DNA from: Pseudomonadota bacterium | GTDB lineage: Bacteria; Pseudomonadota; Alphaproteobacteria; Rhodospirillales; Casp-alpha2 | DNA length: 64,000 nt | Reading direction: 5' to 3' | Assembly: GCA_036337015.1 (NCBI GenBank) | Contig: JAYZEZ010000007.1 | Coordinates: 553,413-617,412, forward strand | Shown: positions 1 through 64,000 of the stretch, piece after piece | Layout: each line of letters opens with the position of its first letter | Numbering within the stretch: the first letter of the stretch is position 1 | The notes under the pieces: model-generated | Databases searched by the model: none | What the model was told of the DNA's origin: nothing | The model's input: only the letters and a program-made list of their open reading frames with translations | Made by a program: the position numbers and the translations under genes

Positions 1-705
1 ATTTGGAATATTGATTTCTTAGGCACCCAAGGTCTAGCTATTCTACCATATGATGAAGGTCTTAGAGGATTTCCTAATTATCTTCGACAACTAGAAATGG
101 AAAGCAATGGAAAGGCTCTTGATCGTTTTGGCCAGCCCGTCAACGTAAACACCGCAACAATGGTCTTTGGAGATCCAGGAACCCGGGGCCAACATGCATT
201 TTACCAGGCTCTACACCAAGGCGATCAAAAAATAGCTTGTGACTTTATTGCTCCTATAGAAAATCACCACACTTTAGGCAATCATCATGATCGTTTGTTG
301 GCTAATTTTTTTGCGCAAACTGAGGCCCTTATGAAGGGTCGTGGTGCTGAAGCTGCTGATGGTATCATGGCGGCTCGAAACGTACCCAGTCATCTACGCG
401 AAGCCCAACGATCTCATCGGAAGTTCGAAGGCAATCGACCAACAAATTCTATTCTACTAGACCGCGTTGATCCTTTTACCTTGGGTCAACTGATTGCTCT
501 TTACGAGCATAAAGTTTTCGTACAAGCTATTATTTGGGGCATTAATCCATTTGACCAATGGGGAGTAGAATGGGGAAAAGAGCTAGCTGCCCAAATGCTT
601 GATATTCTTGAGAGTGACGACAAAGAAATTGATGCCTGCTCTTCAACAAAAGGCTTAATTTTACGGTTTAAAGATCATAAAGCAAAGATTAAGAAAAAGT
701 TATGA
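1..705 (+). CDS. pgi: glucose-6-phosphate isomerase, C-terminal part (5' end outside window)
   Basis: Frame 1 is open from nt 1 (IWNIDFLGTQGLAILPYDEGLRGFPNYLRQLEMESNGK...). Conserved PGI motifs MESNGK, GTRGQHAFYQ and LIALYEHKVFVQ are present. Confidence 0.9.
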   Translation: MWNIDFLGTQGLAILPYDEGLRGFPNYLRQLEMESNGKALDRFGQPVNVNTATMVFGDPGTRGQHAFYQALHQGDQKIACDFIAPIENHHTLGNHHDRLLANFFAQTEALMKGRGAEAADGIMAARNVPSHLREAQRSHRKFEGNRPTNSILLDRVDPFTLGQLIALYEHKVFVQAIIWGINPFDQWGVEWGKELAAQMLDILESDDKEIDACSSTKGLILRFKDHKAKIKKKL

Positions 706-2504
706 CTCTCCGCCGACTACCAGAAAACGTTATAAATAAAATCGCGGCAGGAGAGGTTGTTGAGCGCCCGGCTTCGGTCGTAAAAGAATTAATAGAAAAT
801 GCAATCGATGCCAATGCAACAAATATAAAAGTGCAATTACGAGATGGAGGACAAACATTTATTTCTGTTACAGATAATGGTAGGGGAATGACTTCCGATG
901 AGCTTTTGCTAGCGATAGAACGACATGCAACTTCAAAGCTTCCTAATGATGACCTATCAAAAATTGAAACACTTGGGTTTCGCGGTGAAGCTCTGCCCTC
1001 AATAGGAGCCGTTTCGAGATTATCTATTTTAAGTCGCCAATTTGAATCTGATCAAGCTTGGTCGATTACAGTAAGTGGCGGCAATATAACCCGTCCACAG
1101 CCGGCAGCACTTAGCAAAGGGACTAAAATTGAAGTCCGGGACTTATTCTTTGCAACTCCTGCTAGACTAAAATTTCTAAAAACCCCAAAATCAGAGCAAA
1201 TGCACTGCACCGATATTATCAAACGTCTTGCCATGGCACACCCAAATGTTGGTTGGAGTTTCAGTGATGGCAATCGCGAACTTCTGAAGCTCCCCACAAT
1301 AGAAAGTTCTATTGATAAAACCGATCCTATTATAGAACGCCTTAGTATGATTATGGGCAAAGATTTTCGAGAAAATTCTATGATTATCAATGCTGAGCGA
1401 GAAAATGCTATTCTATATGGGTATGCTGGTCTGCCAACGTTAAACAGAGGAAATGCACAGTTGCAATTCTTATTCGTTAATGGACGCCCAGTTAAAGATA
1501 AGCTTTTGTATGGGGCTATACGAGGTGCTTATCGGGAATTTCTTGCTTCTGATCGATATCCGCTAGTAGCTCTATTCCTTGATCTTCCATCCGAGTCTAT
1601 TGATGTAAACGTCCACCCAGCTAAGTTAGAAGTTCGATTTCACAACTCAGGACTTATAAGAGGGCTAATAGTTGGTTCCTTAAAAAAGGCACTTGCAGAA
1701 GCTGGGCATCGATCGTCAAGCACTATTGCCAACGCAGCACTTGGAGTAATTAACCGCGGTAAAGATAAAAATAACTATTCCAGCGAGCACAGAGAAAAAC
1801 TATCTTTCCCCCACTATCGCAACCAGCATAGTATTTCGGATAAAACGCTGCCTGGTCTTAACAACGAACCCTTAGCGCCAAACCAAGCAGAACATCAGGA
1901 AGTTGATTTTGAGTATTTAGATGACTTTCCTTTAGGTGTAGCCCGTGCACAACTTCATAAAACTTATGTAGTATCACAAACCAAAGATGGGATTATAATT
2001 GTAGACCAACACGCGGCCCATGAACGCTTGGTACACGAACAAATCAAACAAGACCTTAAAAAGGGAGGCGTTCAAAGACAGGGTATGCTCATCCCAGAGG
2101 TTGTTGAATTAGATGAAGGGGCCGTCAATAGACTAATTAACAGAACATATGAGTTAACTGAATTAGGTCTTGTGATAGAAGCATTCGGCCACGGTGCAGT
2201 GATCGTTCGTGAAACTCCGGCACTTCTTGGAGAAATCAACATAAAAGGTCTAATAAAGGATATTTCTGATGATATTGAACAATGGGGAGAAGGTTTGAGT
2301 TTAAAAAAAAAGCTGGGTGATGTTTGTGCAACGATGGCTTGTCATAGTTCAGTAAGGGCTGGGCGGCGTCTTAATGCTACTGAAATGAATGCTTTATTAC
2401 GTGAAATGGAGGCGACACCACATTCAGGCCAATGTAGCCATGGACGACCAACCTATGTTGAATTAAAGTTAAAAGATATTGAAAAACTTTTTGGGCGTAG
2501 ATAA
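702..2504 (+). CDS. mutL: DNA mismatch repair protein MutL (endonuclease type)
   Basis: GHKL ATPase N-terminus (AAGEVVERPASVVKELIENAIDA). C-terminal endonuclease motif DQHAAHERLVHE and CSHGRPT. The start overlaps the pgi stop (ATGA). Confidence 0.95.
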   Translation: MTLRRLPENVINKIAAGEVVERPASVVKELIENAIDANATNIKVQLRDGGQTFISVTDNGRGMTSDELLLAIERHATSKLPNDDLSKIETLGFRGEALPSIGAVSRLSILSRQFESDQAWSITVSGGNITRPQPAALSKGTKIEVRDLFFATPARLKFLKTPKSEQMHCTDIIKRLAMAHPNVGWSFSDGNRELLKLPTIESSIDKTDPIIERLSMIMGKDFRENSMIINAERENAILYGYAGLPTLNRGNAQLQFLFVNGRPVKDKLLYGAIRGAYREFLASDRYPLVALFLDLPSESIDVNVHPAKLEVRFHNSGLIRGLIVGSLKKALAEAGHRSSSTIANAALGVINRGKDKNNYSSEHREKLSFPHYRNQHSISDKTLPGLNNEPLAPNQAEHQEVDFEYLDDFPLGVARAQLHKTYVVSQTKDGIIIVDQHAAHERLVHEQIKQDLKKGGVQRQGMLIPEVVELDEGAVNRLINRTYELTELGLVIEAFGHGAVIVRETPALLGEINIKGLIKDISDDIEQWGEGLSLKKKLGDVCATMACHSSVRAGRRLNATEMNALLREMEATPHSGQCSHGRPTYVELKLKDIEKLFGRR

Positions 2505-2526
2505 TCAATTACAACAAAAAGAAACT

Positions 2527-3096
2527 TTACAGACTATCCATTTGAAGAAATAAAATTCTTGCAGCACCAAATTTACGCTCGAGTAGAACTTTGAAGTTTT
2601 TTGGGACTTCAAATAACTCTTTAGATGCAATCTCAACTACACAAAAAGCTCCTGACTCTAGCCAGCCCTTATCTCTTAATCCCGACAAGGCTACGCTTAC
2701 TAGACCTTTGTTATAAGGTGGGTCCAAAAAGGCTAGTGCCGCAGGAAATTTTACTAACTTAGTTGGTGGTTTCAAACGTCCCGCATTAAGCTTTAACGTG
2801 ATTACTTCGCCATCTAAACCCAAAGCTCTAGAATTTGCACGCGTAGATTTCAATGCACTAGATTTATTATCAATAAATATACCATACTTTGCGCCCCGCG
2901 ATATCGCTTCTAAACCCAATGCACCAGTGCCACAAAATACATCGATTACTGCAACATCTTTCAACAAACAGCCATCAATTCTATGAACAAGCATATTAAA
3001 AATTGACTCTCGAATCCGATCGGCTGTAGGGCGTATATTATCTCCCTTAGGAGCCTTTAGCGTCCTACCTTTTAACCGGCCGCCTACTATTCGCAC
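2527..3096 (-). CDS. rsmD: 16S rRNA (guanine966-N2)-methyltransferase RsmD
   Basis: 189 aa. N-terminal MRIVGGRLKGRTLKAP, SAM motif DVFCGTGALGLEAISRGA and the DPPY motif typical of RsmD. Confidence 0.85.
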   Translation of the reverse strand: MRIVGGRLKGRTLKAPKGDNIRPTADRIRESIFNMLVHRIDGCLLKDVAVIDVFCGTGALGLEAISRGAKYGIFIDNKSSALKSTRANSRALGLDGEVITLKLNAGRLKPPTKLVKFPAALAFLDPPYNKGLVSVALSGLRDKGWLESGAFCVVEIASKELFEVPKNFKVLLERKFGAARILFLQMDSL

Positions 3097-3114
3097 AGAC
3101 TCCTCCTAAATTAT

Positions 3115-3948
3115 TTAACTTGGTTTTCTTCGAGAGGCTGTGGACTTAGCTGCCCAGCCTGATTTATTCATACTAGAGCTAGCAAAGAAAAAACTTTCGC
3201 CGCCAAGCTGTTCACGTATAACCTTTCCTGAAATTTCCTCAATTCGATTAGAAGAGAGATTGCCAAGCTGGAAAGGTCCAAATGCAATCCGAATAAGTCT
3301 AGTTACCTCTAGACCTAAATATTTCATCACTCTACGAATCTCTCGATTTCGACCTTCATTTAATGAAACCGTTAACCAAGAATTTGAACCCTTTTTATTG
3401 TCTAGTACTGCGCTAATTGGGCCGTAAGAGACCCCCGCTACTTTTGCCCCATCCGCCAAGCCTTTTAATTTTCCTTCATCAACAAGACCATGCACACGAA
3501 CCCTGTATCGTCTTACCCAACCAGTCTTTGGCAACTCTAAACGACGCGCTAATTCACCATCGTTTGTTAATAATAAGAGCCCTTCTGAATTAAAGTCTAG
3601 GCGACCGACGGATATTACACGGCCTAATGATTTTGGTAATTGTTCAAATACTGTGGGACGACCTTGCGGATCCGCATGACTGGTCAGCAGGCCCTTGGGC
3701 TTGTGAAACCGCCAAAGCCGCATTGGCACCATATTTGGAAGCGGTTGGCCATCCACTTCCACATAGTTTATATTAGTAACGGTAACCGCTGGTGTTGTTA
3801 AAATTTTTCCATCAACCTTGATACAACCTTTGATAATCAATTTTTCTGCCTCACGCCTAGAACATATACCTGCTCGTGCAATCACTTTAGCAATGCGTTC
3901 TGGTTTTAAATTTTTTTCTGAAGACTGATTTTCATTTTTTGTATTCAT
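3115..3948 (-). CDS. pseudouridine synthase, RsuA/RluB family, with S4 domain
   Basis: S4 RNA-binding N-terminus (RIAKVIARAGICSRREAEKLI) and catalytic GRLDFNSEGLLLLTNDG motif. Confidence 0.85.
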   Translation of the reverse strand: MNTKNENQSSEKNLKPERIAKVIARAGICSRREAEKLIIKGCIKVDGKILTTPAVTVTNINYVEVDGQPLPNMVPMRLWRFHKPKGLLTSHADPQGRPTVFEQLPKSLGRVISVGRLDFNSEGLLLLTNDGELARRLELPKTGWVRRYRVRVHGLVDEGKLKGLADGAKVAGVSYGPISAVLDNKKGSNSWLTVSLNEGRNREIRRVMKYLGLEVTRLIRIAFGPFQLGNLSSNRIEEISGKVIREQLGGESFFFASSSMNKSGWAAKSTASRRKPS

Positions 3949-4083
3949 AAAGTTACTTTATGATTAGGGCTCACTTTCAGCAAGCAGTGGTATTTAATAT
4001 GATTTTTTTGTTTTATTTTTAAGGCTTTTGAATTACTGATTTTGATAGATTGACAGGATGTAGAACTAATAAAGGCTTAATTA

Positions 4084-4557
4084 GTGGACAAGTATCAGCC
4101 CATTATACCACATAATTCACCTATGCAAGCAGCATTGGCCCAGGCTCGAAACGCTATCAAAAAGGGAGAGATTCCTGTTGGTGCAATCATTATAAATACA
4201 GTTAATAAGCAAATAATAGCTCAGACATTTAATCGCGTGGAAGAAACTAACGATCCAACAGCACATGCGGAATTACTAGCAATTCGCGATGCCACCAGCA
4301 TCCTTGGTCAAAAACAACTAAAGATTTGTGATATGTATGTTACTTTAGAGCCGTGTACAATGTGTGCAGCGGCAATTTCATTAGCCCGTTTACGAAGAGT
4401 TTATTTTGCCGCTTATGACTTTAAATCAGGTGGCATTGAACATGGCGCAAAGTTTTTTCAACAACATACTTGTCATTATAAGCCTGAAGTAATTGGTGGT
4501 TTGCACGAGAATGAGTCGACTAAATTATTAAAGAATTTTTTTAAGGGCAAACGTTAG
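4084..4557 (+). CDS. tadA: tRNA adenosine(34) deaminase TadA
   Basis: CDA zinc motifs HAELLAI and PCTMCAAA, 157 aa. The GTG start at 4084 is uncertain; ATG at 4123 is an alternative. Confidence 0.88.
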   Translation: MDKYQPIIPHNSPMQAALAQARNAIKKGEIPVGAIIINTVNKQIIAQTFNRVEETNDPTAHAELLAIRDATSILGQKQLKICDMYVTLEPCTMCAAAISLARLRRVYFAAYDFKSGGIEHGAKFFQQHTCHYKPEVIGGLHENESTKLLKNFFKGKR

Positions 4558-4659
4558 CCTATTAAAGACACGAACGGTATCAAAAAATTACTACTAGTTA
4601 TCATTAAGAATTTTTCTATTCACTTAAATCAAGAGATTTAAAATTGTTAGAATTTCATT

Positions 4660-5703
4660 TTATATCTCATTAGCTAAAGGAAGATTAACTAATAAGTTTT
4701 GCGGTTTTAATCTAACCTGATGGCTATCAGACATAGAAAGAGCCATGTAAATAGGACTGCCAGCTACCTCCGATTTCATTAAGCTATAATCCTTAAATTC
4801 TAGCCGAAATAGGCTAAGAACTCTTGCCATTCTTTCGGGCTCGACCTCTTTTCCCATATAAAGATCATTTAGCAAATTTGAAGATTGCCGATCAAGCCCA
4901 ACATGCCATACCCATCGTTCATCATTAATTTGTTGTATGGGTTGAATAGTAACGCTTGCATTCAAGAAATGAAAAACCCAAGCTTCCAATACTCTACAAA
5001 GAGCATCTAAGCCTGGGCGGGAAAATGACAAGTCTAACACCATATTAAATTGTTCATTAACATCCCAATAGATCTCACTGCTCTCTGATTGTAACACAAC
5101 TAAGTTTGTTTGTTTGGACTGAAGCCCATCGTTCCCAACGGATCGATCCGAGGCTTGCATTCCAATATCAGGAGTCAGCAATTCTAAAACTTCACTATCA
5201 ACTAAAAAAAGACCCCCCTCATCATTAGATACGGTCTGCCTACGAAACAACAGTTCGCTAGCACGCGCTTGGAAGGGTTCTGTGACATCGTCTAAAATGT
5301 TACGTAGAACAACTTGGGCCATATGATCTATAAATGATTCTGGTAAACTTATACTTCCATTCAAAAATAAATCCTGGTAACAAGCCTCGATACTTTCGGC
5401 TTGGCGAAGTTTGTCTCTAAAATTAAGAAAAACGCCATAATTTTCTTGTACATCAGTATCGACTAATAATGATAAGTCTTTTTTCTCTATCTTACAAAAT
5501 GGATTTTCCACAAGATTAGCATGAAGATTTCGCTCTTCATCACAAGAGTCCGATCCGGGTGCTAGTTGAGGTTTTTCCAGATAATCCCGCAAAAAATTTT
5601 CAGTCAACGATAGTCGACCGAACTCGTCCCGCTGTAAAAGCCGAAACCCCGAACTTGGCCATAATTCCGCTCTAACCAAACCATCTTTTGTAAAATTACC
5701 CAT
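4660..5703 (-). CDS. conserved hypothetical protein (acidic, 347 aa, no recognisable catalytic motif)
   Basis: Long uninterrupted ORF, 20 nt downstream of and co-directional with the DUF1244 gene. I recognise no motif. Confidence 0.7.
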   Translation of the reverse strand: MGNFTKDGLVRAELWPSSGFRLLQRDEFGRLSLTENFLRDYLEKPQLAPGSDSCDEERNLHANLVENPFCKIEKKDLSLLVDTDVQENYGVFLNFRDKLRQAESIEACYQDLFLNGSISLPESFIDHMAQVVLRNILDDVTEPFQARASELLFRRQTVSNDEGGLFLVDSEVLELLTPDIGMQASDRSVGNDGLQSKQTNLVVLQSESSEIYWDVNEQFNMVLDLSFSRPGLDALCRVLEAWVFHFLNASVTIQPIQQINDERWVWHVGLDRQSSNLLNDLYMGKEVEPERMARVLSLFRLEFKDYSLMKSEVAGSPIYMALSMSDSHQVRLKPQNLLVNLPLANEI

Positions 5704-5723
5704 TACTGATTATTTTGAAATAA

Positions 5724-6044
5724 CTATGGGTTATGGCTATCAATGTCAGCATGAAGGGACTTCGTTTCTTGAAATTTTAAGCGTTGTTCTTCAGTAGATG
5801 GGGCTTGGTGCTTTTCTTTCCATACCTCGTATTCCATCCCATAAACGATTTTGCGTGCTTGATTATAAGAAATATCTAAACCCTTTTCTTGACCAGCTGC
5901 TCGATACCATTTTGATAAACAATTACGACAAAAGCCCGCTAAATTCATCAAGTCAATATTTTGAACATCTGTACGTTTTTTTAAGTGTGCAACTAAGCCA
6001 CGAAAAGCTGCGGCTTCTAGTTCTATTTGTGTCTGATCATCCAT
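5724..6044 (-). CDS. DUF1244 domain protein
   Basis: Signature ELEAAAFRGLVAHLKKRTDVQNIDLMNLAGFCRNCLSKWY. ATG at 6044 is preceded by AAGGAG with a 9-nt spacer, so it is preferred over the TTG at 6086 used by the ORF track. Confidence 0.8.
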   Translation of the reverse strand: MDDQTQIELEAAAFRGLVAHLKKRTDVQNIDLMNLAGFCRNCLSKWYRAAGQEKGLDISYNQARKIVYGMEYEVWKEKHQAPSTEEQRLKFQETKSLHADIDSHNP

Positions 6045-6125
6045 TAAAGAAATCTCCTTATCGGTTTCAGTTGGGTGTTCCTCCAAAAATTTTAATTATA
6101 TTAAAGCAAAAATATAGCTGATATT

Positions 6126-7397
6126 CTATGATTGAACTGCGCGCCACCCTATATCACTCCGATAAAATCCTTCCGGCCAATCTACTAAGCTAATGGCCTC
6201 GTAGGCCTTCTTTCTAGCAGATTCAACAGTCTTACCTAAAGCCGTAACATTCAATACACGACCGCCACTGGAAACAATACGGCCATTATTTTTTTCCGTG
6301 CCAGCATGAAATATCATTATATCATCTTCTTTCCCGGCTAAATCCAACCCTTTAATTTCAGTGCCTTTTTTATAACCGCCAGGGTAACCATCAGCCGCCA
6401 AAACCACACACAATGCCGTGGAGTTATGCCATTCGATCTCATATTGACCCAGCCGACCTTTAGCACATGAAAGGAGAAGTTCCAGCGCATCTGATTTGAG
6501 GCGCATCATTATTGGCTGACATTCTGGATCACCAAACCTTACATTATATTCTATAAGCTTCGGCCCTTCATCCGTTATCATTAAACCGGCAAAAAGAACA
6601 CCCTTGAACGGCCTGCCATCCAAAGCTGCACCCTGGATAGTAGGGTTAATGATTTCATCCATAATGCGCTTTTCCATTTTTGCGTCAACTAATGGAGCAG
6701 GACAATATGCTCCCATACCACCAGTATTAGGCCCTTCATCTCCATCAAAAGCAGCTTTATGATCTTGAGCAGGAACTAGAGGCAAGACGGTTTTGCCATC
6801 AACCAAGGCAAAAAAGCTTGCTTCTTCACCTATCATAAATTCTTCTATTACAACCTCAGAACCAGCCTTGCCAAATTCAGATTTTATCATAATTTTTTCA
6901 ATTGCTCCAAATGCTTGCGTAAGATCTCGACATACAAACACGCCCTTACCGGCAGCTAAGCCATCAGCTTTTACAACTATCGGAGTTCCTTGGTTGCGTA
7001 TGTACTCCTTAGCTGCATTAGGATCATCAAATCGGGCATAATTAGCCGTGGGCACATTGTATCTATCACATAAATCTTTTGTTAGACCCTTAGACCCCTC
7101 AAATTCAGCTGCTAGGGCATTAGGACCAAAGGCCGTAATATTTAATTCTTCTAAACGGTCAATCAGCCCATCAACCAGAGGACCTTCTGGGCCAACAACA
7201 ACAAAATCTATTGCATTCTTTTCAACAAATTCCAAAATACCTTGCATGTCATTAGCGGCAATAGGAACAGTTGAGGCAACTTGTTCAATTCCTGCATTAC
7301 CCGGCGCACAAAACAACTCATCACATTTGGGCGATTTAGAAATAGCCCAACATAAAGCGTGTTCACGCCCGCCAGACCCTATTACTAATACCTTCAA
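6126..7397 (-). CDS. purD: phosphoribosylamine-glycine ligase PurD
   Basis: KVLVIGSGGREHAL N-terminus and ATP-grasp body. The likely start is TTG at 7397 (GGGGGA Shine-Dalgarno upstream), not the ORF-track start at 7439. Confidence 0.93.
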   Translation of the reverse strand: MKVLVIGSGGREHALCWAISKSPKCDELFCAPGNAGIEQVASTVPIAANDMQGILEFVEKNAIDFVVVGPEGPLVDGLIDRLEELNITAFGPNALAAEFEGSKGLTKDLCDRYNVPTANYARFDDPNAAKEYIRNQGTPIVVKADGLAAGKGVFVCRDLTQAFGAIEKIMIKSEFGKAGSEVVIEEFMIGEEASFFALVDGKTVLPLVPAQDHKAAFDGDEGPNTGGMGAYCPAPLVDAKMEKRIMDEIINPTIQGAALDGRPFKGVLFAGLMITDEGPKLIEYNVRFGDPECQPIMMRLKSDALELLLSCAKGRLGQYEIEWHNSTALCVVLAADGYPGGYKKGTEIKGLDLAGKEDDIMIFHAGTEKNNGRIVSSGGRVLNVTALGKTVESARKKAYEAISLVDWPEGFYRSDIGWRAVQS

Positions 7398-7461
7398 TTT
7401 TAAAATCCCCCAATATTTTATACTTGTTTTAGCAACCAATTAAATAATACATACTGTAACA

Positions 7462-8928
7462 ATGAATGAAAACTCTTCCAGCTTAGTTGAAAATCGCTTG
7501 ACTGACCTTAAAAAAAATTCAGCCAAACAGGTCTTAAGTGTTTCTGAAATTTCTACAATTTTAAAACGTGCAGTAGAAGATGCCTTTGGTAAGGTTAAAA
7601 TTCAGGGAGAAATTTCAGGATTTAAGCGTGCGCAATCTGGACATTTGTATTTCTCTCTAAAGGACAGCTCTGCCGCTATAGATAGCGTTTGCTGGCGTGG
7701 CAATGCAAAAACGCTAAAAATTAACCCCGAAGATGGAATGGAAGTTATTGTCACAGGAAAATTAACCACTTATTCGGTTCGATCTCGTTATCAAATTGTC
7801 ATTGAGGACATGGAACTTGCTGGCGAAGGTGCACTTTTAAAACTTTTAGAGGACCGTCGCCGTAAATTAGCTGCTGAGGGGTTGTTTGATATTGGTAAAA
7901 AAAAACCAATCCCTTTTCTGCCTGCTATCATCGGAATTATCACTTCTGAAACTGGAGCGGTTTTTAGTGATATTCTTCATAGATTAAATGATCGCTTTCC
8001 ACGTCGAGTTATCTTATGGCCAGTAACAGTACAGGGATCATCCGCTGCTGATGAAATCGCCTTTGCGATCGAAGGGTTTAATAAATTAAGTCAAAATAGA
8101 AATAAAAATAATAAGAAGGCCATCCCATGTCCTGATATCCTAATAGTTGCAAGGGGTGGTGGAAGCTTAGAAGATTTAATGGCGTTCAACGAAGAAAGGG
8201 TTGTGCGCGCAGCAGCTACTAGCAGAATTCCCTTAGTTTCAGCTGTTGGCCATGAAACAGATAACACTTTGATTGATTATGTAGCTGATAAACGCGCGCC
8301 AACTCCAACTGCTGCTGCAGAAATGGTTGTGCCAGTTCGGACAGACCTTATGGTCCGCCTCGAAACAAACTCAGCCCGACTTATCAACGCAATAAGTCGT
8401 CTATTGAAAAGCATACAAAAAAATTTAGATACTTTGACTAGAACATTACCTGAATTGAAGAGGCTTGTTGATGTATTTAATCAAAGATTAGATGATTGGA
8501 CAGAGCGCCTCTTCAATTCAATTCACGTGTTTTTAAAAAATTACAATGCCAGATTAATGATTGCTACAACTGAAATACCAAAGCCCAAACAACAAATCGA
8601 GTATGCCAAACGAGAACTTAGTAGAGAAGCGCGCGCACTTAAAACGAAAGGAATCAATATAGTTTTGGAGCGTCAAAGTTACCTACAACAAATCACTGCG
8701 TTATTGGAAAGTTATTCATATCAAAGAGTTCTAGAAAGAGGATTTTCTCTAGTAACAAGCCAAAATCACAAGCCGATTGATTCAATAAATAAAATTTCGA
8801 CAGGGATGCCAGTTTCTCTACAATTTCAAGATGGCAAAACAAGCGCTACTATAACTGGAGAAGGCCAAAAAAAAAATAAATCTAATCAAATTAAAAATAG
8901 AGATAATAAACAGAGAAAATTGTTGTGA
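7462..8928 (+). CDS. xseA: exodeoxyribonuclease VII large subunit
   Basis: OB-fold N-terminus (VKIQGEISGFKRAQSGHLYFSLKD), catalytic core (ARGGGSLEDLMAFNEE, SAVGHETD) and a coiled-coil tail. Confidence 0.95.
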   Translation: MNENSSSLVENRLTDLKKNSAKQVLSVSEISTILKRAVEDAFGKVKIQGEISGFKRAQSGHLYFSLKDSSAAIDSVCWRGNAKTLKINPEDGMEVIVTGKLTTYSVRSRYQIVIEDMELAGEGALLKLLEDRRRKLAAEGLFDIGKKKPIPFLPAIIGIITSETGAVFSDILHRLNDRFPRRVILWPVTVQGSSAADEIAFAIEGFNKLSQNRNKNNKKAIPCPDILIVARGGGSLEDLMAFNEERVVRAAATSRIPLVSAVGHETDNTLIDYVADKRAPTPTAAAEMVVPVRTDLMVRLETNSARLINAISRLLKSIQKNLDTLTRTLPELKRLVDVFNQRLDDWTERLFNSIHVFLKNYNARLMIATTEIPKPKQQIEYAKRELSREARALKTKGINIVLERQSYLQQITALLESYSYQRVLERGFSLVTSQNHKPIDSINKISTGMPVSLQFQDGKTSATITGEGQKKNKSNQIKNRDNKQRKLL

Positions 8929-9776
8929 AAAATCTTAAATTTTTATTTTATTTTTTTATTTTGGAAATTGTGAATCTTGTATTGGGTGCTAATATGAGCC
9001 TAGCTGGAGACTTGCACCTAAAAGGCACTTTTATTCAAGGTGGCCTTATAACAGGATACACTGAACCTGGCGCACAAGTCTTATTCAACAACAAAAAAAT
9101 TCGTGTATCTAATCTTGGTGTTTTTCTTATAGGTTTCGGCCGCAATTCAAAGGACACAGCAACAATTAAAATAAAATTTCCTGATTCAAATATAATAAAA
9201 AAAAAACTATATGTAAAAAAACGTAATTATATTATACAGAGAATTGATGGTTTGCCACAAAAGCAAGTTAAGCCTGGCCCTAAAGATATAGAAAAAATAA
9301 AAAGCGATAATAAAAAAATAACAAATATTCGTCGCCTCGATACCGCTGATACTAGCTTTATCTCTGGTTTTCAATGGCCTGCCATTGGTCCTATCTCAGG
9401 CGTATTTGGAAGTCAGCGAATTTTAAACGGAATTGCCAAATCTCCTCACAATGGCGTCGACATCGCTGCTCCTAAAGGTTCGCCTGTGACTGCTGCTAGT
9501 GATGGAACAATCGTTTTAGTTCAAAATGATATGTTTTACACTGGAAAAACCATAATGATAAATCACGGACATGGACTCTCATCTATCTACGTACATATGG
9601 ATAAAATCCTAATCAAAAAAGGACAAAAAATAAGCAAGGGCCAGAAAATTGGAACCATTGGTAGTACTGGCAGGGCTACAGGACCACATTTACATTGGGG
9701 AATAAGCTTGTTCGATGTACACTTAGATCCATCACTTTTAGTTGGCAAAATGCCAAAAAAACCTGAAAAAGAATAA
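8925..9776 (+). CDS. M23 family metallopeptidase (secreted)
   Basis: Signal-like N-terminus. M23 motifs PHNGVDIAAPKGSPV and GPHLHWG. The GTG start overlaps the xseA stop. Confidence 0.9.
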   Translation: MKNLKFLFYFFILEIVNLVLGANMSLAGDLHLKGTFIQGGLITGYTEPGAQVLFNNKKIRVSNLGVFLIGFGRNSKDTATIKIKFPDSNIIKKKLYVKKRNYIIQRIDGLPQKQVKPGPKDIEKIKSDNKKITNIRRLDTADTSFISGFQWPAIGPISGVFGSQRILNGIAKSPHNGVDIAAPKGSPVTAASDGTIVLVQNDMFYTGKTIMINHGHGLSSIYVHMDKILIKKGQKISKGQKIGTIGSTGRATGPHLHWGISLFDVHLDPSLLVGKMPKKPEKE

Positions 9777-9794
9777 AAAAACTACAGAAAATAC

Positions 9795-10694
9795 TTAATC
9801 ATCTGGCCAGCGATTATGGAGCCAGAGCCATTGCTCAGGTGTATTGCGCACCCATTTTTCAATCATAGCATTAACTTGAGCCATATTTGCCACAACATCT
9901 TCTTTATGGCTATCGGTTTTAATGAGTTTTAGTGGCGGAAAAATTGTAAACCTGAATTTTGCTCCTTTTAAACGTGTTATACGCGTTGGAATAACCATAC
10001 AATCATAGCGAAGCGCTAATTCAGCCATAGCAGGGGCCGTCATAACATTACGCCCAAAAAAAGGAATAGGTATCCCATCATTCATTTTCTGATCGATCAA
10101 CATGGCCAAATGACGCCCACTTTTAAGCGATTTTAATAGAGCTCGTGCACCAGCAGGTCCTTTTGGAATTAAAGCCCCCTCGACAGTGGCTCGACCCGAA
10201 CGATAAAGCCATTCGACTAAACGATTGTTTGCCTCTCTATAAACTCGATCTAGGGATATGCCGTGCTGTGTAGCGCCTAAAGACAAAATTTCCCAATTCC
10301 CAATATGAGCAGAAAAGAAAATAGCTGAATTCCCACTATTCTTTAATAAATCCACATATTCTCCCCCAACATATTCAACACGTCCATCATTGCCACCAAT
10401 TACAATACTACTCAGATGCGGATATTCAGCTGCTAAACGACCAAGATTATCCCACATCCCACGGACAATATTTGAAATTTCAGCTTTTGATTTTTCAGGG
10501 AAGGCCACCTTAAGATTGTTTGTAGCTCGCCTTGAAATTTTCAAATTAGGGCCGATAGTACGACTTAACCAACCACCAAATGCAGAAGCAATATCAATTG
10601 GGAGAATTCTAAACGACGTGTATACTGCCACTGCTACTAGCGCTTGTAGAGGATAAAAGAAATACTTATTAAGCAGATTTAGTCTACGAACCAT
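9795..10694 (-). CDS. lipid A biosynthesis lauroyl/late acyltransferase family protein (LpxL/HtrB-like)
   Basis: N-terminal TM segment and HX4E-type motif HIGNWE. Sits directly downstream of lpxK. Confidence 0.85.
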   Translation of the reverse strand: MVRRLNLLNKYFFYPLQALVAVAVYTSFRILPIDIASAFGGWLSRTIGPNLKISRRATNNLKVAFPEKSKAEISNIVRGMWDNLGRLAAEYPHLSSIVIGGNDGRVEYVGGEYVDLLKNSGNSAIFFSAHIGNWEILSLGATQHGISLDRVYREANNRLVEWLYRSGRATVEGALIPKGPAGARALLKSLKSGRHLAMLIDQKMNDGIPIPFFGRNVMTAPAMAELALRYDCMVIPTRITRLKGAKFRFTIFPPLKLIKTDSHKEDVVANMAQVNAMIEKWVRNTPEQWLWLHNRWPDD

Positions 10695-10696
10695 AA

Positions 10697-11710
10697 TTAT
10701 AAGTAATTACTTTTTTGAAAATTAAACAACGGATTTAAAATGGCGTCGAGTGGCCTATCATCCACCCAGTCCAAGGACATGGTCAAAACTGATATTGTTT
10801 CCAAGTCCTTAGGCAAAAGCCTTGTGGCATCCTTTTCAGTTGTAACAAGTTGAGCATTGGAGCTTTTTGCCTCTTTTCGAAGATTGTCTAAATCATGTTT
10901 TGTGAAAAAATAATGATCTGAAAAAGAAAAAGTTGATGCAACCCTAAAACCAAATTTACGTAAAGCTTGAAAAAATTTTTCTGGGTAAGCAATACCGGCA
11001 AAAGCAACAATAGGATTTTTACTTAAGGCTTCAGCTTCCGTTCCAAAGAAAGAATTTGCACGAAATACAGGAATTACAAGTCCTCGAGTAGATAGTATTT
11101 CTTTAATTCCTACTTTATCTTGGCCAATAAGAACAATACCATCAGCACGTACCAAAGCAGAGCTTAGCGATTCGCGCAAGGGGCCCGCAGGAAAAATATG
11201 TCCATTACCAAATCCAAGCTCTCCATCAATAACTAATAAGGATAAATCTTTAAAAACCGTTGGATTCTGAAATCCATCGTCCATAATAATGACATCTGGA
11301 ATCACCCCTTCAATACCAGCAGAAGCCGCTGCTACTCCATCGGAACGTACTTTTGCAATCCAAACCGAGGCTACTCGCGCTAGCATGATGGCTTCGTCCC
11401 CTACATCCTCAGCAGTGTGTGTTTCTATATTTACAGGTATAGGTCCTTGTAATCTTCCACCATAACCCCTTGTCAAGAAACAAACAGTTCGCCCATCCGC
11501 AATTAGGCGCCTTGCTATATTGATAGCCACAGGAGTTTTTCCGGCGCCACCTGTTACAAAATTACCTATACAGATTAGCGGAACAGAATATTTTGCAGGC
11601 CGGACCAATAGAAAGCGGGCCCTTACTATGAGTCCGTAACACCACCCAATTGGAACGAATGGCCATTTCAAGATACTACCTTTCTTTTTCCAAAATTCAG
11701 GTATTTTCAC
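10697..11710 (-). CDS. lpxK: tetraacyldisaccharide 4'-kinase
   Basis: PEFWKKKG N-terminus and P-loop GNFVTGGAGKTP. GTG at 11710 is preferred; the ORF-track start at 11770 would overlap waaA by 74 nt. Confidence 0.9.
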   Translation of the reverse strand: MKIPEFWKKKGSILKWPFVPIGWCYGLIVRARFLLVRPAKYSVPLICIGNFVTGGAGKTPVAINIARRLIADGRTVCFLTRGYGGRLQGPIPVNIETHTAEDVGDEAIMLARVASVWIAKVRSDGVAAASAGIEGVIPDVIIMDDGFQNPTVFKDLSLLVIDGELGFGNGHIFPAGPLRESLSSALVRADGIVLIGQDKVGIKEILSTRGLVIPVFRANSFFGTEAEALSKNPIVAFAGIAYPEKFFQALRKFGFRVASTFSFSDHYFFTKHDLDNLRKEAKSSNAQLVTTEKDATRLLPKDLETISVLTMSLDWVDDRPLDAILNPLFNFQKSNYL

Positions 11711-12992
11711 TTGAACTATCCTTAAAACTAAATTTTTCAATAAAAGGAACCAATTCTGTGAACACTGCATCTAAAGCTACAGATTCATTAGCAGCAAATA
11801 CTTTTGCTGAAGCAGCCATCCGTTCACAATATAATTTATCGCCAAGCAAACCTTGAATTGAAGTTAATAGTTCTTCAGTATCTTGTACCTGTATCGCTGC
11901 ATTCGCTTTTTTCATTCGAATTGAAACATCCTCAAAATTCATCATGTGTGGGCCATAAACAATTGCACAGCCCAACCTAGCAGCTTCTAACGGATTTTGA
12001 CCCCCAAATGGCACCAAGGATTTACCAATAAAAACAACATTTGCTATTCTAAAAAACAAACCCATTTCACCAATTGTATCTGCTATATAGAATTCAGTTG
12101 AAGACTTTATCGAATCTCCATTTGAACGCAAAGCGACAGAAATGCCCCGCTGCCTAATTTGAACAGCAATTTTTTTTCCCCGCTTTGGGTTTCGCGGAAC
12201 AATTATCGTCAAAAGCCCTACATTTGAGCCTTTTAAACCCTGATGTATCTGTACACTAATATCTTCTTCCCCAGCGTGAGTGCTAGCTGCTAACCAGATA
12301 GGCCTACTACCAATCTTATTTGTCAATTCTAAAAGCTCGCTCCTATCAAAAGGTAGTAAAAAACTAGAAAATTTTAGGTTTCCAACATATTTAGTAGTTT
12401 TAGATCCCAATTGGCGTAATCGCCACACATCAACATCTGATTGCCCCAAACATAAATCAAAACAACTAAGCAACTTCTTAATCAAGCTTTTAAAATTACC
12501 CCAACCAGCGAAAGACTTTAGAGAAACGCGCCCATTTACAAGAACCATTGGAATTTTACGATTTGCTGTTTCTGTAATCATGTTAGGCCAAAATTCAGAC
12601 TCTGCCCATAAAGCAAGGTCCGGGCGCCAATGATCAAGAAACCGCCTAACAAATAACGTTTGATCAATTGGAGCAAATTGATGAAATGTTCTTTCCGGAA
12701 GCCTCTCTTCCATCATTTGGGCTGATGTAACTGTTCCAGTAGTAACAAGAATATTAATTTTTTTACTCTCCCCTATTAGTCGTCCAATTAATGGTAACAT
12801 AGATAGGGATTCGCCAATACTTGCCGCATGAACCCAAATTAAATTTCCATCAGGTCGCCCAATACTAGGATGGCCAAACCGTTCCTTAAATCTAGTAGTA
12901 TCTTCCTTGCCACTAAATCTTCGAAAGTGAATATAAAACCAGATTAAGGGTGCACCGAGAAGCAAAAGCCCACGGTACAAAAATAGCATCAT
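11697..12992 (-). CDS. waaA: 3-deoxy-D-manno-octulosonic acid (Kdo) transferase
   Basis: 431 aa. N-terminal TM segment, IWVHAASIGE motif and a GT30 family body. Confidence 0.93.
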   Translation of the reverse strand: MMLFLYRGLLLLGAPLIWFYIHFRRFSGKEDTTRFKERFGHPSIGRPDGNLIWVHAASIGESLSMLPLIGRLIGESKKINILVTTGTVTSAQMMEERLPERTFHQFAPIDQTLFVRRFLDHWRPDLALWAESEFWPNMITETANRKIPMVLVNGRVSLKSFAGWGNFKSLIKKLLSCFDLCLGQSDVDVWRLRQLGSKTTKYVGNLKFSSFLLPFDRSELLELTNKIGSRPIWLAASTHAGEEDISVQIHQGLKGSNVGLLTIIVPRNPKRGKKIAVQIRQRGISVALRSNGDSIKSSTEFYIADTIGEMGLFFRIANVVFIGKSLVPFGGQNPLEAARLGCAIVYGPHMMNFEDVSIRMKKANAAIQVQDTEELLTSIQGLLGDKLYCERMAASAKVFAANESVALDAVFTELVPFIEKFSFKDSSSENT

Positions 12993-13711
12993 GAAGCGCC
13001 GCCTTCACCCTCTCTAAGGGCAGCTGGCTCTACTAAAGGACGATCTGTCAAACGATCCGCTTCAGCAGTTACATAATTTAATGCAGCTTCAACCTTACAA
13101 CGTAACTGTTCTTCTTCTTCTGGGACCACTGATCGATCAATATGAATAGGACTTCCCCATACTAAAACCCGGCGTCCAAAAGGCCTTGCAAGAAGAAATT
13201 TGTCCCAAGATGATAGGTGACGCCCATTCGTACTGCCAATTGCTACAGGAATTATGGGTGCACCTGACAATCTTGCAACATTGATTATTCCACTACTAGC
13301 TCTCATACGGGGTCCACGAGGACCATCTGGCACAATCCCCACGTAGTTACCATTTTTTAAGGTTTTAATTAATGCGCGAAATGCATTTGCACCACCTTGG
13401 CTTGAAGATCCAGCTACAGTTTTTATGCCAAATCTACTAACAACCTCAGAGCTAAACTGCCCGTCACGATGTTGGGACATTAAAACATAAATACTTTTAT
13501 TTGTTTTCCAACAGAATGGCATCATCAAAATTCTTCCATGCCAAAAAGCTAGTATAAACGGCTTGCCTTTTTTCCAGAACCCCTCTGGTATGCCGCCACC
13601 TACAACTTCCCATGTACCGGTAAAATAAACTAAACGTATATACTGTGCGGCCAACCAGCTAAGAGTACGATGAACTGTTGTTAACTTAAGAATTTTTTTT
13701 AATGGTTTCAC
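12989..13711 (-). CDS. DUF374 domain protein (lysophospholipid acyltransferase-like)
   Basis: ILAFWHGRILMMP and VPDGPRGPR motifs. 4-nt overlap with the waaA start, in the usual alphaproteobacterial position upstream of waaA. Confidence 0.85.
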   Translation of the reverse strand: MKPLKKILKLTTVHRTLSWLAAQYIRLVYFTGTWEVVGGGIPEGFWKKGKPFILAFWHGRILMMPFCWKTNKSIYVLMSQHRDGQFSSEVVSRFGIKTVAGSSSQGGANAFRALIKTLKNGNYVGIVPDGPRGPRMRASSGIINVARLSGAPIIPVAIGSTNGRHLSSWDKFLLARPFGRRVLVWGSPIHIDRSVVPEEEEQLRCKVEAALNYVTAEADRLTDRPLVEPAALREGEGGAS

Positions 13712-13734
13712 TCAGAGAATTTCCTTTTTGTTCT

Positions 13735-15597
13735 TCAAGCGCCAATTATTAGGTCCTCATCTTTAGATGAAGCCTCTTCGGAAAATTGCAAATTATACAA
13801 TCGATGATAAACACCAGACTGAGACATCAAAGTATCATGATCACCTTTTTCAATAACACGACCGTCATCAATGACATATATTAAGTCAGCACTAATCACG
13901 GTGGACAGTCTATGGGCAATCACTAGTGTTGTCCTTCCCGCCATCAATTTTAAAAGTGCATCCTGTACTTGACGTTCAGACTTAGTATCTAAGGACGATG
14001 TTGCCTCATCTAGAAGAAGAACTGGCGCGTTCTTTAGCATCGCACGTGCAATAGCCAAACGTTGGCGTTGACCACCTGAAAGTTTAATACCTTGCTCACC
14101 AACAATAGTGTCATAACCCTCTGGCAGTTCTTTAATAAAATTATGGGCCGCAGCATTACGTGCCGCTTCAACAATTTCTTCTTCAGAAGCTCCAGCTTTA
14201 CCATATCTTATATTTGCACGGACTGTGTCATCAAAAAGAGTTATTTCCTGGCTGACCAGAGCCACATTGCCAAAAAGAGAAGAAAAAGAAATATCACGAA
14301 CGTCCATACTATCAATATAAACACACCCTTTCTCAACATCGTAGAAACGTGGAATTAAATTTAGAATTGTTGTTTTCCCGGCTCCGGATGCACCGACTAA
14401 AGCCACTCTTTTTCCTGCAGGAACCTCAAGCGTAATTCCTTTAAGTGCCGAATTGCCTTTTGTATATGAAAAATGAACACCCTCAAGACATATGTGCCCC
14501 TTCACCGTTGTAAGTTTAACCGCATCAGGTTTTTCCATGATCGCGGGTTGAGTGTCTATTAGAGAAAACAATCTTTGTGCGCCTGCGAGTCCTTCTTGAA
14601 GGCTCGAGTTAAGATTAACGAGTCGCTTCATTGGCTCATATGCCAACAACAAAGCCATAATAAATGAGAAAAAAGCACCTGAAGTTGTTTCTCCAGCTAT
14701 TACTCGATGTCCGCCATAAATAATGACTATGCAAACAGCTAATCCACCCATAGCCTCCATAATTGGACTGGCTCGAGATCGTGTTCGTACAGATTTAAGA
14801 TTTAATTTAAATATTCGTTCAACAATTTTTCCAATTCTATTTTTTTCATAATCTTCCATACCATAGGCTTTTATTACTCTAATGCCCTGAAAACACTGCT
14901 CAAGCAAAGTTGTAAATATACCCATTTCTTCTTGGGTGTTGACTGTCACTTTGCGCATCCTACGTCCGAGCGTTAATATTGGAATCGCCACCAAAGGGAA
15001 TACTACAACTGAAATTGTCGCCAACTGCCAATCCTTAAGAAACATAACGCCAACTAAACCCAGGAATGATAATAAATCTTTCCCAAATCCAGTTAAAACA
15101 TTGGATACCGCGACACGCATCTGATTAATATCAACGGTAAATCGGGAGATCAAACCGCCTGTCGGATTGTTGTGAAAAAAACTAATATCCATTTTAGCTA
15201 GGTGTGAAAATAATCGATTCTGATTATCGGCAATTATTCTAAATCCAACAAAGCTCATCAGTACAGATTGGGCGTAACTAGCCCCACCTTTTACAATAAA
15301 GGTAACAAATACAGCTAAACCTAACGGCCAAAGCATAGAACGGTTTTCACCAATAAAAACCTCATTGACAACCGGTTCCATGAGCCAAGCACTAAACGCT
15401 GTTGCCGCTGCCATTAATGCCATAAATATTACCGCAAGAAGCAGCCAGCCAAAATAAGGCCTGATACTTTCTCGCCATAAGCGCAGCATTAAAACATGTG
15501 TGGAGATATGCTGCTCTGGTATTTGATCAATTATTGTATTCAAATTCTGGAAGTCCGTTCCTAACGAAGCGGAAACTAACATACAGTAATGTCCCAC
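13735..15597 (-). CDS. ABC exporter, fused permease/ATPase (MsbA-like lipid A flippase candidate)
   Basis: Six-TM exporter domain plus a canonical NBD (GASGAGKTT, LSGGQRQRLAIARA, LLLDEATSSLD, IAHRLST). The start is uncertain; internal ATGs lie at 15582 and 15489. Confidence 0.85.
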   Translation of the reverse strand: MGHYCMLVSASLGTDFQNLNTIIDQIPEQHISTHVLMLRLWRESIRPYFGWLLLAVIFMALMAAATAFSAWLMEPVVNEVFIGENRSMLWPLGLAVFVTFIVKGGASYAQSVLMSFVGFRIIADNQNRLFSHLAKMDISFFHNNPTGGLISRFTVDINQMRVAVSNVLTGFGKDLLSFLGLVGVMFLKDWQLATISVVVFPLVAIPILTLGRRMRKVTVNTQEEMGIFTTLLEQCFQGIRVIKAYGMEDYEKNRIGKIVERIFKLNLKSVRTRSRASPIMEAMGGLAVCIVIIYGGHRVIAGETTSGAFFSFIMALLLAYEPMKRLVNLNSSLQEGLAGAQRLFSLIDTQPAIMEKPDAVKLTTVKGHICLEGVHFSYTKGNSALKGITLEVPAGKRVALVGASGAGKTTILNLIPRFYDVEKGCVYIDSMDVRDISFSSLFGNVALVSQEITLFDDTVRANIRYGKAGASEEEIVEAARNAAAHNFIKELPEGYDTIVGEQGIKLSGGQRQRLAIARAMLKNAPVLLLDEATSSLDTKSERQVQDALLKLMAGRTTLVIAHRLSTVISADLIYVIDDGRVIEKGDHDTLMSQSGVYHRLYNLQFSEEASSKDEDLIIGA

Positions 15598-15617
15598 GCC
15601 AACGTTTGGCTAAAAAT

Positions 15618-16964
15618 TTAACGACCCGCGACAGTCATTCCCTCAATCCTTATTGTAGGTGCATTTGTACCATAACGAAATTCCAAATCATTTGCTGCTG
15701 TAAGATTAGAAAACATATCCTTTAAATTGCCAGCTATAGTCAACTCACTTACTGGGTATGAAATTTCACCATTTTTTATCCAAAACCCGCTAGCGCCCCG
15801 ACTATAGTCCCCAGTAATTCCATTAATACCAAAACCCATCATTTCAGTAATATATAAACCATCTTGAATATCAGCTATCAAATTTTCTGGCGTTACAACA
15901 CCGGCTTCAAGATATAGATTTGTTGCAGAAGGAGATGGCGGTGAAGAAGTACCGCGAGAGGCATGTCCTGTTGTCTTCAAGCCCAATTGTCTTGCAGATC
16001 GCGTGTCCATTATCCAGCTGTTTAATACCCCATTTTTAATTAAATTTAACCGTTTCGTACTCACACCTTCACCATCAAAACTTTTTGAACGCAAGCCACG
16101 AATACGATGTGGGTCATCAACAATATTAATTCTATCAGAAAACAATTTCTGCCCCAATTTGTCTTTTAAAAAAGTGGTGCCACGAGCAACAGAACTACCA
16201 TTAACAGAATTTGCCAAATGCCCAACTATGGAATTAGATACCCTTGGGCTATAAACTACTGGCACTTGTGCTGAAGAAGCTTTTTTTGGATTTAGCCTTC
16301 GTACAGCCATTTCTCCTGCACGTCTTCCTATAACTGCAGGAGAAGAAAGGTCCTCACCATAAACCGTGCTTTCAAAGTCATAATCGCGTTCCATGGACGT
16401 ACCCTCTCCAGCAAGAACCGAAACGCTGATAGAATGACGTGAGCCAGAACGAGCTTGACTAAATCCATTTGAGCCAACAATTGCGACTCGTGTCATACCC
16501 CAACTTGCTTCTGCTCCTTCAGAATTAGTGATCCCAGACACGGCACGAGCTGCATCCTCGGCTTCGGCACCACGGGCAAACAATGTCTCAGCATTAGGTT
16601 CTTTTGCATCACAAACATCGAGGTTGGGAAATTTAGTAGCCAACCACTTGTCTTCAGCAAGTCCGCAGTAGGGGTCTTCAGGTACTGATTTTGCCATTAT
16701 TATACAACGTTCTACAAGCTCGTCCATTGCTGCATAAGATATATCTGAAGACGAAACCATAGCTTGGCGCGGGCCTATTAGGACCCGCAACCCCATTTCA
16801 GAATTCTCTGATCGACTAAGGTTTTCTCGTTTTCCAAGCCTATGGCTCAAGGAAAGAGAAACGCTTTCTACAAACACACTATCGGCAGCTTCTGCTCCAG
16901 AGGAGAGGGCCTTGCTAATCAAATCATCCAAGAAGGGTAATGTTTCATTTAATTCTTTCATCAA
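15618..16964 (-). CDS. pmbA: TldD/PmbA family protein, PmbA (TldE) type
   Basis: 448 aa with TldD/PmbA family architecture but no HExxxH motif. C-terminal GDYSRGASGFWIKNGE. Confidence 0.88.
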   Translation of the reverse strand: MMKELNETLPFLDDLISKALSSGAEAADSVFVESVSLSLSHRLGKRENLSRSENSEMGLRVLIGPRQAMVSSSDISYAAMDELVERCIIMAKSVPEDPYCGLAEDKWLATKFPNLDVCDAKEPNAETLFARGAEAEDAARAVSGITNSEGAEASWGMTRVAIVGSNGFSQARSGSRHSISVSVLAGEGTSMERDYDFESTVYGEDLSSPAVIGRRAGEMAVRRLNPKKASSAQVPVVYSPRVSNSIVGHLANSVNGSSVARGTTFLKDKLGQKLFSDRINIVDDPHRIRGLRSKSFDGEGVSTKRLNLIKNGVLNSWIMDTRSARQLGLKTTGHASRGTSSPPSPSATNLYLEAGVVTPENLIADIQDGLYITEMMGFGINGITGDYSRGASGFWIKNGEISYPVSELTIAGNLKDMFSNLTAANDLEFRYGTNAPTIRIEGMTVAGR

Positions 16965-16992
16965 TTTTTATCCAAAAAACTTTATTAGAAAA

Positions 16993-18198
16993 TCACTTTT
17001 TCCTAAAAGCCTTATCAATATCTTCCTTAACATCTTCAACATCTTCCAATCCTAAGGAAAGCCTAACTAAACCATCAGAAATACATAATAAGTTTCTCTC
17101 CTCAGGTGTAAGTTTTTGATGGGTTGTTGTAGCTGGGTGAGTTATCAAACTTTTTGAATCGCCAAGATTATTTGAAATATCTATTAAGTCTAAACCATTT
17201 AGAAATTTAAAAGCACCTTTTTTCCCTCCAGCTATCTCGAAAGAGACGATTGTCCCACCGCCCATCATTTGTCTCATTGCAAGATCATGATGAGGATGAC
17301 TTTTAAGGCCAGGATAAAAAACCTTCAAAACCTTTTTATGCTCGCTTAAAAATACTGATAACTCGCGGGCATTTTCTGAAAGCTTTGCCACTCTGAGCTC
17401 GATAGTTTCAAGACCTTTCAGCATCACCCAAGCATTAAAAGGACTAAGTGATGGTCCTGTATGTCGCAAAAACGGAATAAGTGCGTTTTCAAAAAAATTA
17501 TTATCGTTTGTCAAAATAGCCCCGCCCATCGTACGGCCCTGCCCGTCAATGTGCTTGGTTGTTGAATACATGACGATGTCCGCACCTAATTCTAGTGGAC
17601 GCTGTAAAATTGGTGTTGCAAACACATTATCTATTATGACAAGGGCCCCAACATTATGCGCTAAGTCACAAACTGCTTTAATGTCAATAATTTCAAGACA
17701 TGGATTAGAAGGAGTTTCTAAAAACACACACTTTGTTTTCTTTGACAAAGCATCTTTCCATCCCTCTAGATTTGTACCATCTACAAAAACGCTTTCAACC
17801 CCGTATTTCGGCAATATTTCCTTGATTACATGAAGGCACGATCCAAACAACGCCCGCGATGCAACCACTCTATCTCCAGCTTGAAGCTGGCAAGCTAGGG
17901 AGGCAAACATTGCCGACATACCAGAAGATGTTGTTATACAGTATTTAGAGCCTTCTAGCAGTGCCAAGCGTTCCTCAAACATAGATAGAGTAGGATTGGC
18001 ATAACGCGAATACATGTAACGTTCAATGTCACCATTGAAGGCCTTTTCAGCTTCTTCGGGAGTGTTATAGACGTAACCAGAAGTTAAATACAAACCTTCA
18101 CTGGTTTCACAATATGGAGAACGTTCGGTGCCACCTCTTACTAAACGAGTAGACTGGCGCCATTGCCCCGGATCTATTGTTTTTCCATTCATAGACAA
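16993..18198 (-). CDS. metZ: O-succinylhomoserine sulfhydrylase
   Basis: Cys/Met-metabolism PLP enzyme. WRQSTRLVRGG N-terminus and the PLP-lysine context YSTTKHIDGQG. A SAM-II riboswitch lies upstream. Confidence 0.88.
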   Translation of the reverse strand: MSMNGKTIDPGQWRQSTRLVRGGTERSPYCETSEGLYLTSGYVYNTPEEAEKAFNGDIERYMYSRYANPTLSMFEERLALLEGSKYCITTSSGMSAMFASLACQLQAGDRVVASRALFGSCLHVIKEILPKYGVESVFVDGTNLEGWKDALSKKTKCVFLETPSNPCLEIIDIKAVCDLAHNVGALVIIDNVFATPILQRPLELGADIVMYSTTKHIDGQGRTMGGAILTNDNNFFENALIPFLRHTGPSLSPFNAWVMLKGLETIELRVAKLSENARELSVFLSEHKKVLKVFYPGLKSHPHHDLAMRQMMGGGTIVSFEIAGGKKGAFKFLNGLDLIDISNNLGDSKSLITHPATTTHQKLTPEERNLLCISDGLVRLSLGLEDVEDVKEDIDKAFRKK

Positions 18199-18225
18199 TT
18201 CCTTAGTTGCCTTCAGTCCAGCATT

Positions 18226-18253
18226 AAAAAAACCCTAGCTGTATTGGCCAGGG
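18226..18253 (-). terminator. intrinsic terminator-like hairpin, the probable expression platform of the metZ riboswitch
   Basis: On the minus strand: CCCTGG, a 9-nt loop, CTAGGG (6 bp including one G-U), then TTTTTTT. It lies between the aptamer and the metZ Shine-Dalgarno (AAGGA, 7 nt before the ATG). Confidence 0.55.
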
Positions 18254-18264
18254 CTATAAAAGCT

Positions 18265-18325
18265 CCGACCTTTTAGCGTTCTTTTTATCGTGGACGCAAG
18301 CCGGCCGACCAAATCACCACGTAAC
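18265..18325 (-). promoter_or_regulatory. SAM-II (metA-type, SAM-alpha) riboswitch aptamer
   Basis: Minus strand reads ACGUGGUGAUUUGGUCGGCCGGCUUGCGUCCACGAUAAAAAGAACGCUAAAAGG. P1 is CGUGG/CCACG, the loop carries UGAUUUGG...GGCUUGC, and the 3' tail carries AAAG...GCUAAAA as in the SAM-II consensus as I recall it. Located in the 5' leader of metZ. Confidence 0.7.
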
Positions 18326-18490
18326 TTTCGAGAATAAAGCTCTTTCAAAATAGAAACGTCAAGTATTAAATGAACTACCATTACGTCTAAAGCCCAAAAC
18401 AGATAGTCTTTATTTCCATTAGTATATTATATAGTTACAACATAGCCCATTTACAAAAATCTTAAAAAATACAATGCGAGGAAATTTTTT

Positions 18491-19921
18491 ATGAATGAAA
18501 TTAGTTCAACTGATGAATTGTTTTTTACACGTGCTGGATTAGATAGAGCTCGTGTTCAAAATATAGTCGATAATTCCTTGTTGAAAACAGACGATGGTGA
18601 ACTCTTTCTTGAATACACTCAAACTGAAGAAATTGTTTTTGATGATGGTCAGATTAAAAGTGCAGCTTTTGACACCTCACAAGGTTTCGGACTTCGCGCC
18701 ATTTCAGGCGAAATCACAGGCTATTCCCAAGCCTCAGAAATCAGCGAACCCGCTATAGAACGCGCAGGCAATACCGTTAAGTCAGTGTGCATCGGAAGGG
18801 GAGAAAATTTTACATCACCTCCTAAAACAAACAAAAACCTTTATCAAGAAGATAACCCATTGAATTTGGTGGAATTTGAAATAAAGGTGGATTTGATGAC
18901 TAAGATAGATGCCTATGCCAGAAGCCAAGATGAACGGGTGGCACAAGTTACCGCCTCACTATCAGGTAATTGGCAGGCTGTAGAAATAATTCGAGCAGGA
19001 GGAGAAACGGCATCTGATATACGCCCTTTAGTACGACTTAATATTTCTATAGTTGTTGAAAAAAGCGGTCGAATGGAAGCAGGTTCGTACGGCATTGGTG
19101 GGCGTGTTACATATGATCAGTTCTTCGAAGAAAAAGCGTGGAAAGCTGCTGTTGATGAAGCAATACGCCAAGCTACGATAAATCTTGAATCAATACCAGC
19201 TCCTGCTGGTGAAATGCCAGTGGTTTTGGGATCTGGTTGGCCTGGCATACTATTACATGAAGCTATCGGACATGGACTTGAGGGTGACTTCAACCGTAAA
19301 AAAACCTCAGCATTTGCCGGTCTTTTAGGACAACAAATAGCTGCGCGTGGTGTAACTGTTGTTGATGATGGTACAATCGAAAACAGACGTGGATCGCTTA
19401 CTATAGATGATGAGGGAACTCCCAGTGAAAACACAGTTTTAATCGAAGATGGTATACTGGTAGGGTATATGCAAGACCGAATGAATGCGCGATTGATGGG
19501 AACAAATTGCACTGGCAATGGGCGAAGAGAAAGCTACGCACACGCGCCTATACCTAGGATGACTAATACATATATGCTTTCCGGTGATAAGGATCCAGCA
19601 GAAATTATCCAATCTACTAAAAATGGCATTTATGCTGTAAGCTTTGGAGGCGGTCAGGTTGATATCACCTCTGGTAAATTTGTCTTTTCTTGCACCGAAG
19701 CATACCTCATTGAAAATGGAAAAATAGGTCCCCCCGTTAAAGGTGCAACTTTAATAGGAAACGGACCTGATGTATTAACACGTGTTTCTATGATTGGTAA
19801 TGACTTGCAAATGGACCCCGGAATTGGAACTTGTGGGAAAGATGGTCAAGGCGTTCCAGTTGGCGTTGGTCAACCAACATTGAAAATAGAGAATCTAACT
19901 GTGGGCGGCACTGAAGTCTAA
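18491..19921 (+). CDS. tldD: metalloprotease TldD
   Basis: HEAIGHGLE zinc motif and TldD/PmbA family body, 476 aa. GAGGA Shine-Dalgarno upstream. Confidence 0.93.
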   Translation: MNEISSTDELFFTRAGLDRARVQNIVDNSLLKTDDGELFLEYTQTEEIVFDDGQIKSAAFDTSQGFGLRAISGEITGYSQASEISEPAIERAGNTVKSVCIGRGENFTSPPKTNKNLYQEDNPLNLVEFEIKVDLMTKIDAYARSQDERVAQVTASLSGNWQAVEIIRAGGETASDIRPLVRLNISIVVEKSGRMEAGSYGIGGRVTYDQFFEEKAWKAAVDEAIRQATINLESIPAPAGEMPVVLGSGWPGILLHEAIGHGLEGDFNRKKTSAFAGLLGQQIAARGVTVVDDGTIENRRGSLTIDDEGTPSENTVLIEDGILVGYMQDRMNARLMGTNCTGNGRRESYAHAPIPRMTNTYMLSGDKDPAEIIQSTKNGIYAVSFGGGQVDITSGKFVFSCTEAYLIENGKIGPPVKGATLIGNGPDVLTRVSMIGNDLQMDPGIGTCGKDGQGVPVGVGQPTLKIENLTVGGTEV

Positions 19922-19923
19922 AT

Positions 19924-21291
19924 TTAGTACGCATACTCTTTAAATATTGAATCAATGTTACCCTCCCAGCGTCCCTTATATGCCGCTAAAAGCTCATCGG
20001 CTGGAGTTAGACCAGAATGAACCGTTTGAAAAAGAGGTTTAATAAAGTGAGTTTCATCCATCCCAAGAGAATCGAAACATTTCCTATTAGTAAGGCCTTT
20101 ATGCGAAATTTGTAAAGTTTCTAACGCTATTTCAAGGAATGTCCTATTCCGAAAGGAAGTTTTAAGGGCTAGCCTCGGCACTTCAGCTCTAAGATAACTT
20201 AACTCTCCAATAGACCAGTCCTTAACTAAATCCCATGCAGCATCTCGCGCGGTTTCATCATAAAGCAATCCAATCCAAAAAGCAGGGAGTGCACAAAGCC
20301 TATTCCATGGCCCTCCATCAGTGCCACGCATCTCTATATATTGCTTTAGACGAACTTCTGGAAAAGCTGTGCTAATATGGTTAACCCAATCTTGCAACAA
20401 AGGTTTTTCGTTAGGTAATCCAGGAAGATTTCCTTCCAAAAAATCTCGAAAAGACTGGCCTGAAACATCAATGTATTCTCCATTACGAATAACAAAATAC
20501 ATTGGCACGTCAAGGAGATAATCTACATACCGCTCAAATCCAAACCCTTCTTCAAAAACAAAAGGAAGCATGCCACTACGATCAGGATCTGTATCAGTCC
20601 AAATGTGACTTCGATAGGAAAGAAAGCCTGACGGCTTTCCCTGTTTAAAAGGCGAATTTGCCCAAAGTGCCGTTGCCAACGGCTGTAGGGCTAGAGATAT
20701 CCTAAACATTTTGACCATTTCAGCTTCCGATGAAAAATCTAAATTAACCTGTACAGTGCAAGTAGACTGCATCATTTCAAGACCAAGCTGACCTTTTTGA
20801 GGCATGTATTTTTGCATAATCCTATATCGCCCTTTGGGCATCCACGGCATGTCTTTCGCTGTTAATTTAGGATGATAACCTAGTCCAATAAATCCAATGT
20901 CCAAATCTCGGGCAATGGCTTTAAGCTGTTGCAAATGACTAGAAACCTCATCACAAGTTTGATGAATATTTTCAAGTGGAGCCCCAGACAGTTCAATTTG
21001 TCCGGCAGGTTCTAGAGTTATATAACTACCATCAGGTTTAGAAAGAGCTATTGGATTATCCCCTTCAAATATTGGGGACCAGCCAAATCGGGTTAATCTA
21101 TCAAGAAGAGCGCGAACACCTGAAGGACCTTCATAATCTAAGGGGCTGTAGTCAAGTAAATGATAGCCAAACTTCTCATGTTCAGTACCCACCCTCCAAT
21201 CTTTTTTTGACTTACAGCCTGCCTCTAGGTACTCAATCAAATTTGTTTTATTTTCAATGGGCTTTTTTGCTAACTGTTTTTTAGAACTCAT
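19924..21291 (-). CDS. gshA: glutamate-cysteine ligase, plant/alphaproteobacterial type (GCS2 family)
   Basis: 455 aa. Length and sequence are typical of the plant-like GCL (GTEHEKFGY..., EPAGQIELSGAP). Confidence 0.88.
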   Translation of the reverse strand: MSSKKQLAKKPIENKTNLIEYLEAGCKSKKDWRVGTEHEKFGYHLLDYSPLDYEGPSGVRALLDRLTRFGWSPIFEGDNPIALSKPDGSYITLEPAGQIELSGAPLENIHQTCDEVSSHLQQLKAIARDLDIGFIGLGYHPKLTAKDMPWMPKGRYRIMQKYMPQKGQLGLEMMQSTCTVQVNLDFSSEAEMVKMFRISLALQPLATALWANSPFKQGKPSGFLSYRSHIWTDTDPDRSGMLPFVFEEGFGFERYVDYLLDVPMYFVIRNGEYIDVSGQSFRDFLEGNLPGLPNEKPLLQDWVNHISTAFPEVRLKQYIEMRGTDGGPWNRLCALPAFWIGLLYDETARDAAWDLVKDWSIGELSYLRAEVPRLALKTSFRNRTFLEIALETLQISHKGLTNRKCFDSLGMDETHFIKPLFQTVHSGLTPADELLAAYKGRWEGNIDSIFKEYAY

Positions 21292-21316
21292 AAACTAACC
21301 AATTCACGGATCAAGT

Positions 21317-22072
21317 CTAATTACTAATGCCAATGACAGCCTGCCAACAAGCAATGGCTGATAGTGCAGCTGTTTCGGCACGGAGAATGTGCGGCCCTAA
21401 ATCTATGCTAACTACGAAATCCAGTTCTCTAAAAGTTGCAAGCTCACTAGCATCAAACCCTCCCTCAGGTCCGGTCAAAAAACCACATTCCACAAATAAG
21501 CCATTAGCCTCATCGCACAAGTCATCAAGGGCTTGGATAATAGGTTGGCCGGCACCACTTTCATCTAAAACAAATAGCCGTCTATCTCTAGGCCACCACT
21601 TGATAAAGGCCTCTAACGATTTTGGCAAAGCTATTTCAGGAATGGTCAAGCGGCGACATTGTTCCGAAGCTCCAATAGCATTCATTTGCAATCTTGAAAT
21701 TTTAATTCGAGCAGAATTAGTGTTTTTTGTAAAAACTGGGCAAAAATACTGTGTACCTAATTCAGTTGCTTTTTCTATCATAAAATCTGTTCGCATTTTT
21801 TTAACTGGTGAAAAAGCCAGCCAAGGTCCTCGCCCTCTTGTCTGAGGACGAGTTTGATCTTTTACTGTAACTAAACAAGTTTTTTTATCAATTGACTTTA
21901 TAATGCCACACCACTCGCCATCTTTTCCATTAAATAGAAAAATTCTATCTCCGGCTTCTAAACGCATGACATTAGATACATAATGAAATTGGGCAAAAGA
22001 AAGATTTATACAAGTCCCATTTTTAAGTGGCTTATCAACAAAAAGGCGAATATTTAAGCTTGATTGCGTCAT
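21317..22072 (-). CDS. rsmE: 16S rRNA (uracil1498-N3)-methyltransferase RsmE
   Basis: PUA-like N-terminus, SPOUT C-terminus with the GPEGGF motif (LTGPEGGFDASE) and LGPHILRAETA. Confidence 0.9.
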   Translation of the reverse strand: MTQSSLNIRLFVDKPLKNGTCINLSFAQFHYVSNVMRLEAGDRIFLFNGKDGEWCGIIKSIDKKTCLVTVKDQTRPQTRGRGPWLAFSPVKKMRTDFMIEKATELGTQYFCPVFTKNTNSARIKISRLQMNAIGASEQCRRLTIPEIALPKSLEAFIKWWPRDRRLFVLDESGAGQPIIQALDDLCDEANGLFVECGFLTGPEGGFDASELATFRELDFVVSIDLGPHILRAETAALSAIACWQAVIGISN

Positions 22073-22139
22073 GTGAAAATCAATTATTAATAACGATTCT
22101 AATTAGGGAACATTTTGTTCTTGTGTTAAAATATTTTAT

Positions 22140-24290
22140 TTAACTAGTTAAATTTTTCTGAGCCCAAAATACATACATTCCCTTGAATGATTCTGGATTT
22201 TTAAGCTCAAAATTATGCCAGCAATCTAGTGACCTCAAGGCCTGTTCTTCTGGAAATAATTTGTGAAATCGCTGGGCAATATCAGGTGATGGAAGCTCAA
22301 ATCCCAAGAAAGATAAATCCAAAGTGTTTAAAGCCTTTTCAATTTCAAGAAGTGTGTATCGGTGTTCTTGAGTATGAAATATCATATCTCTACAACCGCT
22401 CAAACTATAGAAGTCTACTGTATCAATAATATACTTCATGTGATAATTCTTTTGCGCCAATTTTATAATTTCCTTCCTGCAGCGCCTAATATCATTTGCC
22501 GAATTTTTAAACCCATTTTCAGAAATATATGCTCGAGCTTTTTTAATGCTTTTGCGACCAATTTCACTATAAAGAGCGATCCTCATAAGCCCTCCAGGAT
22601 AAAGAATTTTTTGTAGAACTCTCCAACCATCTAGTGGATTTTTCATGTGATGAAGAACCCCTGTACATTCGATAATTTTGAAACTTTGTCCTACGTCGGC
22701 AAGCTCTAAAATGTCTCCTTGGACATATTCTATGTTTTCATAGCCTAATTCCTGAGACTTACGCATGGCATATGCGAGACTAGCACGGCTAAGGTCCAGG
22801 GCCATTATCCGGGCATCCAAGTATTTAGATGCAGCATTAAGAGACTGTTTTCCCGTCCCGCAACCAGCAATCAAAACTTCTGGTTTTCTAAAAAACTCAA
22901 TGTTATCGCCCTTCAAAAAAATATTGTGGCCATTAAGAATATCTTCGATAGGCTGGGAACAATCAGATAAGTCTACACGCATCCAAATAGGATATGGGTT
23001 TTCTTCATATTGCTGTAGTACAGCTTTAGATACAGAGTCCTTTATTGAAGTAAGGGCTGGAACTGAATTCCGAAAAGACCTCTCTTTCAATGGCTCGATC
23101 ACTTGCTGGTTTATAACCTCTTCTACGACATCTGGCCATTCGGTTCCTAACAATTGGTCGGCCCAAGAAATTGTATGCAATGGTCTGTAGGCAGCCACCA
23201 TTAAAAGCCAGTCATGTGGTAATATGTTATTTTGTTCTATGATTACAGCAATGTTTTTATTTAAACTCTCTAAAAAAGCCGTTTCTTCGGGCGTTTCCTC
23301 GAAAAGATATTCATTGTTAAAACATAACTGTGCCAATGCAGATAAAAATTTTACGCAAGACAAGCAGTTAATTTTATTTATCACATTACCTAAAAGGCCC
23401 TTCCGGAGAACTTGCAATAAGTTTTCAACCTCTGGAACCGTAATAGGGCAAAGTACCATGATTTGGAGCAAAAGCGGAATTTGCGAAAAGGAATTACCTG
23501 CTTTTAAAAAGTCGGAATGGCATTTTAATTTATCCAATTTATTAGCTTCCAGAACACCTGAAAATTCATTATCAAAGTTTAGTGCACTAAAAATTGACCT
23601 TACAAATGAACCTGGTGATACTGTTCGTTGTTTTAAAAGATTTAATAAATCATCATAAAGAAAATCATCTTTTTCAACAAAGGCCACGCGAGATAAACAG
23701 TTCGCCCAACAAGACCAATACACCCCCTGCTCTGGCTGCAACGTTGCAGCATTACGAAGATAAACGGATGCTTCCCCATAGTGCCCAATTTCAAGCAAGC
23801 TTGTACCAAGAGAGAAGTGAGCCTCAGGAAATTCAGGACAAATACTCAAGGCTTTGCGATAATTCTTTTCTGCTTCAGAAAAACGTGCGGTAGCCTTTAG
23901 ACAGTCGCCTAAAACTTTATAAGTCGCCGCATCTTCACTCAGAGCTAGCACTTGACGAAATTGATTCTCAGCCCTTTCAACCAAACCAATTTTTAAGAAA
24001 ATATCCCCTAAAAATTTTTGCGCATCCACATCGTTAGGATTGTTTATCACTACTTTACTAATCAAATTTCCTGCTGTGTCAAAATCGTTAGTGGCAAATG
24101 CAACGCGTGCAAGAAGAGTATTTGCAGCAGCATTATCTGGATCTAAATCAAGCACCTTATTTACAGAAGCTTTGGTTTTGGAATAATTAAGCTTACGAAA
24201 GTGGTGAACTGCTCGATCGTATTCTCGACTAATTACTCTTTTGGCCTGCCTCGACAAAGGCCTAGCAAATTTATCAGAATCTAATCTCAT
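22140..24290 (-). CDS. TPR-repeat protein fused to a class I SAM-dependent methyltransferase
   Basis: TPR repeats in the first ~230 aa. An unassigned middle region. The C-terminal methyltransferase has motif I VLIAGCGTGKQS and post-I DLSRASL. Confidence 0.85.
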   Translation of the reverse strand: MRLDSDKFARPLSRQAKRVISREYDRAVHHFRKLNYSKTKASVNKVLDLDPDNAAANTLLARVAFATNDFDTAGNLISKVVINNPNDVDAQKFLGDIFLKIGLVERAENQFRQVLALSEDAATYKVLGDCLKATARFSEAEKNYRKALSICPEFPEAHFSLGTSLLEIGHYGEASVYLRNAATLQPEQGVYWSCWANCLSRVAFVEKDDFLYDDLLNLLKQRTVSPGSFVRSIFSALNFDNEFSGVLEANKLDKLKCHSDFLKAGNSFSQIPLLLQIMVLCPITVPEVENLLQVLRKGLLGNVINKINCLSCVKFLSALAQLCFNNEYLFEETPEETAFLESLNKNIAVIIEQNNILPHDWLLMVAAYRPLHTISWADQLLGTEWPDVVEEVINQQVIEPLKERSFRNSVPALTSIKDSVSKAVLQQYEENPYPIWMRVDLSDCSQPIEDILNGHNIFLKGDNIEFFRKPEVLIAGCGTGKQSLNAASKYLDARIMALDLSRASLAYAMRKSQELGYENIEYVQGDILELADVGQSFKIIECTGVLHHMKNPLDGWRVLQKILYPGGLMRIALYSEIGRKSIKKARAYISENGFKNSANDIRRCRKEIIKLAQKNYHMKYIIDTVDFYSLSGCRDMIFHTQEHRYTLLEIEKALNTLDLSFLGFELPSPDIAQRFHKLFPEEQALRSLDCWHNFELKNPESFKGMYVFWAQKNLTS

Positions 24291-24478
24291 CTTAATTCCA
24301 TTAAAAATAAATATTTATTATTACCAATGGGAAGAGGTTTTATTTTAATCTTATATTTAATTTGCTACTCCCCATTATTCTCATCTAACACTAATTATAA
24401 TTGAGGCTTTTTATAGTATAGGCATTTCTATAATATAGTTTCATAGTTATTCAATTTTGTCTGAACGTACTATATCTA

Positions 24479-25978
24479 ATGGCAAAGCATAGAAAAAATC
24501 GAAAAAGCGCTGTGTCCAAACTTCAGTCCCAGAAAGATGAAATAACCCATGCGCTTCAAAGGGGCAAACAACAGCTCCAAGCCGGTCACTTGCTCGAAGC
24601 AAAAAATATTTATAGGCATATTTTAGAGACAGATCCTAATAATCCTATTGCATTAAGCATGATGGGACTTGTGGCTTGCAAAGATGGAGAACAAAAAATA
24701 GCTCTCGAATTTATGACTGAAGCTATAGAAATTAAGCCTGAAATTGCAACATCACACGAAAACCTAGGTGTATTGCTGCTTGAAATGGGTGAAATAAATG
24801 ATGCTATCATTAGCTTCAAAAATGCTCTCGCAATTCAACCTAACTTTGCCAGTGCTCACTTTAATTTAGGAAGTGCATTTCAAAAGTTAGGTCAGCAAAA
24901 AAATGCAATTGATAGTTTTCTTAAAAGCCTGAAACTCACTCCCGAACACTCACAAGCGAAAATTTATGCACAATTAGGATATGCCTTAAATTCACTTGGT
25001 GAAAAAAAAGAAGCACTAAAACATTTTAAAAAAAATTTAGAGCTTAATAGGTTAAAAAACTTTATTGATCCTAACGATATTTCTATACGCTTCATATCCA
25101 AACCAAAAATTAACCATGACATAGAACAATTCAAGTATTTAAATTCTTTAGGAAATAACTTTAAGCGTTTTGGAAAACTTGCTCAAATTTATGAGAACTT
25201 GCGTGAAGAAATTGATTGGTCTAGTGGGGACGGCTTTCTTATTCCTCTCACCGAAAAACAACGGCTTATAATTAATGACAGCTATGGGCGCCCAATTCAT
25301 ATTAATGAAGCACCTGAATTGCCAGGGTCAACTCTAAACACAAACCTTAATATCGAGAAAATTACGGAATCATATTTTAAAAACTCACCCGGGCTAAGCA
25401 CCATCGACAACTTATTGACCCCCAGCGCCCTATCAGCACTAAGACAATTTTTATTGGAGAGTACTATATGGTTTCACGTTAAAAAAAATGGATATGTTGG
25501 AACTTATATGCAGGATGGAATGGCTTGCCCACTACTCCTTCAGATTGCAGAAGATATACGTCAAACTTTTTCTCCCATTATTAAAGGACGACCCCTTAAA
25601 CAATTTTGGGCTTATAAATACGGCTCTACTGAAAAAGGCATAAACATTCATGCCGATGACGCATATGTCAATTTAAACTTTTGGGTTTCTCTTGATTCAG
25701 CAAATTTGAAGCCAAACCACGGGGGACTTGTAGTTTATATGGTGGAAGCACCAGATGACTGGTCACATAACGTTTATTATACCGGTGATAACACGGATCA
25801 CATTTATGAGTATTTAAATCAACACGAAGATAACCGGCAGATCGTTCCACATAGGGAAAATCGTGGTGTGATTTTTAATTCTGACTTGTTTCACGAAACC
25901 GACATTATTGACTTCAAATCCGGTTACGAAAATCACCGAATTAGCGTTACAATGCTTTACGGAAACCGTGGAGACTGA
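24479..25978 (+). CDS. TPR-repeat protein with C-terminal 2OG-Fe(II) oxygenase-like domain
   Basis: TPR repeats at aa ~30-190. The C-terminal region has an HxD...H...RxS pattern (H391-A-D393, H472, R487-I-S489) with the spacing expected for a double-stranded beta-helix dioxygenase. Confidence 0.75.
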   Translation: MAKHRKNRKSAVSKLQSQKDEITHALQRGKQQLQAGHLLEAKNIYRHILETDPNNPIALSMMGLVACKDGEQKIALEFMTEAIEIKPEIATSHENLGVLLLEMGEINDAIISFKNALAIQPNFASAHFNLGSAFQKLGQQKNAIDSFLKSLKLTPEHSQAKIYAQLGYALNSLGEKKEALKHFKKNLELNRLKNFIDPNDISIRFISKPKINHDIEQFKYLNSLGNNFKRFGKLAQIYENLREEIDWSSGDGFLIPLTEKQRLIINDSYGRPIHINEAPELPGSTLNTNLNIEKITESYFKNSPGLSTIDNLLTPSALSALRQFLLESTIWFHVKKNGYVGTYMQDGMACPLLLQIAEDIRQTFSPIIKGRPLKQFWAYKYGSTEKGINIHADDAYVNLNFWVSLDSANLKPNHGGLVVYMVEAPDDWSHNVYYTGDNTDHIYEYLNQHEDNRQIVPHRENRGVIFNSDLFHETDIIDFKSGYENHRISVTMLYGNRGD

Positions 25979-26119
25979 TGGCTCTTAAAGCCATCTATTG
26001 AAGTTGGCCTTTTTTTCGTTTTATAGATTTAAAATTGTTTTATATAATCAAAAGTAATTAATAGGAATCTGAGGACTAAAATAATTTTAGATTACGAAAT
26101 CTATTTATTTTTTTAAATT

Positions 26120-27040
26120 ATGACCAATAAATCCTATAACTCCCCAGCGGATTTTTCTGAAAAAAAATGGATTAATGGTTTTATCTGTAAAAATATCAAA
26201 CCTTACATACACCTAGCTCGTTTAGATAAGCCTATCGGAACCTGGTTACTAGTACTGCCATGTTGGTGGAGTGTTTCATTGGCATCCCCAACATGGCCAG
26301 ACTTAAAACTTATGTTTCTTTTTGCAATAGGCGCTATAGCTATGAGAGGGGCTGGATGTGTTATTAATGATATCATAGATCGCAAATTTGATGCGCATGT
26401 GGCACGAACTTCTAATCGGCCTATAGCTAGTGGTAAAATAAGTGTTTTTAGAGCACTTGTTTTCCTTGGTTTGCTTTTAGGTTCTGGATTGATCGTATTA
26501 CTTCAATTCAATAACTTTTCTATAATCTTAGGGGTATCCTCACTTATATTAATAGTTCTTTATCCGTTTATGAAAAGATTCACTTACTGGCCACAATTAT
26601 TTCTTGGATTTACTTTTAATTGGGGAGCCTTACTTGGCTGGGCAGCAGTAACAGAAAATATTTCCACTTCAGCATTTGTTCTTTATTTAGCGGGGATTTT
26701 TTGGACATTAGGGTACGACACAATCTACGCCCATCAAGATAAAAAAGATGATATTTTAATTGGTGTTAAATCAACGGCCCTTAAATTTGGTGAATCAACT
26801 TCCAAATGGTTATTTGGATTTTATACAACGAGTATTATGTTATTGCTAATAGCAGGTTTTATTGTTGATATTTATTGGCCTTTCTATTTAAGTCTTTTAT
26901 TTGGAAGCCTACACCTAGCCTGGCAAGTCAAAAGTATAGATATTTCAGATCCAAAAAATTGTTTAACCAGGTTCCAATCTAATCGAAATTTTGGACTTAT
27001 TGTTTTGATTGGAATTATCCTAGCAAAAACTAGTGGCTAA
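26120..27040 (+). CDS. ubiA: 4-hydroxybenzoate polyprenyltransferase
   Basis: Polytopic membrane protein with NDIIDRKFD and YAHQDKKDD aspartate-rich motifs. Confidence 0.93.
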   Translation: MTNKSYNSPADFSEKKWINGFICKNIKPYIHLARLDKPIGTWLLVLPCWWSVSLASPTWPDLKLMFLFAIGAIAMRGAGCVINDIIDRKFDAHVARTSNRPIASGKISVFRALVFLGLLLGSGLIVLLQFNNFSIILGVSSLILIVLYPFMKRFTYWPQLFLGFTFNWGALLGWAAVTENISTSAFVLYLAGIFWTLGYDTIYAHQDKKDDILIGVKSTALKFGESTSKWLFGFYTTSIMLLLIAGFIVDIYWPFYLSLLFGSLHLAWQVKSIDISDPKNCLTRFQSNRNFGLIVLIGIILAKTSG

Positions 27041-27121
27041 TTTAAACACAAGAGCCCAAACTGATTGCAATATTTAAAACATAATTATTGAAACACTAGC
27101 GGCTCACTAAAAATTACTAAT

Positions 27122-28918
27122 TTAGTCATCTTCTATGTATTGACTTATATCCACTTCATCAAGCTGTTCAGATTTTAAATAATTTTCAGCGTAAGTCTTA
27201 TAAATTCCAGAAGTTAGGAACAACTTAAATAAATCTGAGTCAATATGTTTATCTTCCTTCATAAATGACATGATTCTAATGCTTTCACTCAGTTTTTTTG
27301 GCATTTTATATGGACGATCTGCAGCAGTAAGTGCTTCAAATATATCTGCGATTGCCATTATTTTTGAGGGGATTGACATGTTCTCTTTAGTTAATTTTCT
27401 TGGATATCCTGTACCATCTAATTTTTCATGATGGCCACCTGCATATTCGGGTACTCGCTTTAAATTTTCCGGAAAAGGGAGCTGTTCTAACATTATTATA
27501 GTTTGCACAATATGATCGTTAATTTTAAACCGTTCTTCTTTTGTTAAAGTGCCTTTGGGGATACTTAGATTATAAATTTCGCCTAAATTGAACTTCAATT
27601 TTGGCACATCCAGTTTGAAACCATATGATCGTTCCAATTCCGATAGCCGCTTTTCATCACGTAAAAAGATATGATCTTCTCTATCATCAAGTAATTTTTC
27701 TTTAACAGGCAATTTAGTTGCGGGGGTCCTCTCAGAACGAAGTTTTTCTGCTTTAGAAATACCAATTCGGTTATCCAATGTCCTAGTCCAAGTGATATCG
27801 GCAATTTTTTTTATTCGTTCAATATGCTCGGGATCCATAAACTCCCCCCCTAAATTTGATTTGGCTATAAAATTAAAATCATCATCTAATTTTGCCAACT
27901 TTCGGTCCAAATCAAGGCGCAATTCATCTGTATCACCTTCCCCATCAATTATAGCCTTTAAATAGGCAATCTCAGTTTCACGTTTGACCACTTCAAAACG
28001 TGTCCGTATCTCATGTATGCGGTCATAGATAGTTTCTAATTTTGTCGCTTTGTCTACAACGTATTCTGGAGTTGTCACTTTTCCACAATCATGCAACCAA
28101 GCTGCAATATGCAATTCATACCATTCGTCATCATTAAGTTTAAAATCAGCAAACGGTCCGTCTGGCTCATTACAAGCAGCTTGGGCTAGCATCTTCGTAA
28201 GTTCAGGGACTCGTTGGCAATGACCACCTGTATAGGGGGATTTAGAATCTATTGCGGAACCAATTAACTCTATAAAAGAATCTAGTAAGGCCTTTTGTCC
28301 ATCCAGAAGCTGTTTATTGTCCAGCGCCATCGCTGCTTGTGAAGCTAAAGCCTCAATCAAAGGTTGAACCTTTTTCCCAAATGGAATTATTTGATTCGTA
28401 CTCAAATGTTTAGCGTTTAATAACTGTAAAACTCCTATGACCTTATTTTGAGAATTCTTCATCGGCACTGTTAAGAAAGACTTTGATCTGTAACCAGTGG
28501 CCTCATCAAATTTTTTAGTACCAGAAAAGTCGTAGTCCTTAGAACTATACGCGTCTTTTATATTAATAGACTTTCCAGTTAATGCTACACTGCTCGCAAC
28601 ATTAGAATGATTTTCTTCGCCTGTCTTGCGATCCAGCAATCTAACCGGTGGATAGGTGATTTTTTTCCCAGAAGTACCGCCCATAAACAAATCGAGTGAA
28701 TCCGTGTTCATAATTTCAAACTTAAGGCTGCCATCACTATCTGATAAGTAAAGAGTACCCCCGTCAGCATTTGACAAGCTTTTAGCCTCAAGAAGAATAG
28801 TCTCTAGCAACCTATTGGTATCGCGCTCTGCAGATAAAGCGATTCCTATTTTAATTAAGCGCTCAAAGCTGGAGTTATCTTTTTCTTGTAATTTTGATTT
28901 AGTTTTTTTTACCATCAA
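27122..28918 (-). CDS. GAF domain / HD-GYP domain protein (probable cyclic-di-GMP phosphodiesterase)
   Basis: GAF-like N-terminal half. HD motif (AAWLHDCGK) and HHEKLDGTGYP motif. Confidence 0.88.
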   Translation of the reverse strand: MMVKKTKSKLQEKDNSSFERLIKIGIALSAERDTNRLLETILLEAKSLSNADGGTLYLSDSDGSLKFEIMNTDSLDLFMGGTSGKKITYPPVRLLDRKTGEENHSNVASSVALTGKSINIKDAYSSKDYDFSGTKKFDEATGYRSKSFLTVPMKNSQNKVIGVLQLLNAKHLSTNQIIPFGKKVQPLIEALASQAAMALDNKQLLDGQKALLDSFIELIGSAIDSKSPYTGGHCQRVPELTKMLAQAACNEPDGPFADFKLNDDEWYELHIAAWLHDCGKVTTPEYVVDKATKLETIYDRIHEIRTRFEVVKRETEIAYLKAIIDGEGDTDELRLDLDRKLAKLDDDFNFIAKSNLGGEFMDPEHIERIKKIADITWTRTLDNRIGISKAEKLRSERTPATKLPVKEKLLDDREDHIFLRDEKRLSELERSYGFKLDVPKLKFNLGEIYNLSIPKGTLTKEERFKINDHIVQTIIMLEQLPFPENLKRVPEYAGGHHEKLDGTGYPRKLTKENMSIPSKIMAIADIFEALTAADRPYKMPKKLSESIRIMSFMKEDKHIDSDLFKLFLTSGIYKTYAENYLKSEQLDEVDISQYIEDD

Positions 28919-29125
28919 TTTTTCACCAACACGATACCATGAAATTAATCTTATTAAGGCTAACGTAAAATGGTGGGTGTAAGCACCATGTCTTTTAGTT
29001 TAAAATGTTGTAAATATAGTAAATTACAAATTTTTAGCTACACTTTCTAAATAGCATTATATGGACTTTAGCAGCAGAACCATCATAGGTTACCAATAAT
29101 CTACTAAAACTATAAAAATGATATT

Positions 29126-30649
29126 ATGGCATATTCTTCTTTACGAGACTTCATTGAAAATCTTGAACAAAGTTCAAATCTAGTTCGCGTTTCAGAACCC
29201 GTTTCTCCAAATCTAGAAATGACTGAAATACAAACGCGACTGTTAGATGATAAAGGACCCGCAGTATTATTTGAAAACGTTATTCGAAAAGATGGGACAC
29301 CCTATGGAATACCTGTATTGGTTAACCTTTTTGGCACAGTCCAAAGGGTAGCGTATGGTATGAATCGTGAGACACACCAGCTACGTGAAATTGGTGACAC
29401 ACTAGCTTATCTTCGCCAACCGTCTCCACCAGATGGAATACGTGGGGCAATGAAAACACTACCCCTAATAAAAACAATTATGGCTATGAAACCAAAAGTT
29501 GTTCACTCTGCCCCTTGTCAAGAAATTGTCTTAACTGGAAGCGATATAAATCTTTCTAAGCTTCCTATTCAAACCTGCTGGCCAGACGAACCAGCTCCGC
29601 TTATTACATGGCCACTAGTCGTTACGCAAGGACCTGAAGCCGCACTTAATGATGGAGATAGTCGCGACAACTTTAATTTAGGCATTTACCGAATGCAGGT
29701 GATTTCAAAAAACAAAACCTTCATGCGGTGGCTAAAACACCGCGGCGGCGCACAACATCATGCTAGATGGGCTAATTCTCGCAAAGATCCTCTACCCGCT
29801 GCTGCTATCATAGGCGCTGATCCGGGAACTATTATTGCTGCTGTAACGCCCTTGCCAGATACCTTATCTGAGTATCATTTTGCAGGACTACTAAGGCAAA
29901 AAAAAGTTGATCTTGTAGATTGCAAAACAATACCTCTAAAGGTTCCAGCACAAGCTGAAATTATTCTTGAAGGCCATGTATCACTCAAAGAGTATGGCGA
30001 CGAGGGACCATATGGTGATCATACAGGATTTTACAATTCTAAGGAAGCCTTCCCAGTTTTTACAATCAGCGCGATCACTATGCGAAAAAATCCTATTTAT
30101 CTTTCAACTTTCACAGGAAGGCCTCCCGATGAGCCTTCAGTTCTTGGAGAAGCTCTCAACGATGTCTTTGTCCCACTTTTAATACAACAATTTCCGGAAA
30201 TCGTTGATTTTTGGCTACCGCCCGAGGCGTGTTCTTACAGAGTTTGTATAATATCTATTCAGAAAGCTTATCCTGGTCACGCCAAGCGTATAATGATGGC
30301 AGTATGGTCCTATCTGAGACAATTTATGTATACTAAATTTGTAATTATTGTTGACGAAGATATAAATGCACGAGATTGGAAAGATGTGATATGGGCAATG
30401 TCCACAAATGTGGATCCAGCTCGTGATGTAACTTTAATCGAAAACACGCCTATTGATTATCTAGATTTTGCATCGCCAGAATCAGGACTTGGTTCAAAAA
30501 TGGGCATTGATGCCACAAAAAAAATACCACCGGAAACTAAACGTGAATGGGGGCGAAAAATTAAAATGACAGATGATATAGTTGAAACAGTTACCAAAAA
30601 ATGGGGAGACTATGGTCTTCCGGGTAAGGGCAAACCAATTTGGAAATAA
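29126..30649 (+). CDS. ubiD: UbiD family decarboxylase (4-hydroxy-3-polyprenylbenzoate decarboxylase)
   Basis: 507 aa with a full-length UbiD-like sequence ([10 protein letters not shown]..., GIYRMQV, GDHTGFY). Confidence 0.93.
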
Positions 30650-30748
30650 GTTAAATTTTTATCTCTTAATTTTAGCCGGTTGACGAGATCCACCTCCCCA
30701 CTTAGTTTTCCGCGATAGGCTGCTTGTAATCCTGGAACTTTTAGACTT

Positions 30749-32359
30749 ATGGATAAATTCAAATTTCACGCTAACAATGCAAAGGCATGGCCATTTGTTG
30801 AAGCACGCGACTTGATAAAGCGTCTTAAAGGCGAGACACCAGAAAAAGGGTTTGTTTTATTTGAAACTGGTTATGGTCCTTCTGGTCTTCCTCACATAGG
30901 TACTTTTGGGGAAGTTGCAAGAACATCTATGGTCCTGAAGGCCTTTTCTCTTTTGTCAGACATTCCTTCAAAGCTTCTTCCATTTTCTGACGATATGGAT
31001 GGACTTCGTAAAGTGCCAAGCAATTTACCAAACCAAAAAATGTTACAAGAACATTTAGGACAACCTTTGTCTGCAATTCCTGATCCTTTTGGCACCCATG
31101 AGAGCTTAGGCGCACATAATAATGCCAGGCTAATAGCATTTTTAGATAAATTTGGTTTTAAATATGAATTTTTAAGTTCAACCGATTGCTATAAGAGTGG
31201 AAAATTTGATGACACACTACTGAAAGTTCTCGAATGCTTTGAAGAGGTAAATAAAATTATTTTGCCTACTCTTGGTCTTGAAAGGCGCGAAACGTATAGC
31301 CCTTTTCTTCCAATTTGCCCAAAAACAGGTAGGGTTCTAGAAGTGCCTATAATTGAGAGAGACACAACCGCCGGCACCATCATTTATAAAGATGATAACG
31401 AAAGTATGGTCGAGGTGCCTGTAACTGGGGGTAGCTGTAAACTTCAATGGAAAGTTGATTGGGCCATGCGTTGGGTCGCCTTAGATGTAGATTACGAAAT
31501 GTCCGGAAAAGACCTTATAGATTCAGTTAAATTGTCAGGAAAAATATGTAAATTACTTAAAGGAAATCCTCCCGCCGGATTCACTTATGAACTCTTTCTT
31601 GATGAAAATGGCGAAAAAATTTCCAAATCCCGTGGTAATGGGTTGTCAATAGAAGAATGGCTAAGATATGCGCCAGCAGAAAGTCTATCACTTTTTATGT
31701 ATCAAAAACCTAAAACAGCAAAAAGACTATATTTTGATATTATCCCTAAAAATGTTGATGATCATATAAACCATTTATCTAGTCTTCATACCCAAGAACC
31801 TGCCAAACAACTTGAAAACCCAGCTTGGCATATTCATCAAGGAGTGCCGCCTATAAAAGAAGAAGCACACCTGAGTTTTAATATCATTTTAAACTTAGTT
31901 AGTGTATGCAACAGTAAGGACAAGAACCTGCTATGGCACTTTATTTCAAGATACAGACCTGATGCATCACCAAAGAGCGCGCCAACTTTAGATCAACTTC
32001 TTGATTTTGCAATCAATTACTATACCGATTTTGTTCTACCAGCTAAATCCTACCGCAAGGCAACTGACAATGAACGTATAGCTCTGGAAGACTTGCTGGA
32101 TTCTCTTCATGACTTAGACAAAAAAGTTGAAGCTGAAACGATTCAAACGAAAGTCTATGAAGTTGGAAAAAGACAGAAATTCCCCAACCTTAGAACATGG
32201 TTTCAAGCCCTATATGAAATTCTTCTCGGTCAATCTCAAGGCCCCAGAATGGGATCTTTCATTGCGCTCTATGGCGTGAAAGAGACCTGCGCTTTATTAA
32301 AACGTGTTATAGCCGGTGAAGACCTGAATTCTGAATATAAAATTGGCGGTAAAAATTAA
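30749..32359 (+). CDS. lysK: lysine-tRNA ligase, class I
   Basis: Class I signature HIGTFGE (HIGH-like) and KISKSRGN (KMSKS-like). 536 aa, the archaeal/alphaproteobacterial type. Confidence 0.92.
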
Positions 32360-32375
32360 TAAAATATTTTATATA

Positions 32376-34532
32376 CTACTTAGAAGATAAGTTCCGTGTT
32401 TCTATAATATCAATTATTTCGCCCGCAGCTTTTGGAATATTAGTGCCTGGCCCATAGACAGCAACTACGCCGTGACCAATTAGAAAATCGTGATCTTGAG
32501 GTGGAATTACCCCTCCACAAGTGACTAAAATATCCTCCGCTTTACCCTTTTTTAAATTTTCAATCAACTGTGGCACCAGTGTCTTGTGGCCTGCCGCCTG
32601 AGACGATACCCCAATCACATGAACATCATTTTCAATTGCTTCGCGAGCTGCTTCTTCAGGAGTTTGAAACATTGGGCCTAAATCTACCTCAAATCCCAGA
32701 TCCGCAAAAGCCGACGCTATTATTCGAGCGCCTCGATCATGACCATCCTGACCTAATTTTACAACTAACATACGTGGGCGCCGCCCTTCTATCTTACTAA
32801 AGGATTCAACTTTAGTACGTATTTTACAAAAACCCTCATCACCTTCATAAGCAGCGCCATAAATTCCAGTTATTGGTTTTACCTGTGAGTGGTAGCGTGT
32901 AAAAACTTCCTCAAGAGAATTTGAAATTTCTCCCACTGTTGCACGAGCTCGAACAGCTCTAATTGAGAGTTCTAATAGATTTTTATTTCCTTGTTCTGCT
33001 GCTTGTCGTAAATTTTCTAGAGCTCTAGTACAAGCGTTTGAATCACGACTCTCTCTGATTGAGTTCAGTCGCTTTATTTGATTTTTACGAACTGCAGAAT
33101 TATCTATTTCCAGTAAATTCACATCTGGATCTTGTTTTGATCTATGCTTATTCACTCCAACAACAATTTCTTCTTTTCTATCAATTCTAGCCTGCTTGCG
33201 TGCCGCACTTTCTTCTATAAGTTGCTTAGGAATACCAACCGATACAGCCTTTGTCATACCCCCTAAATTTTCAACTTCTTTAATTAATTTTCGTGCCTCA
33301 TTTGCAACCGAGTTTGTTAAGCTCTCTAAATAATAGCTTCCGCCCAAAGGATCTATAACGTTAGCGATTCCGGTTTCCTCAGCAATTACCAATTGAGTGT
33401 TTCGCGCTATACGAGCCGATTCTGGTGTTGGCAAAGCCAAGGCCTCATCAAAGGCATTAGTGTGAAGACTTTGAGTTCCACCAAGTATGGCAGCCAAGCC
33501 TTCAATAGTAGTTCTAATTATATTGTTATATGGATCTGATGCAGCTAGAGAAGCCCCAGAAGTCTGACAATGCGTTCGAAGCATTGAAGATCGCTCTTCC
33601 TTAGGGTTAAACGGGGCCATCAACTCAACCCATAAAAGTCGAGCTGCACGCAATTTGGCAATTTCCATGAAAAAATTCATTCCAATATTAAAGAAAAAGC
33701 TTAAGCGGGGAGCGAAAGTATCTATGTCAAGTCCTTTAACCTTAGCGGCACGAACATATTCCAAACCATTTGCTAGAGTAAATGCAAGTTCTTGGACAAT
33801 TGTGGCTCCTGCCTCTTGCATATGATAGCCAGAGATAGAAATTGAATTGAATTTTGGCATTTTTATTGAGGTATATTCTATAATCTCGGAAACAATTCGC
33901 ATGCTGGGCTCCGGAGGATAAATATAGGTATTACGAACCATAAATTCCTTTAAAATATCATTCTGAATAGTGCCCGTAAGTTTATCTTGAGTTACACCTT
34001 GTTCTTCTGCAGCCACAATAAAACTAGCCAAAACCGGAAGAACTGCACCATTCATAGTCATTGAAACACTCATCTTATCAAGCGGAATATCTTTGAATAA
34101 GATTTTCATATCTTCTACAGAATCTATAGCTACTCCTGCCTTTCCAACATCACCTATGACACGAGGATGATCGGAATCAAATCCGCGATGCGTGGCTAAA
34201 TCAAAAGCTACAGACAGACCTTTTTGCCCAGCAGCTAAATTATTACGGAAAAACTTGTTAGATTCCTCGGCTGTCGAAAATCCAGCATATTGCCTAACGG
34301 TCCAGAGTCGACCTGGATACATGCTTGCTCGAGGCCCTCTAATAAATGGAAAAAATCCAGGAAGCGTATTTAATGTTTCAATACCTTCCAAATCCTCTGC
34401 TGTATATAAAGCTTTAACCTTTATTCCTTCAGGGGTATGCCAAGCTAAATCATCAGCAGAACAACCATTAAGTTCCTCTTCAACGCGAGCATTCCAAGCC
34501 TCAAATACAGCTTCATCATTTTTTTTAGTCAT
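32376..34532 (-). CDS. scpA: methylmalonyl-CoA mutase (single-chain, with B12-binding domain)
   Basis: Mutase barrel plus the C-terminal cobalamin-binding motif GQDGHDRGA (DxHxxG). ATG at 34532 (GAGAGG Shine-Dalgarno) is preferred over TTG at 34544. Confidence 0.93.
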
Positions 34533-34812
34533 GAGGCCTCTCAAAGAACAATGATTTAGTTAGCAATTATAGGGGAAACTTTTCCTACAGCGACACACCA
34601 AATTTACAGTAGGGCCAAATAAAAATTTTAAAAGCAATCTTAAAAGTTAAAAAATAACTTATCCACACAATATATAGTGTATAATCTGTTCATTCCCTCA
34701 AAATATTGTTATAAATACTTTTAAATTTTTCAATGTTTATATAAAAATACGACTCGATAATTTTCTATAGGCAAAGATAAAAAAAGCCTGTTGATAAAAA
34801 ATGAGGAAGCAA

Positions 34813-35172
34813 ATGTCAGAAGAATGGACACCGACACGTGTAAGCATATTGATTGCACTTTGGAACGAGGGACTAACCACTAGCGCTATTGGAAAAAAAC
34901 TTGGTGTTACAAAAAATGCTGTTGTTGGCAAGGTGCATCGTTTAGGCCTGCCCTCAAGAGGCTCACCTATCCGCAAGAAGCCAGATCCTATTAAAGTAAT
35001 CAGTCTAAGGGATCTTCGTCCTGGTATGTGTTGTTGGCCTAACAGCGACCCAGATAAAGAGGATTTTCACTTTTGTGGTGATCCAACAGAACAAGATAAA
35101 CCATATTGCGCATATCATTGTGAAAGAGCATATGTAAAGAATAACCGAGACAAAAAATCTGCCGCAGCTTAA
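34813..35172 (+). CDS. gcrA: cell-cycle regulator GcrA (short form)
   Basis: WTPTRVSILIALWNEGLTTSAIGKKLGVTKNAVVGKVHRLGLPSR N-terminus and C-terminal CxW...FCG...YCxxHC pattern. ATG at 34813 has a GAGGA Shine-Dalgarno. Confidence 0.88.
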   Translation: MSEEWTPTRVSILIALWNEGLTTSAIGKKLGVTKNAVVGKVHRLGLPSRGSPIRKKPDPIKVISLRDLRPGMCCWPNSDPDKEDFHFCGDPTEQDKPYCAYHCERAYVKNNRDKKSAAA

Positions 35173-35414
35173 TTAAAAATTTACACATTCATTGAGTTAA
35201 AATGAACCTAAGATTACAGCTAATAAGCAGGTATTAGCTCTAGCTAGAATTTCAGCTCATTCACAACCTTTTCTTGTAAATTCTTTAAAAAACAAACCTT
35301 TCTTGTAAAAGTTTTTTCTGAAAATCAAATCAGAAAAATATAATTTCTTGAATTTAAAGATAACCTCTCTATTATATTGGAGTTTGGGCGTTCTAAAAGT
35401 GGATACAGAATTAA

Positions 35415-35945
35415 GTGTTTAAAAACTTTACACTTTCGTTTTTTTTAGCTTTTGCAACTTGCTGTGTTTTTCACACTGCAGCCAGAGCAGATGATCCTAG
35501 CTTCCTAACGTTAGGTGTTGGAGCCTTTGACTTTAACCGCGAAAAAGACGAAGGATTGGAATTTCGATTAGATTATCGATCCGATCATAAAATTTGGCAT
35601 TTTAAGCCATTCGCTACTGGCGCACTAGTAACAAATGGTATGACGTTTTTTGGTGCGGGACTTTTACTCGATGTTTATTTTGGTAAGCGTTACGTCATAA
35701 CGCCTAGTATTGCACCCACTTGGTGGCACGGCAAAACAGATGATTTAGATCTTGGTCATGGCCTAGAGTTTCGATCACAAATTGATTTTGCATACAGATT
35801 TGATGATCGTTCGCGTTTAGGTCTTGCCATTTCTCATTCTTCCAATGCTTCTCTTGGCGACACAAACCCTGGAACAGAAACATTAATGCTAAATTACTCA
35901 TACCCTTTTGGAAAAATACCTTTTGAAAAATTATTTGGTCGTTAA
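35415..35945 (+). CDS. acyloxyacyl hydrolase / lipid A 3-O-deacylase (PagL-like) outer-membrane protein
   Basis: Signal peptide, beta-barrel-like alternating pattern, and the catalytic His-Ser context ISHSSNASLG. Confidence 0.8.
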   Translation: MFKNFTLSFFLAFATCCVFHTAARADDPSFLTLGVGAFDFNREKDEGLEFRLDYRSDHKIWHFKPFATGALVTNGMTFFGAGLLLDVYFGKRYVITPSIAPTWWHGKTDDLDLGHGLEFRSQIDFAYRFDDRSRLGLAISHSSNASLGDTNPGTETLMLNYSYPFGKIPFEKLFGR

Positions 35946-36032
35946 TATTTGTGTCGTTTTGTGTTCATAATATAAATTTACCATTGATTGTTGCATAAAA
36001 TATAAAATGATGTTTTTGCCAACTGAAAATAT

Positions 36033-36109
36033 GGTCCCGTAGTTCAGTTGGATAGAACGCAAGATTCCTAATCTTGAGGTCACAGGTTCGAATCCTGTCG
36101 GGATCACCA
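36033..36109 (+). tRNA. tRNA-Arg (anticodon CCT)
   Basis: Folded by hand. Acceptor GGTCCCG/CGGGATC, D-stem GTTC/GAAC, anticodon stem CAAGA/TCTTG with loop TTCCTAA (CCT), T-arm ACAGG-TTCGAAT-CCTGT. Encoded CCA, 77 nt. Confidence 0.93.
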
Positions 36110-36193
36110 TCAACTGCCTTGAAAAATATCGTCCATTTCACCGTTTCCATACTATTATTTAAGCACAAAAAGTTCAGCAGCTTGTCTAAACAA

Positions 36194-36619
36194 ATGAAAC
36201 CATATTTTATCTCGCCTGTTAACAAACAGTCCCTTGTTGAAAGATTTCTTTGGACAAAAAATGATTGTACAATCTACGAAAATTGTCGTTGGAGTGATGG
36301 AGTCATATCGATTTTAGTTCCAACAAATGATCCAAACTTTAATCCACATGCCATAGTCAAGAATATTAGCAATGAATGGAACCAATATGATTGCGAGATG
36401 AAGGAAGGATTTGATGGTGAAGTAGAGTGGGATTATGGAAATTTATTTAAGCAACAAGAATGGGAACAACTCTTTACGAAGACAGGGTCTGACATTCGTG
36501 AAGAACTACAAAAACTTGGATGGAGGCAAACTGAGAGACATTTTTTTATTGAGGGAGAAATAGAGATTGAATCAGAGGAAACAATAAAAATACGAAATAA
36601 CTATAACCTAGAGTGGTAA
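36194..36619 (+). CDS. hypothetical protein (141 aa, acidic, Trp-rich)
   Basis: The first ATG that clears the tRNA gene is at 36194. No motif recognised and no clear Shine-Dalgarno. Confidence 0.5.
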   Translation: MKPYFISPVNKQSLVERFLWTKNDCTIYENCRWSDGVISILVPTNDPNFNPHAIVKNISNEWNQYDCEMKEGFDGEVEWDYGNLFKQQEWEQLFTKTGSDIREELQKLGWRQTERHFFIEGEIEIESEETIKIRNNYNLEW

Positions 36620-36761
36620 ACACACGAACTTCATTAACTATTAATTTTCTTTTCCTAATTCTGTTATAAAGTAAATTAATTTATCAAAACTTCCTGAAGG
36701 ACAGTAGAAAAATCTATTTTTTATATTTGTAAAATTACGAATTTAGGTGGAATATTAAAAA

Positions 36762-37727
36762 ATGATAGGTCCTTATGTATTTCTAAAACAAAAACACTTA
36801 TCTTTATGTAATATAATATCTATTTTAGTTTTATTTTTAAATCCACCTGTGCTTGCTGAAGGATTAAATCCAAAAATCTTAGAGTCTGTTGTAAGCATTT
36901 TACCAGAATGGCCAAGCGATAGACGGCGTAATAAAGAACCAGAGGCTTCTGCGGTTGCCATTTTCCCAGGAGGTTATTTAGCGACGAATGATCATGTCAT
37001 TAATCTGGCCAAATCAATAAGGGTTAGGCTAAATAACGGCCGCATTATTAAAGCTCAGATTATTGGAAGAGACTTTTTAACAGATCTAGCACTTTTAAAG
37101 ATTCCCAAAAATTTACCGATACTTCCTATCGGTAGTTATCCAACCATAGGTGAAAAAGTTTGCGCTATAGGTAATCAGTTTGGATTAGGTTTATCAGTAA
37201 CTTGTGGTGTTGCTTCTGCACTCCACCGCACTGGGACTGGTTTCAACCCAATAGAAGACTTCATTCAAACAGATGCGGTGGTTAACCCTGGCGGATCAGG
37301 TGGAGCACTAGTTGATAAAGAAGGAAACTTAGTTGGACTAATTTCAGCGATCTTCACAAAAGATAATGATGCTAACATTGGTGTAAATTTTGCTACATCT
37401 ACAAATTTAGTCTTGCGAGTTTTAAGGGAAATTAAAGAGAAAGGACGAGTTATTAGAGGCAACCCTGGTTTTAAGGTTCGAAACTTAACAATCAAAGAAC
37501 GACAAAAATTTGTTGGCGCATTAATAGCCCAAATTTCAAAAAATAGCCCTGCAAAAAAATCTGGTTTAAGGGAAGGCGATATTATAATTGGAATTAATAA
37601 AAGAAACATAATTCGTACTACTGATATCCCTAGCGCAATTCATATGGTACGTCTAAATGTTCCTATAACTATCCGATATATTCGAAATGGTATAAAAGAT
37701 ACAACTACACTAGTGTTGAAAAAGTAA
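36762..37727 (+). CDS. S1C (HtrA/DegP-like) serine protease with one PDZ domain
   Basis: Signal/TM N-terminus. Catalytic triad contexts TNDHV, TDLALLK and NPGGSGGALV. C-terminal PDZ-like region. Confidence 0.88.
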   Translation: MIGPYVFLKQKHLSLCNIISILVLFLNPPVLAEGLNPKILESVVSILPEWPSDRRRNKEPEASAVAIFPGGYLATNDHVINLAKSIRVRLNNGRIIKAQIIGRDFLTDLALLKIPKNLPILPIGSYPTIGEKVCAIGNQFGLGLSVTCGVASALHRTGTGFNPIEDFIQTDAVVNPGGSGGALVDKEGNLVGLISAIFTKDNDANIGVNFATSTNLVLRVLREIKEKGRVIRGNPGFKVRNLTIKERQKFVGALIAQISKNSPAKKSGLREGDIIIGINKRNIIRTTDIPSAIHMVRLNVPITIRYIRNGIKDTTTLVLKK

Positions 37728-37735
37728 AAGTAACA

Positions 37736-38944
37736 TTATTTAGCTATTACAATTTCGTCCTTGATCATTTCTTCTATAGCCTTTGCCTTATACCCATATT
37801 CTTCAAGTACCTCACGAGTATGTTCGCCAAAAATAGGCGCCCCTTCTTTTAAACGACAAGGTGTTTTAGAAAATTTTACCGGTACACCTATTGTTTTAAC
37901 CGACCCTACACTACTGTGATTGACTTTAACGACCATCTCTCGAGCCAATGTTTGAGGGTCATTTTGCATCTGATTTACATTAAGAACTGGCCCTGCTGGA
38001 ACCCCTGCATCTTCAAAACGCTTTAGCCATTCATCTGTAGAGCGTTCAATTATAATGGGACTCAGGGCTTTTTCTAATTCTTTAAGATTTTTCATTCGAT
38101 TCACGTTATCTTTAAACCTTGGATCCTCAGCAATTTTTTGAGCTTGAATAGCATTCAGAAAGATCAGCCAATTTCTTTGATTTGCAGCTCCTACCGTGAT
38201 CCATCCATCAGAAGTCTGAAATGCTTGATACGGACTATTAAGAGGGTGTGCCGACCCCATAGGTCCAGGAGCCTCCCCCGTAGCCAATCCAATAGCTGAT
38301 TGCCAATATGTGTGGATAATTCCAGCTTCAAAAAGTGATGTATCAATTTTTTGTCCCTCACCGGTTTTTAGCTTATGTGCATACGCAGCACTACAAGCCA
38401 TTGCACCTAGCAAACCAGCGGTTATGTCAGTTATTGGAGCACCCATTTTTACCGGCGGCCTTCCAGGAGCTTCTCCAGTAATGCTCATCAAACCACTCAT
38501 TCCTTGAGCAATTAAATCAAAGCCACCTCGTTCCGCATAGGGTCCAGTTCGTCCAAAGCCAGAAATAGCGCAATAAATAAGACCAGGATTAGCTTTTTTT
38601 AGACTATCATATCCCAGACCTAACTTATCCATAGTATCCATTCTATAATTTTCTATAACAACATCTGCAGTTTTAAGAAGATGTTTAATTATCTCCTTAC
38701 CTTTTGTTTTTTTTAAATTAACTGCAATTCCCCGTTTATTACGGTTCAACATCATAAAGGAAGCAGCTTCACCTTTGATATCAGGGGGTAAAAATCTTCT
38801 AGAATCATCACCTCCAGGAATTTTTTCTACTTTAATTACATCAGCCCCCATATCTGCTAACATCAGACCACAAGTGGGGCCTGCCATGATATGGGCAAGT
38901 TCAATAACTTTCATACCCCGAAGCGGGCCACTGCTATTTGACAC
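37736..38944 (-). CDS. family III CoA-transferase (CaiB/BaiF family)
   Basis: GPLRGMKVIELAHIMAGPTCG N-terminal signature. GTG at 38944 sits 1 nt after the upstream gene's stop and is preferred over the ORF-track start at 39028, which overlaps that gene. Confidence 0.88.
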   Translation of the reverse strand: MSNSSGPLRGMKVIELAHIMAGPTCGLMLADMGADVIKVEKIPGGDDSRRFLPPDIKGEAASFMMLNRNKRGIAVNLKKTKGKEIIKHLLKTADVVIENYRMDTMDKLGLGYDSLKKANPGLIYCAISGFGRTGPYAERGGFDLIAQGMSGLMSITGEAPGRPPVKMGAPITDITAGLLGAMACSAAYAHKLKTGEGQKIDTSLFEAGIIHTYWQSAIGLATGEAPGPMGSAHPLNSPYQAFQTSDGWITVGAANQRNWLIFLNAIQAQKIAEDPRFKDNVNRMKNLKELEKALSPIIIERSTDEWLKRFEDAGVPAGPVLNVNQMQNDPQTLAREMVVKVNHSSVGSVKTIGVPVKFSKTPCRLKEGAPIFGEHTREVLEEYGYKAKAIEEMIKDEIVIAK

Positions 38945-38945
38945 T

Positions 38946-39725
38946 TTAACGCCCCTTAAACTTCGGTTTTTTCTTTTCAAGAAATGCCTGATATCCAATT
39001 TTAAAGTCTTCAGTATCATAGCAAGCATAAGCTTCTTTTATTTCATCTTTGCTTGGTGGTGTAGAGTCAGTCATGCGGTCAAGAAACTTCCGGTGCCAAC
39101 GATGTACTAATGGTGCACCATCAGCAATTCTTCTAGCAGCAGCTTCCGATTCAACCTCAACATCATTGTCGGGCACAACGCGACTGACAATGCCTTTCTG
39201 CAAAGCCTCATGAGAATCTAATATGCGGCCTTCAAGTAGGATCTCATGGGCGCACTGATGTCCGACAAGATCTTTCAGTGCGGCTAGTTCTTGGTACCCC
39301 ATAACCAAACCTAACTTGCTTATGGGCGCACCAAACCTACTTGATTCTCCACATATTCTGATTTCACAAAGTCCTGCAATTTCTAAACCTCCACCAACAC
39401 ATATTCCCTTTATCATAGCCACTTTTGGAATTAAACATGATCGAATCGCTCTTATCGTCTTATCCATTATCTTGCCATATGATTCTGCTTGTATCGAATT
39501 AGACCTCTCAGATGCAAATTCTGAAATATCGTTGCCTGGACAAAAAGCTCTATCGCCAGCACCACGGAGAATAATACAACGTATGTTCGTTTCCTTTGAC
39601 AATTCATCTATAACAAAACCAAGCCGTGACCACATATCTTTTGTAAAGGCGTTCAGCTTATCCGGCCTATTAAATGTCACGGTTGCAATTTCACCATCGC
39701 TATCTTTAAGAATATGATCCATCAT
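38946..39725 (-). CDS. enoyl-CoA hydratase/isomerase (crotonase) family protein
   Basis: Crotonase fold motifs FNRPDKLNAF, ILRGAGDRAFCPGNDI and ICVGGGLEIAGLCE. Confidence 0.9.
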   Translation of the reverse strand: MMDHILKDSDGEIATVTFNRPDKLNAFTKDMWSRLGFVIDELSKETNIRCIILRGAGDRAFCPGNDISEFASERSNSIQAESYGKIMDKTIRAIRSCLIPKVAMIKGICVGGGLEIAGLCEIRICGESSRFGAPISKLGLVMGYQELAALKDLVGHQCAHEILLEGRILDSHEALQKGIVSRVVPDNDVEVESEAAARRIADGAPLVHRWHRKFLDRMTDSTPPSKDEIKEAYACYDTEDFKIGYQAFLEKKKPKFKGR

Positions 39726-39786
39726 ATTTTTAATATTGCGACACCATGGCCCACCGTCAAGGTAAGAAGATAAAATTATATAATGC

Positions 39787-39826
39787 TAGTTTAGCATAAA
39801 AATGAATTCATTTTTATGCTAAACTA
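39787..39826. repeat. perfect 40-bp palindrome (20-nt arms, centre GAATTC) in a divergent promoter region
   Basis: TAGTTTAGCATAAAAATGAA|TTCATTTTTATGCTAAACTA has arms that are exact reverse complements. A third copy of the ATGCTA/TAGCAT hexamer lies at 39783-39788. Confidence 0.9.
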
Positions 39827-40008
39827 AAATTAAAAGGTGTGATTTAAAAAAATATTTCATTAAATGATTGAATAATATGTCTTTTTTATGTAAGTACAAA
39901 TATTTTTACAGGTGTTCAAGTTGCTATAAACAGGGCATTTTTGCATTCATTATTTTTTTATTAAATTATAAAGGCATTATAAATAATTTTAGTTAGAAGA
40001 TTTACCAG

Positions 40009-42966
40009 ATGACTTTAAACAAAAATCAATTAGCCCGCTGCCTTAAGATGGAATTAGAGGGGGATACTTTATTCGACAAATTTAGTCGCGGACTTTATTC
40101 AACAGATGCTTCTCATTATCAAATAAACCCTATTGGTGTAGTAATTCCAAAATCTGCTGACGATATCAGTCAAATCATCACAATTGCCGCTCAATTTAAA
40201 GCTCCTATATTACCCCGTGGTAGCGGCACATCGCAATGCGGGCAAACAGTTGGAAAAGCGATTGTTATTGATACCTCCAAACACCTTAATAAAATTCTCG
40301 AATTTAATGCGCTAGAGCGAACAATTTGGGTTGAGCCAGGATTAGTATTAGATAAATTAAATGCCTTCCTTAAACCACATGACTTATGGTTCCCTGTAGA
40401 TGTATCTACGTCCAGCCGCGCTACTATAGGTGGAATGGCTGGAAATAATAGCTGTGGCGCTCGTTCTATTCGCTATGGTCCTATGCGGGATAACGTCAGG
40501 GCCATAGATGCTGTGCTTATGAACGGAGAATCCATGCGCTTCGGTGAATTGTCTGGAAATCAGGCTGCTGCAAAAATGACTGATAGCCAACACACACTTA
40601 TTTCTAAGCTTTTAGATATTGGGCACCGCGAAGCCGAGGAAATTAATCACTGTTTTCCTAAACTTATGCGACGTGTTGGAGGTTATAATATAGATGCGCT
40701 TATGCCTAATGGCCCACCTAATAACAAATGGACACAAGAAACTACCGCAAACCCTGCACAGCATCCTAATTTAGCACATTTGTTAATTGGCTCAGAGGGC
40801 ACACTAGCTTTTTCAAATCGCATACAACTAATCTTGCAACCAATACCTCAAAATAAAGTACTAGGAGTTTGCCATTTTCCAACATTTCATCAAGCAATGG
40901 ATTCTGCTCGTCATATAGTAAAATTAAAACCAACAGCTGTGGAACTAGTTGACCGAACAATGATTGATTTGGCTCGAGATATTCCTATTTTTAAATCAAC
41001 TGTGGAAAAATTTGTTTATGGCGAACCAGACGCCCTTTTATTAGTAGAGTTTTCCGGAGATGACTTCAAAAAACAATTGAATAGTTTAAGCCGGCTTTGT
41101 GATTTAATGGGTGACTTAGGTTTTGCCGATTCCGTAGTAGAGGCTATTAACCCTGACTTCCAAGCTGCCATTTGGGAAGTCCGCAAATCTGGACTTAATA
41201 TAATGATGTCTATGAAAGGAGATGGAAAGCCAATTTCATTTATTGAAGACTGTGCGGTTAAGCTTGAAGACCTTGCGGAATACACTGCTAGATTGACTGA
41301 TGTCTTTAAAAAACATGGCACTTCTGGAACCTGGTACGCACATGCATCCGTTGGGTGCTTGCATGTTCGGCCCATCATTAACTTAAAATCTGAGGTTGGT
41401 GCAAAAAAAATGAGAGCTATTGCTGAGGAGGCCTTTGCAATGGTGCGTGATTATAAAGGCTCCCATTCTGGTGAGCATGGTGATGGCCTTGTTCGATCTG
41501 AATTTCACGAATCAATGTTCGGCAATCGCATTACTACGGCTTTTGAGGCCGTTAAAGATATTTTTGACCCGACTGGCTTGTTTAATCCAGGAAAAATTGT
41601 ACGGCCTAGTAAAATGGACGACCGAAATCTTTTTAGATTCAAACCTGAATATAAAACTATCTCTCTTAACACAGCTTTTGATTGGTCAATCTGGGGCGGG
41701 TTTAGTGGAGCCGTTGAAATGTGCAACAACAATGGTGCTTGTAGAAAACGTGATGCGGGAGTGATGTGCCCTTCATATCGAGCTACGGGAGATGAAAAAC
41801 ACCTAACCCGAGGCCGAGCAAATACCCTCAGACTTGCTCTTTCAGGACAATTAGGTAGTGATGCATTCACATCAAAAGAGTTGTTTGAAACAATGAAGCT
41901 TTGTATCGGATGCAAGGGCTGTAAAAGGGAATGTCCCACAGGAGTAGATATGGCGAAAATGAAAACAGAATTTCTTTTTCATTTTAACAAGAACCACAGA
42001 CTTCGTATATTTGATCACTTAGTCGCCTACCTACCTCGGTACGCACCAATAGCTTCAAAAATAGGTTTTTTGCTAAATTTACGCGATAAAATTTCAGGAT
42101 TAGCCGTGCTAAGCGAACTGCTAATTGGTTTTAGTCGTAAAAGAACATTGCCAAAGTGGCACAGCCAACCTTTCAATATTTCTGAGGTCAATCCGAAAGA
42201 AAGTAACTGTAACAAAAAAGAGGTCGTTCTATGGATAGATACTTTTAATACATGGTTTGAGCCCGAAAATGCCCGAGCAGCTTTAAACGTACTCTATGAA
42301 AGCGGTTATCGGGTCCATGTTCCATTCAGCTTAAACAATGAACGCCCTCTTTGTTGTGGCCGCACCTTCTTGTCCACAGGCCTAGTAGAAGAAGCAAAAT
42401 TCGAAGCCCAACGTATGATTAGTGCGCTTAAACCTTTTGTTGAACGAAATATTCCAATCATAGGTCTTGAGCCTTCTTGTCTTTTAACAATGCGGGACGA
42501 GTTTCAAGCAATGCTGCCCGGTGAAGAAAGTGACGCATTAGCCAAAAACACTTTTTTATTTGAAGAGTTTCTTGCTCGCGAGATAGAAGCCGATGGAATC
42601 CAAATTCCACTAAAAAGCATAGACGCCTCAAAGATTTTAATACATGGACATTGTCACCAAAAAGCCTTCGATACTCTAGAGGACCTTGAAAAAACCGTTC
42701 GTTTGCTACCAGACATTGAAGTCAAGACTATTGCATCTGGGTGTTGTGGCATGGCGGGTTCCTTTGGATATGACGCTTCTAATTATAATATTTCAATGAA
42801 GATAGCTGAAGAAAGTCTACTGCCTGCCATCCGTGATATTGCAGCGAATAATAATAAAACACTAATTATCGCAGGTGGAACAAGCTGCCGACATCAAATC
42901 AATGATGGAACAAACAAAAAAGCTATACATGTCGCTCGCCTCCTTGAAAGCGCATTGGATATTTAA
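40009..42966 (+). CDS. FAD-linked oxidase fused to Fe-S / CCG domains (YdiJ-like, candidate D-2-hydroxyacid dehydrogenase)
   Basis: 985 aa. N-terminal FAD-binding PCMH domain (PRGSGTS), two 4Fe-4S Cys clusters (CNNNGACRKRDAGVMCP and CIGCKGCKRECP), and two C-terminal CCG motifs (CCGRTF and CCGMAGSFG). Confidence 0.85.
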   Translation: MTLNKNQLARCLKMELEGDTLFDKFSRGLYSTDASHYQINPIGVVIPKSADDISQIITIAAQFKAPILPRGSGTSQCGQTVGKAIVIDTSKHLNKILEFNALERTIWVEPGLVLDKLNAFLKPHDLWFPVDVSTSSRATIGGMAGNNSCGARSIRYGPMRDNVRAIDAVLMNGESMRFGELSGNQAAAKMTDSQHTLISKLLDIGHREAEEINHCFPKLMRRVGGYNIDALMPNGPPNNKWTQETTANPAQHPNLAHLLIGSEGTLAFSNRIQLILQPIPQNKVLGVCHFPTFHQAMDSARHIVKLKPTAVELVDRTMIDLARDIPIFKSTVEKFVYGEPDALLLVEFSGDDFKKQLNSLSRLCDLMGDLGFADSVVEAINPDFQAAIWEVRKSGLNIMMSMKGDGKPISFIEDCAVKLEDLAEYTARLTDVFKKHGTSGTWYAHASVGCLHVRPIINLKSEVGAKKMRAIAEEAFAMVRDYKGSHSGEHGDGLVRSEFHESMFGNRITTAFEAVKDIFDPTGLFNPGKIVRPSKMDDRNLFRFKPEYKTISLNTAFDWSIWGGFSGAVEMCNNNGACRKRDAGVMCPSYRATGDEKHLTRGRANTLRLALSGQLGSDAFTSKELFETMKLCIGCKGCKRECPTGVDMAKMKTEFLFHFNKNHRLRIFDHLVAYLPRYAPIASKIGFLLNLRDKISGLAVLSELLIGFSRKRTLPKWHSQPFNISEVNPKESNCNKKEVVLWIDTFNTWFEPENARAALNVLYESGYRVHVPFSLNNERPLCCGRTFLSTGLVEEAKFEAQRMISALKPFVERNIPIIGLEPSCLLTMRDEFQAMLPGEESDALAKNTFLFEEFLAREIEADGIQIPLKSIDASKILIHGHCHQKAFDTLEDLEKTVRLLPDIEVKTIASGCCGMAGSFGYDASNYNISMKIAEESLLPAIRDIAANNNKTLIIAGGTSCRHQINDGTNKKAIHVARLLESALDI

Positions 42967-42972
42967 AAAGCT

Positions 42973-43638
42973 ATGGCTGAGAACAAAACAGAACAAACAA
43001 CACTTCACAATAATGTTGTAGAATCTATACGTGATTTAATCTTTGAAGGAGAATTAATAGGCGGCCAAAGAATACCTGAAAAACTAATTTGTAAAAAATT
43101 ATCTATTTCACGCACACCCTTACGTGAAGCCTTAAAGGTATTAGCTTCAGAACAGTTAATAACACTTTTGCCCAATCGTGGCGCGAGGGTAAATAGATTA
43201 AAGGGAAAAGATATTGATGATATGTTTCCTGTAATGGGAGCACTAGAGGCTCTTGCGGGAGAATTGGCTTGCAAAGAAATAAGTGACGCTCAAATCGACG
43301 AAATCCGGTCTCTTCACTACCAAATGTCTGCAGACCACAAAAATGGAAATCTCAATAATTATTTTGAACTAAACCAAAGAATTCATGCTGCTATAATGGC
43401 TGCAACCAAAAATACTACCATTTGTGAATTATATTCATTGCTTGCAGGACGAATACGCATTGCCCGTTATCGAGCTAACTTTTCAAAAAACCGTTGGGAT
43501 CAAGCTATGGCTGAACATGAAAAAATTTTAGATGCATTATCAAAACGAGATTCATCTAGATTGACCAAAATATTAAGAACGCATCTGGAAAAAACTTGTG
43601 AAACAGTTAAGTCTGTAATCGAAAAAGAATCTTTTTAA
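42973..43638 (+). CDS. GntR family transcriptional regulator (FadR/FCD subfamily)
   Basis: Winged-HTH ISRTPLREALKVLASEQLI with an all-helical FCD-like C-terminal domain. 6 nt downstream of the YdiJ-like gene. Confidence 0.88.
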   Translation: MAENKTEQTTLHNNVVESIRDLIFEGELIGGQRIPEKLICKKLSISRTPLREALKVLASEQLITLLPNRGARVNRLKGKDIDDMFPVMGALEALAGELACKEISDAQIDEIRSLHYQMSADHKNGNLNNYFELNQRIHAAIMAATKNTTICELYSLLAGRIRIARYRANFSKNRWDQAMAEHEKILDALSKRDSSRLTKILRTHLEKTCETVKSVIEKESF

Positions 43639-43649
43639 GAGCCTAAGCA

Positions 43650-46067
43650 TTAGCCCCGGAGCAATCCTCCAGTAATTTTTTTGACATTAACAACAATCTT
43701 TTCAGCAAGAGAGTCTATTTCTGCATCTGTTAACGTTTTATCTTTTGGCTGAAAAACAACGGTGACAGCCAAGGATTTCTTACCAACATCTAATTCACCC
43801 CCGCGAAACACGTCAAATAAAGATACATCAGTTATCAATTTTTTGTCTGCACCACGAACTGCTCTTAAGGCCTGCTCTGCAGTTACATCTTCATCAACAA
43901 CAAAAGCAAAGTCACGTTTTACAGCTTGGTATTGAGATAACTCTATATGTGGTCGTGCTTTGCTTTTTTTATCCTTTTTTACTGGCAAGGAATCTAAAAA
44001 TACTTCAAAACCGTATACAATTCCTTTAACACCAAATTCTTGTAAAACGCCTGGATGAATTTCTCCAAAATGAGCTATGACCTGTTTTGGCCCCAGCCTG
44101 AGTAAACCACTATGCCCTGGGTGATACCAACTAGGTGCTTCAGCAATAGCTTCGACTTTTTCAACAGAAACTCCAGCTCCACCTAAAATATCAAGTGCAT
44201 CGGCTTTGACGTCAAATACGTCTACTGGTTGATGAACTCCGCTCCAGTGTCTCCCGCCAGATTGATCAAACCGAACTCCAGCCACAACAATATCTTGATC
44301 TTCTGGCTTGTCGCCAGTAAACCTCGGACCTATTTCAAAAATTGATACAACATCACTTCCACGATCAAAATTACGGCCAACCGCTGTTATCAAATTCGGT
44401 AATAAAGAAGGACGTAAATAGTCTAAGTCTGAACTTATGGGATTTATTAATTTTAAACTTTCTAGCCCACCCCCAAAAAGTGAAGCGTGTTTATTGCAAA
44501 TAAAAGAATATGTCACAACCTCTGTTAACCCCCGCCCAGCAAGGCGACGTCGCGCTAGGAAACAACGACGTTGATCAAGGTTAAGGGCTGGACTTGGCAG
44601 GTTATTAACACTTTCCATAGAAACAGCTGGAATTTTATCATAACCGTAAATTCTAATAACCTCCTCAACCAGACACGCCTCACCCACAATATCAGGCCGC
44701 CACGAAGGCACATGAACTTGAAGTAAAGACTCTTTATTTTCTTTGATCTCCTTAAAGTCAAAACCAAGTGCAGATAAAATTTCCTTAACGATAGAAGCTT
44801 TTAGTTTTATCCCACCAAAATTTTCAATCCGATGTAGTCTTAGTTTTATTTTTCTTTCCCACTTCGGTTCTTCTCCCGCAAAAACTAATTCAGAGGGCTT
44901 GCCACCACATATTTCAAGAATCAAACGAGTAGCTATTTCCATACCATGGACTAAAAATTTAGGGTCAACGGTACGTTCGAATCTATACCTAGCATCGGAT
45001 AAAATATTTAATTTACGACCTGTTCTAGCTGTGCGAATAGGATTAAAATAAGCTGATTCTATAAAGACATCTTTAGAATCATTATTGCAGCCCGAATCAG
45101 CTCCACCTATTATTCCTCCAAGCGCTTTTGGACCATTATCATCTGCAATAACAGTCATACTTGAATCAAGTTCGTATTCTTTTCCATCAAGTGCTAGGAA
45201 TTTTTCTCCGGATTTTGATATGCGAACTTGTAAGTCACCTTTTAAATTAGCAGCATCAAAAACATGTAGGGGCCTATTTAAATCTAATGTCATTAAATTA
45301 GTAATATCAACCAGCGAAGAAATAGGACGCAACCCCACTGCAATTAGCTTATCTTTTAGCCAATTTGGACTTTCTATATTTTTTACTTCACGGATAAATC
45401 TGCCAACAAAAAAAGGACACGCATTTTCGTAAGATTTTTTTAGATCTAAATTAACTCTAATTGGACTTCTAAATTTACCCTTCACAGGCGTTGTATCAAG
45501 CTGCTTTAAAATTCCAATGCCAGAAGCTGCCAAATCGCGAGCAACGCCTCGAACACCAAGACAATCACCTCTATTAGGGGTTATTTCGATTTCTATCACT
45601 GATTCCGATAGCCCCATTGCTTCAGCTGCACTAGTACCTGGCGCAAAATTTTCTACAAGCTCAATGATACCATCATGATCATCGCTAATATTAACTTCAC
45701 GTTCGGATAGCAACATGCCATTTGACAATACGCCACGGATTTTTGTTGGTTTAAGCAAAATACCAGTGCCTGGAATATAAGAACCAGATGGGGCAAAAAC
45801 ACCTAACATTCCCTTGCGAACATTAGGCGCTCCACAAACAACCTCAACTTTTTCGGTGCCAATATCAACTTGGCATATATGCAACCTATCGGCATCTGGA
45901 TGATTTTGCGTTTCTAAAACTTTGCCAACGACAAAATCTTTTAGGTCTCTTGATCTATCATGGACCTTATCAACCTCCAAACCAATCATTGTTAAACGCT
46001 CAACTATATCATCTAGGCAAGCACTAGTATCCAAGTGCTCTTTAAGCCACTGAAGAGTAAATTTCAT
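43650..46067 (-). CDS. pheT: phenylalanine-tRNA ligase beta subunit
   Basis: 805 aa. MKFTLQWLKEHLD N-terminus, tRNA-binding, B3/4 and B5 regions, and an FDX-ACB C-terminal domain. Confidence 0.95.
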   Translation of the reverse strand: MKFTLQWLKEHLDTSACLDDIVERLTMIGLEVDKVHDRSRDLKDFVVGKVLETQNHPDADRLHICQVDIGTEKVEVVCGAPNVRKGMLGVFAPSGSYIPGTGILLKPTKIRGVLSNGMLLSEREVNISDDHDGIIELVENFAPGTSAAEAMGLSESVIEIEITPNRGDCLGVRGVARDLAASGIGILKQLDTTPVKGKFRSPIRVNLDLKKSYENACPFFVGRFIREVKNIESPNWLKDKLIAVGLRPISSLVDITNLMTLDLNRPLHVFDAANLKGDLQVRISKSGEKFLALDGKEYELDSSMTVIADDNGPKALGGIIGGADSGCNNDSKDVFIESAYFNPIRTARTGRKLNILSDARYRFERTVDPKFLVHGMEIATRLILEICGGKPSELVFAGEEPKWERKIKLRLHRIENFGGIKLKASIVKEILSALGFDFKEIKENKESLLQVHVPSWRPDIVGEACLVEEVIRIYGYDKIPAVSMESVNNLPSPALNLDQRRCFLARRRLAGRGLTEVVTYSFICNKHASLFGGGLESLKLINPISSDLDYLRPSLLPNLITAVGRNFDRGSDVVSIFEIGPRFTGDKPEDQDIVVAGVRFDQSGGRHWSGVHQPVDVFDVKADALDILGGAGVSVEKVEAIAEAPSWYHPGHSGLLRLGPKQVIAHFGEIHPGVLQEFGVKGIVYGFEVFLDSLPVKKDKKSKARPHIELSQYQAVKRDFAFVVDEDVTAEQALRAVRGADKKLITDVSLFDVFRGGELDVGKKSLAVTVVFQPKDKTLTDAEIDSLAEKIVVNVKKITGGLLRG

Positions 46068-46070
46068 TAA

Positions 46071-47141
46071 TTAAATTCCTCTAACCATGGATGGCATTTC
46101 AAGGGAACTAAACCCATAATGGCGAAGCCACCTAAGATCAGATTCGTAAAAAGTACGTAGGTCTGAAATACCATATTTTAGCATGGCCAAGCGTTCTACA
46201 CCCATACCAAATGCAAACCCCTGAAATTCTTGTGGGTTAATATTGCAGTTCTGTAGAACTTTTTCATTTACCATCCCGCAACCAAGTATCTCAAGCCAGT
46301 CATCTCCATGGCCTATACGAAATTCACCTCCTGTACGGGTACAGCCAATATCAACCTCAGCAGAGGGCTCTGTAAATGGAAAATAGCTGGGCCTAAAACG
46401 CACAGGCAAGTCATCAACTCCGAAAAAAGCCCTGCAAAAATCTATAAGACAACCCTTTAAATGTCCCATATGTGTATTTTTATCAACAACCAGCCCTTCA
46501 ACCTGATGAAACATTGGGGAATGGGTGGCGTCATAATCACAACGATACGTTCGACCAGGAACAATTATTCGGATCGGTGGCTTTGAATGCATCATGGTAC
46601 GTATTTGAACAGGTGAAGTATGAGTACGAAGCACAAGACGATCATCCTCGCCTTGTCCCGGCAAATAAAAAGTATCATGTTCTTGGCGGGCTGGATGATC
46701 AGGTGGAATATTAAGTGCCGTAAAATTGTGCCAATCATCTTCAATATCGGGCCCTTCGGAAACACACAATCCAAACTCCCCCAAAATTGCTATCACTTCA
46801 TCTATTGTTTGACTAATGGGATGAATATATCCTTCGTACTCAGGACGAACAGGAAGTGATACATCAACTTTTTCATTGGCTAGTTTGTCCTCAAGTTCGG
46901 AATCAACAAATGCTATTTTTTTTCGTTCTATAGCTTTTAAAACGTCCTGCTTAAGCGTGTTTAAAGCTAGTCCAACTTGTTTTCGTTCATTTCCTTCAAG
47001 ACGACCTAGATCTTTCATTAGCCCTGTAATTTTACCCGTCTTGCCAAGAACAGAAACTCTAATTCTTTCAAGATCGTCTAGGTTAATTGCAGCTTCAAGG
47101 GAAGCCATAATTTCTGATCGAAGAGAATCCAATTCACTCAT
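46071..47141 (-). CDS. pheS: phenylalanine-tRNA ligase alpha subunit
   Basis: Class II motifs (HPARQEHDTFY, RTHTSPVQ, FGMGVERLAML). ATG at 47141 (MSELDSLR...) is preferred over the upstream start at 47198. Confidence 0.93.
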   Translation of the reverse strand: MSELDSLRSEIMASLEAAINLDDLERIRVSVLGKTGKITGLMKDLGRLEGNERKQVGLALNTLKQDVLKAIERKKIAFVDSELEDKLANEKVDVSLPVRPEYEGYIHPISQTIDEVIAILGEFGLCVSEGPDIEDDWHNFTALNIPPDHPARQEHDTFYLPGQGEDDRLVLRTHTSPVQIRTMMHSKPPIRIIVPGRTYRCDYDATHSPMFHQVEGLVVDKNTHMGHLKGCLIDFCRAFFGVDDLPVRFRPSYFPFTEPSAEVDIGCTRTGGEFRIGHGDDWLEILGCGMVNEKVLQNCNINPQEFQGFAFGMGVERLAMLKYGISDLRTFYESDLRWLRHYGFSSLEMPSMVRGI

Positions 47142-47226
47142 TTTGATTTTTTGCCCTAATAAATAGGAGCCGCCCCTTATCGCAAGGCCGGCTCCCAATT
47201 ATATACACTAAAGTTCCCTTTGGAGC

Positions 47227-47592
47227 TCAAGCGTCTTTAGAAAGAGCCAGCCGTGCTTGTTCTACAAGTGCTTTAAAAGCATCCGGCTCACGAATAGCAA
47301 GATCAGAAAGAATTTTTCTATCTATCTCTACTCCAGCCTTGCCCAATCCATTAATAAACTGCGAATAAGTCATACCATGTTCACGTGAACCAGCATTTAT
47401 ACGCTGTATCCAAAGAGCACGAAAAGACCGTTTCCTAGCTCGACGATCACGATAGGCATATTGAAGGCCTTTTTCTACTCGTTCAATTGCAACACGGAAA
47501 CTAGTGCTACTTCTACCTCGGTATCCTTTGGCACGATCAATAACTTTTTTGTGACGCGCATGCGTCGTAACACCCCGTTTAACACGTGACAT
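47227..47592 (-). CDS. rplT: 50S ribosomal protein L20
   Basis: [17 protein letters not shown]..., 121 aa. Confidence 0.97.
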
Positions 47593-47608
47593 TTTATTTT
47601 AACTCCCC

Positions 47609-47806
47609 TCAACCGTATGGCAGGTATGACTTAACGATACGCGCATCGGCATCGGAAAGTATCATAGTCCCACGTGACTGACGTTTCATTTTCTGTGAAC
47701 GCTTTGATAAGCCGTGACGTTTAAATGCCGGGTTAGCTCTAACTTTTCCGCTACTAGTTAAGCGAAAACGCATTTTAGCACTAGATTTGGTCTTTAGTTT
47801 AGGCAT
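47609..47806 (-). CDS. rpmI: 50S ribosomal protein L35
   Basis: [14 protein letters not shown]... ATG at 47806 has an AAGGA Shine-Dalgarno 7 nt upstream. The ORF-track start at 47842 adds 12 non-homologous residues. Confidence 0.93.
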
Positions 47807-47954
47807 TTCAAAATCCTTTTTACATGGGAACAGACTATTCATTTAATGAGTGAAAAGGCATGCCTTGGCCCAAATGCACTCGCGGGCGGTTTATAACCTT
47901 GTCTTCCAGTTATTGCAAGGTAACGCAAAAAGAAATCCAATAAGCAAGTTAAAA

Positions 47955-48491
47955 TCACTTAGGAGCAATTACCATGGTCATTAAGCGACCTTCACTTTTT
48001 GGAAATTGTTCTACCTTCGCAAGGTCAACCATATCGTCACACACCCTATCAAGAACCTTTTTGCCTAGTTCTTGATGAGCCATTTCTCTTCCCCTGAAAC
48101 GAATGGTCATTTTAACCTTATCACCATCTCCAATAAAACGTTGCACGCTCCGCATCTTAACTTGATAGTCATGCTCATCAATGCCAGGTCTCATTTTAAT
48201 TTCCTTAACATCAATGACCTTTTGCTTTTTACGTGCCTCATTAGCCTTTTTTTGGGCTTCATACTTATACTTTCCATAATCAAGAATTTTACATACTGGA
48301 GGATCCGCATTGGGCGAAATTTCGACCAGGTCGAGCCCCGCATCAACTGCCAATTCCAGTCCTTCTTCTTTGGAAACTATACCAACCATACCACCATCAG
48401 CATTTACTACACGAATGGGGTCGGCTTCTATAAACTCATTAACGCGCGGCCCAGTTCGGGCCGGTGTTTGATTAAGTGGTCGACGTGCTAT
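47955..48491 (-). CDS. infC: translation initiation factor IF-3, with non-canonical ATA start
   Basis: The frame is open upstream of the ORF-track Met and encodes (M)[39 protein letters not shown]..., a typical IF-3 N-terminus. ATA at 48491-48489 is preceded by AAGGAG with an 8-nt spacer, and an in-frame TAA lies 5 codons further up. Confidence 0.85.
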
Positions 48492-48520
48492 TGAACAATC
48501 TCCTTTTTAAACTACTAATT

Positions 48521-50509
48521 TCATTTTTTTCCAAGCGGACCTGCCGCTTCTTTACTCAGTCTAGCAACTGCCTCTTCAAGAGCAAGATTTTCTTGATCCT
48601 TTCCACCAAGGCGACGAATGGCAACATATCGAGTTTCAGACTCCTTTGTTCCAATTACGATAATAATTGGCACCTTAGCATGACTATGCTCTCTTATTTT
48701 ATAGTTAATTTTTTCATTTCGAACGTCCAATTCACAATTTAAACCGACTTCTTTTAACGCAGCCAAAACCTCAGCAGCATAATCATCTGCAAGATTGGTA
48801 ACAGTTGCAACGACGATCTGTACAGGTGCCAACCATAACGGAAATCGGCCTGCATAGTTTTCAATTAAAATACCAATGAACCGTTCAAAAGAGCCAAGAA
48901 TAGCTCTATGTAACATTACTGGACGATGCTTATCACCATCCTCGCCAATATACGTAGCATCAAGACGTTCAGGTAGAACGAAATCAACCTGAAGGGTGCC
49001 ACACTGCCAATCACGACCAATGGCGTCTCGTAAAACAAACTCTAACTTTGGTCCATAAAATGCACCTTCACCTGGATTCATTAATAGTTCAACTCCGGCA
49101 ACTTGCGTAGCATCCAGTAGCGCTTTTTCAGCCCGATCCCACACCTCATCAGAACCTGCACGCACCTCTGGACGATCAGAAAACTTAATGACAAATTCTT
49201 TAAATCCAAAATCTTGATAGATAGAGGAAAGAAGTTCAATAAATATTTTAGTTTCAGATTCTATCTGACCATTTGTACAAAAAATATGCGCATCATCTTG
49301 AGTAAAAGCACGAACGCGCATTAGACCATGTAGCGCACCTGAAGGCTCGTAACGATGACAAGAACCAAATTCTGCCATGCGAATTGGGAGCTCTCTATAA
49401 CTTGTAACGCCTTGCTTAAAAATTTGAACATGACATGGACAATTCATGGGCTTTAAAGCTAAAAATTTACGAGCTAGGCTTTCACTACAGACAGCCGATT
49501 TTTTAGCATGGGAAGAAGCGGTGTTCTCACCAACACTTTCATCTACTTCCGTGATGAACATGTGTTCCCTGAACTTTTCCCAATGTCCGGAAGCTTCCCA
49601 TAATGTTCGGTCCACTAGTTGCGGTGTATTTACTTCAACATATCCGCCGCCTGTTAGTCTTTGACGCATATATTTTTGTACTGTTTGGTATAACGTCCAA
49701 CCTTTAGGGTGCCAAAACACAGAACCTATCGCCACATCTTGCATATGAAATAAGTTCATCTCTCTACCAAGTCGCCGATGATCTCGTTTTTCAGCTTCTT
49801 CAAGCATACTTAAATACTGTTCAAGTTGCTTCTTATCAAACCAGGCAGTGCCATAAATTCGTTGTAGCATGACATTATCGGAGTTTCCTCGCCAATAAGC
49901 ACCCGCCAACTTCATAAGCTTAAATGCTTTCCCCACCTTCCCAGTGGATGGCAGATGGGGACCGCGACACATGTCAAACCACTCACCCTGACTATAAATA
50001 CTAATTTCCTCATCTTCAGGAATTGACTCGATTAATTCAGCTTTAAACGCTTCCCCTTTTTCTTTAAATGCTGTAATTGCATTTTTCCTACTTAAAATTT
50101 TACGCTTAAATGGCTCATTTCGATCAATGATCTCTGACATTTTTTTTTCAATTGTTTCTAAATCATCTGGCGTAAAGGGAACTTCGCGCGCAAAATCATA
50201 ATAGAAACCATTTTCAATAGCGGGACCAATGGTCACCTGTGTTCCAGGAAATAACGCTTGCACAGCTTCAGCCATAACGTGGGCAGCATCGTGCCTAATT
50301 AATTCCAAAGCACACTCATCTTTTGCTGTAATGATTGCAACCTCAGAATCATCCTCAATAATTATGCCTAAATCCTTAATTTGGCCATTAACGCGTACAG
50401 CCAATGCCGCCTTTGCTAGTCCAGGTCCTATATCAGCCGCTAATTCAGCACCAGTCACTGGGCCGTCAAATTTACGTTTGCTACTATCTGGTAAAGTAAT
50501 TGCAACCAT
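48521..50509 (-). CDS. thrS: threonine-tRNA ligase
   Basis: 662 aa. TGS N-terminus, editing domain ([11 protein letters not shown]), class II core and an anticodon-binding domain. Confidence 0.96.
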
Positions 50510-50599
50510 GCGAATCAGGCACTCAAAGCTTTGAAAGCTACATCCATATTTAAGCGAATTTCAAACTCTATCAAGTTTACAACCTTTATTCTTAATTTT

Positions 50600-51535
50600 T
50601 CATAGTCTTAAAAAAGAAAGTGCATCAATGACATCATCAACTTTAATTTTTATCATTTCATCACGTTGCAGAAAAGTCACTGCTGCTCCTCGTTGTCCAC
50701 AAAGAGCCGGTTTGGAATCGTTTGAAAATAAAACAACCGAAGAGCAGCCTGTTAAACTTATAATATGCATAGGTCCAGTATCATTACCTACCGCAGCTTT
50801 AGCACCAAATCCCAATGATACCAAGTCTAAAAGACTGGTCTTTCCTGCTAAATTGTTGGCTTCAGGACACTCTACAATTATCTTGTTAATGATGGCCTTT
50901 TCTTCGTTCGTTCCCAAAAGAACTGGCATCAACCCTTTATAAGATAATCTTTTAGCAAGCTCTGCATAGCAACTGAGGGGCCACCTTTTCCGAGGCCTCC
51001 TAGCAGAACCCAATGGAGATAGAAGCACATAATCACTAATTAATCCAAATTTTGTTCGACTATCAAGATTTTCTATATCAAGGGCTGATAAATCTGGAAA
51101 AGGTATACTAGTTATTCCAGCCACCTCAAGTTGTTCAGCCTGCCTTTCAATAGTATGCATAGTATTCCGCATGGGATTATCGTGCGGGTGAGAACAATTT
51201 GGCGCAATACCAGACCATTCAGGCACCAGGCCTGGCCAAAATAACCGTCTATAAAAGGAGCTTCTATCAGAAGTTTGCAAATCATAAACCCTTTCAAAAC
51301 CTCCATGAATTAAACGTTTGCGAAGATTTTTCCATGCATAAATATTCATGATGGATGGACGGCCGCCAGTCCATATATCATCAAAGAAACCAGAAGCTTT
51401 GGCTAATTCTTTATACGGAGAGGTGGTCAATAACACAATTCGAGCTTCGCTGTGATGATTCCGGATCGCAGAAAATGGGCCTAAGGCTTGAACGAAGTCA
51501 CCTAGTGCGCCAAGCTTAATTACTAGAAATGTCAT
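50600..51535 (-). CDS. glycosyltransferase family 9 protein (heptosyltransferase-like)
   Basis: IKLGALGDFV N-terminus and GNDTGPMHI motif. The start abuts the stop of the upstream GT4 gene. Confidence 0.85.
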   Translation of the reverse strand: MTFLVIKLGALGDFVQALGPFSAIRNHHSEARIVLLTTSPYKELAKASGFFDDIWTGGRPSIMNIYAWKNLRKRLIHGGFERVYDLQTSDRSSFYRRLFWPGLVPEWSGIAPNCSHPHDNPMRNTMHTIERQAEQLEVAGITSIPFPDLSALDIENLDSRTKFGLISDYVLLSPLGSARRPRKRWPLSCYAELAKRLSYKGLMPVLLGTNEEKAIINKIIVECPEANNLAGKTSLLDLVSLGFGAKAAVGNDTGPMHIISLTGCSSVVLFSNDSKPALCGQRGAAVTFLQRDEMIKIKVDDVIDALSFLRL

Positions 51536-52693
51536 TTAGTCGCTAATCCTATCAGCTAAAACCTCAGAATAAACGTTAAGGGTTTTGTCACACATAGACG
51601 TTTTAGAAAAATTATTTTTTATATGTGCCATTGCCCTTTTTCTAAAACTTTGGCTTAAGCTTTTAGGAAGGTTTAAAACCAAATTTAATTTTTCAGCCAA
51701 AGCATCTGAATGGCCCGCTGGAAACAGCCAACCTGTTTTTCCTTCAAGGATTATTTCCCGAGCACCTCCATGGTCTGAAGCTATTACGGGCTTACCCATT
51801 GCTTGAGCCTCAATCATTACACGGCCAAAAGCCTCAGGATCAGTAGAAGCTGAAACTATTATATCTGATAACATGTAAGCCGCAGGCATATCATCACAAT
51901 GATCAACTATCCTCACAATTCCACCTAAATCATATTGAGTGATGAGGCCTTCTAGCTCCTTACGATATCCTAACCTTCCTTGATCACCTCCAACTAATAG
52001 ACAGCAAATATTGCGTAGATTAAGTTTTGCAACTGCCTCTATTAATGTAATTTGACCCTTCCAGCGTGTCAGTCGCCCTGGAAGCATAATTACAGGACAT
52101 CCATCTTCCAAACGCCATTTTGAATATAGATTCCCTATTCGTTCTGCCGTAACATTAGCAATATTAAATTTAGTCGTATCAACACCTCTAGGAATTATAC
52201 GAATTCTTTCATTGGAAACGCCATAAATTTGGTGTAGATGACTTGCTATAAATTGAGAAATCGCAATCACTCGTTCACCCCTAGACATAACTGAGTTATA
52301 CCTTCGTTTAAGTTCGGTGCCGATTCCGTAAGTCCCGTGGAATGTAGTAACAAATGGTATATTTGTTCTTTTTGACGCATAGTAAGCAGACCATGCCGGA
52401 GCCCTTGATCGAGCATGGATAATTTGGACATTTTCGTTATTTATAATAGTTTCTATACGTTTTATATTAGCATATATGGATAGCGGATTTTTTGAATGAG
52501 CTGGTAAACAGAAATGCTCCCCTCCAACCCTTTTTATTTTGTGTTCACCAGAACCCCCATTAGAAACAACCAAAGAACGGGCACTATTTTCTACTAAAGC
52601 TTCCGTAATTTCAACTGTACCACGCTCAACACCTCCGCCATCTGAAAGGCTTGGTAATATTTGGAGAATTGTCACGCCTTTAAAATTAATCAA
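51536..52693 (-). CDS. glycosyltransferase family 4 protein
   Basis: LPSLSDGGGVERGT N-terminus and E-x7-E region EAFGRVMIEAQAMGKPVIA. Confidence 0.88.
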   Translation of the reverse strand: MINFKGVTILQILPSLSDGGGVERGTVEITEALVENSARSLVVSNGGSGEHKIKRVGGEHFCLPAHSKNPLSIYANIKRIETIINNENVQIIHARSRAPAWSAYYASKRTNIPFVTTFHGTYGIGTELKRRYNSVMSRGERVIAISQFIASHLHQIYGVSNERIRIIPRGVDTTKFNIANVTAERIGNLYSKWRLEDGCPVIMLPGRLTRWKGQITLIEAVAKLNLRNICCLLVGGDQGRLGYRKELEGLITQYDLGGIVRIVDHCDDMPAAYMLSDIIVSASTDPEAFGRVMIEAQAMGKPVIASDHGGAREIILEGKTGWLFPAGHSDALAEKLNLVLNLPKSLSQSFRKRAMAHIKNNFSKTSMCDKTLNVYSEVLADRISD

Positions 52694-52795
52694 TTTTTCA
52701 AATCCAAAGCTTGCTTGTTCTTATGTTTTTGTAAATATAAATATGCTGCTATTATCGGTACTAAATTCAATTTTAAAAATCCTGTTATACCATTT

Positions 52796-53551
52796 ATGTC
52801 AAATACTTTTAAAAAATTATCTTACAACAATGAAAAATTCATTGCCTACAATCAAACGCCAGGGAAAAGTCCAGGCGTTGTTTTCCTGACGGGCTTTAAA
52901 TCTGATATGACTGGCACAAAAGCCTTGGCATTGGAAAAAATTTGTCAAAACCGCAATCAAGCTTTTTTGCGATTTGATTACACTGGCCATGGCCAATCCT
53001 CGGGTAAATTTGAGGATGGAACAATTGGTGATTGGACAAATGACACGATTTTGGCATTGGACAACCTCTGCAACGGTCCGCAAATTTTGGTGGGGTCCTC
53101 CATGGGCGGCTGGATTATGCTGCTGGCAGCTCTTGCAAGGCCAGAAAATATAGTCGGGTTGGTCGGCATTGCTGCCGCACCAGATTTCACCGAAGACCTG
53201 TTGATAAAAAACTTTTCTGAAAGTCAACTGGATCAGTTGCAAAAAAAGGGTTATGTAAAGATTCCTAACTGCTATAACGAAGAACCATATATTATAAGTA
53301 AAGCACTTTTGGATGAGGGGCAAAAACACCTTTTGCTCAAAGATGAAATACCAATTGATTGCCCAGTACGTCTGATACATGGAGAACTGGACCAAGATGT
53401 GCCTTGGAAAACAAGTTTCCGGCTTGCCAAAAGCCTCAGATCTCAAGATGTTTCGATCTTGTTCGTAAAAGGAGGAGACCACAGAATGTCTGAGCCTCAA
53501 GATTTGGATAGGCTTTGCTCGACTTTGGAGAATTTGCTTGATCAATATTAG
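52796..53551 (+). CDS. alpha/beta hydrolase
   Basis: Nucleophile elbow GSSMGG and C-terminal GGDHRM. ATG at 52796 is preferred; the ORF-track start at 52661 overlaps the divergent GT4 gene. Confidence 0.85.
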   Translation: MSNTFKKLSYNNEKFIAYNQTPGKSPGVVFLTGFKSDMTGTKALALEKICQNRNQAFLRFDYTGHGQSSGKFEDGTIGDWTNDTILALDNLCNGPQILVGSSMGGWIMLLAALARPENIVGLVGIAAAPDFTEDLLIKNFSESQLDQLQKKGYVKIPNCYNEEPYIISKALLDEGQKHLLLKDEIPIDCPVRLIHGELDQDVPWKTSFRLAKSLRSQDVSILFVKGGDHRMSEPQDLDRLCSTLENLLDQY

Positions 53552-53560
53552 ATCCAATTA

Positions 53561-54448
53561 TCAGCCCCTTCCATCAAAAATGGCTTTAAGACCTTTACGA
53601 AAATCTGGATAAGATAATCTTACACCAAGCTCTTCTTTAATTCTCCGATTATCAACCAAACGGTTGTCTTGCCAAAAACTAAGGCCCATAGGCGACATTT
53701 TTTTAGCCGCATCTTGAAATGCTATAATCCTAGGTGGTTCCATACCTAAAAGATAATATGCAAATTCACTAACAACTGCTGGGGACGCGGGTTCATCATC
53801 GCAAACGTTATAAACCGCTCCGGGATTTGGTTGGTTCATAGATGCTCGAACTGTAGCAACAATGTCATCGACATGAATTCTTGAGAATTTATGCCCCGGT
53901 TTATCTATCCTACGTGCCTTCCCATCACGTGCTTTATCGAGAACATTTCGACCAGGACCATAAATGCCAGCCAGACGAAAAACATGTGCATTCATGGACA
54001 ACCAGCCGGCTTCAGCAGCCGCACGCATACAACTACGTTCTGAAGAAGGATTAATTGGTGAACCTTCATCTACAGTTCCACCCCGAGCATCACCATAAAC
54101 TCCAGTTGTCGATAAATAACCCACCCATTGAATATTTTGGTTCGCAATAAGGGCCTTGCCATAAAAATCAATAACCGGATCAATATCCACCTCTATACTA
54201 CTTTTTCTTGGTGGAGGAATTGAACTCAAAACATGGCTAGCACTTGACAAATGCATGTCTAAATTAGGTAGTATTGCAGATCCATCAAAAATTTCAGCAT
54301 CAATGCCAAGTGCAGATAACTCGTCACAGCGTTGATCGGATCGACAGGTGCCTGCAACACTCCAACCTTCTGCTATAAGAGAAAGCGCTAATTTACTTGC
54401 GCTATAACCCAACCCAAAACAAAATAAACGTTTGCCTTGCTCAGTCAT
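53561..54448 (-). CDS. SDR family NAD(P)-dependent oxidoreductase / epimerase-like protein
   Basis: Rossmann N-terminus (LFCFGLGYSA) and NAD-dependent epimerase-like body (YLSTTGVYGD), 295 aa. Confidence 0.8.
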   Translation of the reverse strand: MTEQGKRLFCFGLGYSASKLALSLIAEGWSVAGTCRSDQRCDELSALGIDAEIFDGSAILPNLDMHLSSASHVLSSIPPPRKSSIEVDIDPVIDFYGKALIANQNIQWVGYLSTTGVYGDARGGTVDEGSPINPSSERSCMRAAAEAGWLSMNAHVFRLAGIYGPGRNVLDKARDGKARRIDKPGHKFSRIHVDDIVATVRASMNQPNPGAVYNVCDDEPASPAVVSEFAYYLLGMEPPRIIAFQDAAKKMSPMGLSFWQDNRLVDNRRIKEELGVRLSYPDFRKGLKAIFDGRG

Positions 54449-54465
54449 AGGTTACTCTATTTTTC

Positions 54466-55236
54466 ATGAAAAACATCTTTAAAATTTCTCCCAAAATTAT
54501 ATCTTTTGCGGTTTTTTTTATAATACAATCTAAGTTATTGGCAGCATTTGAAATTAATCATGCCAAACAATATAAGGCATGTATTCAACTTTCTAAAAAA
54601 GAACCACAAAAAGCCTTTGATTCCGCCTTGAATTGGCAAGGGCTGGGGGGGCAACATGCAGCTGAACATTGTATAGCGGTATCCTTAATTGGTCTCGGCG
54701 AACATAGGGAAGCAGCAAAACGACTTGAAGAGCTTGCAAATAATGTCAATAAAAAGACTGAGGTCAAAGCAGGCCTTCTCGCTCATGCAGCTCAAGCGTG
54801 GATTTTGGCAGAAAATTCGATTCGGGCAGAAGCAGTTTTGAACGTAGCTTTGAAATTGATGCCAAACAATGCAGCTTTTTTGATTGACCGTTCCCAAGCA
54901 CGTGCAGGACAGAATAATTATCTGGGTGCCATTAGCGATCTCGACCACGCAATAAATATCGACGAACGATCGGCTGATGCCTTTATCTTTCGTGCATCGG
55001 CTAATAGACACCTCAATAAGCTGGAGGCCGCTATGACCGACGTAGAATACGCACTTAAAATCCAACCAAAAAATCCAGAAGGCTTGTTGGAAAGAGGCAA
55101 CTTGCGGCGAATAATCAAAAATAAAATCGGAGCGAGAAAAGATTGGCTGACATTGATACAGATTAGTCCTAATAGCCCTGCTGCTGAAGCAGCCCGGAAT
55201 AATCTTGAAAGTATGGACGTCAAAATCGGACCATAA
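54466..55236 (+). CDS. secreted TPR-repeat protein
   Basis: Signal peptide followed by TPR-like helical repeats (AISDLDHAINIDERSADAFIFRASA...). Confidence 0.8.
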   Translation: MKNIFKISPKIISFAVFFIIQSKLLAAFEINHAKQYKACIQLSKKEPQKAFDSALNWQGLGGQHAAEHCIAVSLIGLGEHREAAKRLEELANNVNKKTEVKAGLLAHAAQAWILAENSIRAEAVLNVALKLMPNNAAFLIDRSQARAGQNNYLGAISDLDHAINIDERSADAFIFRASANRHLNKLEAAMTDVEYALKIQPKNPEGLLERGNLRRIIKNKIGARKDWLTLIQISPNSPAAEAARNNLESMDVKIGP

Positions 55237-55298
55237 CAGCTTTAAAAAAAAAGATTTAATGTAGGAAGGTAAAACCAGCAAAAGATAAGGGTACATAA

Positions 55299-55967
55299 CT
55301 AAAAATCTAGGTTTGAATAATTTTTTTGCGACGGTATTCCAGGAATTCTATCCTCTAGTATTGGTTGAAAGCTAGGCCGTGATTTGATGCGAGCATACCA
55401 GTCCTTTGCTGCAACATGTTCCAACCACGGAACATCGCCAAGATAATCAACAACAGATAGATGTGATGCAGCAGCAATGTCTGCTAGCGAGAAATAATCT
55501 CCTGCTAACCATCGCCGGCGTTCAATCAAAAAGCCTATATAATCAAGGTGATGGTGAATATTCGCATGTCCTGCACGAACTGCTGCCCCTACTGGCTCCC
55601 CGTGGCCAAGATACCGCTTTGTTAACTTTTCAACTACTAGGTTATCAGTTACTTCTCTATTAAACTTACAATCAAACCAGTGAACCAATCTTCTAACTTC
55701 AGCTCTACCTAAAGCCTGATTTCCAATCAAAGACGGTTTTGAAAAAACTTCATCACAATATTCAACAATAGCAGAACTTCCTGAAATAGTTGTTCCATCT
55801 GATTCAACTAAAACTGGTATCTCGCCGGCTGGATTAAGGGCCATAAAATCGGGCCTTCTCTCATGAATATTTTCAGCTTGAAGCTGAAAATCTATTTTAT
55901 TTTCATGTAGCACTACTCGTACTTTACGACACTCAGGGGACATCCATAGATGATAGAGAATACGCAT
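55299..55967 (-). CDS. glutathione S-transferase
   Basis: Thioredoxin-like N-domain (NPAGEIPVL...SSAIVEYCDE) and a helical C-domain, 222 aa. Confidence 0.88.
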   Translation of the reverse strand: MRILYHLWMSPECRKVRVVLHENKIDFQLQAENIHERRPDFMALNPAGEIPVLVESDGTTISGSSAIVEYCDEVFSKPSLIGNQALGRAEVRRLVHWFDCKFNREVTDNLVVEKLTKRYLGHGEPVGAAVRAGHANIHHHLDYIGFLIERRRWLAGDYFSLADIAAASHLSVVDYLGDVPWLEHVAAKDWYARIKSRPSFQPILEDRIPGIPSQKNYSNLDF

Positions 55968-56095
55968 TAATTGATTTTACAGTTCGTTAAACGTAGAAGA
56001 AACAATGATCTTTAATCATACTAGAAACAAATTTTACTCCACATTTATATGTTGTTCTTTTTAAGTTAATGCGAAGTAATCGCACATATAAAATT

Positions 56096-58882
56096 TTAGT
56101 GAGCCTCATCCCAATTAAGGCCCACACCTATGTCAACAATTAGAGGAACATCAAGATGGGCCGCATTAGACATAGTGATTTTTACTAAGTCAGTAGTTGC
56201 ATCCAATTCTTTTTCAGGCACTTCAAATATCAGTTCATCGTGAACTTGTAATAGCATGCGCGCTTTAAGACCTGCTAGCTTTAATGTTTCTGGAATTCGT
56301 ATCATGGCACGTTTTATAATATCTGCCGCACCTCCCTGAATTGGTGCATTAATTGCTGCTCTTTCGCTCAGCCCTCTAACATTAGAATTTTTCTCGTTAA
56401 TAGATTTTATATGGCACTTTCGGCCGTATAATGTTGTCACAAAGCCTTGCTTGCGAGCTAACTCTTTCGATTGTTCCATATAATCCCTAATACCTGGATA
56501 CTTTGAAAAATAAGCATCTATATAGTCACGGGCTTCCCCATTATCGATACCAAGTTGACGAGCTAAACCAAATGCTGAAATACCATAAATTATACCAAAA
56601 TTGATTGCTTTTGCCTTTCTTCTAACTTTTGGATCCATGCCTTGAACTGGCACTCCAAAAACCTGTGACGCCGTCAAAGCATGAATATCCACGCCTTCGT
56701 GGAAGGCTTCTTTAAGCGTATCGATGCCTGCCACATGCGCTAATAAACGTAATTCAATTTGCGAATAATCGGCACTAAGTAAGACCATGCCATCATCTGC
56801 AATAAAAGATTTGCGAATTTTTCGTCCTTCTTCAGTTCGTACAGGTATATTTTGTAGATTGGGATTGGATGATGCCAGCCGACCTGTTGAAACGCTGCCC
56901 TGAAAATATGAGGTATGCACACGACCAGTGTCCTGGTTAATCTGATCTATTAAAGCATCAGAATAAGTAGATTTTAGTTTCGACAACTGCCGCCAATCAA
57001 GAACTTTAGCAGGCAATTTATGGCCATGAACAGCAAGATTTTCAAGAACCTCTACACCGGTCGAATATGCACCTGTCTTGCCTTTTTTACCACCAGGTAA
57101 ATGCAACTCTTCAAATAAAATTTCACCTAACTGCTTAGGAGATGCAACATTAAAAGTACGTCCTGCTAAGGAATAAATTTCGGTCTCTAAAACGCCCAAT
57201 CGATCTTCAAAGTCTTTCGAAAGTCGTTTTAATTCTATACCATTGACCTTTATTCCGATCCGCTCCATATCAAACAAAATTGGAATCAAAGGTCTTTCCA
57301 AGGTTTCATAAACTTTAACCATTTGACTGCTAACCAACTGTGGTTTGAGAAGTTTATATAATTGCAAAGTGATATCTGCATCTTCTGCCGCATAATTGAG
57401 AGCCGTGTCTAAAGCAACCCTATCAAATGAAATCTTTGCTTTCCCAGAGCCTGTTACTTCGGAGTACTTAATAGTTTTGTAATCTAAGTGCTTCAGAGCT
57501 AGTTCATCCATAGAATGCCCGTGTAACCCACCAGCGAGGACATAACTAAGCAACATTGTATCATCAATCGGAAAGACAGATATATCAAAACGAGAAAGAA
57601 CCTTCATATCGAATTTAATGTTTTGGCCTACTTTTAAAACTGACGGATTTTCAAGAAGGGGTTTTAATGCTTTTAAAGCTTTTCTGATTGGTATTTGCTT
57701 TGGAAAATCAACACCACTAATTTGTCCATCCTCCTCCAAATGAAGTTTGCCTTGATTGAATGGTTGCTTATGGCCAAGGGGAATGTAACAAGCTCTCCCT
57801 TGTTCTATACAAAGAGAAACACCCACAAGATCTGTATTGAGCGCATCTAATGAAGTTGTCTCTGTATCAATTGCAACTACGCCTATTAAAGATGCCTCAA
57901 GAATCCAACGTTCTAATACATCTTCAGTTTGTATTAATTCATAATTAAAATCAGATTTTATTTTTTCTATGCTTTGGGCACTTGAATGTATAGATACGTT
58001 TTCAAGATCATGAATTCCATATCGTAATTCAGCTGATTTAAGCATCGATTTAAATCCATGCTTAGAAAGAAAATTTATTAACGTCTCCCCATGCACCTTG
58101 CGAACGGCAAATTCAGAAATGGCGCGCTTAATAGGAACATCGTCCTTTAAGGTCACCAGCTTTCGTGAAATACGAGCAAATTCAGCTTCATCAATTAATT
58201 TTTCACGACGCTTGGGTTGTTTAATTTCATGCGAATGTTCAAGAAGCGTTTCCAAATCTCCATATTTATTGATTAATTCTGCCGCTGTTTTTATTCCAAT
58301 ACCGCTTACGCCTGGAACATTATCAGAGGAATCCCCAGCAAGTGACTGAACATCAATAACTCTATCCGGCATAACGCCAAACTTTTCTAAAACCTCATCA
58401 GGACCAATTACTTTGTTTTTCATTGCATCATACATGGTTACCCCTGGTCCAACTAACTGCATCAAATCCTTATCCGATGAAACAATAGTAACTTTAGAAT
58501 TTAGCTCTATGGCCTGGCGTGTATACGTTGCGATCAAGTCATCTGCCTCGTACCCTTCCATATCAATGGCAGCCACATTTAATGCGTTAGTTGCCTCACG
58601 CACGAGCTCAAATTGAGGAATCAAGTCTTCAGGTGGAGCCGCACGATTTGCCTTATATTCAGGGAAAATATCACTGCGGAAGGTTTTTCGCGCTCGATCA
58701 AAAATAACGGCAATATGATCTGCATCAGTATCGTCAATTAACTTCATGAGCATTCTAGTAAAACCAAAAACAGCATTTACTAAAGTGCCATCAGGACTAA
58801 TCATATCGGCTTTAATTCCATAGTACGCACGAAAAATAAATCCTGACCCGTCTATTAAATATACGTGTTTGGGAGGGTTCAC
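56096..58882 (-). CDS. polA: DNA polymerase I
   Basis: 5'-nuclease (LIDGSGFIFRAYY), 3'-5' exonuclease (AIDTETTSLD) and polymerase motifs (LLSADYSQIELR, QVHDELIFE). GTG at 58882 is preferred over the ORF-track start at 58933, which overlaps the upstream gene. Confidence 0.95.
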   Translation of the reverse strand: MNPPKHVYLIDGSGFIFRAYYGIKADMISPDGTLVNAVFGFTRMLMKLIDDTDADHIAVIFDRARKTFRSDIFPEYKANRAAPPEDLIPQFELVREATNALNVAAIDMEGYEADDLIATYTRQAIELNSKVTIVSSDKDLMQLVGPGVTMYDAMKNKVIGPDEVLEKFGVMPDRVIDVQSLAGDSSDNVPGVSGIGIKTAAELINKYGDLETLLEHSHEIKQPKRREKLIDEAEFARISRKLVTLKDDVPIKRAISEFAVRKVHGETLINFLSKHGFKSMLKSAELRYGIHDLENVSIHSSAQSIEKIKSDFNYELIQTEDVLERWILEASLIGVVAIDTETTSLDALNTDLVGVSLCIEQGRACYIPLGHKQPFNQGKLHLEEDGQISGVDFPKQIPIRKALKALKPLLENPSVLKVGQNIKFDMKVLSRFDISVFPIDDTMLLSYVLAGGLHGHSMDELALKHLDYKTIKYSEVTGSGKAKISFDRVALDTALNYAAEDADITLQLYKLLKPQLVSSQMVKVYETLERPLIPILFDMERIGIKVNGIELKRLSKDFEDRLGVLETEIYSLAGRTFNVASPKQLGEILFEELHLPGGKKGKTGAYSTGVEVLENLAVHGHKLPAKVLDWRQLSKLKSTYSDALIDQINQDTGRVHTSYFQGSVSTGRLASSNPNLQNIPVRTEEGRKIRKSFIADDGMVLLSADYSQIELRLLAHVAGIDTLKEAFHEGVDIHALTASQVFGVPVQGMDPKVRRKAKAINFGIIYGISAFGLARQLGIDNGEARDYIDAYFSKYPGIRDYMEQSKELARKQGFVTTLYGRKCHIKSINEKNSNVRGLSERAAINAPIQGGAADIIKRAMIRIPETLKLAGLKARMLLQVHDELIFEVPEKELDATTDLVKITMSNAAHLDVPLIVDIGVGLNWDEAH

Positions 58883-58892
58883 TTTCTTATTC

Positions 58893-59087
58893 TCAAAGAT
58901 TAGCTGTGCTGGTAGAATTAGTCTTAACAACAAATTGCCGTGAACAATAGGGGCACGTCACAGGTTCTAATGGTAATTCTTTTTTTGAAACCACTTTCAG
59001 ATATACCATTGGATGACCTAAAGGCTGGCCTCCTCCATCACACCCAATAACACCTTCTTCAACTTCGATTATTTCTACTTGTGTCAA
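58893..59087 (-). CDS. zinc-finger (zf-CHCC type) domain protein
   Basis: IGCDGGGQPLGHPMVYL...VTCPYCSRQF signature. TTG at 59087 with an AGGTGA Shine-Dalgarno gives 64 aa, the usual size. The maximal ORF extends to 59153. Confidence 0.75.
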   Translation of the reverse strand: MTQVEIIEVEEGVIGCDGGGQPLGHPMVYLKVVSKKELPLEPVTCPYCSRQFVVKTNSTSTANL

Positions 59088-59180
59088 TTTTTTCACCTTA
59101 ATACGTTGACCAGCTAGATCAACGAATGATACCGATTGCAGCCAGACAATCAATCACCTTACCTCGGAATTCATAACTAG

Positions 59181-60161
59181 ATGTTTAAAATGCCAAAAGC
59201 TCAAATCACAAAAGAACCAGATTTTGCAGTTGAAACAATAAACTTATGTAAAACTTACAATTTAAAAGATACTGGCCAATCAGTTGAAGCGCTGAAAAAT
59301 ATATCGTTGAAAATCCCGCGCGGATCTTTTTTTGGGCTTTTAGGTCCCAATGGAGCTGGAAAGTCAACTTTAATCAATATTTTAGCCGGACTAGCTATTA
59401 AGACAAGTGGTGAAGCACGTATTTGGGATTATGATATTGAAAGAGATATGAGAAGAGCACGGCTTTCTATAGGTGTGGTACCACAAGAATTAAATTTAGA
59501 CCCTTATTTTACACCACGAGAATGTCTCGAAGTTCAGGCGGGATTATATGGGGTCAAAAAAAATGATCGCCGTACTAAAGAAGTTCTAGACGCTGTCGGT
59601 CTTGCAGATAAAGCAGATGCTTATGCTAGATCATTATCGGGAGGCATGCGCCGACGTCTCTTAGTTGCTAAAGCGATGATTCATTCCCCACCGGTTTTAG
59701 TGCTTGATGAGCCATCTGCAGGTGTAGATGTGGATTTGCGTCGCCAATTATGGGATCGCGTAAAAGAAATGAATCGTCTAGGTGTTACTGTACTATTAAC
59801 TACTCACTATTTAGAGGAAGCCCAGACCCTATGCGATACTATAGCTATAATAAATCATGGAAAACTAATTGCTTGCGAACCGACCAAAGATATGGTCAGA
59901 AAATTAGATACCAAAGAAATGACTGTTACCATAGATCGTAAAATTAAAAGCCTGCCTGAAAGCCTTAAACGCTATAAGGTAAAAGTACTTAATGGCCAAA
60001 AGTTAAAATTTTCCTTCCCTCCGTCTAGCATTAACTCTGGCGAAATACTTAAGGCTATTCAAGATATTGACCTAAACATAATAGATGTGACAACGCGTGA
60101 GACAGAGTTGGAGGATATTTTTCTCAAGTTGACCAGCTTGCCCACTTCAGAGAAGCTTTAA
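59181..60161 (+). CDS. ABC transporter ATP-binding protein (ABC-2/NatA-like, with C-terminal extension)
   Basis: Canonical motifs GLLGPNGAGKSTL, LSGGMRRRLLVAKA, LVLDEPSAGVD and LTTHYLEEA. Confidence 0.9.
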   Translation: MFKMPKAQITKEPDFAVETINLCKTYNLKDTGQSVEALKNISLKIPRGSFFGLLGPNGAGKSTLINILAGLAIKTSGEARIWDYDIERDMRRARLSIGVVPQELNLDPYFTPRECLEVQAGLYGVKKNDRRTKEVLDAVGLADKADAYARSLSGGMRRRLLVAKAMIHSPPVLVLDEPSAGVDVDLRRQLWDRVKEMNRLGVTVLLTTHYLEEAQTLCDTIAIINHGKLIACEPTKDMVRKLDTKEMTVTIDRKIKSLPESLKRYKVKVLNGQKLKFSFPPSSINSGEILKAIQDIDLNIIDVTTRETELEDIFLKLTSLPTSEKL

Positions 60162-60178
60162 GGACCTTCATCCTTAAA

Positions 60179-61201
60179 ATGTTTTTAAAAACTTTTATAA
60201 TTAATCTTATAAAATCGCTCACAATAAATATCATATTAGTCTTAGGTGCATGTGCCCCAACCTTGAACTCCACTTACCCAGAAATTCATTCACCTCAATT
60301 AAATGAAAGGGGGTATTTTACCTCCGATGGAAAAACACTCTCTGTAAAGTCCTGGGGGCCAAAAATTAATCATCCGAAAGCTATTATTATTGCACTTCAC
60401 GGATTTAATGATTACTCAAATTTTTTTAAATCTCCAGGATCCTTTTTTGCAAATCAAGCTATTTTATCATACGCCTATGATCAAAGGGGCTTTGGCTCGT
60501 CTAAATTTCCAGGAATCTGGCCAGGAACTAAATCAATGGTCAAAGATTTAAAAAACTTTATCACTCTGATCAAGAGTCGTCATCCTAAAATTCCCATTTA
60601 CCTTCTTGGGGAAAGTATGGGTAGTGCTTTAATTATAATCGCTATTACAGAAGATCCGCCTATCAATGTTGATGGTGTTATATTATCAGCGCCCGCAGTG
60701 TGGGGTAGAACAACAATGCCGTGGTATCAAAGAATCGCATTGTGGATTGGAGCCCGTATAATTCCTAGCATTACTCTAACGGGTGAAGGTCTAAAATTAA
60801 AGCCCTCTGATAATTTAGAAATGCTACTAGCGCTTGGTCAAGACCCGTTAGTTATAAAAAAAACTCGTATTGATGCATTATACGGGCTGGTTAATCTTAT
60901 GGATCAAGCTTTAGATAGGGCTAGTCAATTATCTGAACGCGCCTTAATACTTTATGGCGCAAAGGATGAAATCATACCCCTAGAACCGACACGCTTAATG
61001 CTAAGCAAGCTTCAAAAGTTAGAAAAAAATCGCTTGCGGTTAGCTTTATATAAAGAAGGCTATCACATGCTTTTACGTGATCTAAAGGCTGAAATTCCAT
61101 TAGGAGATATCCTGACCTGGATTAAACACAAAGACCGACCCTTTGAATCAGGCGCTGACAAAGATGCATACAATCGACTATCAAACTTAAATGATAAATA
61201 G
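60179..61201 (+). CDS. alpha/beta hydrolase (lysophospholipase / monoglyceride lipase-like), probable lipoprotein
   Basis: Lipobox-like LVLGAC after a hydrophobic N-terminus. HGFNDYS and the nucleophile elbow GESMGS. Confidence 0.85.
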   Translation: MFLKTFIINLIKSLTINIILVLGACAPTLNSTYPEIHSPQLNERGYFTSDGKTLSVKSWGPKINHPKAIIIALHGFNDYSNFFKSPGSFFANQAILSYAYDQRGFGSSKFPGIWPGTKSMVKDLKNFITLIKSRHPKIPIYLLGESMGSALIIIAITEDPPINVDGVILSAPAVWGRTTMPWYQRIALWIGARIIPSITLTGEGLKLKPSDNLEMLLALGQDPLVIKKTRIDALYGLVNLMDQALDRASQLSERALILYGAKDEIIPLEPTRLMLSKLQKLEKNRLRLALYKEGYHMLLRDLKAEIPLGDILTWIKHKDRPFESGADKDAYNRLSNLNDK

Positions 61202-61270
61202 CAATAAATTACTGTAATAAATTAATTGCACTCTCTAAAAGCTAATGCGGCAAAACAAAAAGATATGCAC

Positions 61271-63160
61271 CTATTGTCCTGGTTCGGTAAAACTGGTTTT
61301 TATAGTGCGCATTACTGGATATAAGAAGTAGGTAATCAATCGACGCTTACCTGCACGAATATCCCCATTCAAGAGCATCCCTGGAACTAACGAAAAGTTT
61401 CCTGGAAGGTCTCTTAGCTCATTTGATGCCATTGTGGATCTCGCGCGATAAAAAGTGCCCTTTGAACCATCAAGTCCTGTATCGACCGTATCTTTTGAAA
61501 TAAATGAAATCTCTCCTAAAATCTCCCCATGCTTCTGATACGGCAAAGCATCAAGCTTAACTGAAACCTTTGCCCCAAGCATAAGATTTCCTATGTTTTT
61601 AGGGTCAATGTCGAGTTCTACAGTCAAAGGAACATCTGAAGGAACTAGAGACATGATCGTATCTCCTTCCCTGACAAGGGCGCCAACGAAAAGGTTTTGC
61701 ATATCCATAATTACGCCATCGGCGGGAGCAAGAATTTTAACGTTCTCTTTGCGCCGACGAAGCTTGACCAGATCTTCTTTCATAGAGTCTCTTTCATTTG
61801 AAGACTGAGATAGCTCAATACCAATTTTAGAAAACCAACCACTAACAAAATTCTGCTTATCGGCACGCAAAGATTCAAGTTCACTCTTAAGATTTCTGAC
61901 AGAGCTATTTAACTTACTGTATTCACGTTGAACAGATAAACGAGTGTTTTTCGCCTGTAGCATATTTAAGCGAGATCCAACATTCCTTTTAAAAAGATCT
62001 CTACGTGCGTTTTCTATATCCTTTTGAATTTTAAGCTGTTCTTTTGCCAGCCCAATATCCATTGAAGTCGATGTTAATTTTAACTCAAGACTTTTCATAT
62101 CAAGATTAAAGGATGCAATTTTTGAGGTGTATTCTTTTTGGCGATTTATAAAAACCTTTTCCTGAAGTTGATCTCTAATGGTTTTGGGATCAAAACCTTT
62201 TACTGTATCCATCTCCGCTTCAAGTCTACGGATTTTGGCCTCTAAAAGCCTAAATTCCATTTCTGACCGCTTTAGGTCCGCTTCAGCATAGGTTTCATCA
62301 AGGGTCACTATTACATCACCCTTTTTAACTCTTTGTCCAATTGAAACCTCAATGCTTTCTACAACAGAATTATCTGTAGCTTGCACCTCAATAGTGGGTA
62401 CAGTGGTCGATAATCGACCACGGGCGGAAAGCGTTGTATCAATCACAGAAAAAGATGCCCAAGCTACGAAAGAGCCTAAAAGAAATATGATTGTAAGAAC
62501 GGTGTTTCTTACTATCGGAGGCAAACTACTTTTTTCCGTTGCCACACTTGCTGACTGGTATTCATCAATAATATGTTCCGCATCAGACAATTCTGATGAT
62601 TCAAAAATATTACTAAAACGCCTCCATATTGATCGAAGGGTGTTGGGAATATCTAAACGTCCATTTTCATGACGCTGTAAAATTTTATTACTATCTAAAG
62701 TTTCTTCTATATCTAAAGAATTATCATCTTTAATTTCTTCTTCTTTTTTATCAAAAACACTACCTTCGATATTTTTATTGGTAGTACGCGCATAATTAGC
62801 TAGCCGGTACATCATATTCATTGCAACATCGGGTGACTTTTTTATGTGAGCCATAAAAGCAGTCTCATCAATTTCCCGAACGATGATATCTGTTACAGCT
62901 CTAGCAGAAGCAGAGCGCACAGATTTATCAATGAGAGCCATTTCACCAAAAAGGGTGTTTTCTTTAATGTCTACAAGCTTAATAATTTCCCCTTGAGAAA
63001 TCTTACATATCTCTGCTTCACCAGAAAGAAGCACATAAGCAAATTCACCTACATCACCTTCTTCAAATACAAATTCTCCAGCAGCGAAACTGCGTTCATT
63101 CTGACCGTGACCGCTTTTTTTTGCATTATTTGGATTATTCTGGTTTTCACCCTGTGTCAT
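61271..63160 (-). CDS. HlyD-family type I secretion adaptor with N-terminal cyclic-nucleotide-binding domain
   Basis: aa ~25-135 form a cNMP-binding fold with the phosphate-binding cassette FGEMALIDKSVRSASARA. A single TM segment (VLTIIFLLGSFVAWASFSVI) follows. Then comes the HlyD barrel-sandwich/coiled-coil region, ending in the typical RLITYFLYP tail. Confidence 0.88.
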   Translation of the reverse strand: MTQGENQNNPNNAKKSGHGQNERSFAAGEFVFEEGDVGEFAYVLLSGEAEICKISQGEIIKLVDIKENTLFGEMALIDKSVRSASARAVTDIIVREIDETAFMAHIKKSPDVAMNMMYRLANYARTTNKNIEGSVFDKKEEEIKDDNSLDIEETLDSNKILQRHENGRLDIPNTLRSIWRRFSNIFESSELSDAEHIIDEYQSASVATEKSSLPPIVRNTVLTIIFLLGSFVAWASFSVIDTTLSARGRLSTTVPTIEVQATDNSVVESIEVSIGQRVKKGDVIVTLDETYAEADLKRSEMEFRLLEAKIRRLEAEMDTVKGFDPKTIRDQLQEKVFINRQKEYTSKIASFNLDMKSLELKLTSTSMDIGLAKEQLKIQKDIENARRDLFKRNVGSRLNMLQAKNTRLSVQREYSKLNSSVRNLKSELESLRADKQNFVSGWFSKIGIELSQSSNERDSMKEDLVKLRRRKENVKILAPADGVIMDMQNLFVGALVREGDTIMSLVPSDVPLTVELDIDPKNIGNLMLGAKVSVKLDALPYQKHGEILGEISFISKDTVDTGLDGSKGTFYRARSTMASNELRDLPGNFSLVPGMLLNGDIRAGKRRLITYFLYPVMRTIKTSFTEPGQ

Positions 63161-63165
63161 ACCAA

Positions 63166-64000
63166 TTAAGCAACCTGTTCTTTAGGTGAAGTTGAGAGCT
63201 TGGGATCAACTAGAGCTCTTTCCATTTGATAAAGCCTTTGGTAAAGGCCCTCTTGAGCTACTAATTCATCATGGGCTCCAGATTGAACAACTTTACCTTT
63301 ATCCATAACTAGTATGAGGTCGGAATTTGCAACTTTGGAAACATAATTAGAAATTAGGATTAAGGTTCTTCCGCGATTAATGTCATCCATCCTCTCCCTA
63401 AGTGCAAGCTCACTTTCCATATCAAAGCCAGCAACTGCATCATCTAAAATAAGAATTTTTGGATTACGAATTAATGCCCTTGCTATAGCAATTTTTTGGC
63501 GGATAACCTCGGTAATATTTAAACCACCTTCCTCAAGAAGAGTTTCATATCCGTCAGACATTTGTTCCACATCCTCATGTAAGCCAACCATTTTAGAGGC
63601 CCATAAAACTCTCGCCATTGCAGCGTTTGGAGATGGTTTTAAAATATTTTCCCGTATTGTTGCTTTAAAAAAACTCGAGTCTTGGCTTACCGCAGCTACA
63701 TTTATCCTTAGATGGCCCAAATCTAATGAACGTATGTCTTGATCATCAATAGTAATAGTGCCTTCATCTGCCTTAAGTAATCCTTGAATATGACGTGCTA
63801 AGGTGCTTTGCCCAGAACCTGATTGACCAACAATACCAACTCTTTGTCGAGCCTGAATCTTAAAAGAAACTCTATCTAAAGCTAATGGCCCATCTTCATA
63901 TTTAAAACTCACATCTTTAAACTCTATACTGCCAAATATATCTGTAACCAAGCCTCTGCGAACGCTTTCTCCGCGAGAGTTCATAACAGGGCTTAAGGAA
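63166..64000 (-). CDS. ABC exporter (type I secretion/HlyB-like), C-terminal NBD only; 5' end outside window; catalytic motifs degenerate
   Basis: The frame stays open to the window edge. The NBD fold aligns to HlyB/MsbA, but Walker A is GQSGSGQST, the signature is LNITEV, Walker B is ILILDDA and the H-loop is ISNYVS. The stop lies 5 nt before the HlyD-like start. Confidence 0.85.
   Translation of the reverse strand, partial: SLSPVMNSRGESVRRGLVTDIFGSIEFKDVSFKYEDGPLALDRVSFKIQARQRVGIVGQSGSGQSTLARHIQGLLKADEGTITIDDQDIRSLDLGHLRINVAAVSQDSSFFKATIRENILKPSPNAAMARVLWASKMVGLHEDVEQMSDGYETLLEEGGLNITEVIRQKIAIARALIRNPKILILDDAVAGFDMESELALRERMDDINRGRTLILISNYVSKVANSDLILVMDKGKVVQSGAHDELVAQEGLYQRLYQMERALVDPKLSTSPKEQVA

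Follow-up and report, generated by a model that had tools for sequence, protein, structure and literature searches.

Adaptor and ABC genes at the locus

The window, a stretch of 64,000 nucleotides, harbours on its reverse strand a pair of genes that encode an HlyB-like ABC exporter and an HlyD-family adaptor from a marine alphaproteobacterium. The following features were assigned:

61271..63160 (-), gene for a cNMP-binding HlyD-family type I secretion adaptor (membrane fusion protein); 629-aa open reading frame, profile matches
62759..63097 (-), cyclic-nucleotide-binding (cNMP) domain, aa 22-134, beta-barrel and C-helix; profile, PDB sequence matches, AF2, Foldseek, dN/dS
62897..62950 (-), phosphate-binding cassette FGEMALIDKSVRSASARA, aa 71-88; family alignment
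62519..62758 (-), cytoplasmic linker, acidic and for the most part disordered, aa 135-214; AF2 pLDDT, composition
62450..62518 (-), single transmembrane helix, aa 215-237; AF2 helix, hydrophobic stretch PIVRNTVLTIIFLLGSFVAWASFSVI
61271..62449 (-), periplasmic HlyD part with lipoyl-like domain, long alpha-helical hairpin and beta-barrel; TIGR01843, AF2, Foldseek
63161..63165 (-), 5-nt gap from the ABC stop codon to the adaptor ATG
63166..64000 (-), 3' part of the gene for the HlyB-like ABC exporter, whose full product has a C39-like domain, a TMD and a degenerate NBD

The stop codon of the ABC gene (TAA, 63166-63168) is followed by the five nucleotides TTGGT and then by the ATG of the adaptor at 63160, a spacing consistent with translational coupling. 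Similarly tight arrangements occur in relatives, with a spacing of 5 nt at locus L016 and 1 nt in Terasakiella and with overlapping genes at L018 and L021. Only seven open codons precede the adaptor ATG, and no in-frame start codon is found among them. A promoter/terminator scan returned 16 promoter-like sites against 13.7 expected for shuffled sequence and thus performed no better than on shuffled sequence.

From N- to C-terminus, the 629-aa adaptor consists of a cNMP-binding domain, an acidic disordered linker, one transmembrane helix, and a type I secretion HlyD part. The NCBIfam profile TIGR01843 (type_I_hlyD) matched aa 215-626 with 289.8 bits, well above the cut-off of 208.65 bits, and covered model positions 2-421 of 422. 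In Foldseek searches, the adaptor matched LipC (5NEN; TM 0.84, rmsd 3.3) and HlyD (5C22; TM 0.74), both TM scores being normalised to the target. The linker contains 19 D/E and 10 K/R residues and has a pI of 4.5. In the AF2 model, its pLDDT drops below 50 at aa 133-173 and 186-203, and short helices are predicted just before the membrane (aa 174-185, 195-201, and 204-210).

Within the N-terminal domain, Pfam cNMP_binding (PF00027) matched aa 22-107 with 65.8 bits (E 3.5e-18) at a cut-off of 27.5 bits, and sequence matches in the PDB comprised PKG, PKA-R, Bd1971, and Mtb CRP. Since the full-length adaptor model returned only adaptor structures in Foldseek, the N-domain was modelled alone. The resulting AF2 model had block-mean pLDDT values of 90-96 over aa 21-100 and displayed strands across aa 22-97 followed by helices at aa 99-108 and 110-140. 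It was matched by Bd1971, CRP, GlxR, and Clr at E values of about 1e-9; the top matches are cAMP-binding domains, and structures of NtcA were also among the matches. A weak 33-bit match linked the adaptor to TIGR03896-type cNMP-like accessory proteins of bacteriocin exporters.

In CRP and PKA, a Gly-Glu ... Arg-Ser-Ala cassette contacts the ribose 2'-OH and the cyclic phosphate of the ligand. The adaptor domain displays the expected Gly-Glu ... Arg-Ser/Thr-Ala pattern: across 32 members that are 33-100% identical, F71, G72, E73, A75, R82, and A84 never vary and S83 hardly does, and a second, locus-derived alignment revealed equal conservation of the cassette. Compared to its orthologue at L016 (85% protein identity), the adaptor has an overall dN/dS of 0.068, with values of 0.032 for the cNMP domain, 0.04 for the HlyD part, and 0.21 for the linker. 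The low rate in the cNMP domain relative to the linker indicates that the domain is translated and constrained. The first-pass annotation had been drawn up from the letters of the window and had described a complete cNMP fold with an intact phosphate-binding cassette within about 210 cytoplasmic residues, followed by an acidic linker, a transmembrane helix, and a normal HlyD region, and starting 5 nt from the ABC stop. Each of these points was corroborated, the cytoplasmic part measuring 214 residues. It had also considered a true start downstream of the domain, which is contradicted by the dN/dS of the domain and by the conservation of the N-terminus throughout the family.

The ABC partner and the linked genes in relatives

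The complete ABC gene (L006:2579-4798, minus strand) extends beyond the end of the window to a position equivalent to approximately 65331. Pfam identified Peptidase_C39 (a weak match of 29.1 bits at a cut-off of 22 bits), ABC_membrane, and ABC_tran in its product, and the best solved match was E. coli HlyB (7SGR, E 1.6e-112). In an alignment of the NBD to HlyB, the Walker A motif reads GQSGSGQST (Lys to Gln), the signature LSGGQ is replaced by ITEVI, an Asp takes the place of the Glu after Walker B, and the His of the H-loop is changed to Asn, fully in line with the degenerate NBD noted at first reading. According to a motif table, none of the 24 family members has a canonical signature, and the loss of the Walker A lysine is unique to this lineage among them; cultured Terasakiella strains possess a version of the pair with intact motifs. 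The dN/dS of the NBD versus the L016 orthologue is only about 0.02. Judged from these data, the ATPase site of the partner in this genome is fully substituted yet conserved, which argues that in this lineage the sensor cannot work via ATP hydrolysis by this NBD. A second CLD-type ABC protein that might restore ATPase activity in a heterodimer was also considered and rejected, as no such protein is encoded in this assembly, which is 90% complete.

In the C39-like domain, the column in which the catalytic Cys is expected is occupied by Ser in 17, Thr in two, and Gly in one of 20 members, based on an alignment to the C39 consensus by eye, and the first 150 alignment columns of these 20 proteins contain no conserved Cys or His. 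When the domain alone was compared to PDB sequences, a single weak match was obtained (3B79, E 0.1); its status as a CLD is thus based on the Pfam match and the lack of a conserved Cys or His.

To place the pair in a wider context, 1.84 billion representatives were searched. The fusion family formed the top-scoring block, comprising about 45 clusters at 50% identity, and its carriers are mostly marine Alphaproteobacteria (SAR116 and Rhodospirillales-type groups) along with Magnetococcales. Since the fusion recurs in independent assemblies, including complete genomes, single-cell genomes, and many metagenomes, the assembly artefact that the first-pass annotation had allowed for was ruled out. 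In each of the 24 retrieved family loci for which upstream DNA is available, a CLD-ABC gene is located directly upstream of the adaptor gene. Six loci (L040-L044 and L048) yielded matches that looked full-length; however, they represent plain HlyD genes beside other ABC genes and were excluded from the family. No cNMP domain was detected by Pfam on the ABC proteins scanned at L040 and L044. Both genes of the pair are intact in two lineages separated by a dS of more than 1, and the dN/dS values of their regions, with NBD, TMD, and cNMP domain among them, are 0.02-0.07. The pair was absent from all 14 genomes of the same genus and all 10 genomes of the same family that were searched, indicating that it is not essential and may have arrived by horizontal transfer.

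The neighbourhoods of the orthologues, proposed at first reading as a place to look for functional partners, revealed genes for a CLD-ABC protein, an acidic cargo-like protein, TolC, and a class III cyclase beside the adaptor gene. In at least 14 loci, the gene directly upstream of the ABC gene encodes an acidic, proline-rich protein with almost no Lys or Arg. These proteins comprise 250-470 aa, lack a GG leader, and feature GDMPPP-type repeats and helical AF..A...G.SPEEA modules; RTX nonapeptides were not seen in them. We consider this protein the likely cargo of the system. An OEP (TolC) gene is adjacent in five relatives (L018, L021, L022, L023, and L026). A gene for a CHASE2 class III cyclase follows the adaptor gene after 5-19 nt at L025, L026, and L027, the second of which additionally encodes a standalone cNMP protein, and at two further loci (L032 and L035) a cyclase gene occurs within 5 kb. 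Thus, cyclase adjacency is confined to a minority of the family loci. PF00211 was found in nine of nine carrier genomes searched versus four of 14 controls.

In the genome studied here, these parts are scattered, and the homologues of cargo, TolC, and cyclase are all unlinked to the ABC/adaptor pair. The window contains no OEP/TolC gene, and no cargo gene is adjacent to the pair, as had been stated in the first-pass annotation; the only OEP matches in the genome are one each on contigs C1 and C5. Of these two, the copy on C1 matches the cassette-linked OEP of L026 more closely (29% identity, E 1.6e-38) and is likely the TolC of the pair. A tblastn search with the cargo proteins of relatives identified a homologue at C5:203317-204261 (41% identity over 73 aa, E 3e-11, pI 4.05), which a composition screen for acidic ORFs had missed at its first thresholds. 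Two cyclases are encoded in this genome, and the CHASE2 cyclase on C1 shares 39% identity with that of L026 along its entire length. The assignment of partners in this genome therefore rests on homology to the linked versions in relatives.

Comparison with characterised systems

The ABC partner resembles the HlyB class, as indicated by its best solved match (HlyB of the E. coli HlyB-HlyD-TolC system; 7SGR and 8DCK, with HlyD solved as 5C21 and 5C22) and by a C39-like domain without catalytic Cys or His, and the periplasmic part of the adaptor superposes on both HlyD (5C22) and Serratia LipC (5NEN). The order of the ABC gene followed by the adaptor gene, the coupled starts, and the unlinked TolC are likewise shared with the haemolysin system. 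In contrast, the cytoplasmic tail of E. coli HlyD comprises about 60 residues and no recognisable domain, compared to 214 residues including a complete cNMP domain in the adaptor described here. Differences also concern the ABC signature, non-canonical throughout this family, with all catalytic motifs lost in this lineage, and the cargo, as the candidates are acidic, Pro-rich proteins with a scarcity of Lys and Arg in which no RTX nonapeptides were seen.

A cytoplasmic cNMP-type domain within a machine of the T1SS/PCAT class has a precedent in HetC of Nostoc sp. PCC 7120, in which this domain is required for function (PMC10986499), and in cNMP-C39-ABC exporters of the NHLP/Nif11 bacteriocin type (TIGR03796/03797 with TIGR03896 accessories); such architectures also occur among the homologues of the adaptor domain (P0086, P0087, and P0093). 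The statement at first reading that cNMP domains are annotated on some bacteriocin-type ABC exporters was thereby substantiated. HetC is the nearest precedent for the adaptor. However, in exporters of the HetC type the domain resides on the ABC subunit, beside a C39 peptidase that is active and processes GG-leader peptides. Here it resides on the adaptor, the ABC partner possesses neither a cNMP domain nor the catalytic dyad, and the candidate cargo lacks a GG leader. A literature search retrieved no paper on an adaptor with a cNMP domain or on such second-messenger control, which agrees with the first-pass annotation, whose author knew of no characterised example.

With respect to the domain itself, Bdellovibrio Bd1971 (6HQ3; TM 0.74-0.81, target-normalised; 31% identity) is closest in fold and sequence together with CRP-family receptors such as Mtb CRP, and the G-E...R-S-A cassette and the C-helix are shared with Bd1971 and with Mtb CRP, GlxR, and Clr. 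The outputs differ: the cAMP-sensing domain of Bd1971 controls an EAL phosphodiesterase and the CRP family acts by DNA binding, whereas the output here would be a membrane-anchored secretion adaptor. Control of a type I secretion system by a second messenger is exemplified by LapD/LapG and the LapBCE substrate LapA, where c-di-GMP governs what is delivered. LapD senses c-di-GMP and acts via a periplasmic protease on cargo that is already in the outer-membrane channel; in that system, unlike the one described here, the receptor is not located on the secretion adaptor itself. For the candidate cargo, a parallel is provided by the tandem repeat proteins (TRPs) of Ehrlichia, which are acidic, repeat-rich, non-RTX cargo of type I secretion in an alphaproteobacterium (PMC3417381), although no sequence relationship is shown and the cargo considered here stems from free-living marine bacteria.

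A predicted cyclic-nucleotide-gated exporter and its alternatives

Taken together, the sequence data lead us to favour, as reasonably probable, the reading that the pair constitutes a cAMP/cGMP-gated type I secretion system of the HlyB/HlyD/TolC class, in which the cytoplasmic N-terminus of the adaptor is extended by a predicted working cyclic-nucleotide receptor domain. cAMP would bind to the N-domains of the adaptor oligomer, cGMP being less likely, and would probably be supplied by the CHASE2-sensor cyclase, as its purine-specifying lysine suggests an adenylate cyclase. Ligand binding would then alter how the cytoplasmic arm of the adaptor engages the ABC protein and the cargo, and the messenger would switch on or off the export of the lysine/arginine-poor, acidic, proline-rich protein. 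In HlyD, this arm couples cargo binding to TolC recruitment: an E. coli HlyD delta-N45 construct neither recruited TolC nor activated HlyB (PMC4446572), and the R34EKDE38 motif of HlyD contacts HlyB (bioRxiv 10.1101/2025.05.27.656419). In this lineage, the sensor would more likely act on the assembly of the machine, on its gating, or on how the cargo is engaged.

In the usual account of type I secretion, the substrate acts as the trigger and regulation takes place in transcription. If the proposed reading is true, a receptor within the adaptor would switch a tripartite exporter directly and post-translationally. The lineage studied here represents a natural experiment in this respect, as the sensor is under very strong selection although the ATPase site of the partner is abolished, which would separate the role of the sensor from ATP hydrolysis. 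Together with the unstudied acidic proteins almost free of Lys and Arg, the family may hint at a product that ocean bacteria secrete and that is so far unknown. The dead ATPase site also raises the question of what powers the pump, and the energy source of transport without the Walker A lysine is left unexplained by the favoured reading and counts against it, as do the scattered partner genes in this genome, the absence of the pair from its congeners, and the small share of loci with an adjacent cyclase.

The ligands bound within the CRP/FNR superfamily are many, and the adaptor domain might thus be a regulatory sensor for something other than cAMP or cGMP, such as ppGpp, the NtcA ligand 2-oxoglutarate, or some other small compound. 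By analogy, HetC speaks against the favoured reading, as the sole characterised cNMP-type domain on a T1SS-related exporter bound ppGpp in vitro (Kd 59 uM) and not a cyclic nucleotide (PMC10986499), and NtcA is among the fold matches. However, the cassette is invariant in the family, the best sequence and fold matches are genuine cAMP/cGMP binders, and cyclase genes are adjacent in 3-5 loci, so that we regard a different ligand as unlikely.

Another reading takes the degenerate ATP sites of the family, fully dead in this genome, as its basis. The family would then represent a distinct type I machine that a cyclic nucleotide opens and that ATP hydrolysis does not drive, the ABC protein serving mainly as a gated conduit through which the polyanionic cargo is pulled outward by the inside-negative membrane potential. 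Such a ligand-gated electrophoretic exporter appears quite unlikely.

We also considered that the domain lacks a ligand-dependent role and serves for docking or oligomerisation, for example by dimerising protomers or by holding the cargo or the C39-like domain. The C-helix is the dimerisation element in CRP-type proteins, and both the long C-helix of the model (aa 110-140) and the weak match to TIGR03896-type accessory proteins would fit this idea. However, a structural role requires no invariant ligand-contacting residues down to 33% overall identity and leaves the cyclase linkage unexplained, making it decidedly improbable. Finally, it is very improbable that the pair in this genome is in decay or has been repurposed and no longer secretes, as might be suggested by the four substituted NBD motifs with a Walker A loss unique among 24 members, the unlinked cargo, TolC, and cyclase genes, the missing second CLD-type ABC for a heterodimer, and the absence of the pair from congeners, since both genes have stayed intact across lineages at a dS above 1 under strong constraint and the cargo homologue, TolC, and CHASE2 cyclase are all kept in the genome.

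The N-terminal domain of the adaptor

The adaptor gene encodes a 629-aa protein for which the first-pass annotation had proposed a cyclic-nucleotide-binding (cNMP) domain, an acidic linker, a transmembrane helix and an HlyD region. Profile searches and an AlphaFold2 model of the full-length protein, computed with a 32-member alignment, yielded the following features:

window 61271-63160 (-): adaptor open reading frame, 629 aa
aa 22-107: cNMP_binding (Pfam), E 3.5e-18, 65.8 bits against a gathering score of 27.5
aa 22-134: confident beta-barrel plus helices (AlphaFold2)
aa 133-173 and 186-203: disordered stretches (AlphaFold2)
aa 215-237: transmembrane helix (AlphaFold2)
aa 215-626: TIGR01843 (NCBIfam), HlyD-family type I secretion periplasmic adaptor, whole model, 289.8 bits against a cut-off of 208.65

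HlyD-family domains were also found by Pfam C-terminal to cNMP_binding, the body beyond the transmembrane helix was modelled confidently, and the linker (aa 136-214) contains 19 D/E against 10 K/R (pI 4.5). Every descriptive point of the first-pass annotation is confirmed, with both profiles above their cut-offs. As read previously, the adaptor ATG at 63160 is located 5 nt past the TAA of the preceding ABC gene. Only seven open codons, lacking an in-frame start codon, occur 5' of this ATG, and the next in-frame Met, M74, falls within the phosphate-binding cassette (aa 71-88).

Comparison of aa 1-215 with solved structures retrieved PKG, PKA regulatory subunits, the cAMP sensor of Bd1971 and Mycobacterium CRP (E down to 5e-15), which are genuine cyclic-nucleotide binders. 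Modelled separately, aa 1-155 reached a block-mean pLDDT of 90–96 across aa 21-100 with Bd1971, Mtb CRP, GlxR and Clr as top fold matches, a confident fold nearest to structures of the cAMP-sensor/CRP type. The cassette had been described as intact, and in 32 family members (33–100% identity) F71, G72, E73, A75, R82 and A84 were indeed invariant and S83 nearly so; in CRP and PKA, the ribose and the cyclic phosphate are held by these residues. Using the orthologue of a close metagenome relative (L016; 85% protein identity, same gene neighbourhood, dS ~1 or more) as reference, the cNMP domain gave a dN/dS of 0.032, compared with 0.04 in the HlyD part and 0.21 in the linker, which places it with the most strongly constrained regions of the adaptor. 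A translational start downstream of the domain, which would have removed it from the protein, is therefore excluded. Five lines of evidence from sequence comparison and modelling thus indicate that the N-terminal domain is real and used.

The partner ABC protein

The sequence was extended past the window to cover the full ABC gene:

directly upstream of the adaptor gene: ABC gene, ~721 aa; weak Peptidase_C39, then ABC_membrane, then ABC_tran (Pfam)

Among solved structures, E. coli HlyB is the best match (7SGR, E 1.6e-112). In an alignment with HlyB, Walker A reads GQSGSGQST (Lys to Gln), ITEVI occurs in place of LSGGQ, and Asp and Asn are found at the positions of the Walker B Glu and the H-loop His, respectively. 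These four substituted motifs substantiate the earlier view of a degenerate nucleotide-binding domain (NBD). In the family alignment of the ABC proteins, Ser, Thr or Gly occupies the column expected for the catalytic Cys of C39 peptidases, and no conserved Cys or His occurs in the first 150 positions; the N-terminal domain is therefore C39-like, as is that of HlyB. Among 24 family members none had a canonical LSGGQ, and the Q-loop Gln was retained in only four, the H-loop His in nine and the Walker B Glu in about half (the others having D, G or N), while the Walker A Lys was present in all but the own genome and L016. Thus, degeneracy is a family trait of which the own lineage represents the extreme. 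The own-lineage NBD is strongly constrained (dN/dS ~0.02 versus L016, though dS is saturated). A second C39-like-domain ABC protein supplying an active half was also considered; none is encoded in the own assembly, which is 90% complete.

Linked genes in relatives and scattered parts in the own genome

The neighbourhoods of relatives confirmed the suggested pairing, as a C39-like-domain ABC gene was positioned directly 5' of the adaptor gene in all 24 fetched family loci holding upstream DNA; cargo-like, outer membrane factor (OEP) and cyclase genes were linked in some. In at least 14 loci, the ABC gene is directly preceded by a gene for an acidic Pro-rich protein without Pfam match and nearly devoid of lysine and arginine, which contains GDMPPP-type repeats and helical AF..A...G.SPEEA modules and ends in ...DVV, ...DAI or ...GMG. 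This protein is the obvious candidate for the cargo. Cationic stretches are known to block T1SS transport, an effect ascribed to the membrane potential being negative inside (PMC9223453); in Ehrlichia, acidic repeat proteins are an established class of T1SS cargo (PMC3417381). In one metagenome contig (L020:4776-5682) a frameshift or assembly error breaks the candidate cargo gene into ORFs of 232 aa and ~73-101 aa; the near-identical gene at L029:3811-4716 is intact (301 aa).

An OEP/TolC gene adjoins the cassette in loci L018, L021, L022, L023 and L026. In L026 the order is OEP, cargo, ABC, cNMP-adaptor, CHASE2 class III cyclase, standalone cNMP-binding protein and DUF1538, the cyclase starting 6 nt past the adaptor stop. 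The adjacency of adaptor and CHASE2 cyclase is repeated in L025 and L027, and L035 and L032 have a cyclase no more than 5 kb away. Class III cyclases occurred in 9/9 searchable carrier genomes versus 4/14 control genomes. The cyclase linkage is the most telling result on relatives. The N-domain could bind a ligand other than a cyclic nucleotide, as the HetC domain bound ppGpp (PMC10986499), but both the invariant cassette and the linked cyclase genes argue against this; the same two observations speak against a purely structural N-domain. The standalone cNMP-binding protein (145 aa), the DUF1538 membrane protein and a small ORF following the L026 cyclase (L026:11063-13652) may form a further cNMP-associated module; the latter two are 69–71% identical to genes at G000:C1:11976-14085 of the own genome, and in L035 DUF1538 adjoins a P-II-like gene.

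In the own genome the ABC-adaptor pair stands alone: a HIT-family gene and genes of histidine biosynthesis precede the ABC gene, and a convergent hydrolase gene follows the adaptor gene. Putative partners were assigned by homology to the linked versions elsewhere:

contig C1: two class III cyclases, GAF-GAF-PAS-cyclase and CHASE2-cyclase
G000:C1:53476-56497 (-) (L014:5477-8498): orphan TolC, in the order PopZ-like DUF2497, TolC, pcm
C5:203317-204261 (-): acidic cargo homologue, 314 aa

Aligned over its full length, the CHASE2 cyclase shares 39% identity with the cassette-linked cyclase of L026. At the purine-specifying position, both cyclases of the own genome carry Lys (DKYMGD/DKFIGD), which in class III cyclases suggests ATP as substrate. 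Of two TolC genes, the orphan is closer to the cassette-linked OEP (29% identity, E 1.6e-38, versus 21% for the other). The cargo homologue (21% D/E, 4 K, no R, pI 4.05) shares 41% identity with the Terasakiella protein across the 73-aa module (E 3e-11); its C-terminus, GDGMG, resembles that of the GMG-type relatives. An alternative is that only a remnant of the system persists in the own genome, but the ORFs of the pair are intact and dN/dS is low in two diverged lineages, and cargo, TolC and cyclase are retained.

The orphan TolC gene is located ~2-4 kb from the two cyclase genes, which are convergent; a similar convergent pair occurs in the L017 genome (ORFs of 782 and 774 aa). Directly 3' of the cargo homologue, G000:C5:202441-203187 (-) (L019:6442-7188) encodes a 248-aa, extremely lysine-rich, histone-H1/AlgP-like protein with KKAVAKA and KVKKKVVSKAP repeats and no Pfam match; this polycation gene beside a polyanion gene may be meaningful. 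An ORF of >1000 aa (G000:C1:93500-96600 (-)) with long Ala/Glu-rich and GPEGE/GGPGGPEGAF repeat arrays, and a proline-rich shadow ORF on the opposite strand, could encode a large secreted or surface protein, possibly cargo of a second, canonical T1SS on C5. About 8 kb past the window end, HisB (imidazoleglycerol-phosphate dehydratase; G000:C7:622251-623093 (-), L006:8252-9094) carries an N-terminal Cro/C1-type HTH_3 (aa 4-58, E 2.8e-12) ahead of its IGPD domain (aa 112-255). The same fusion occurs at L016:1361-2194; it is unusual for an enzyme of histidine biosynthesis to carry a DNA-binding domain.

Proposed mode of action and distribution

Based on the observed architecture, conservation, gene pairing and gene linkage, we propose that the adaptor N-domains would bind a cyclic nucleotide, most probably cAMP made by the CHASE2-sensor cyclase, and that binding would alter the cytoplasmic arm, which would in turn switch export of the acidic protein. 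In HlyD, this arm makes contact with HlyB and is required to recruit TolC in response to cargo (PMC4446572; bioRxiv 10.1101/2025.05.27.656419). Since the own-lineage sensor is kept at dN/dS 0.03 despite an abolished ATPase site, it is more likely to act on assembly, cargo engagement or gating than on the turnover of ATP. We speculate that the long C-helix allows pairwise association of N-domains, as in CRP; this might fit the 7SGR complex, which reportedly holds six HlyD with three HlyB dimers.

In the literature searched, no T1SS adaptor with a cyclic-nucleotide domain was found to be described. HetC comes closest; there, the domain is carried by the ABC subunit, in an exporter that contains a peptidase. 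The system would represent a T1SS with a built-in second-messenger receptor. The family proteins are already in databases under generic HlyD names; the window contributes a fully dead ATPase combined with a highly conserved sensor, a dispersed layout of parts and a patchy distribution within the genus.

A word-indexed search returned ~60 clusters with PF00027 and HlyD domains (32–100% identity), including Terasakiella species and Magnetococcales, all annotated as HlyD only. When 1.84 billion representatives were searched exhaustively by profile, ~45 clusters of full-length fusions (at 50% identity) headed the list, ahead of ordinary HlyD proteins of 440-490 aa, suggesting one coherent clade. 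Scanning of species genomes yielded about two dozen full-length loci, in SAR116, Rhodospirillaceae-type MAGs, marine single-cell genomes, Magnetovibrio, Nisaea and Magnetococcales. The distribution is patchy: the cassette occurred in 0/14 same-genus and 0/10 same-family genomes, and only one other family within the order carries it. Magnetotactic bacteria are found among the carriers (Terasakiella magnetica, Magnetovibrio, Magnetococcales), and in Magnetococcales a gene for the magnetosome protein MamC (L018:3684-4151 (-)) is located ~3.5 kb upstream of a cargo-ABC-adaptor-OEP cassette, a link that may be coincidental.

What the first reader, a model, noticed from the sequence alone, without database searches (positions are those of the whole stretch)
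63166..64000. Intact ABC-exporter ATPase domain with every catalytic motif substituted
The NBD aligns residue-for-residue with HlyB/MsbA-type domains, but all four hydrolysis motifs are changed. The Walker A Lys is Gln (GQSGSGQST, codon CAA at 63808-63810). The signature LSGGQ is LNITEV, with a 2-residue insertion. The catalytic Glu after Walker B is Asp (ILILDDA). The H-loop His is Asn (ISNYVS). The Q-loop (VSQD), the IAIARAL helix and the overall length are retained, and the ORF has no frameshift or stop in view, so it does not look like simple decay. The two other ABC ATPases in this window (13735-15597 and 59181-60161) are fully canonical, so this is not a lineage-wide drift. Known asymmetric ABC heterodimers degrade Walker B/H-loop in one chain and the signature in the other. 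Here both sides of the composite site are degenerate in the same chain, so a homodimer would have no competent site and a heterodimer would have two impaired sites. That suggests a nucleotide-sensing or scaffold role rather than ATP hydrolysis.
Basis: partly seen in the sequence, partly recalled or inferred. Interest (0 to 1): 0.7.

Follow-up and report, generated by a model that had tools for sequence, protein, structure and literature searches.

The report
Secretion-pump ATPase domain with dead catalytic site
This is the ATP-binding domain of a HlyB-type protein-secretion pump that has lost every residue needed to split ATP yet is kept intact by strong natural selection, which suggests that the pump works, or is gated, without ATP hydrolysis.

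Summary

- **Not a pseudogene.** A near-identical Tara strain (L169, 1 aa difference) and 85-88% orthologues (L090, L172) carry intact ~721-723-aa genes: a C39-like domain without the catalytic Cys, then TMD, then NBD. All have the same substitutions. dN/dS is about 0.03-0.05, the same as in the membrane domain.
- **Operon.** The gene is coupled (5-nt gap) to a HlyD adaptor with an N-terminal cyclic-nucleotide-binding domain.
- **Family trend.** ABC genes linked to such adaptors form a 100%-bootstrap clade in marine Alphaproteobacteria/Magnetococcales. All have a non-canonical signature. Loss is nested: signature, then H-loop, then Walker A Lys plus catalytic Glu. Two canonical sister ABCs sit beside plain HlyD.
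- **Likely cargo.** Most relatives carry, just upstream, a gene for a Lys/Arg-free, highly acidic Met/Pro/Gly-rich protein. The window clade lacks it nearby.

Best reading: a conserved pseudo-ATPase domain in a cNMP-regulated T1SS-like complex. The energy source is unknown; membrane-potential-driven export of polyanionic cargo is a testable guess. This is a new variant of a known kind.

The parts
63166..64000 (-). 3' end (last 277 codons plus stop) of a HlyB-type ABC exporter gene: the complete nucleotide-binding domain. The gene continues about 1.33 kb beyond the window edge.
   Evidence: The near-identical strain L169 has the full ORF (L169:177-2387; Met at codon 16 gives 721 aa), with C39-like + ABC_membrane + ABC_tran domains.
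63898..63906 (-). A-loop (FKY). The aromatic residue that stacks on adenine is retained.
   Evidence: An aromatic residue (Y or F) is kept in every family member.
63802..63828 (-). Walker A / P-loop GQSGSGQST. Lys is replaced by Gln (CAA at 63808-63810). The glycines and Ser/Thr are retained.
   Evidence: The same CAA Gln is present in L169, L089, L172, L090, L007 and L091.
63679..63690 (-). Q-loop VSQD, with Gln retained.
63523..63540 (-). X-loop equivalent LLEEGG, retained (the NBD-to-TMD coupling element of exporters).
   Evidence: The functional meaning is from established knowledge of ABC exporters.
63502..63516 (-). Signature-motif position: ITEVI in place of LSGGQ, with no indel.
   Evidence: Orthologues have LTEAI, LIEAI or LAETM.
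63439..63456 (-). Walker B ILILDD. The Mg-binding Asp is kept. The catalytic Glu is replaced by Asp (GAT at 63439-63441).
   Evidence: L091 has Gln (CAG) at this position.
63421..63432 (-). D-loop equivalent AGFD (canonical SALD), with Asp retained.
63337..63354 (-). H-loop ISNYVS. His is replaced by Asn (AAT at 63346-63348).
   Evidence: AAT and AAC both occur within the clade. L091 has Ser.
63161..63165 (-). 5-nt spacer between the ABC stop codon and the ATG of the adaptor gene, indicating an operon with probable translational coupling.
   Evidence: The same gene order occurs in every related locus.
61271..63160 (-). HlyD-family T1SS periplasmic adaptor (629 aa) with an N-terminal cytoplasmic cyclic-nucleotide-binding domain.
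   Evidence: Pfam cNMP_binding 3.5e-18 and HlyD_3. NCBIfam TIGR01843 scores 289.8 bits, above the 208.65 cut-off.
62840..63097 (-). cNMP-binding domain (residues 22-107). The phosphate-binding cassette LFGEMALIDKSVRSASARA lies at 62897-62953.
   Evidence: The cassette is conserved in all relatives examined.
62441..62497 (-). Single predicted transmembrane helix of the adaptor (residues 222-240, LTIIFLLGSFVAWASFSVI). It places the cNMP domain in the cytoplasm.
   Evidence: Hydropathy scan. The topology is inferred from HlyD.

Best explanation
**What it is.** The finding is the nucleotide-binding domain of a HlyB-type type-I-secretion ABC protein. The full protein has an N-terminal C39-like domain without the catalytic Cys, six TM helices and the NBD, about 721 aa in all. 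It is co-transcribed with a HlyD-type adaptor whose cytoplasmic N-terminus is a cyclic-nucleotide-binding domain.

**What has happened to it.** In this lineage the NBD has become a conserved pseudo-ATPase. Four positions needed for hydrolysis are substituted:
- Walker A Lys
- the LSGGQ signature
- the catalytic Glu
- the H-loop His

The fold and the nucleotide-pocket scaffold are kept: A-loop Tyr, P-loop glycines and Ser/Thr, Q-loop Gln and Walker B Asp. So are the X-loop and D-loop, which mediate contacts with the TMD and the partner NBD. Purifying selection is as strong as on the membrane domain.

**How it most likely works (inferred).**
- The NBDs no longer power transport. They act as a non-hydrolysing module for dimerisation, gating or scaffolding within the ABC/adaptor(/TolC) complex.
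- Control has moved to the cNMP sensor on the adaptor.
- In the wider family the cargo is a Lys/Arg-free, strongly polyanionic protein encoded just upstream. Its export could be driven by the inside-negative membrane potential, making ATP hydrolysis progressively dispensable.

**Shown versus inferred.**
- Shown: the substitutions, gene intactness, selection, operon structure, the family-wide nested degeneration, and the co-occurrence with cNMP-HlyD.
- Inferred: loss of ATPase activity, retained nucleotide binding, cNMP gating, and the electrophoretic energy source.
For: **Identity**
- The window fragment matches ABC_tran and HlyB-type models.
- The AF2 model has pLDDT 90.2, and its top structural match is HlyB 7SGR/8DCK at TM 0.85.
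- Full-length orthologues have C39-like + ABC_membrane + ABC_tran domains. The Cys position is Ser in all of them, and there is a weak match to the C39-like domain 3B79.

**Intactness and selection**
- L169 differs from the window NBD by 1 aa (5 synonymous and 1 nonsynonymous change). L089 differs by 0 aa (5 synonymous changes).
- Window versus L090: dN 0.069, dS about 2.1.
- L090 versus L172 NBD: dN 0.040, dS 0.94, omega 0.042. For the TMD of the same pair omega is 0.026.
- Synonymous codon variation occurs at the substituted positions: AAT/AAC for the H-loop Asn and GAG/GAA for the signature Glu.

**Depth of the dead state**
- L091, at 67% identity, is also fully degenerate, with different residues: GRAGAGQTT, LAETM, ILILDQA, IASRVS.
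- The fully degenerate clade has 100% bootstrap support.

**Family trend**
- 30 or more ABC genes next to cNMP-HlyD form a clade with 100% bootstrap, and all have non-canonical signatures.
- The nested order Terasakiella (LSVGM only), then L006 (plus H to N), then L174/L001, then L091 plus the window clade has 90-94% support for the inner nodes.
- Glu was lost independently as E to D and E to N in other branches.
- Within the family the NBD is less conserved than the TMD, the reverse of comparisons with HlyB.
- Canonical sister ABCs P0017 and P0010 sit next to HlyD genes without a cNMP domain.

**Regulation**
- The cNMP phosphate-binding cassette (FGE...R[SA][AG]) is intact in all adaptors checked.
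- A CHASE2 nucleotide cyclase lies directly downstream in L012 (Pfam), with BLAST homologues in L011 and L013 and nearby in L018 and L021. A Crp-type regulator is adjacent in L016.

**Cargo**
- K=0 and R=0-1 in 13 of the 15 ORFs counted. Terasakiella has K=3 and R=0, and the frameshifted L001:6268 reading is Arg/Lys-rich.
- These acidic Met/Pro/Gly/Ala-rich proteins (net charge -19 to -96) lie immediately upstream of the ABC gene in most relatives, including cultured Terasakiella sp. SH-1. Their C-termini read ...DVDVV or ...AGMG.
- TolC (OEP) is adjacent in L002, L009, L010, L012 and L016.

**Literature**
- In canonical HlyB the single H662A change abolishes hydrolysis and secretion while ATP binding and dimerisation persist. 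PMF or an electrostatic gradient have been discussed as additional drivers (PMC5018854).
Against: - No biochemical data exist. Loss of ATPase activity is inferred from motif knowledge alone.
- Asp at the catalytic-Glu position and Gln at the Walker A position could in principle allow weak binding or very slow turnover.
- The window clade (window, L169, L172, L090) lacks the acidic cargo gene, TolC and a cyclase nearby. For this particular lineage, the cargo and even the transport function are therefore unknown.
- The electrophoretic idea rests only on cargo composition and on the correlation with degenerate NBDs. Cargo is already K/R-free in Terasakiella, whose NBD is nearly canonical.
- dS is near saturation for the most distant pairs, so those omega values are approximate.
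- The tree is neighbour-joining on 243 NBD columns, and the placement of Terasakiella is weak (44%).
- A canonical partner ABC elsewhere in the genome cannot be excluded, because the source contig (635 kb) could not be retrieved.
Confidence: 0.6

Rival explanations
1. Heteromeric rescue. The degenerate protein pairs with a canonical ABC half-transporter encoded elsewhere, or works within a mixed HlyB/HlyD assembly. The partner's Walker A, Walker B and H-loop provide hydrolysis, and this chain is the regulatory half.
For: Asymmetric ABC heterodimers with one dead site are well known. TmrAB and TM287/288 appear among the structural hits and in the review PMC8277102. In some relatives a second ABC + HlyD pair lies a few kb away (L002, L011-L013; L024 has a second ABC only); its motifs were read only in L002, where they are canonical (GRIGSGKST/LSGGQ/DEP/H).
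Against: The signature of this chain is also degenerate, so even the partner's site would lack a canonical signature. There is no second HlyB-like ABC or HlyD in the 64-kb window; the only other exporter is MsbA. None is present in the 20-kb L172 or 27-kb L169 contexts either. The nearby second ABCs in relatives lack the C39-like domain and have their own adaptor. HlyB-type T1SS ABCs are homodimers (established knowledge).
Confidence: 0.13
2. Residual non-canonical ATPase. The domain still hydrolyses ATP slowly using substitute residues (Asp as general base, Gln/Asn contacts). A slow 'timer' hydrolysis is enough for a gated secretion channel.
For: The nucleotide-pocket scaffold is conserved: A-loop Tyr, GxxGxGx[ST]T, Q-loop Gln, Walker B Asp and D-loop Asp. 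Asp at the catalytic-Glu position occurs in the degenerate sites of known heterodimers, for example TmrB D500, described as regulatory in PMC8277102.
Against: Four independent catalytic elements are lost together. In HlyB a single H662A change already abolishes hydrolysis and secretion (PMC5018854). L091 carries E to Q, the classic hydrolysis-blocking substitution, together with K to Q. The residues at these positions differ between sub-clades (D/Q, N/S, ITEVI/LAETM), which argues against a new, specifically selected catalytic constellation.
Confidence: 0.12
3. Repurposed non-transport role. In the window clade, which has lost the adjacent cargo and TolC genes, the ABC/adaptor pair no longer secretes anything. 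It serves as an envelope-anchored cyclic-nucleotide signalling or scaffold complex.
For: The window, L169, L172 and L090 have neither the acidic protein, TolC nor a cyclase nearby. The pair sits between a his operon/HIT gene and housekeeping genes. The fully dead NBD state coincides with this loss of neighbours, except in L091, which keeps an upstream acidic ORF.
Against: The TMD, the C39-like domain and the periplasmic adaptor domains are all under strong purifying selection. That is expected if a conduit is still needed. Cargo and TolC genes of T1SS are often unlinked (established knowledge). L091 is fully degenerate yet still has the candidate cargo upstream.
Confidence: 0.12
4. Decay or artefact. 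The gene is a young pseudogene, or the substitutions are sequencing or assembly errors.
For: One relative (L001) really is decaying. Its ABC gene is split by an IS630-like element, an IS66 follows the adaptor gene, and the upstream acidic gene is frameshifted. One Logan contig (L008) has a frameshift in a T-run.
Against: The same substitutions appear in at least six independent assemblies from different projects (window, L089, L169, L172, L090, L007). The full-length ORFs are intact, omega is about 0.03-0.05, and synonymous differences vastly outnumber nonsynonymous ones.
Confidence: 0.03

Closest known systems
E. coli HlyB/HlyD/TolC haemolysin type I secretion system (C39-like-domain class of T1SS ABC transporters)
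   Same: The domain order is the same: C39-like domain lacking the catalytic Cys, then six TM helices, then the NBD. The ABC gene is followed by a HlyD-type adaptor that passes TIGR01843. The best sequence family (TIGR01846) and the best structural match (7SGR/8DCK, 40% identity, TM 0.85) are both HlyB. TolC genes are adjacent in several relatives.
   Different: HlyB has fully canonical motifs and needs ATP hydrolysis; H662A abolishes secretion (PMC5018854). Here K, LSGGQ, E and H are all replaced. Full-length orthologues score 509-519 bits, below the 725.55 cut-off of TIGR01846. The adaptor carries a cNMP-binding domain. The candidate cargo in relatives is a small K/R-free acidic protein in which no Pfam RTX or other domain was detected.
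Asymmetric ABC exporters with one degenerate ATP site (TM287/288, TmrAB, BmrCD, CFTR, Pdr5)
   Same: The catalytic Glu, H-loop His and signature are replaced by natural selection while the fold and nucleotide binding are retained. The degenerate site serves regulation rather than catalysis (PMC8277102; PMC7544095 abstract; details of Pdr5 and CFTR are from my own knowledge).
   Different: Those proteins always keep one fully canonical composite site, built from two different chains or halves. Here Walker A, Walker B, H-loop and signature are all degenerate in one chain. No partner gene is adjacent, so a homodimer would have no competent site at all.
HetC of Nostoc and NHLP-type ABC2 exporters (cNMP-binding domain fused to a peptidase/ABC exporter)
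   Same: A cyclic-nucleotide-binding-type sensor domain is physically attached to a HlyB/PCAT-class export machine. In HetC the domain is required for function and binds ppGpp in vitro (PMC10986499).
   Different: In HetC the cNMP domain is on the ABC chain, the C39 peptidase is catalytic, and the NBD catalytic Glu is essential. Here the sensor is on the adaptor, the C39-like domain is non-catalytic, and the NBD is catalytically degenerate.
CFTR (an ABC exporter fold converted into a ligand-gated anion channel)
   Same: This is a functional analogy only. CFTR has an ABC exporter architecture in which nucleotide-binding domains gate rather than pump. It is regulated through a cyclic-nucleotide pathway and passes anions down the electrochemical gradient (my own knowledge; CFTR gating papers appear).
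   Different: There is no homology beyond the ABC fold. CFTR keeps one hydrolytic site. The substrate here would be a polyanionic protein passed through a tripartite envelope conduit. Nothing about conductance or gating has been tested.

Membership tests
ABC transporter nucleotide-binding domain (Pfam PF00005 fold) | Significant match to the ABC_tran profile and the RecA-like plus helical sub-domain fold | tested here: met
   93.5 bits against a cut-off of 25. AF2 pLDDT is 90.2, with TM 0.80-0.87 to HlyB, MsbA and PCAT1 NBDs.
Catalytically competent ABC ATPase | Walker A lysine (GxxGxGK[ST]) | tested here: not met
   The motif is GQSGSGQST, with Gln CAA at 63808-63810. Gln is conserved in L169, L089, L172, L090, L007 and L091.
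Catalytically competent ABC ATPase | LSGGQ signature motif | tested here: not met
   ITEVI aligns gap-free with LSGGQ.
Catalytically competent ABC ATPase | Catalytic glutamate directly after the Walker B aspartate | tested here: not met
   The motif is ILILDD. The position is Asp here and Gln in L091.
Catalytically competent ABC ATPase | H-loop histidine | tested here: not met
   The motif is ISNYVS. The position is Asn here and Ser in L091 and L174.
Catalytically competent ABC ATPase | Measured ATP binding and hydrolysis | not testable with these tools
   This needs purified protein. The A-loop Tyr, Q-loop Gln and Walker B Asp are retained, which makes binding plausible.
HlyB subfamily T1SS permease/ATPase (NCBIfam TIGR01846) | Whole-protein score above the curated cut-off (725.55 bits) | tested here: not met
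   The window fragment scores 237.6 bits. Full-length orthologues score 509 (L090) and 519 bits (L091). TIGR01846 is the best family but the scores are below its cut-off.
HlyB subfamily T1SS permease/ATPase (NCBIfam TIGR01846) | Architecture of C39-like domain without the catalytic Cys, six-TM ABC_membrane domain and C-terminal NBD | tested here: met
   Shown for the orthologues L169 (1 aa different in the NBD), L090 and L172. The window itself contains only the NBD.
Type I secretion system (ABC + MFP + OMF + cargo with a C-terminal signal) | Adjacent HlyD-family periplasmic adaptor | tested here: met
   Window 61271-63160 scores 289.8 bits on TIGR01843, above the 208.65 cut-off, and lies 5 nt downstream of the ABC stop codon.
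Type I secretion system (ABC + MFP + OMF + cargo with a C-terminal signal) | TolC-type outer-membrane factor | tested here: inconclusive
   None is present in the 64-kb window. An OEP gene is adjacent in L002, L009, L010, L012 and L016. It may be unlinked in the source genome.
Type I secretion system (ABC + MFP + OMF + cargo with a C-terminal signal) | Identifiable secreted substrate | tested here: inconclusive
   Candidate K/R-free acidic proteins lie directly upstream of the ABC gene in most relatives. None is present in the window or in the L090/L172 flanks. Secretion has not been tested.
Peptidase-containing ABC transporters (PCAT, bacteriocin exporters) | Catalytic Cys (and His) in the N-terminal C39 domain | tested here: not met
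   The Cys position is Ser (Gly in L012) in all 16 family sequences aligned. The C39 profile match is weak (3.5e-5 for L090).
Asymmetric heterodimeric ABC exporters (TM287/288, TmrAB type) | Two different half-transporter genes, one supplying a canonical consensus site | tested here: not met
   There is a single ABC gene before the adaptor gene in the window clade and its closest relatives. Both halves of the composite site are degenerate in this chain. A distant partner cannot be excluded.
cNMP-domain ABC exporters (HetC, TIGR03797 NHLM_micro_ABC2) | cNMP-binding domain on the ABC polypeptide | tested here: not met
   The orthologue N-termini are C39-like domains. The cNMP domain is on the adaptor. 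TIGR03797 scores 287.6 bits against a cut-off of 709.4.

The most novel reading that the evidence does not exclude
These systems may be ABC-derived, ATP-hydrolysis-independent protein channels. In this reading, a HlyB-type exporter's NBDs have become non-catalytic gates. The complex is opened by a cyclic nucleotide binding to the adaptor's cytoplasmic domain. It then lets a Lys/Arg-free polyanionic (Met-rich, possibly metal-binding) protein be driven out electrophoretically by the membrane potential. That would be a bacterial parallel to the conversion of an ABC pump into the CFTR channel, and a natural experiment on what ATP is really needed for in type I secretion.
Probability: 0.2. Interest if true: 0.9.

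Novelty: new variant of a known kind. Interest (0 to 1): 0.68.

Why it matters
How type I secretion is energised is still debated. ATP may act as a power stroke per stretch of polypeptide, or as a gate opener, and the proton-motive force or electrostatics may contribute (PMC5018854).

This family offers a natural, graded series of HlyB-type transporters:
- At one end the ATPase is nearly canonical, as in the cultured, fully sequenced Terasakiella sp. SH-1.
- At the other end every catalytic residue is gone, as in the window clade and L091.
- The membrane domain, the adaptor and the reading frame stay under strong purifying selection throughout.

That makes the question directly testable by comparing members and by reverting residues. 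The work also defines a previously undescribed module: a cNMP-binding HlyD adaptor, a degenerate ABC protein and a K/R-free acidic protein, sometimes joined by TolC and a CHASE2 cyclase. The module is found in marine Alphaproteobacteria and Magnetococcales. It links cyclic-nucleotide signalling to protein export. For ABC-transporter biology, a probable homodimer with no competent ATP site would be an unusual case of a pseudo-enzyme domain retained for structure or gating.

Tried and rejected
1. **Extending the window itself.**
   - The genome-contig scan did not contain the source genome. The best adaptor match was 49% identical.
   - The 100%-identical adaptor protein P0121 sits on a 635-kb NCBI MAG contig, but the look-up of encoding contigs had no record of it.
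   - Extension was achieved only through near-identical strains: L089 (97.6% nt identity) and L169 (adaptor protein 98% aa-identical; NBD differs by 1 aa).
2. **Pseudogene or artefact.** Rejected on intact ORFs in independent assemblies and omega of about 0.03-0.05.
3. **MsbA (13735-15597) or the DrrA-type ATPase (59181-60161) as a partner.** Rejected. These are a lipid A flippase equivalog-level match and an ABC-2-type ATPase, and neither is linked to the T1SS genes.
4. **A true C39 peptidase/bacteriocin exporter.** Rejected because the catalytic Cys is absent.
5. **Finding the acidic candidate cargo, a TolC gene, a second HlyD or a nucleotide cyclase inside the 64-kb window by tblastn.** Nothing was found.
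6. **Protein-database search with the conserved N-terminal domain of the acidic protein.** No hits, probably because of compositional bias. Pfam finds nothing in these proteins.
7. **Literature searches** for cNMP-HlyD fusions, fully degenerate T1SS ABC proteins and ABC pseudo-ATPases. No description of this system was found.
Rejected by gap-free alignments.
The conclusions that depend on it (motif columns) were independently confirmed by the PDB alignments.
Full report
**1. Observation**

Window 63166-63999 on the minus strand translates into 277 codons ending at TAA 63166-63168. The frame is open to the window edge.

The fragment matches Pfam ABC_tran (2.2e-26). Among NCBIfam models it best matches the HlyB T1SS subfamily TIGR01846, followed by MsbA and LssB.

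- Walker A is GQSGSGQST, with Gln CAA at 63808-63810.
- Q-loop VSQD is retained.
- Walker B is ILILDD, with Asp replacing the catalytic Glu.
- H-loop is ISNYVS, with Asn replacing His.

One detail is wrong. Gap-free HMMER alignments to P-gp/ABCB4 and MAFFT alignments to canonical relatives show that LSGGQ aligns column for column with ITEVI (63502-63516). There is no 2-residue insertion.

- the A-loop Tyr
- the P-loop glycines and Ser/Thr
- the X-loop
- the Walker B Asp
- the D-loop Asp

An AlphaFold2 model is confident (mean pLDDT 90.2). Its best structural match is HlyB in the HlyB/D complex (7SGR/8DCK, TM 0.85, 40% identity).

The two other ABC ATPases of the window are canonical. One is an MsbA and the other a DrrA-type ATPase.

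**2. The gene is intact and under selection**

The source genome is not among the GTDB representatives. The 635-kb MAG contig that carries the identical adaptor protein could not be fetched. Close relatives were found instead:

| Locus | Relation to the window | ABC gene |
|---|---|---|
| L089 | 97.6% nt identical over 2.9 kb; NBD 100% aa identical (5 synonymous, 0 nonsynonymous differences) | Partial |
| L169 (Tara ERR599087, 26.9 kb, same gene neighbourhood) | NBD differs by one residue | Complete: C39-like + ABC_membrane + ABC_tran, 721 aa from the conserved Met |
| L090, L172 | Orthologues; NBD 87-88% identical (L090), adaptor 85% (L172) | Intact 723-aa genes with the same four substitutions |

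Nei-Gojobori estimates:
- Window versus L090 NBD: dN 0.069, dS about 2.1.
- L090 versus L172 NBD: dN 0.040, dS 0.94, omega 0.042.
- L090 versus L172 TMD: omega 0.026.

The dead NBD is therefore constrained about as strongly as the membrane domain. Synonymous variation occurs in the substituted codons themselves, with AAT/AAC for the Asn and GAG/GAA for the signature Glu. Pseudogene and artefact explanations are rejected.

**3. Context in the window**

Five nucleotides downstream of the ABC stop codon begins a 629-aa HlyD-family adaptor gene (61271-63160). It scores 289.8 bits on TIGR01843, above that model's cut-off.

The first ~110 residues of the adaptor are a cyclic-nucleotide-binding domain (Pfam 3.5e-18). 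The domain has a canonical phosphate-binding cassette, FGEMALIDKSVRSASARA. A ~110-residue linker and a single TM helix at residues 222-240 follow.

The ABC N-terminal domain in the orthologues is a C39-like domain with Ser at the catalytic-Cys position. This matches the HlyB class rather than bacteriocin PCATs.

The 64-kb window contains no TolC, no second HlyD, no second HlyB-like ABC, no nucleotide cyclase and no candidate cargo. GC content matches the rest of the window. Synteny with L172 and L090 indicates vertical inheritance.

**4. The family**

Scanning genomes and metagenomes with the adaptor and the NBD recovered more than 30 loci. They come from marine Rhodospirillales/Terasakiella, SAR116, 'Rickettsiales'-labelled SAGs and Magnetococcales. 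In every one a ~715-745-aa C39-like-domain ABC gene directly precedes a cNMP-HlyD gene.

All of these ABC proteins have a non-canonical signature. Many have also lost the Q-loop Gln, the H-loop His or the catalytic Glu.

In a neighbour-joining tree of the NBD core:
- The family is monophyletic (100/100 bootstraps).
- It is sister to canonical HlyB-like proteins.
- Two of those canonical sisters sit next to plain HlyD genes without a cNMP domain.

Within the window's branch the losses are nested (inner nodes 90-94%, fully degenerate clade 100%):

| Member | State |
|---|---|
| Terasakiella sp. SH-1 | LSVGM only |
| L006 | LSAGQ, H to N |
| L174 / L001 | LSESI / LSECQ, H to S / N |
| L091 | K to Q, LAETM, E to Q, H to S |
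| Window clade | K to Q, ITEVI / LTEAI, E to D, H to N |

The catalytic Glu was lost independently in two other branches, as E to D and E to N.

Inside the family the NBD is less conserved than the TMD, by 0.03-0.16 in most pairs compared. This is the reverse of the pattern seen against HlyB. The A-loop aromatic residue is never lost. The Walker A Lys is lost only in the L091 plus window clade.

**5. Candidate cargo and regulation in relatives**

Immediately upstream of the ABC gene, most relatives encode a 300-570-aa protein with no Pfam match. It has the following properties:
- essentially no Lys or Arg: K=0 and R=0-1 in 13 of the 15 ORFs counted, and K=3, R=0 in Terasakiella
- net charge of -19 to -96
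- 10-23% Met in most full-length members, with abundant Pro, Gly, Ala and Asp
- a conserved ~70-aa alanine-rich N-terminal module
- PPPEGD/MPPDAMGGM-type repeats
- C-termini such as ...DMDVDVV, ...ETDVV or ...SAGMG

An acidic residue followed by hydrophobic residues at the extreme C-terminus recalls the signals of T1SS protease and lipase substrates (my own knowledge).

Other linked genes:
- TolC-type genes are adjacent in five loci.
- L012 shows a complete array: TolC, acidic protein, ABC, cNMP-HlyD, CHASE2 nucleotide cyclase.
- Cyclase homologues recur in L011, L013, L018 and L021.
- A Crp-type regulator is adjacent in L016.

The window clade has none of these neighbours. L091, which is also fully degenerate, still has the acidic ORF upstream.

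**6. Mechanism**

Shown:
- The four catalytic elements are gone.
- The fold, the pocket scaffold and the inter-domain contact motifs are kept.
- Selection is strong.
- The protein belongs to a HlyB-type ABC/adaptor pair.
- NBD degeneration co-occurs with the cNMP domain on the adaptor across a whole clade.

Established knowledge:
- In HlyB the single H662A change abolishes hydrolysis and secretion but not ATP binding or dimerisation (PMC5018854).
- Loss of the catalytic Glu is the hallmark of degenerate sites (PMC7544095 abstract).
- Known degenerate sites always coexist with one canonical site (PMC8277102).

Inference:
- The window protein cannot run a normal ATPase cycle, either as a homodimer or with a partner, because both halves of the composite site are defective in the same chain.
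- The most economical reading is a pseudo-ATPase NBD that still binds nucleotide or dimerises. It would act as a gate or scaffold, with regulatory input from the cNMP sensor.
- For the family, the Lys/Arg-free polyanionic cargo suggests that the inside-negative membrane potential could supply the driving force. Lenders et al. list PMF or an electrostatic gradient among possible drivers.
- This last step is speculative, and I put it at about 0.2.

Rivals:
- heteromeric rescue by a distant canonical ABC (0.13)
- slow non-canonical hydrolysis (0.12)
- a repurposed non-transport signalling scaffold in the window clade (0.12)
- decay or artefact (0.03)

**7. Comparison with known systems and novelty**

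It works like, and is homologous to, the HlyB/HlyD T1SS. It fails that subfamily's curated score cut-off (509-519 bits against 725.55) and the catalytic-motif criteria.

It is not a PCAT, because the catalytic Cys is absent. It is not a TM287/288-type heterodimer. It is not a HetC/NHLP-ABC2-type cNMP-ABC fusion either, because the sensor is on the adaptor. In HetC the catalytic Glu is essential (PMC10986499).

Literature searches found no description of cNMP-HlyD adaptors or of a T1SS ABC with a fully degenerate NBD.

I rate it a new variant of a known kind, with interest of about 0.68. It would surprise ABC and T1SS specialists. It also offers a natural graded series that includes a cultured, fully sequenced organism, with which to test what ATP hydrolysis contributes to type I secretion.

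**8. Caveats**

- All functional statements are inferences from sequence.
- dS is near saturation for the deeper pairs.
- The tree is distance-based on 243 columns.
- The rest of the source genome could not be inspected.

Noticed in passing
L012:6720-7730, L015:6155-7060, L016:4894-6618, L018:1793-2845, L022:6685-7674, L173:6552-7649 (Terasakiella sp. SH-1), L174:6651-7676; partial copies in L014, L017, L019, L021, L037, L091:3-383: A family of proteins with no Pfam match sits directly upstream of the degenerate ABC gene. They are virtually Lys/Arg-free and extremely acidic (net charge -19 to -96). They are rich in Met, Pro, Gly, Ala and Asp and carry short repeats (PPPEGD, MPPDAMGGM). Their C-termini read ...DVDVV or ...AGMG. 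They are a likely T1SS cargo, and the Met-rich repeats recall Cu(I)-binding motifs (my own knowledge). The family is absent from the window and from the L090/L172 flanks.
   Followed up: partly
L012:11699-14056 (homologues in L011, L013, L018, L021); L016:6748-7485(-): A CHASE2-domain adenylate/guanylate cyclase gene lies directly downstream of the cNMP-HlyD gene in several loci. A Crp-type regulator is adjacent in another. This points to a dedicated cyclic-nucleotide circuit for these secretion systems.
   Followed up: partly
L001:7226-12134 (916-kb ENA contig): This is a decaying copy of the system. The ABC gene is split by an IS630-like insertion (HTH_23 + DDE_3). An IS66 transposase follows the adaptor gene. 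The upstream acidic gene is frameshifted.
   Followed up: partly
L026-L030 and L032 (Rhodospirillales / Methylocystaceae MAGs), about 5.7-9.9 kb in each locus: A more distant type of cNMP-HlyD locus has two ABC genes upstream of the adaptor. Both have unusual signatures (LPKGIKQ and MPTSLLQ), and one has H-loop His replaced by Pro. This may be a heterodimeric cousin of the system.
   Followed up: no
L002:4259-7286(-), L011:8598-11442(-), L012:16942-19759(-); L024 has a second ABC only (10442-12286(-)): A second ABC + HlyD pair lacking the C39-like domain lies convergent to the degenerate system in several relatives. In L002, the only one whose motifs were read (canonical), the two pairs flank a single TolC gene.
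   Followed up: no
L008:400-440 (Logan DRR267105): There is a frameshift in the T-run at ...VSQETSFF|KAS... inside an otherwise well conserved orthologue of the NBD. It is probably an assembly error in a homopolymer.
   Followed up: partly
L022:14502-21749: A giant ORF of more than 2416 aa runs off the locus end. It has no Pfam match and lies 2.7 kb downstream of the cNMP-HlyD gene in a Magnetovibrio MAG.
   Followed up: no
window 61271-63160 versus L089:1202-3085 and L169:2393-4276: The adaptor is 629 aa in the window but 627 aa in the 98%-identical Tara strains, and the DNA alignment has 5 small gap openings. This is indel polymorphism, and its position within the gene was not checked.
   Followed up: no
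L090:4351-8509, L172:1361-5540: In the window clade the ABC gene lies directly downstream of a histidine-biosynthesis operon (hisB with an N-terminal HTH domain, DUF2628, hisH, hisA, hisF, hisE) and a HIT-family gene. The same arrangement probably lies just beyond the window edge at 64000.
   Followed up: partly
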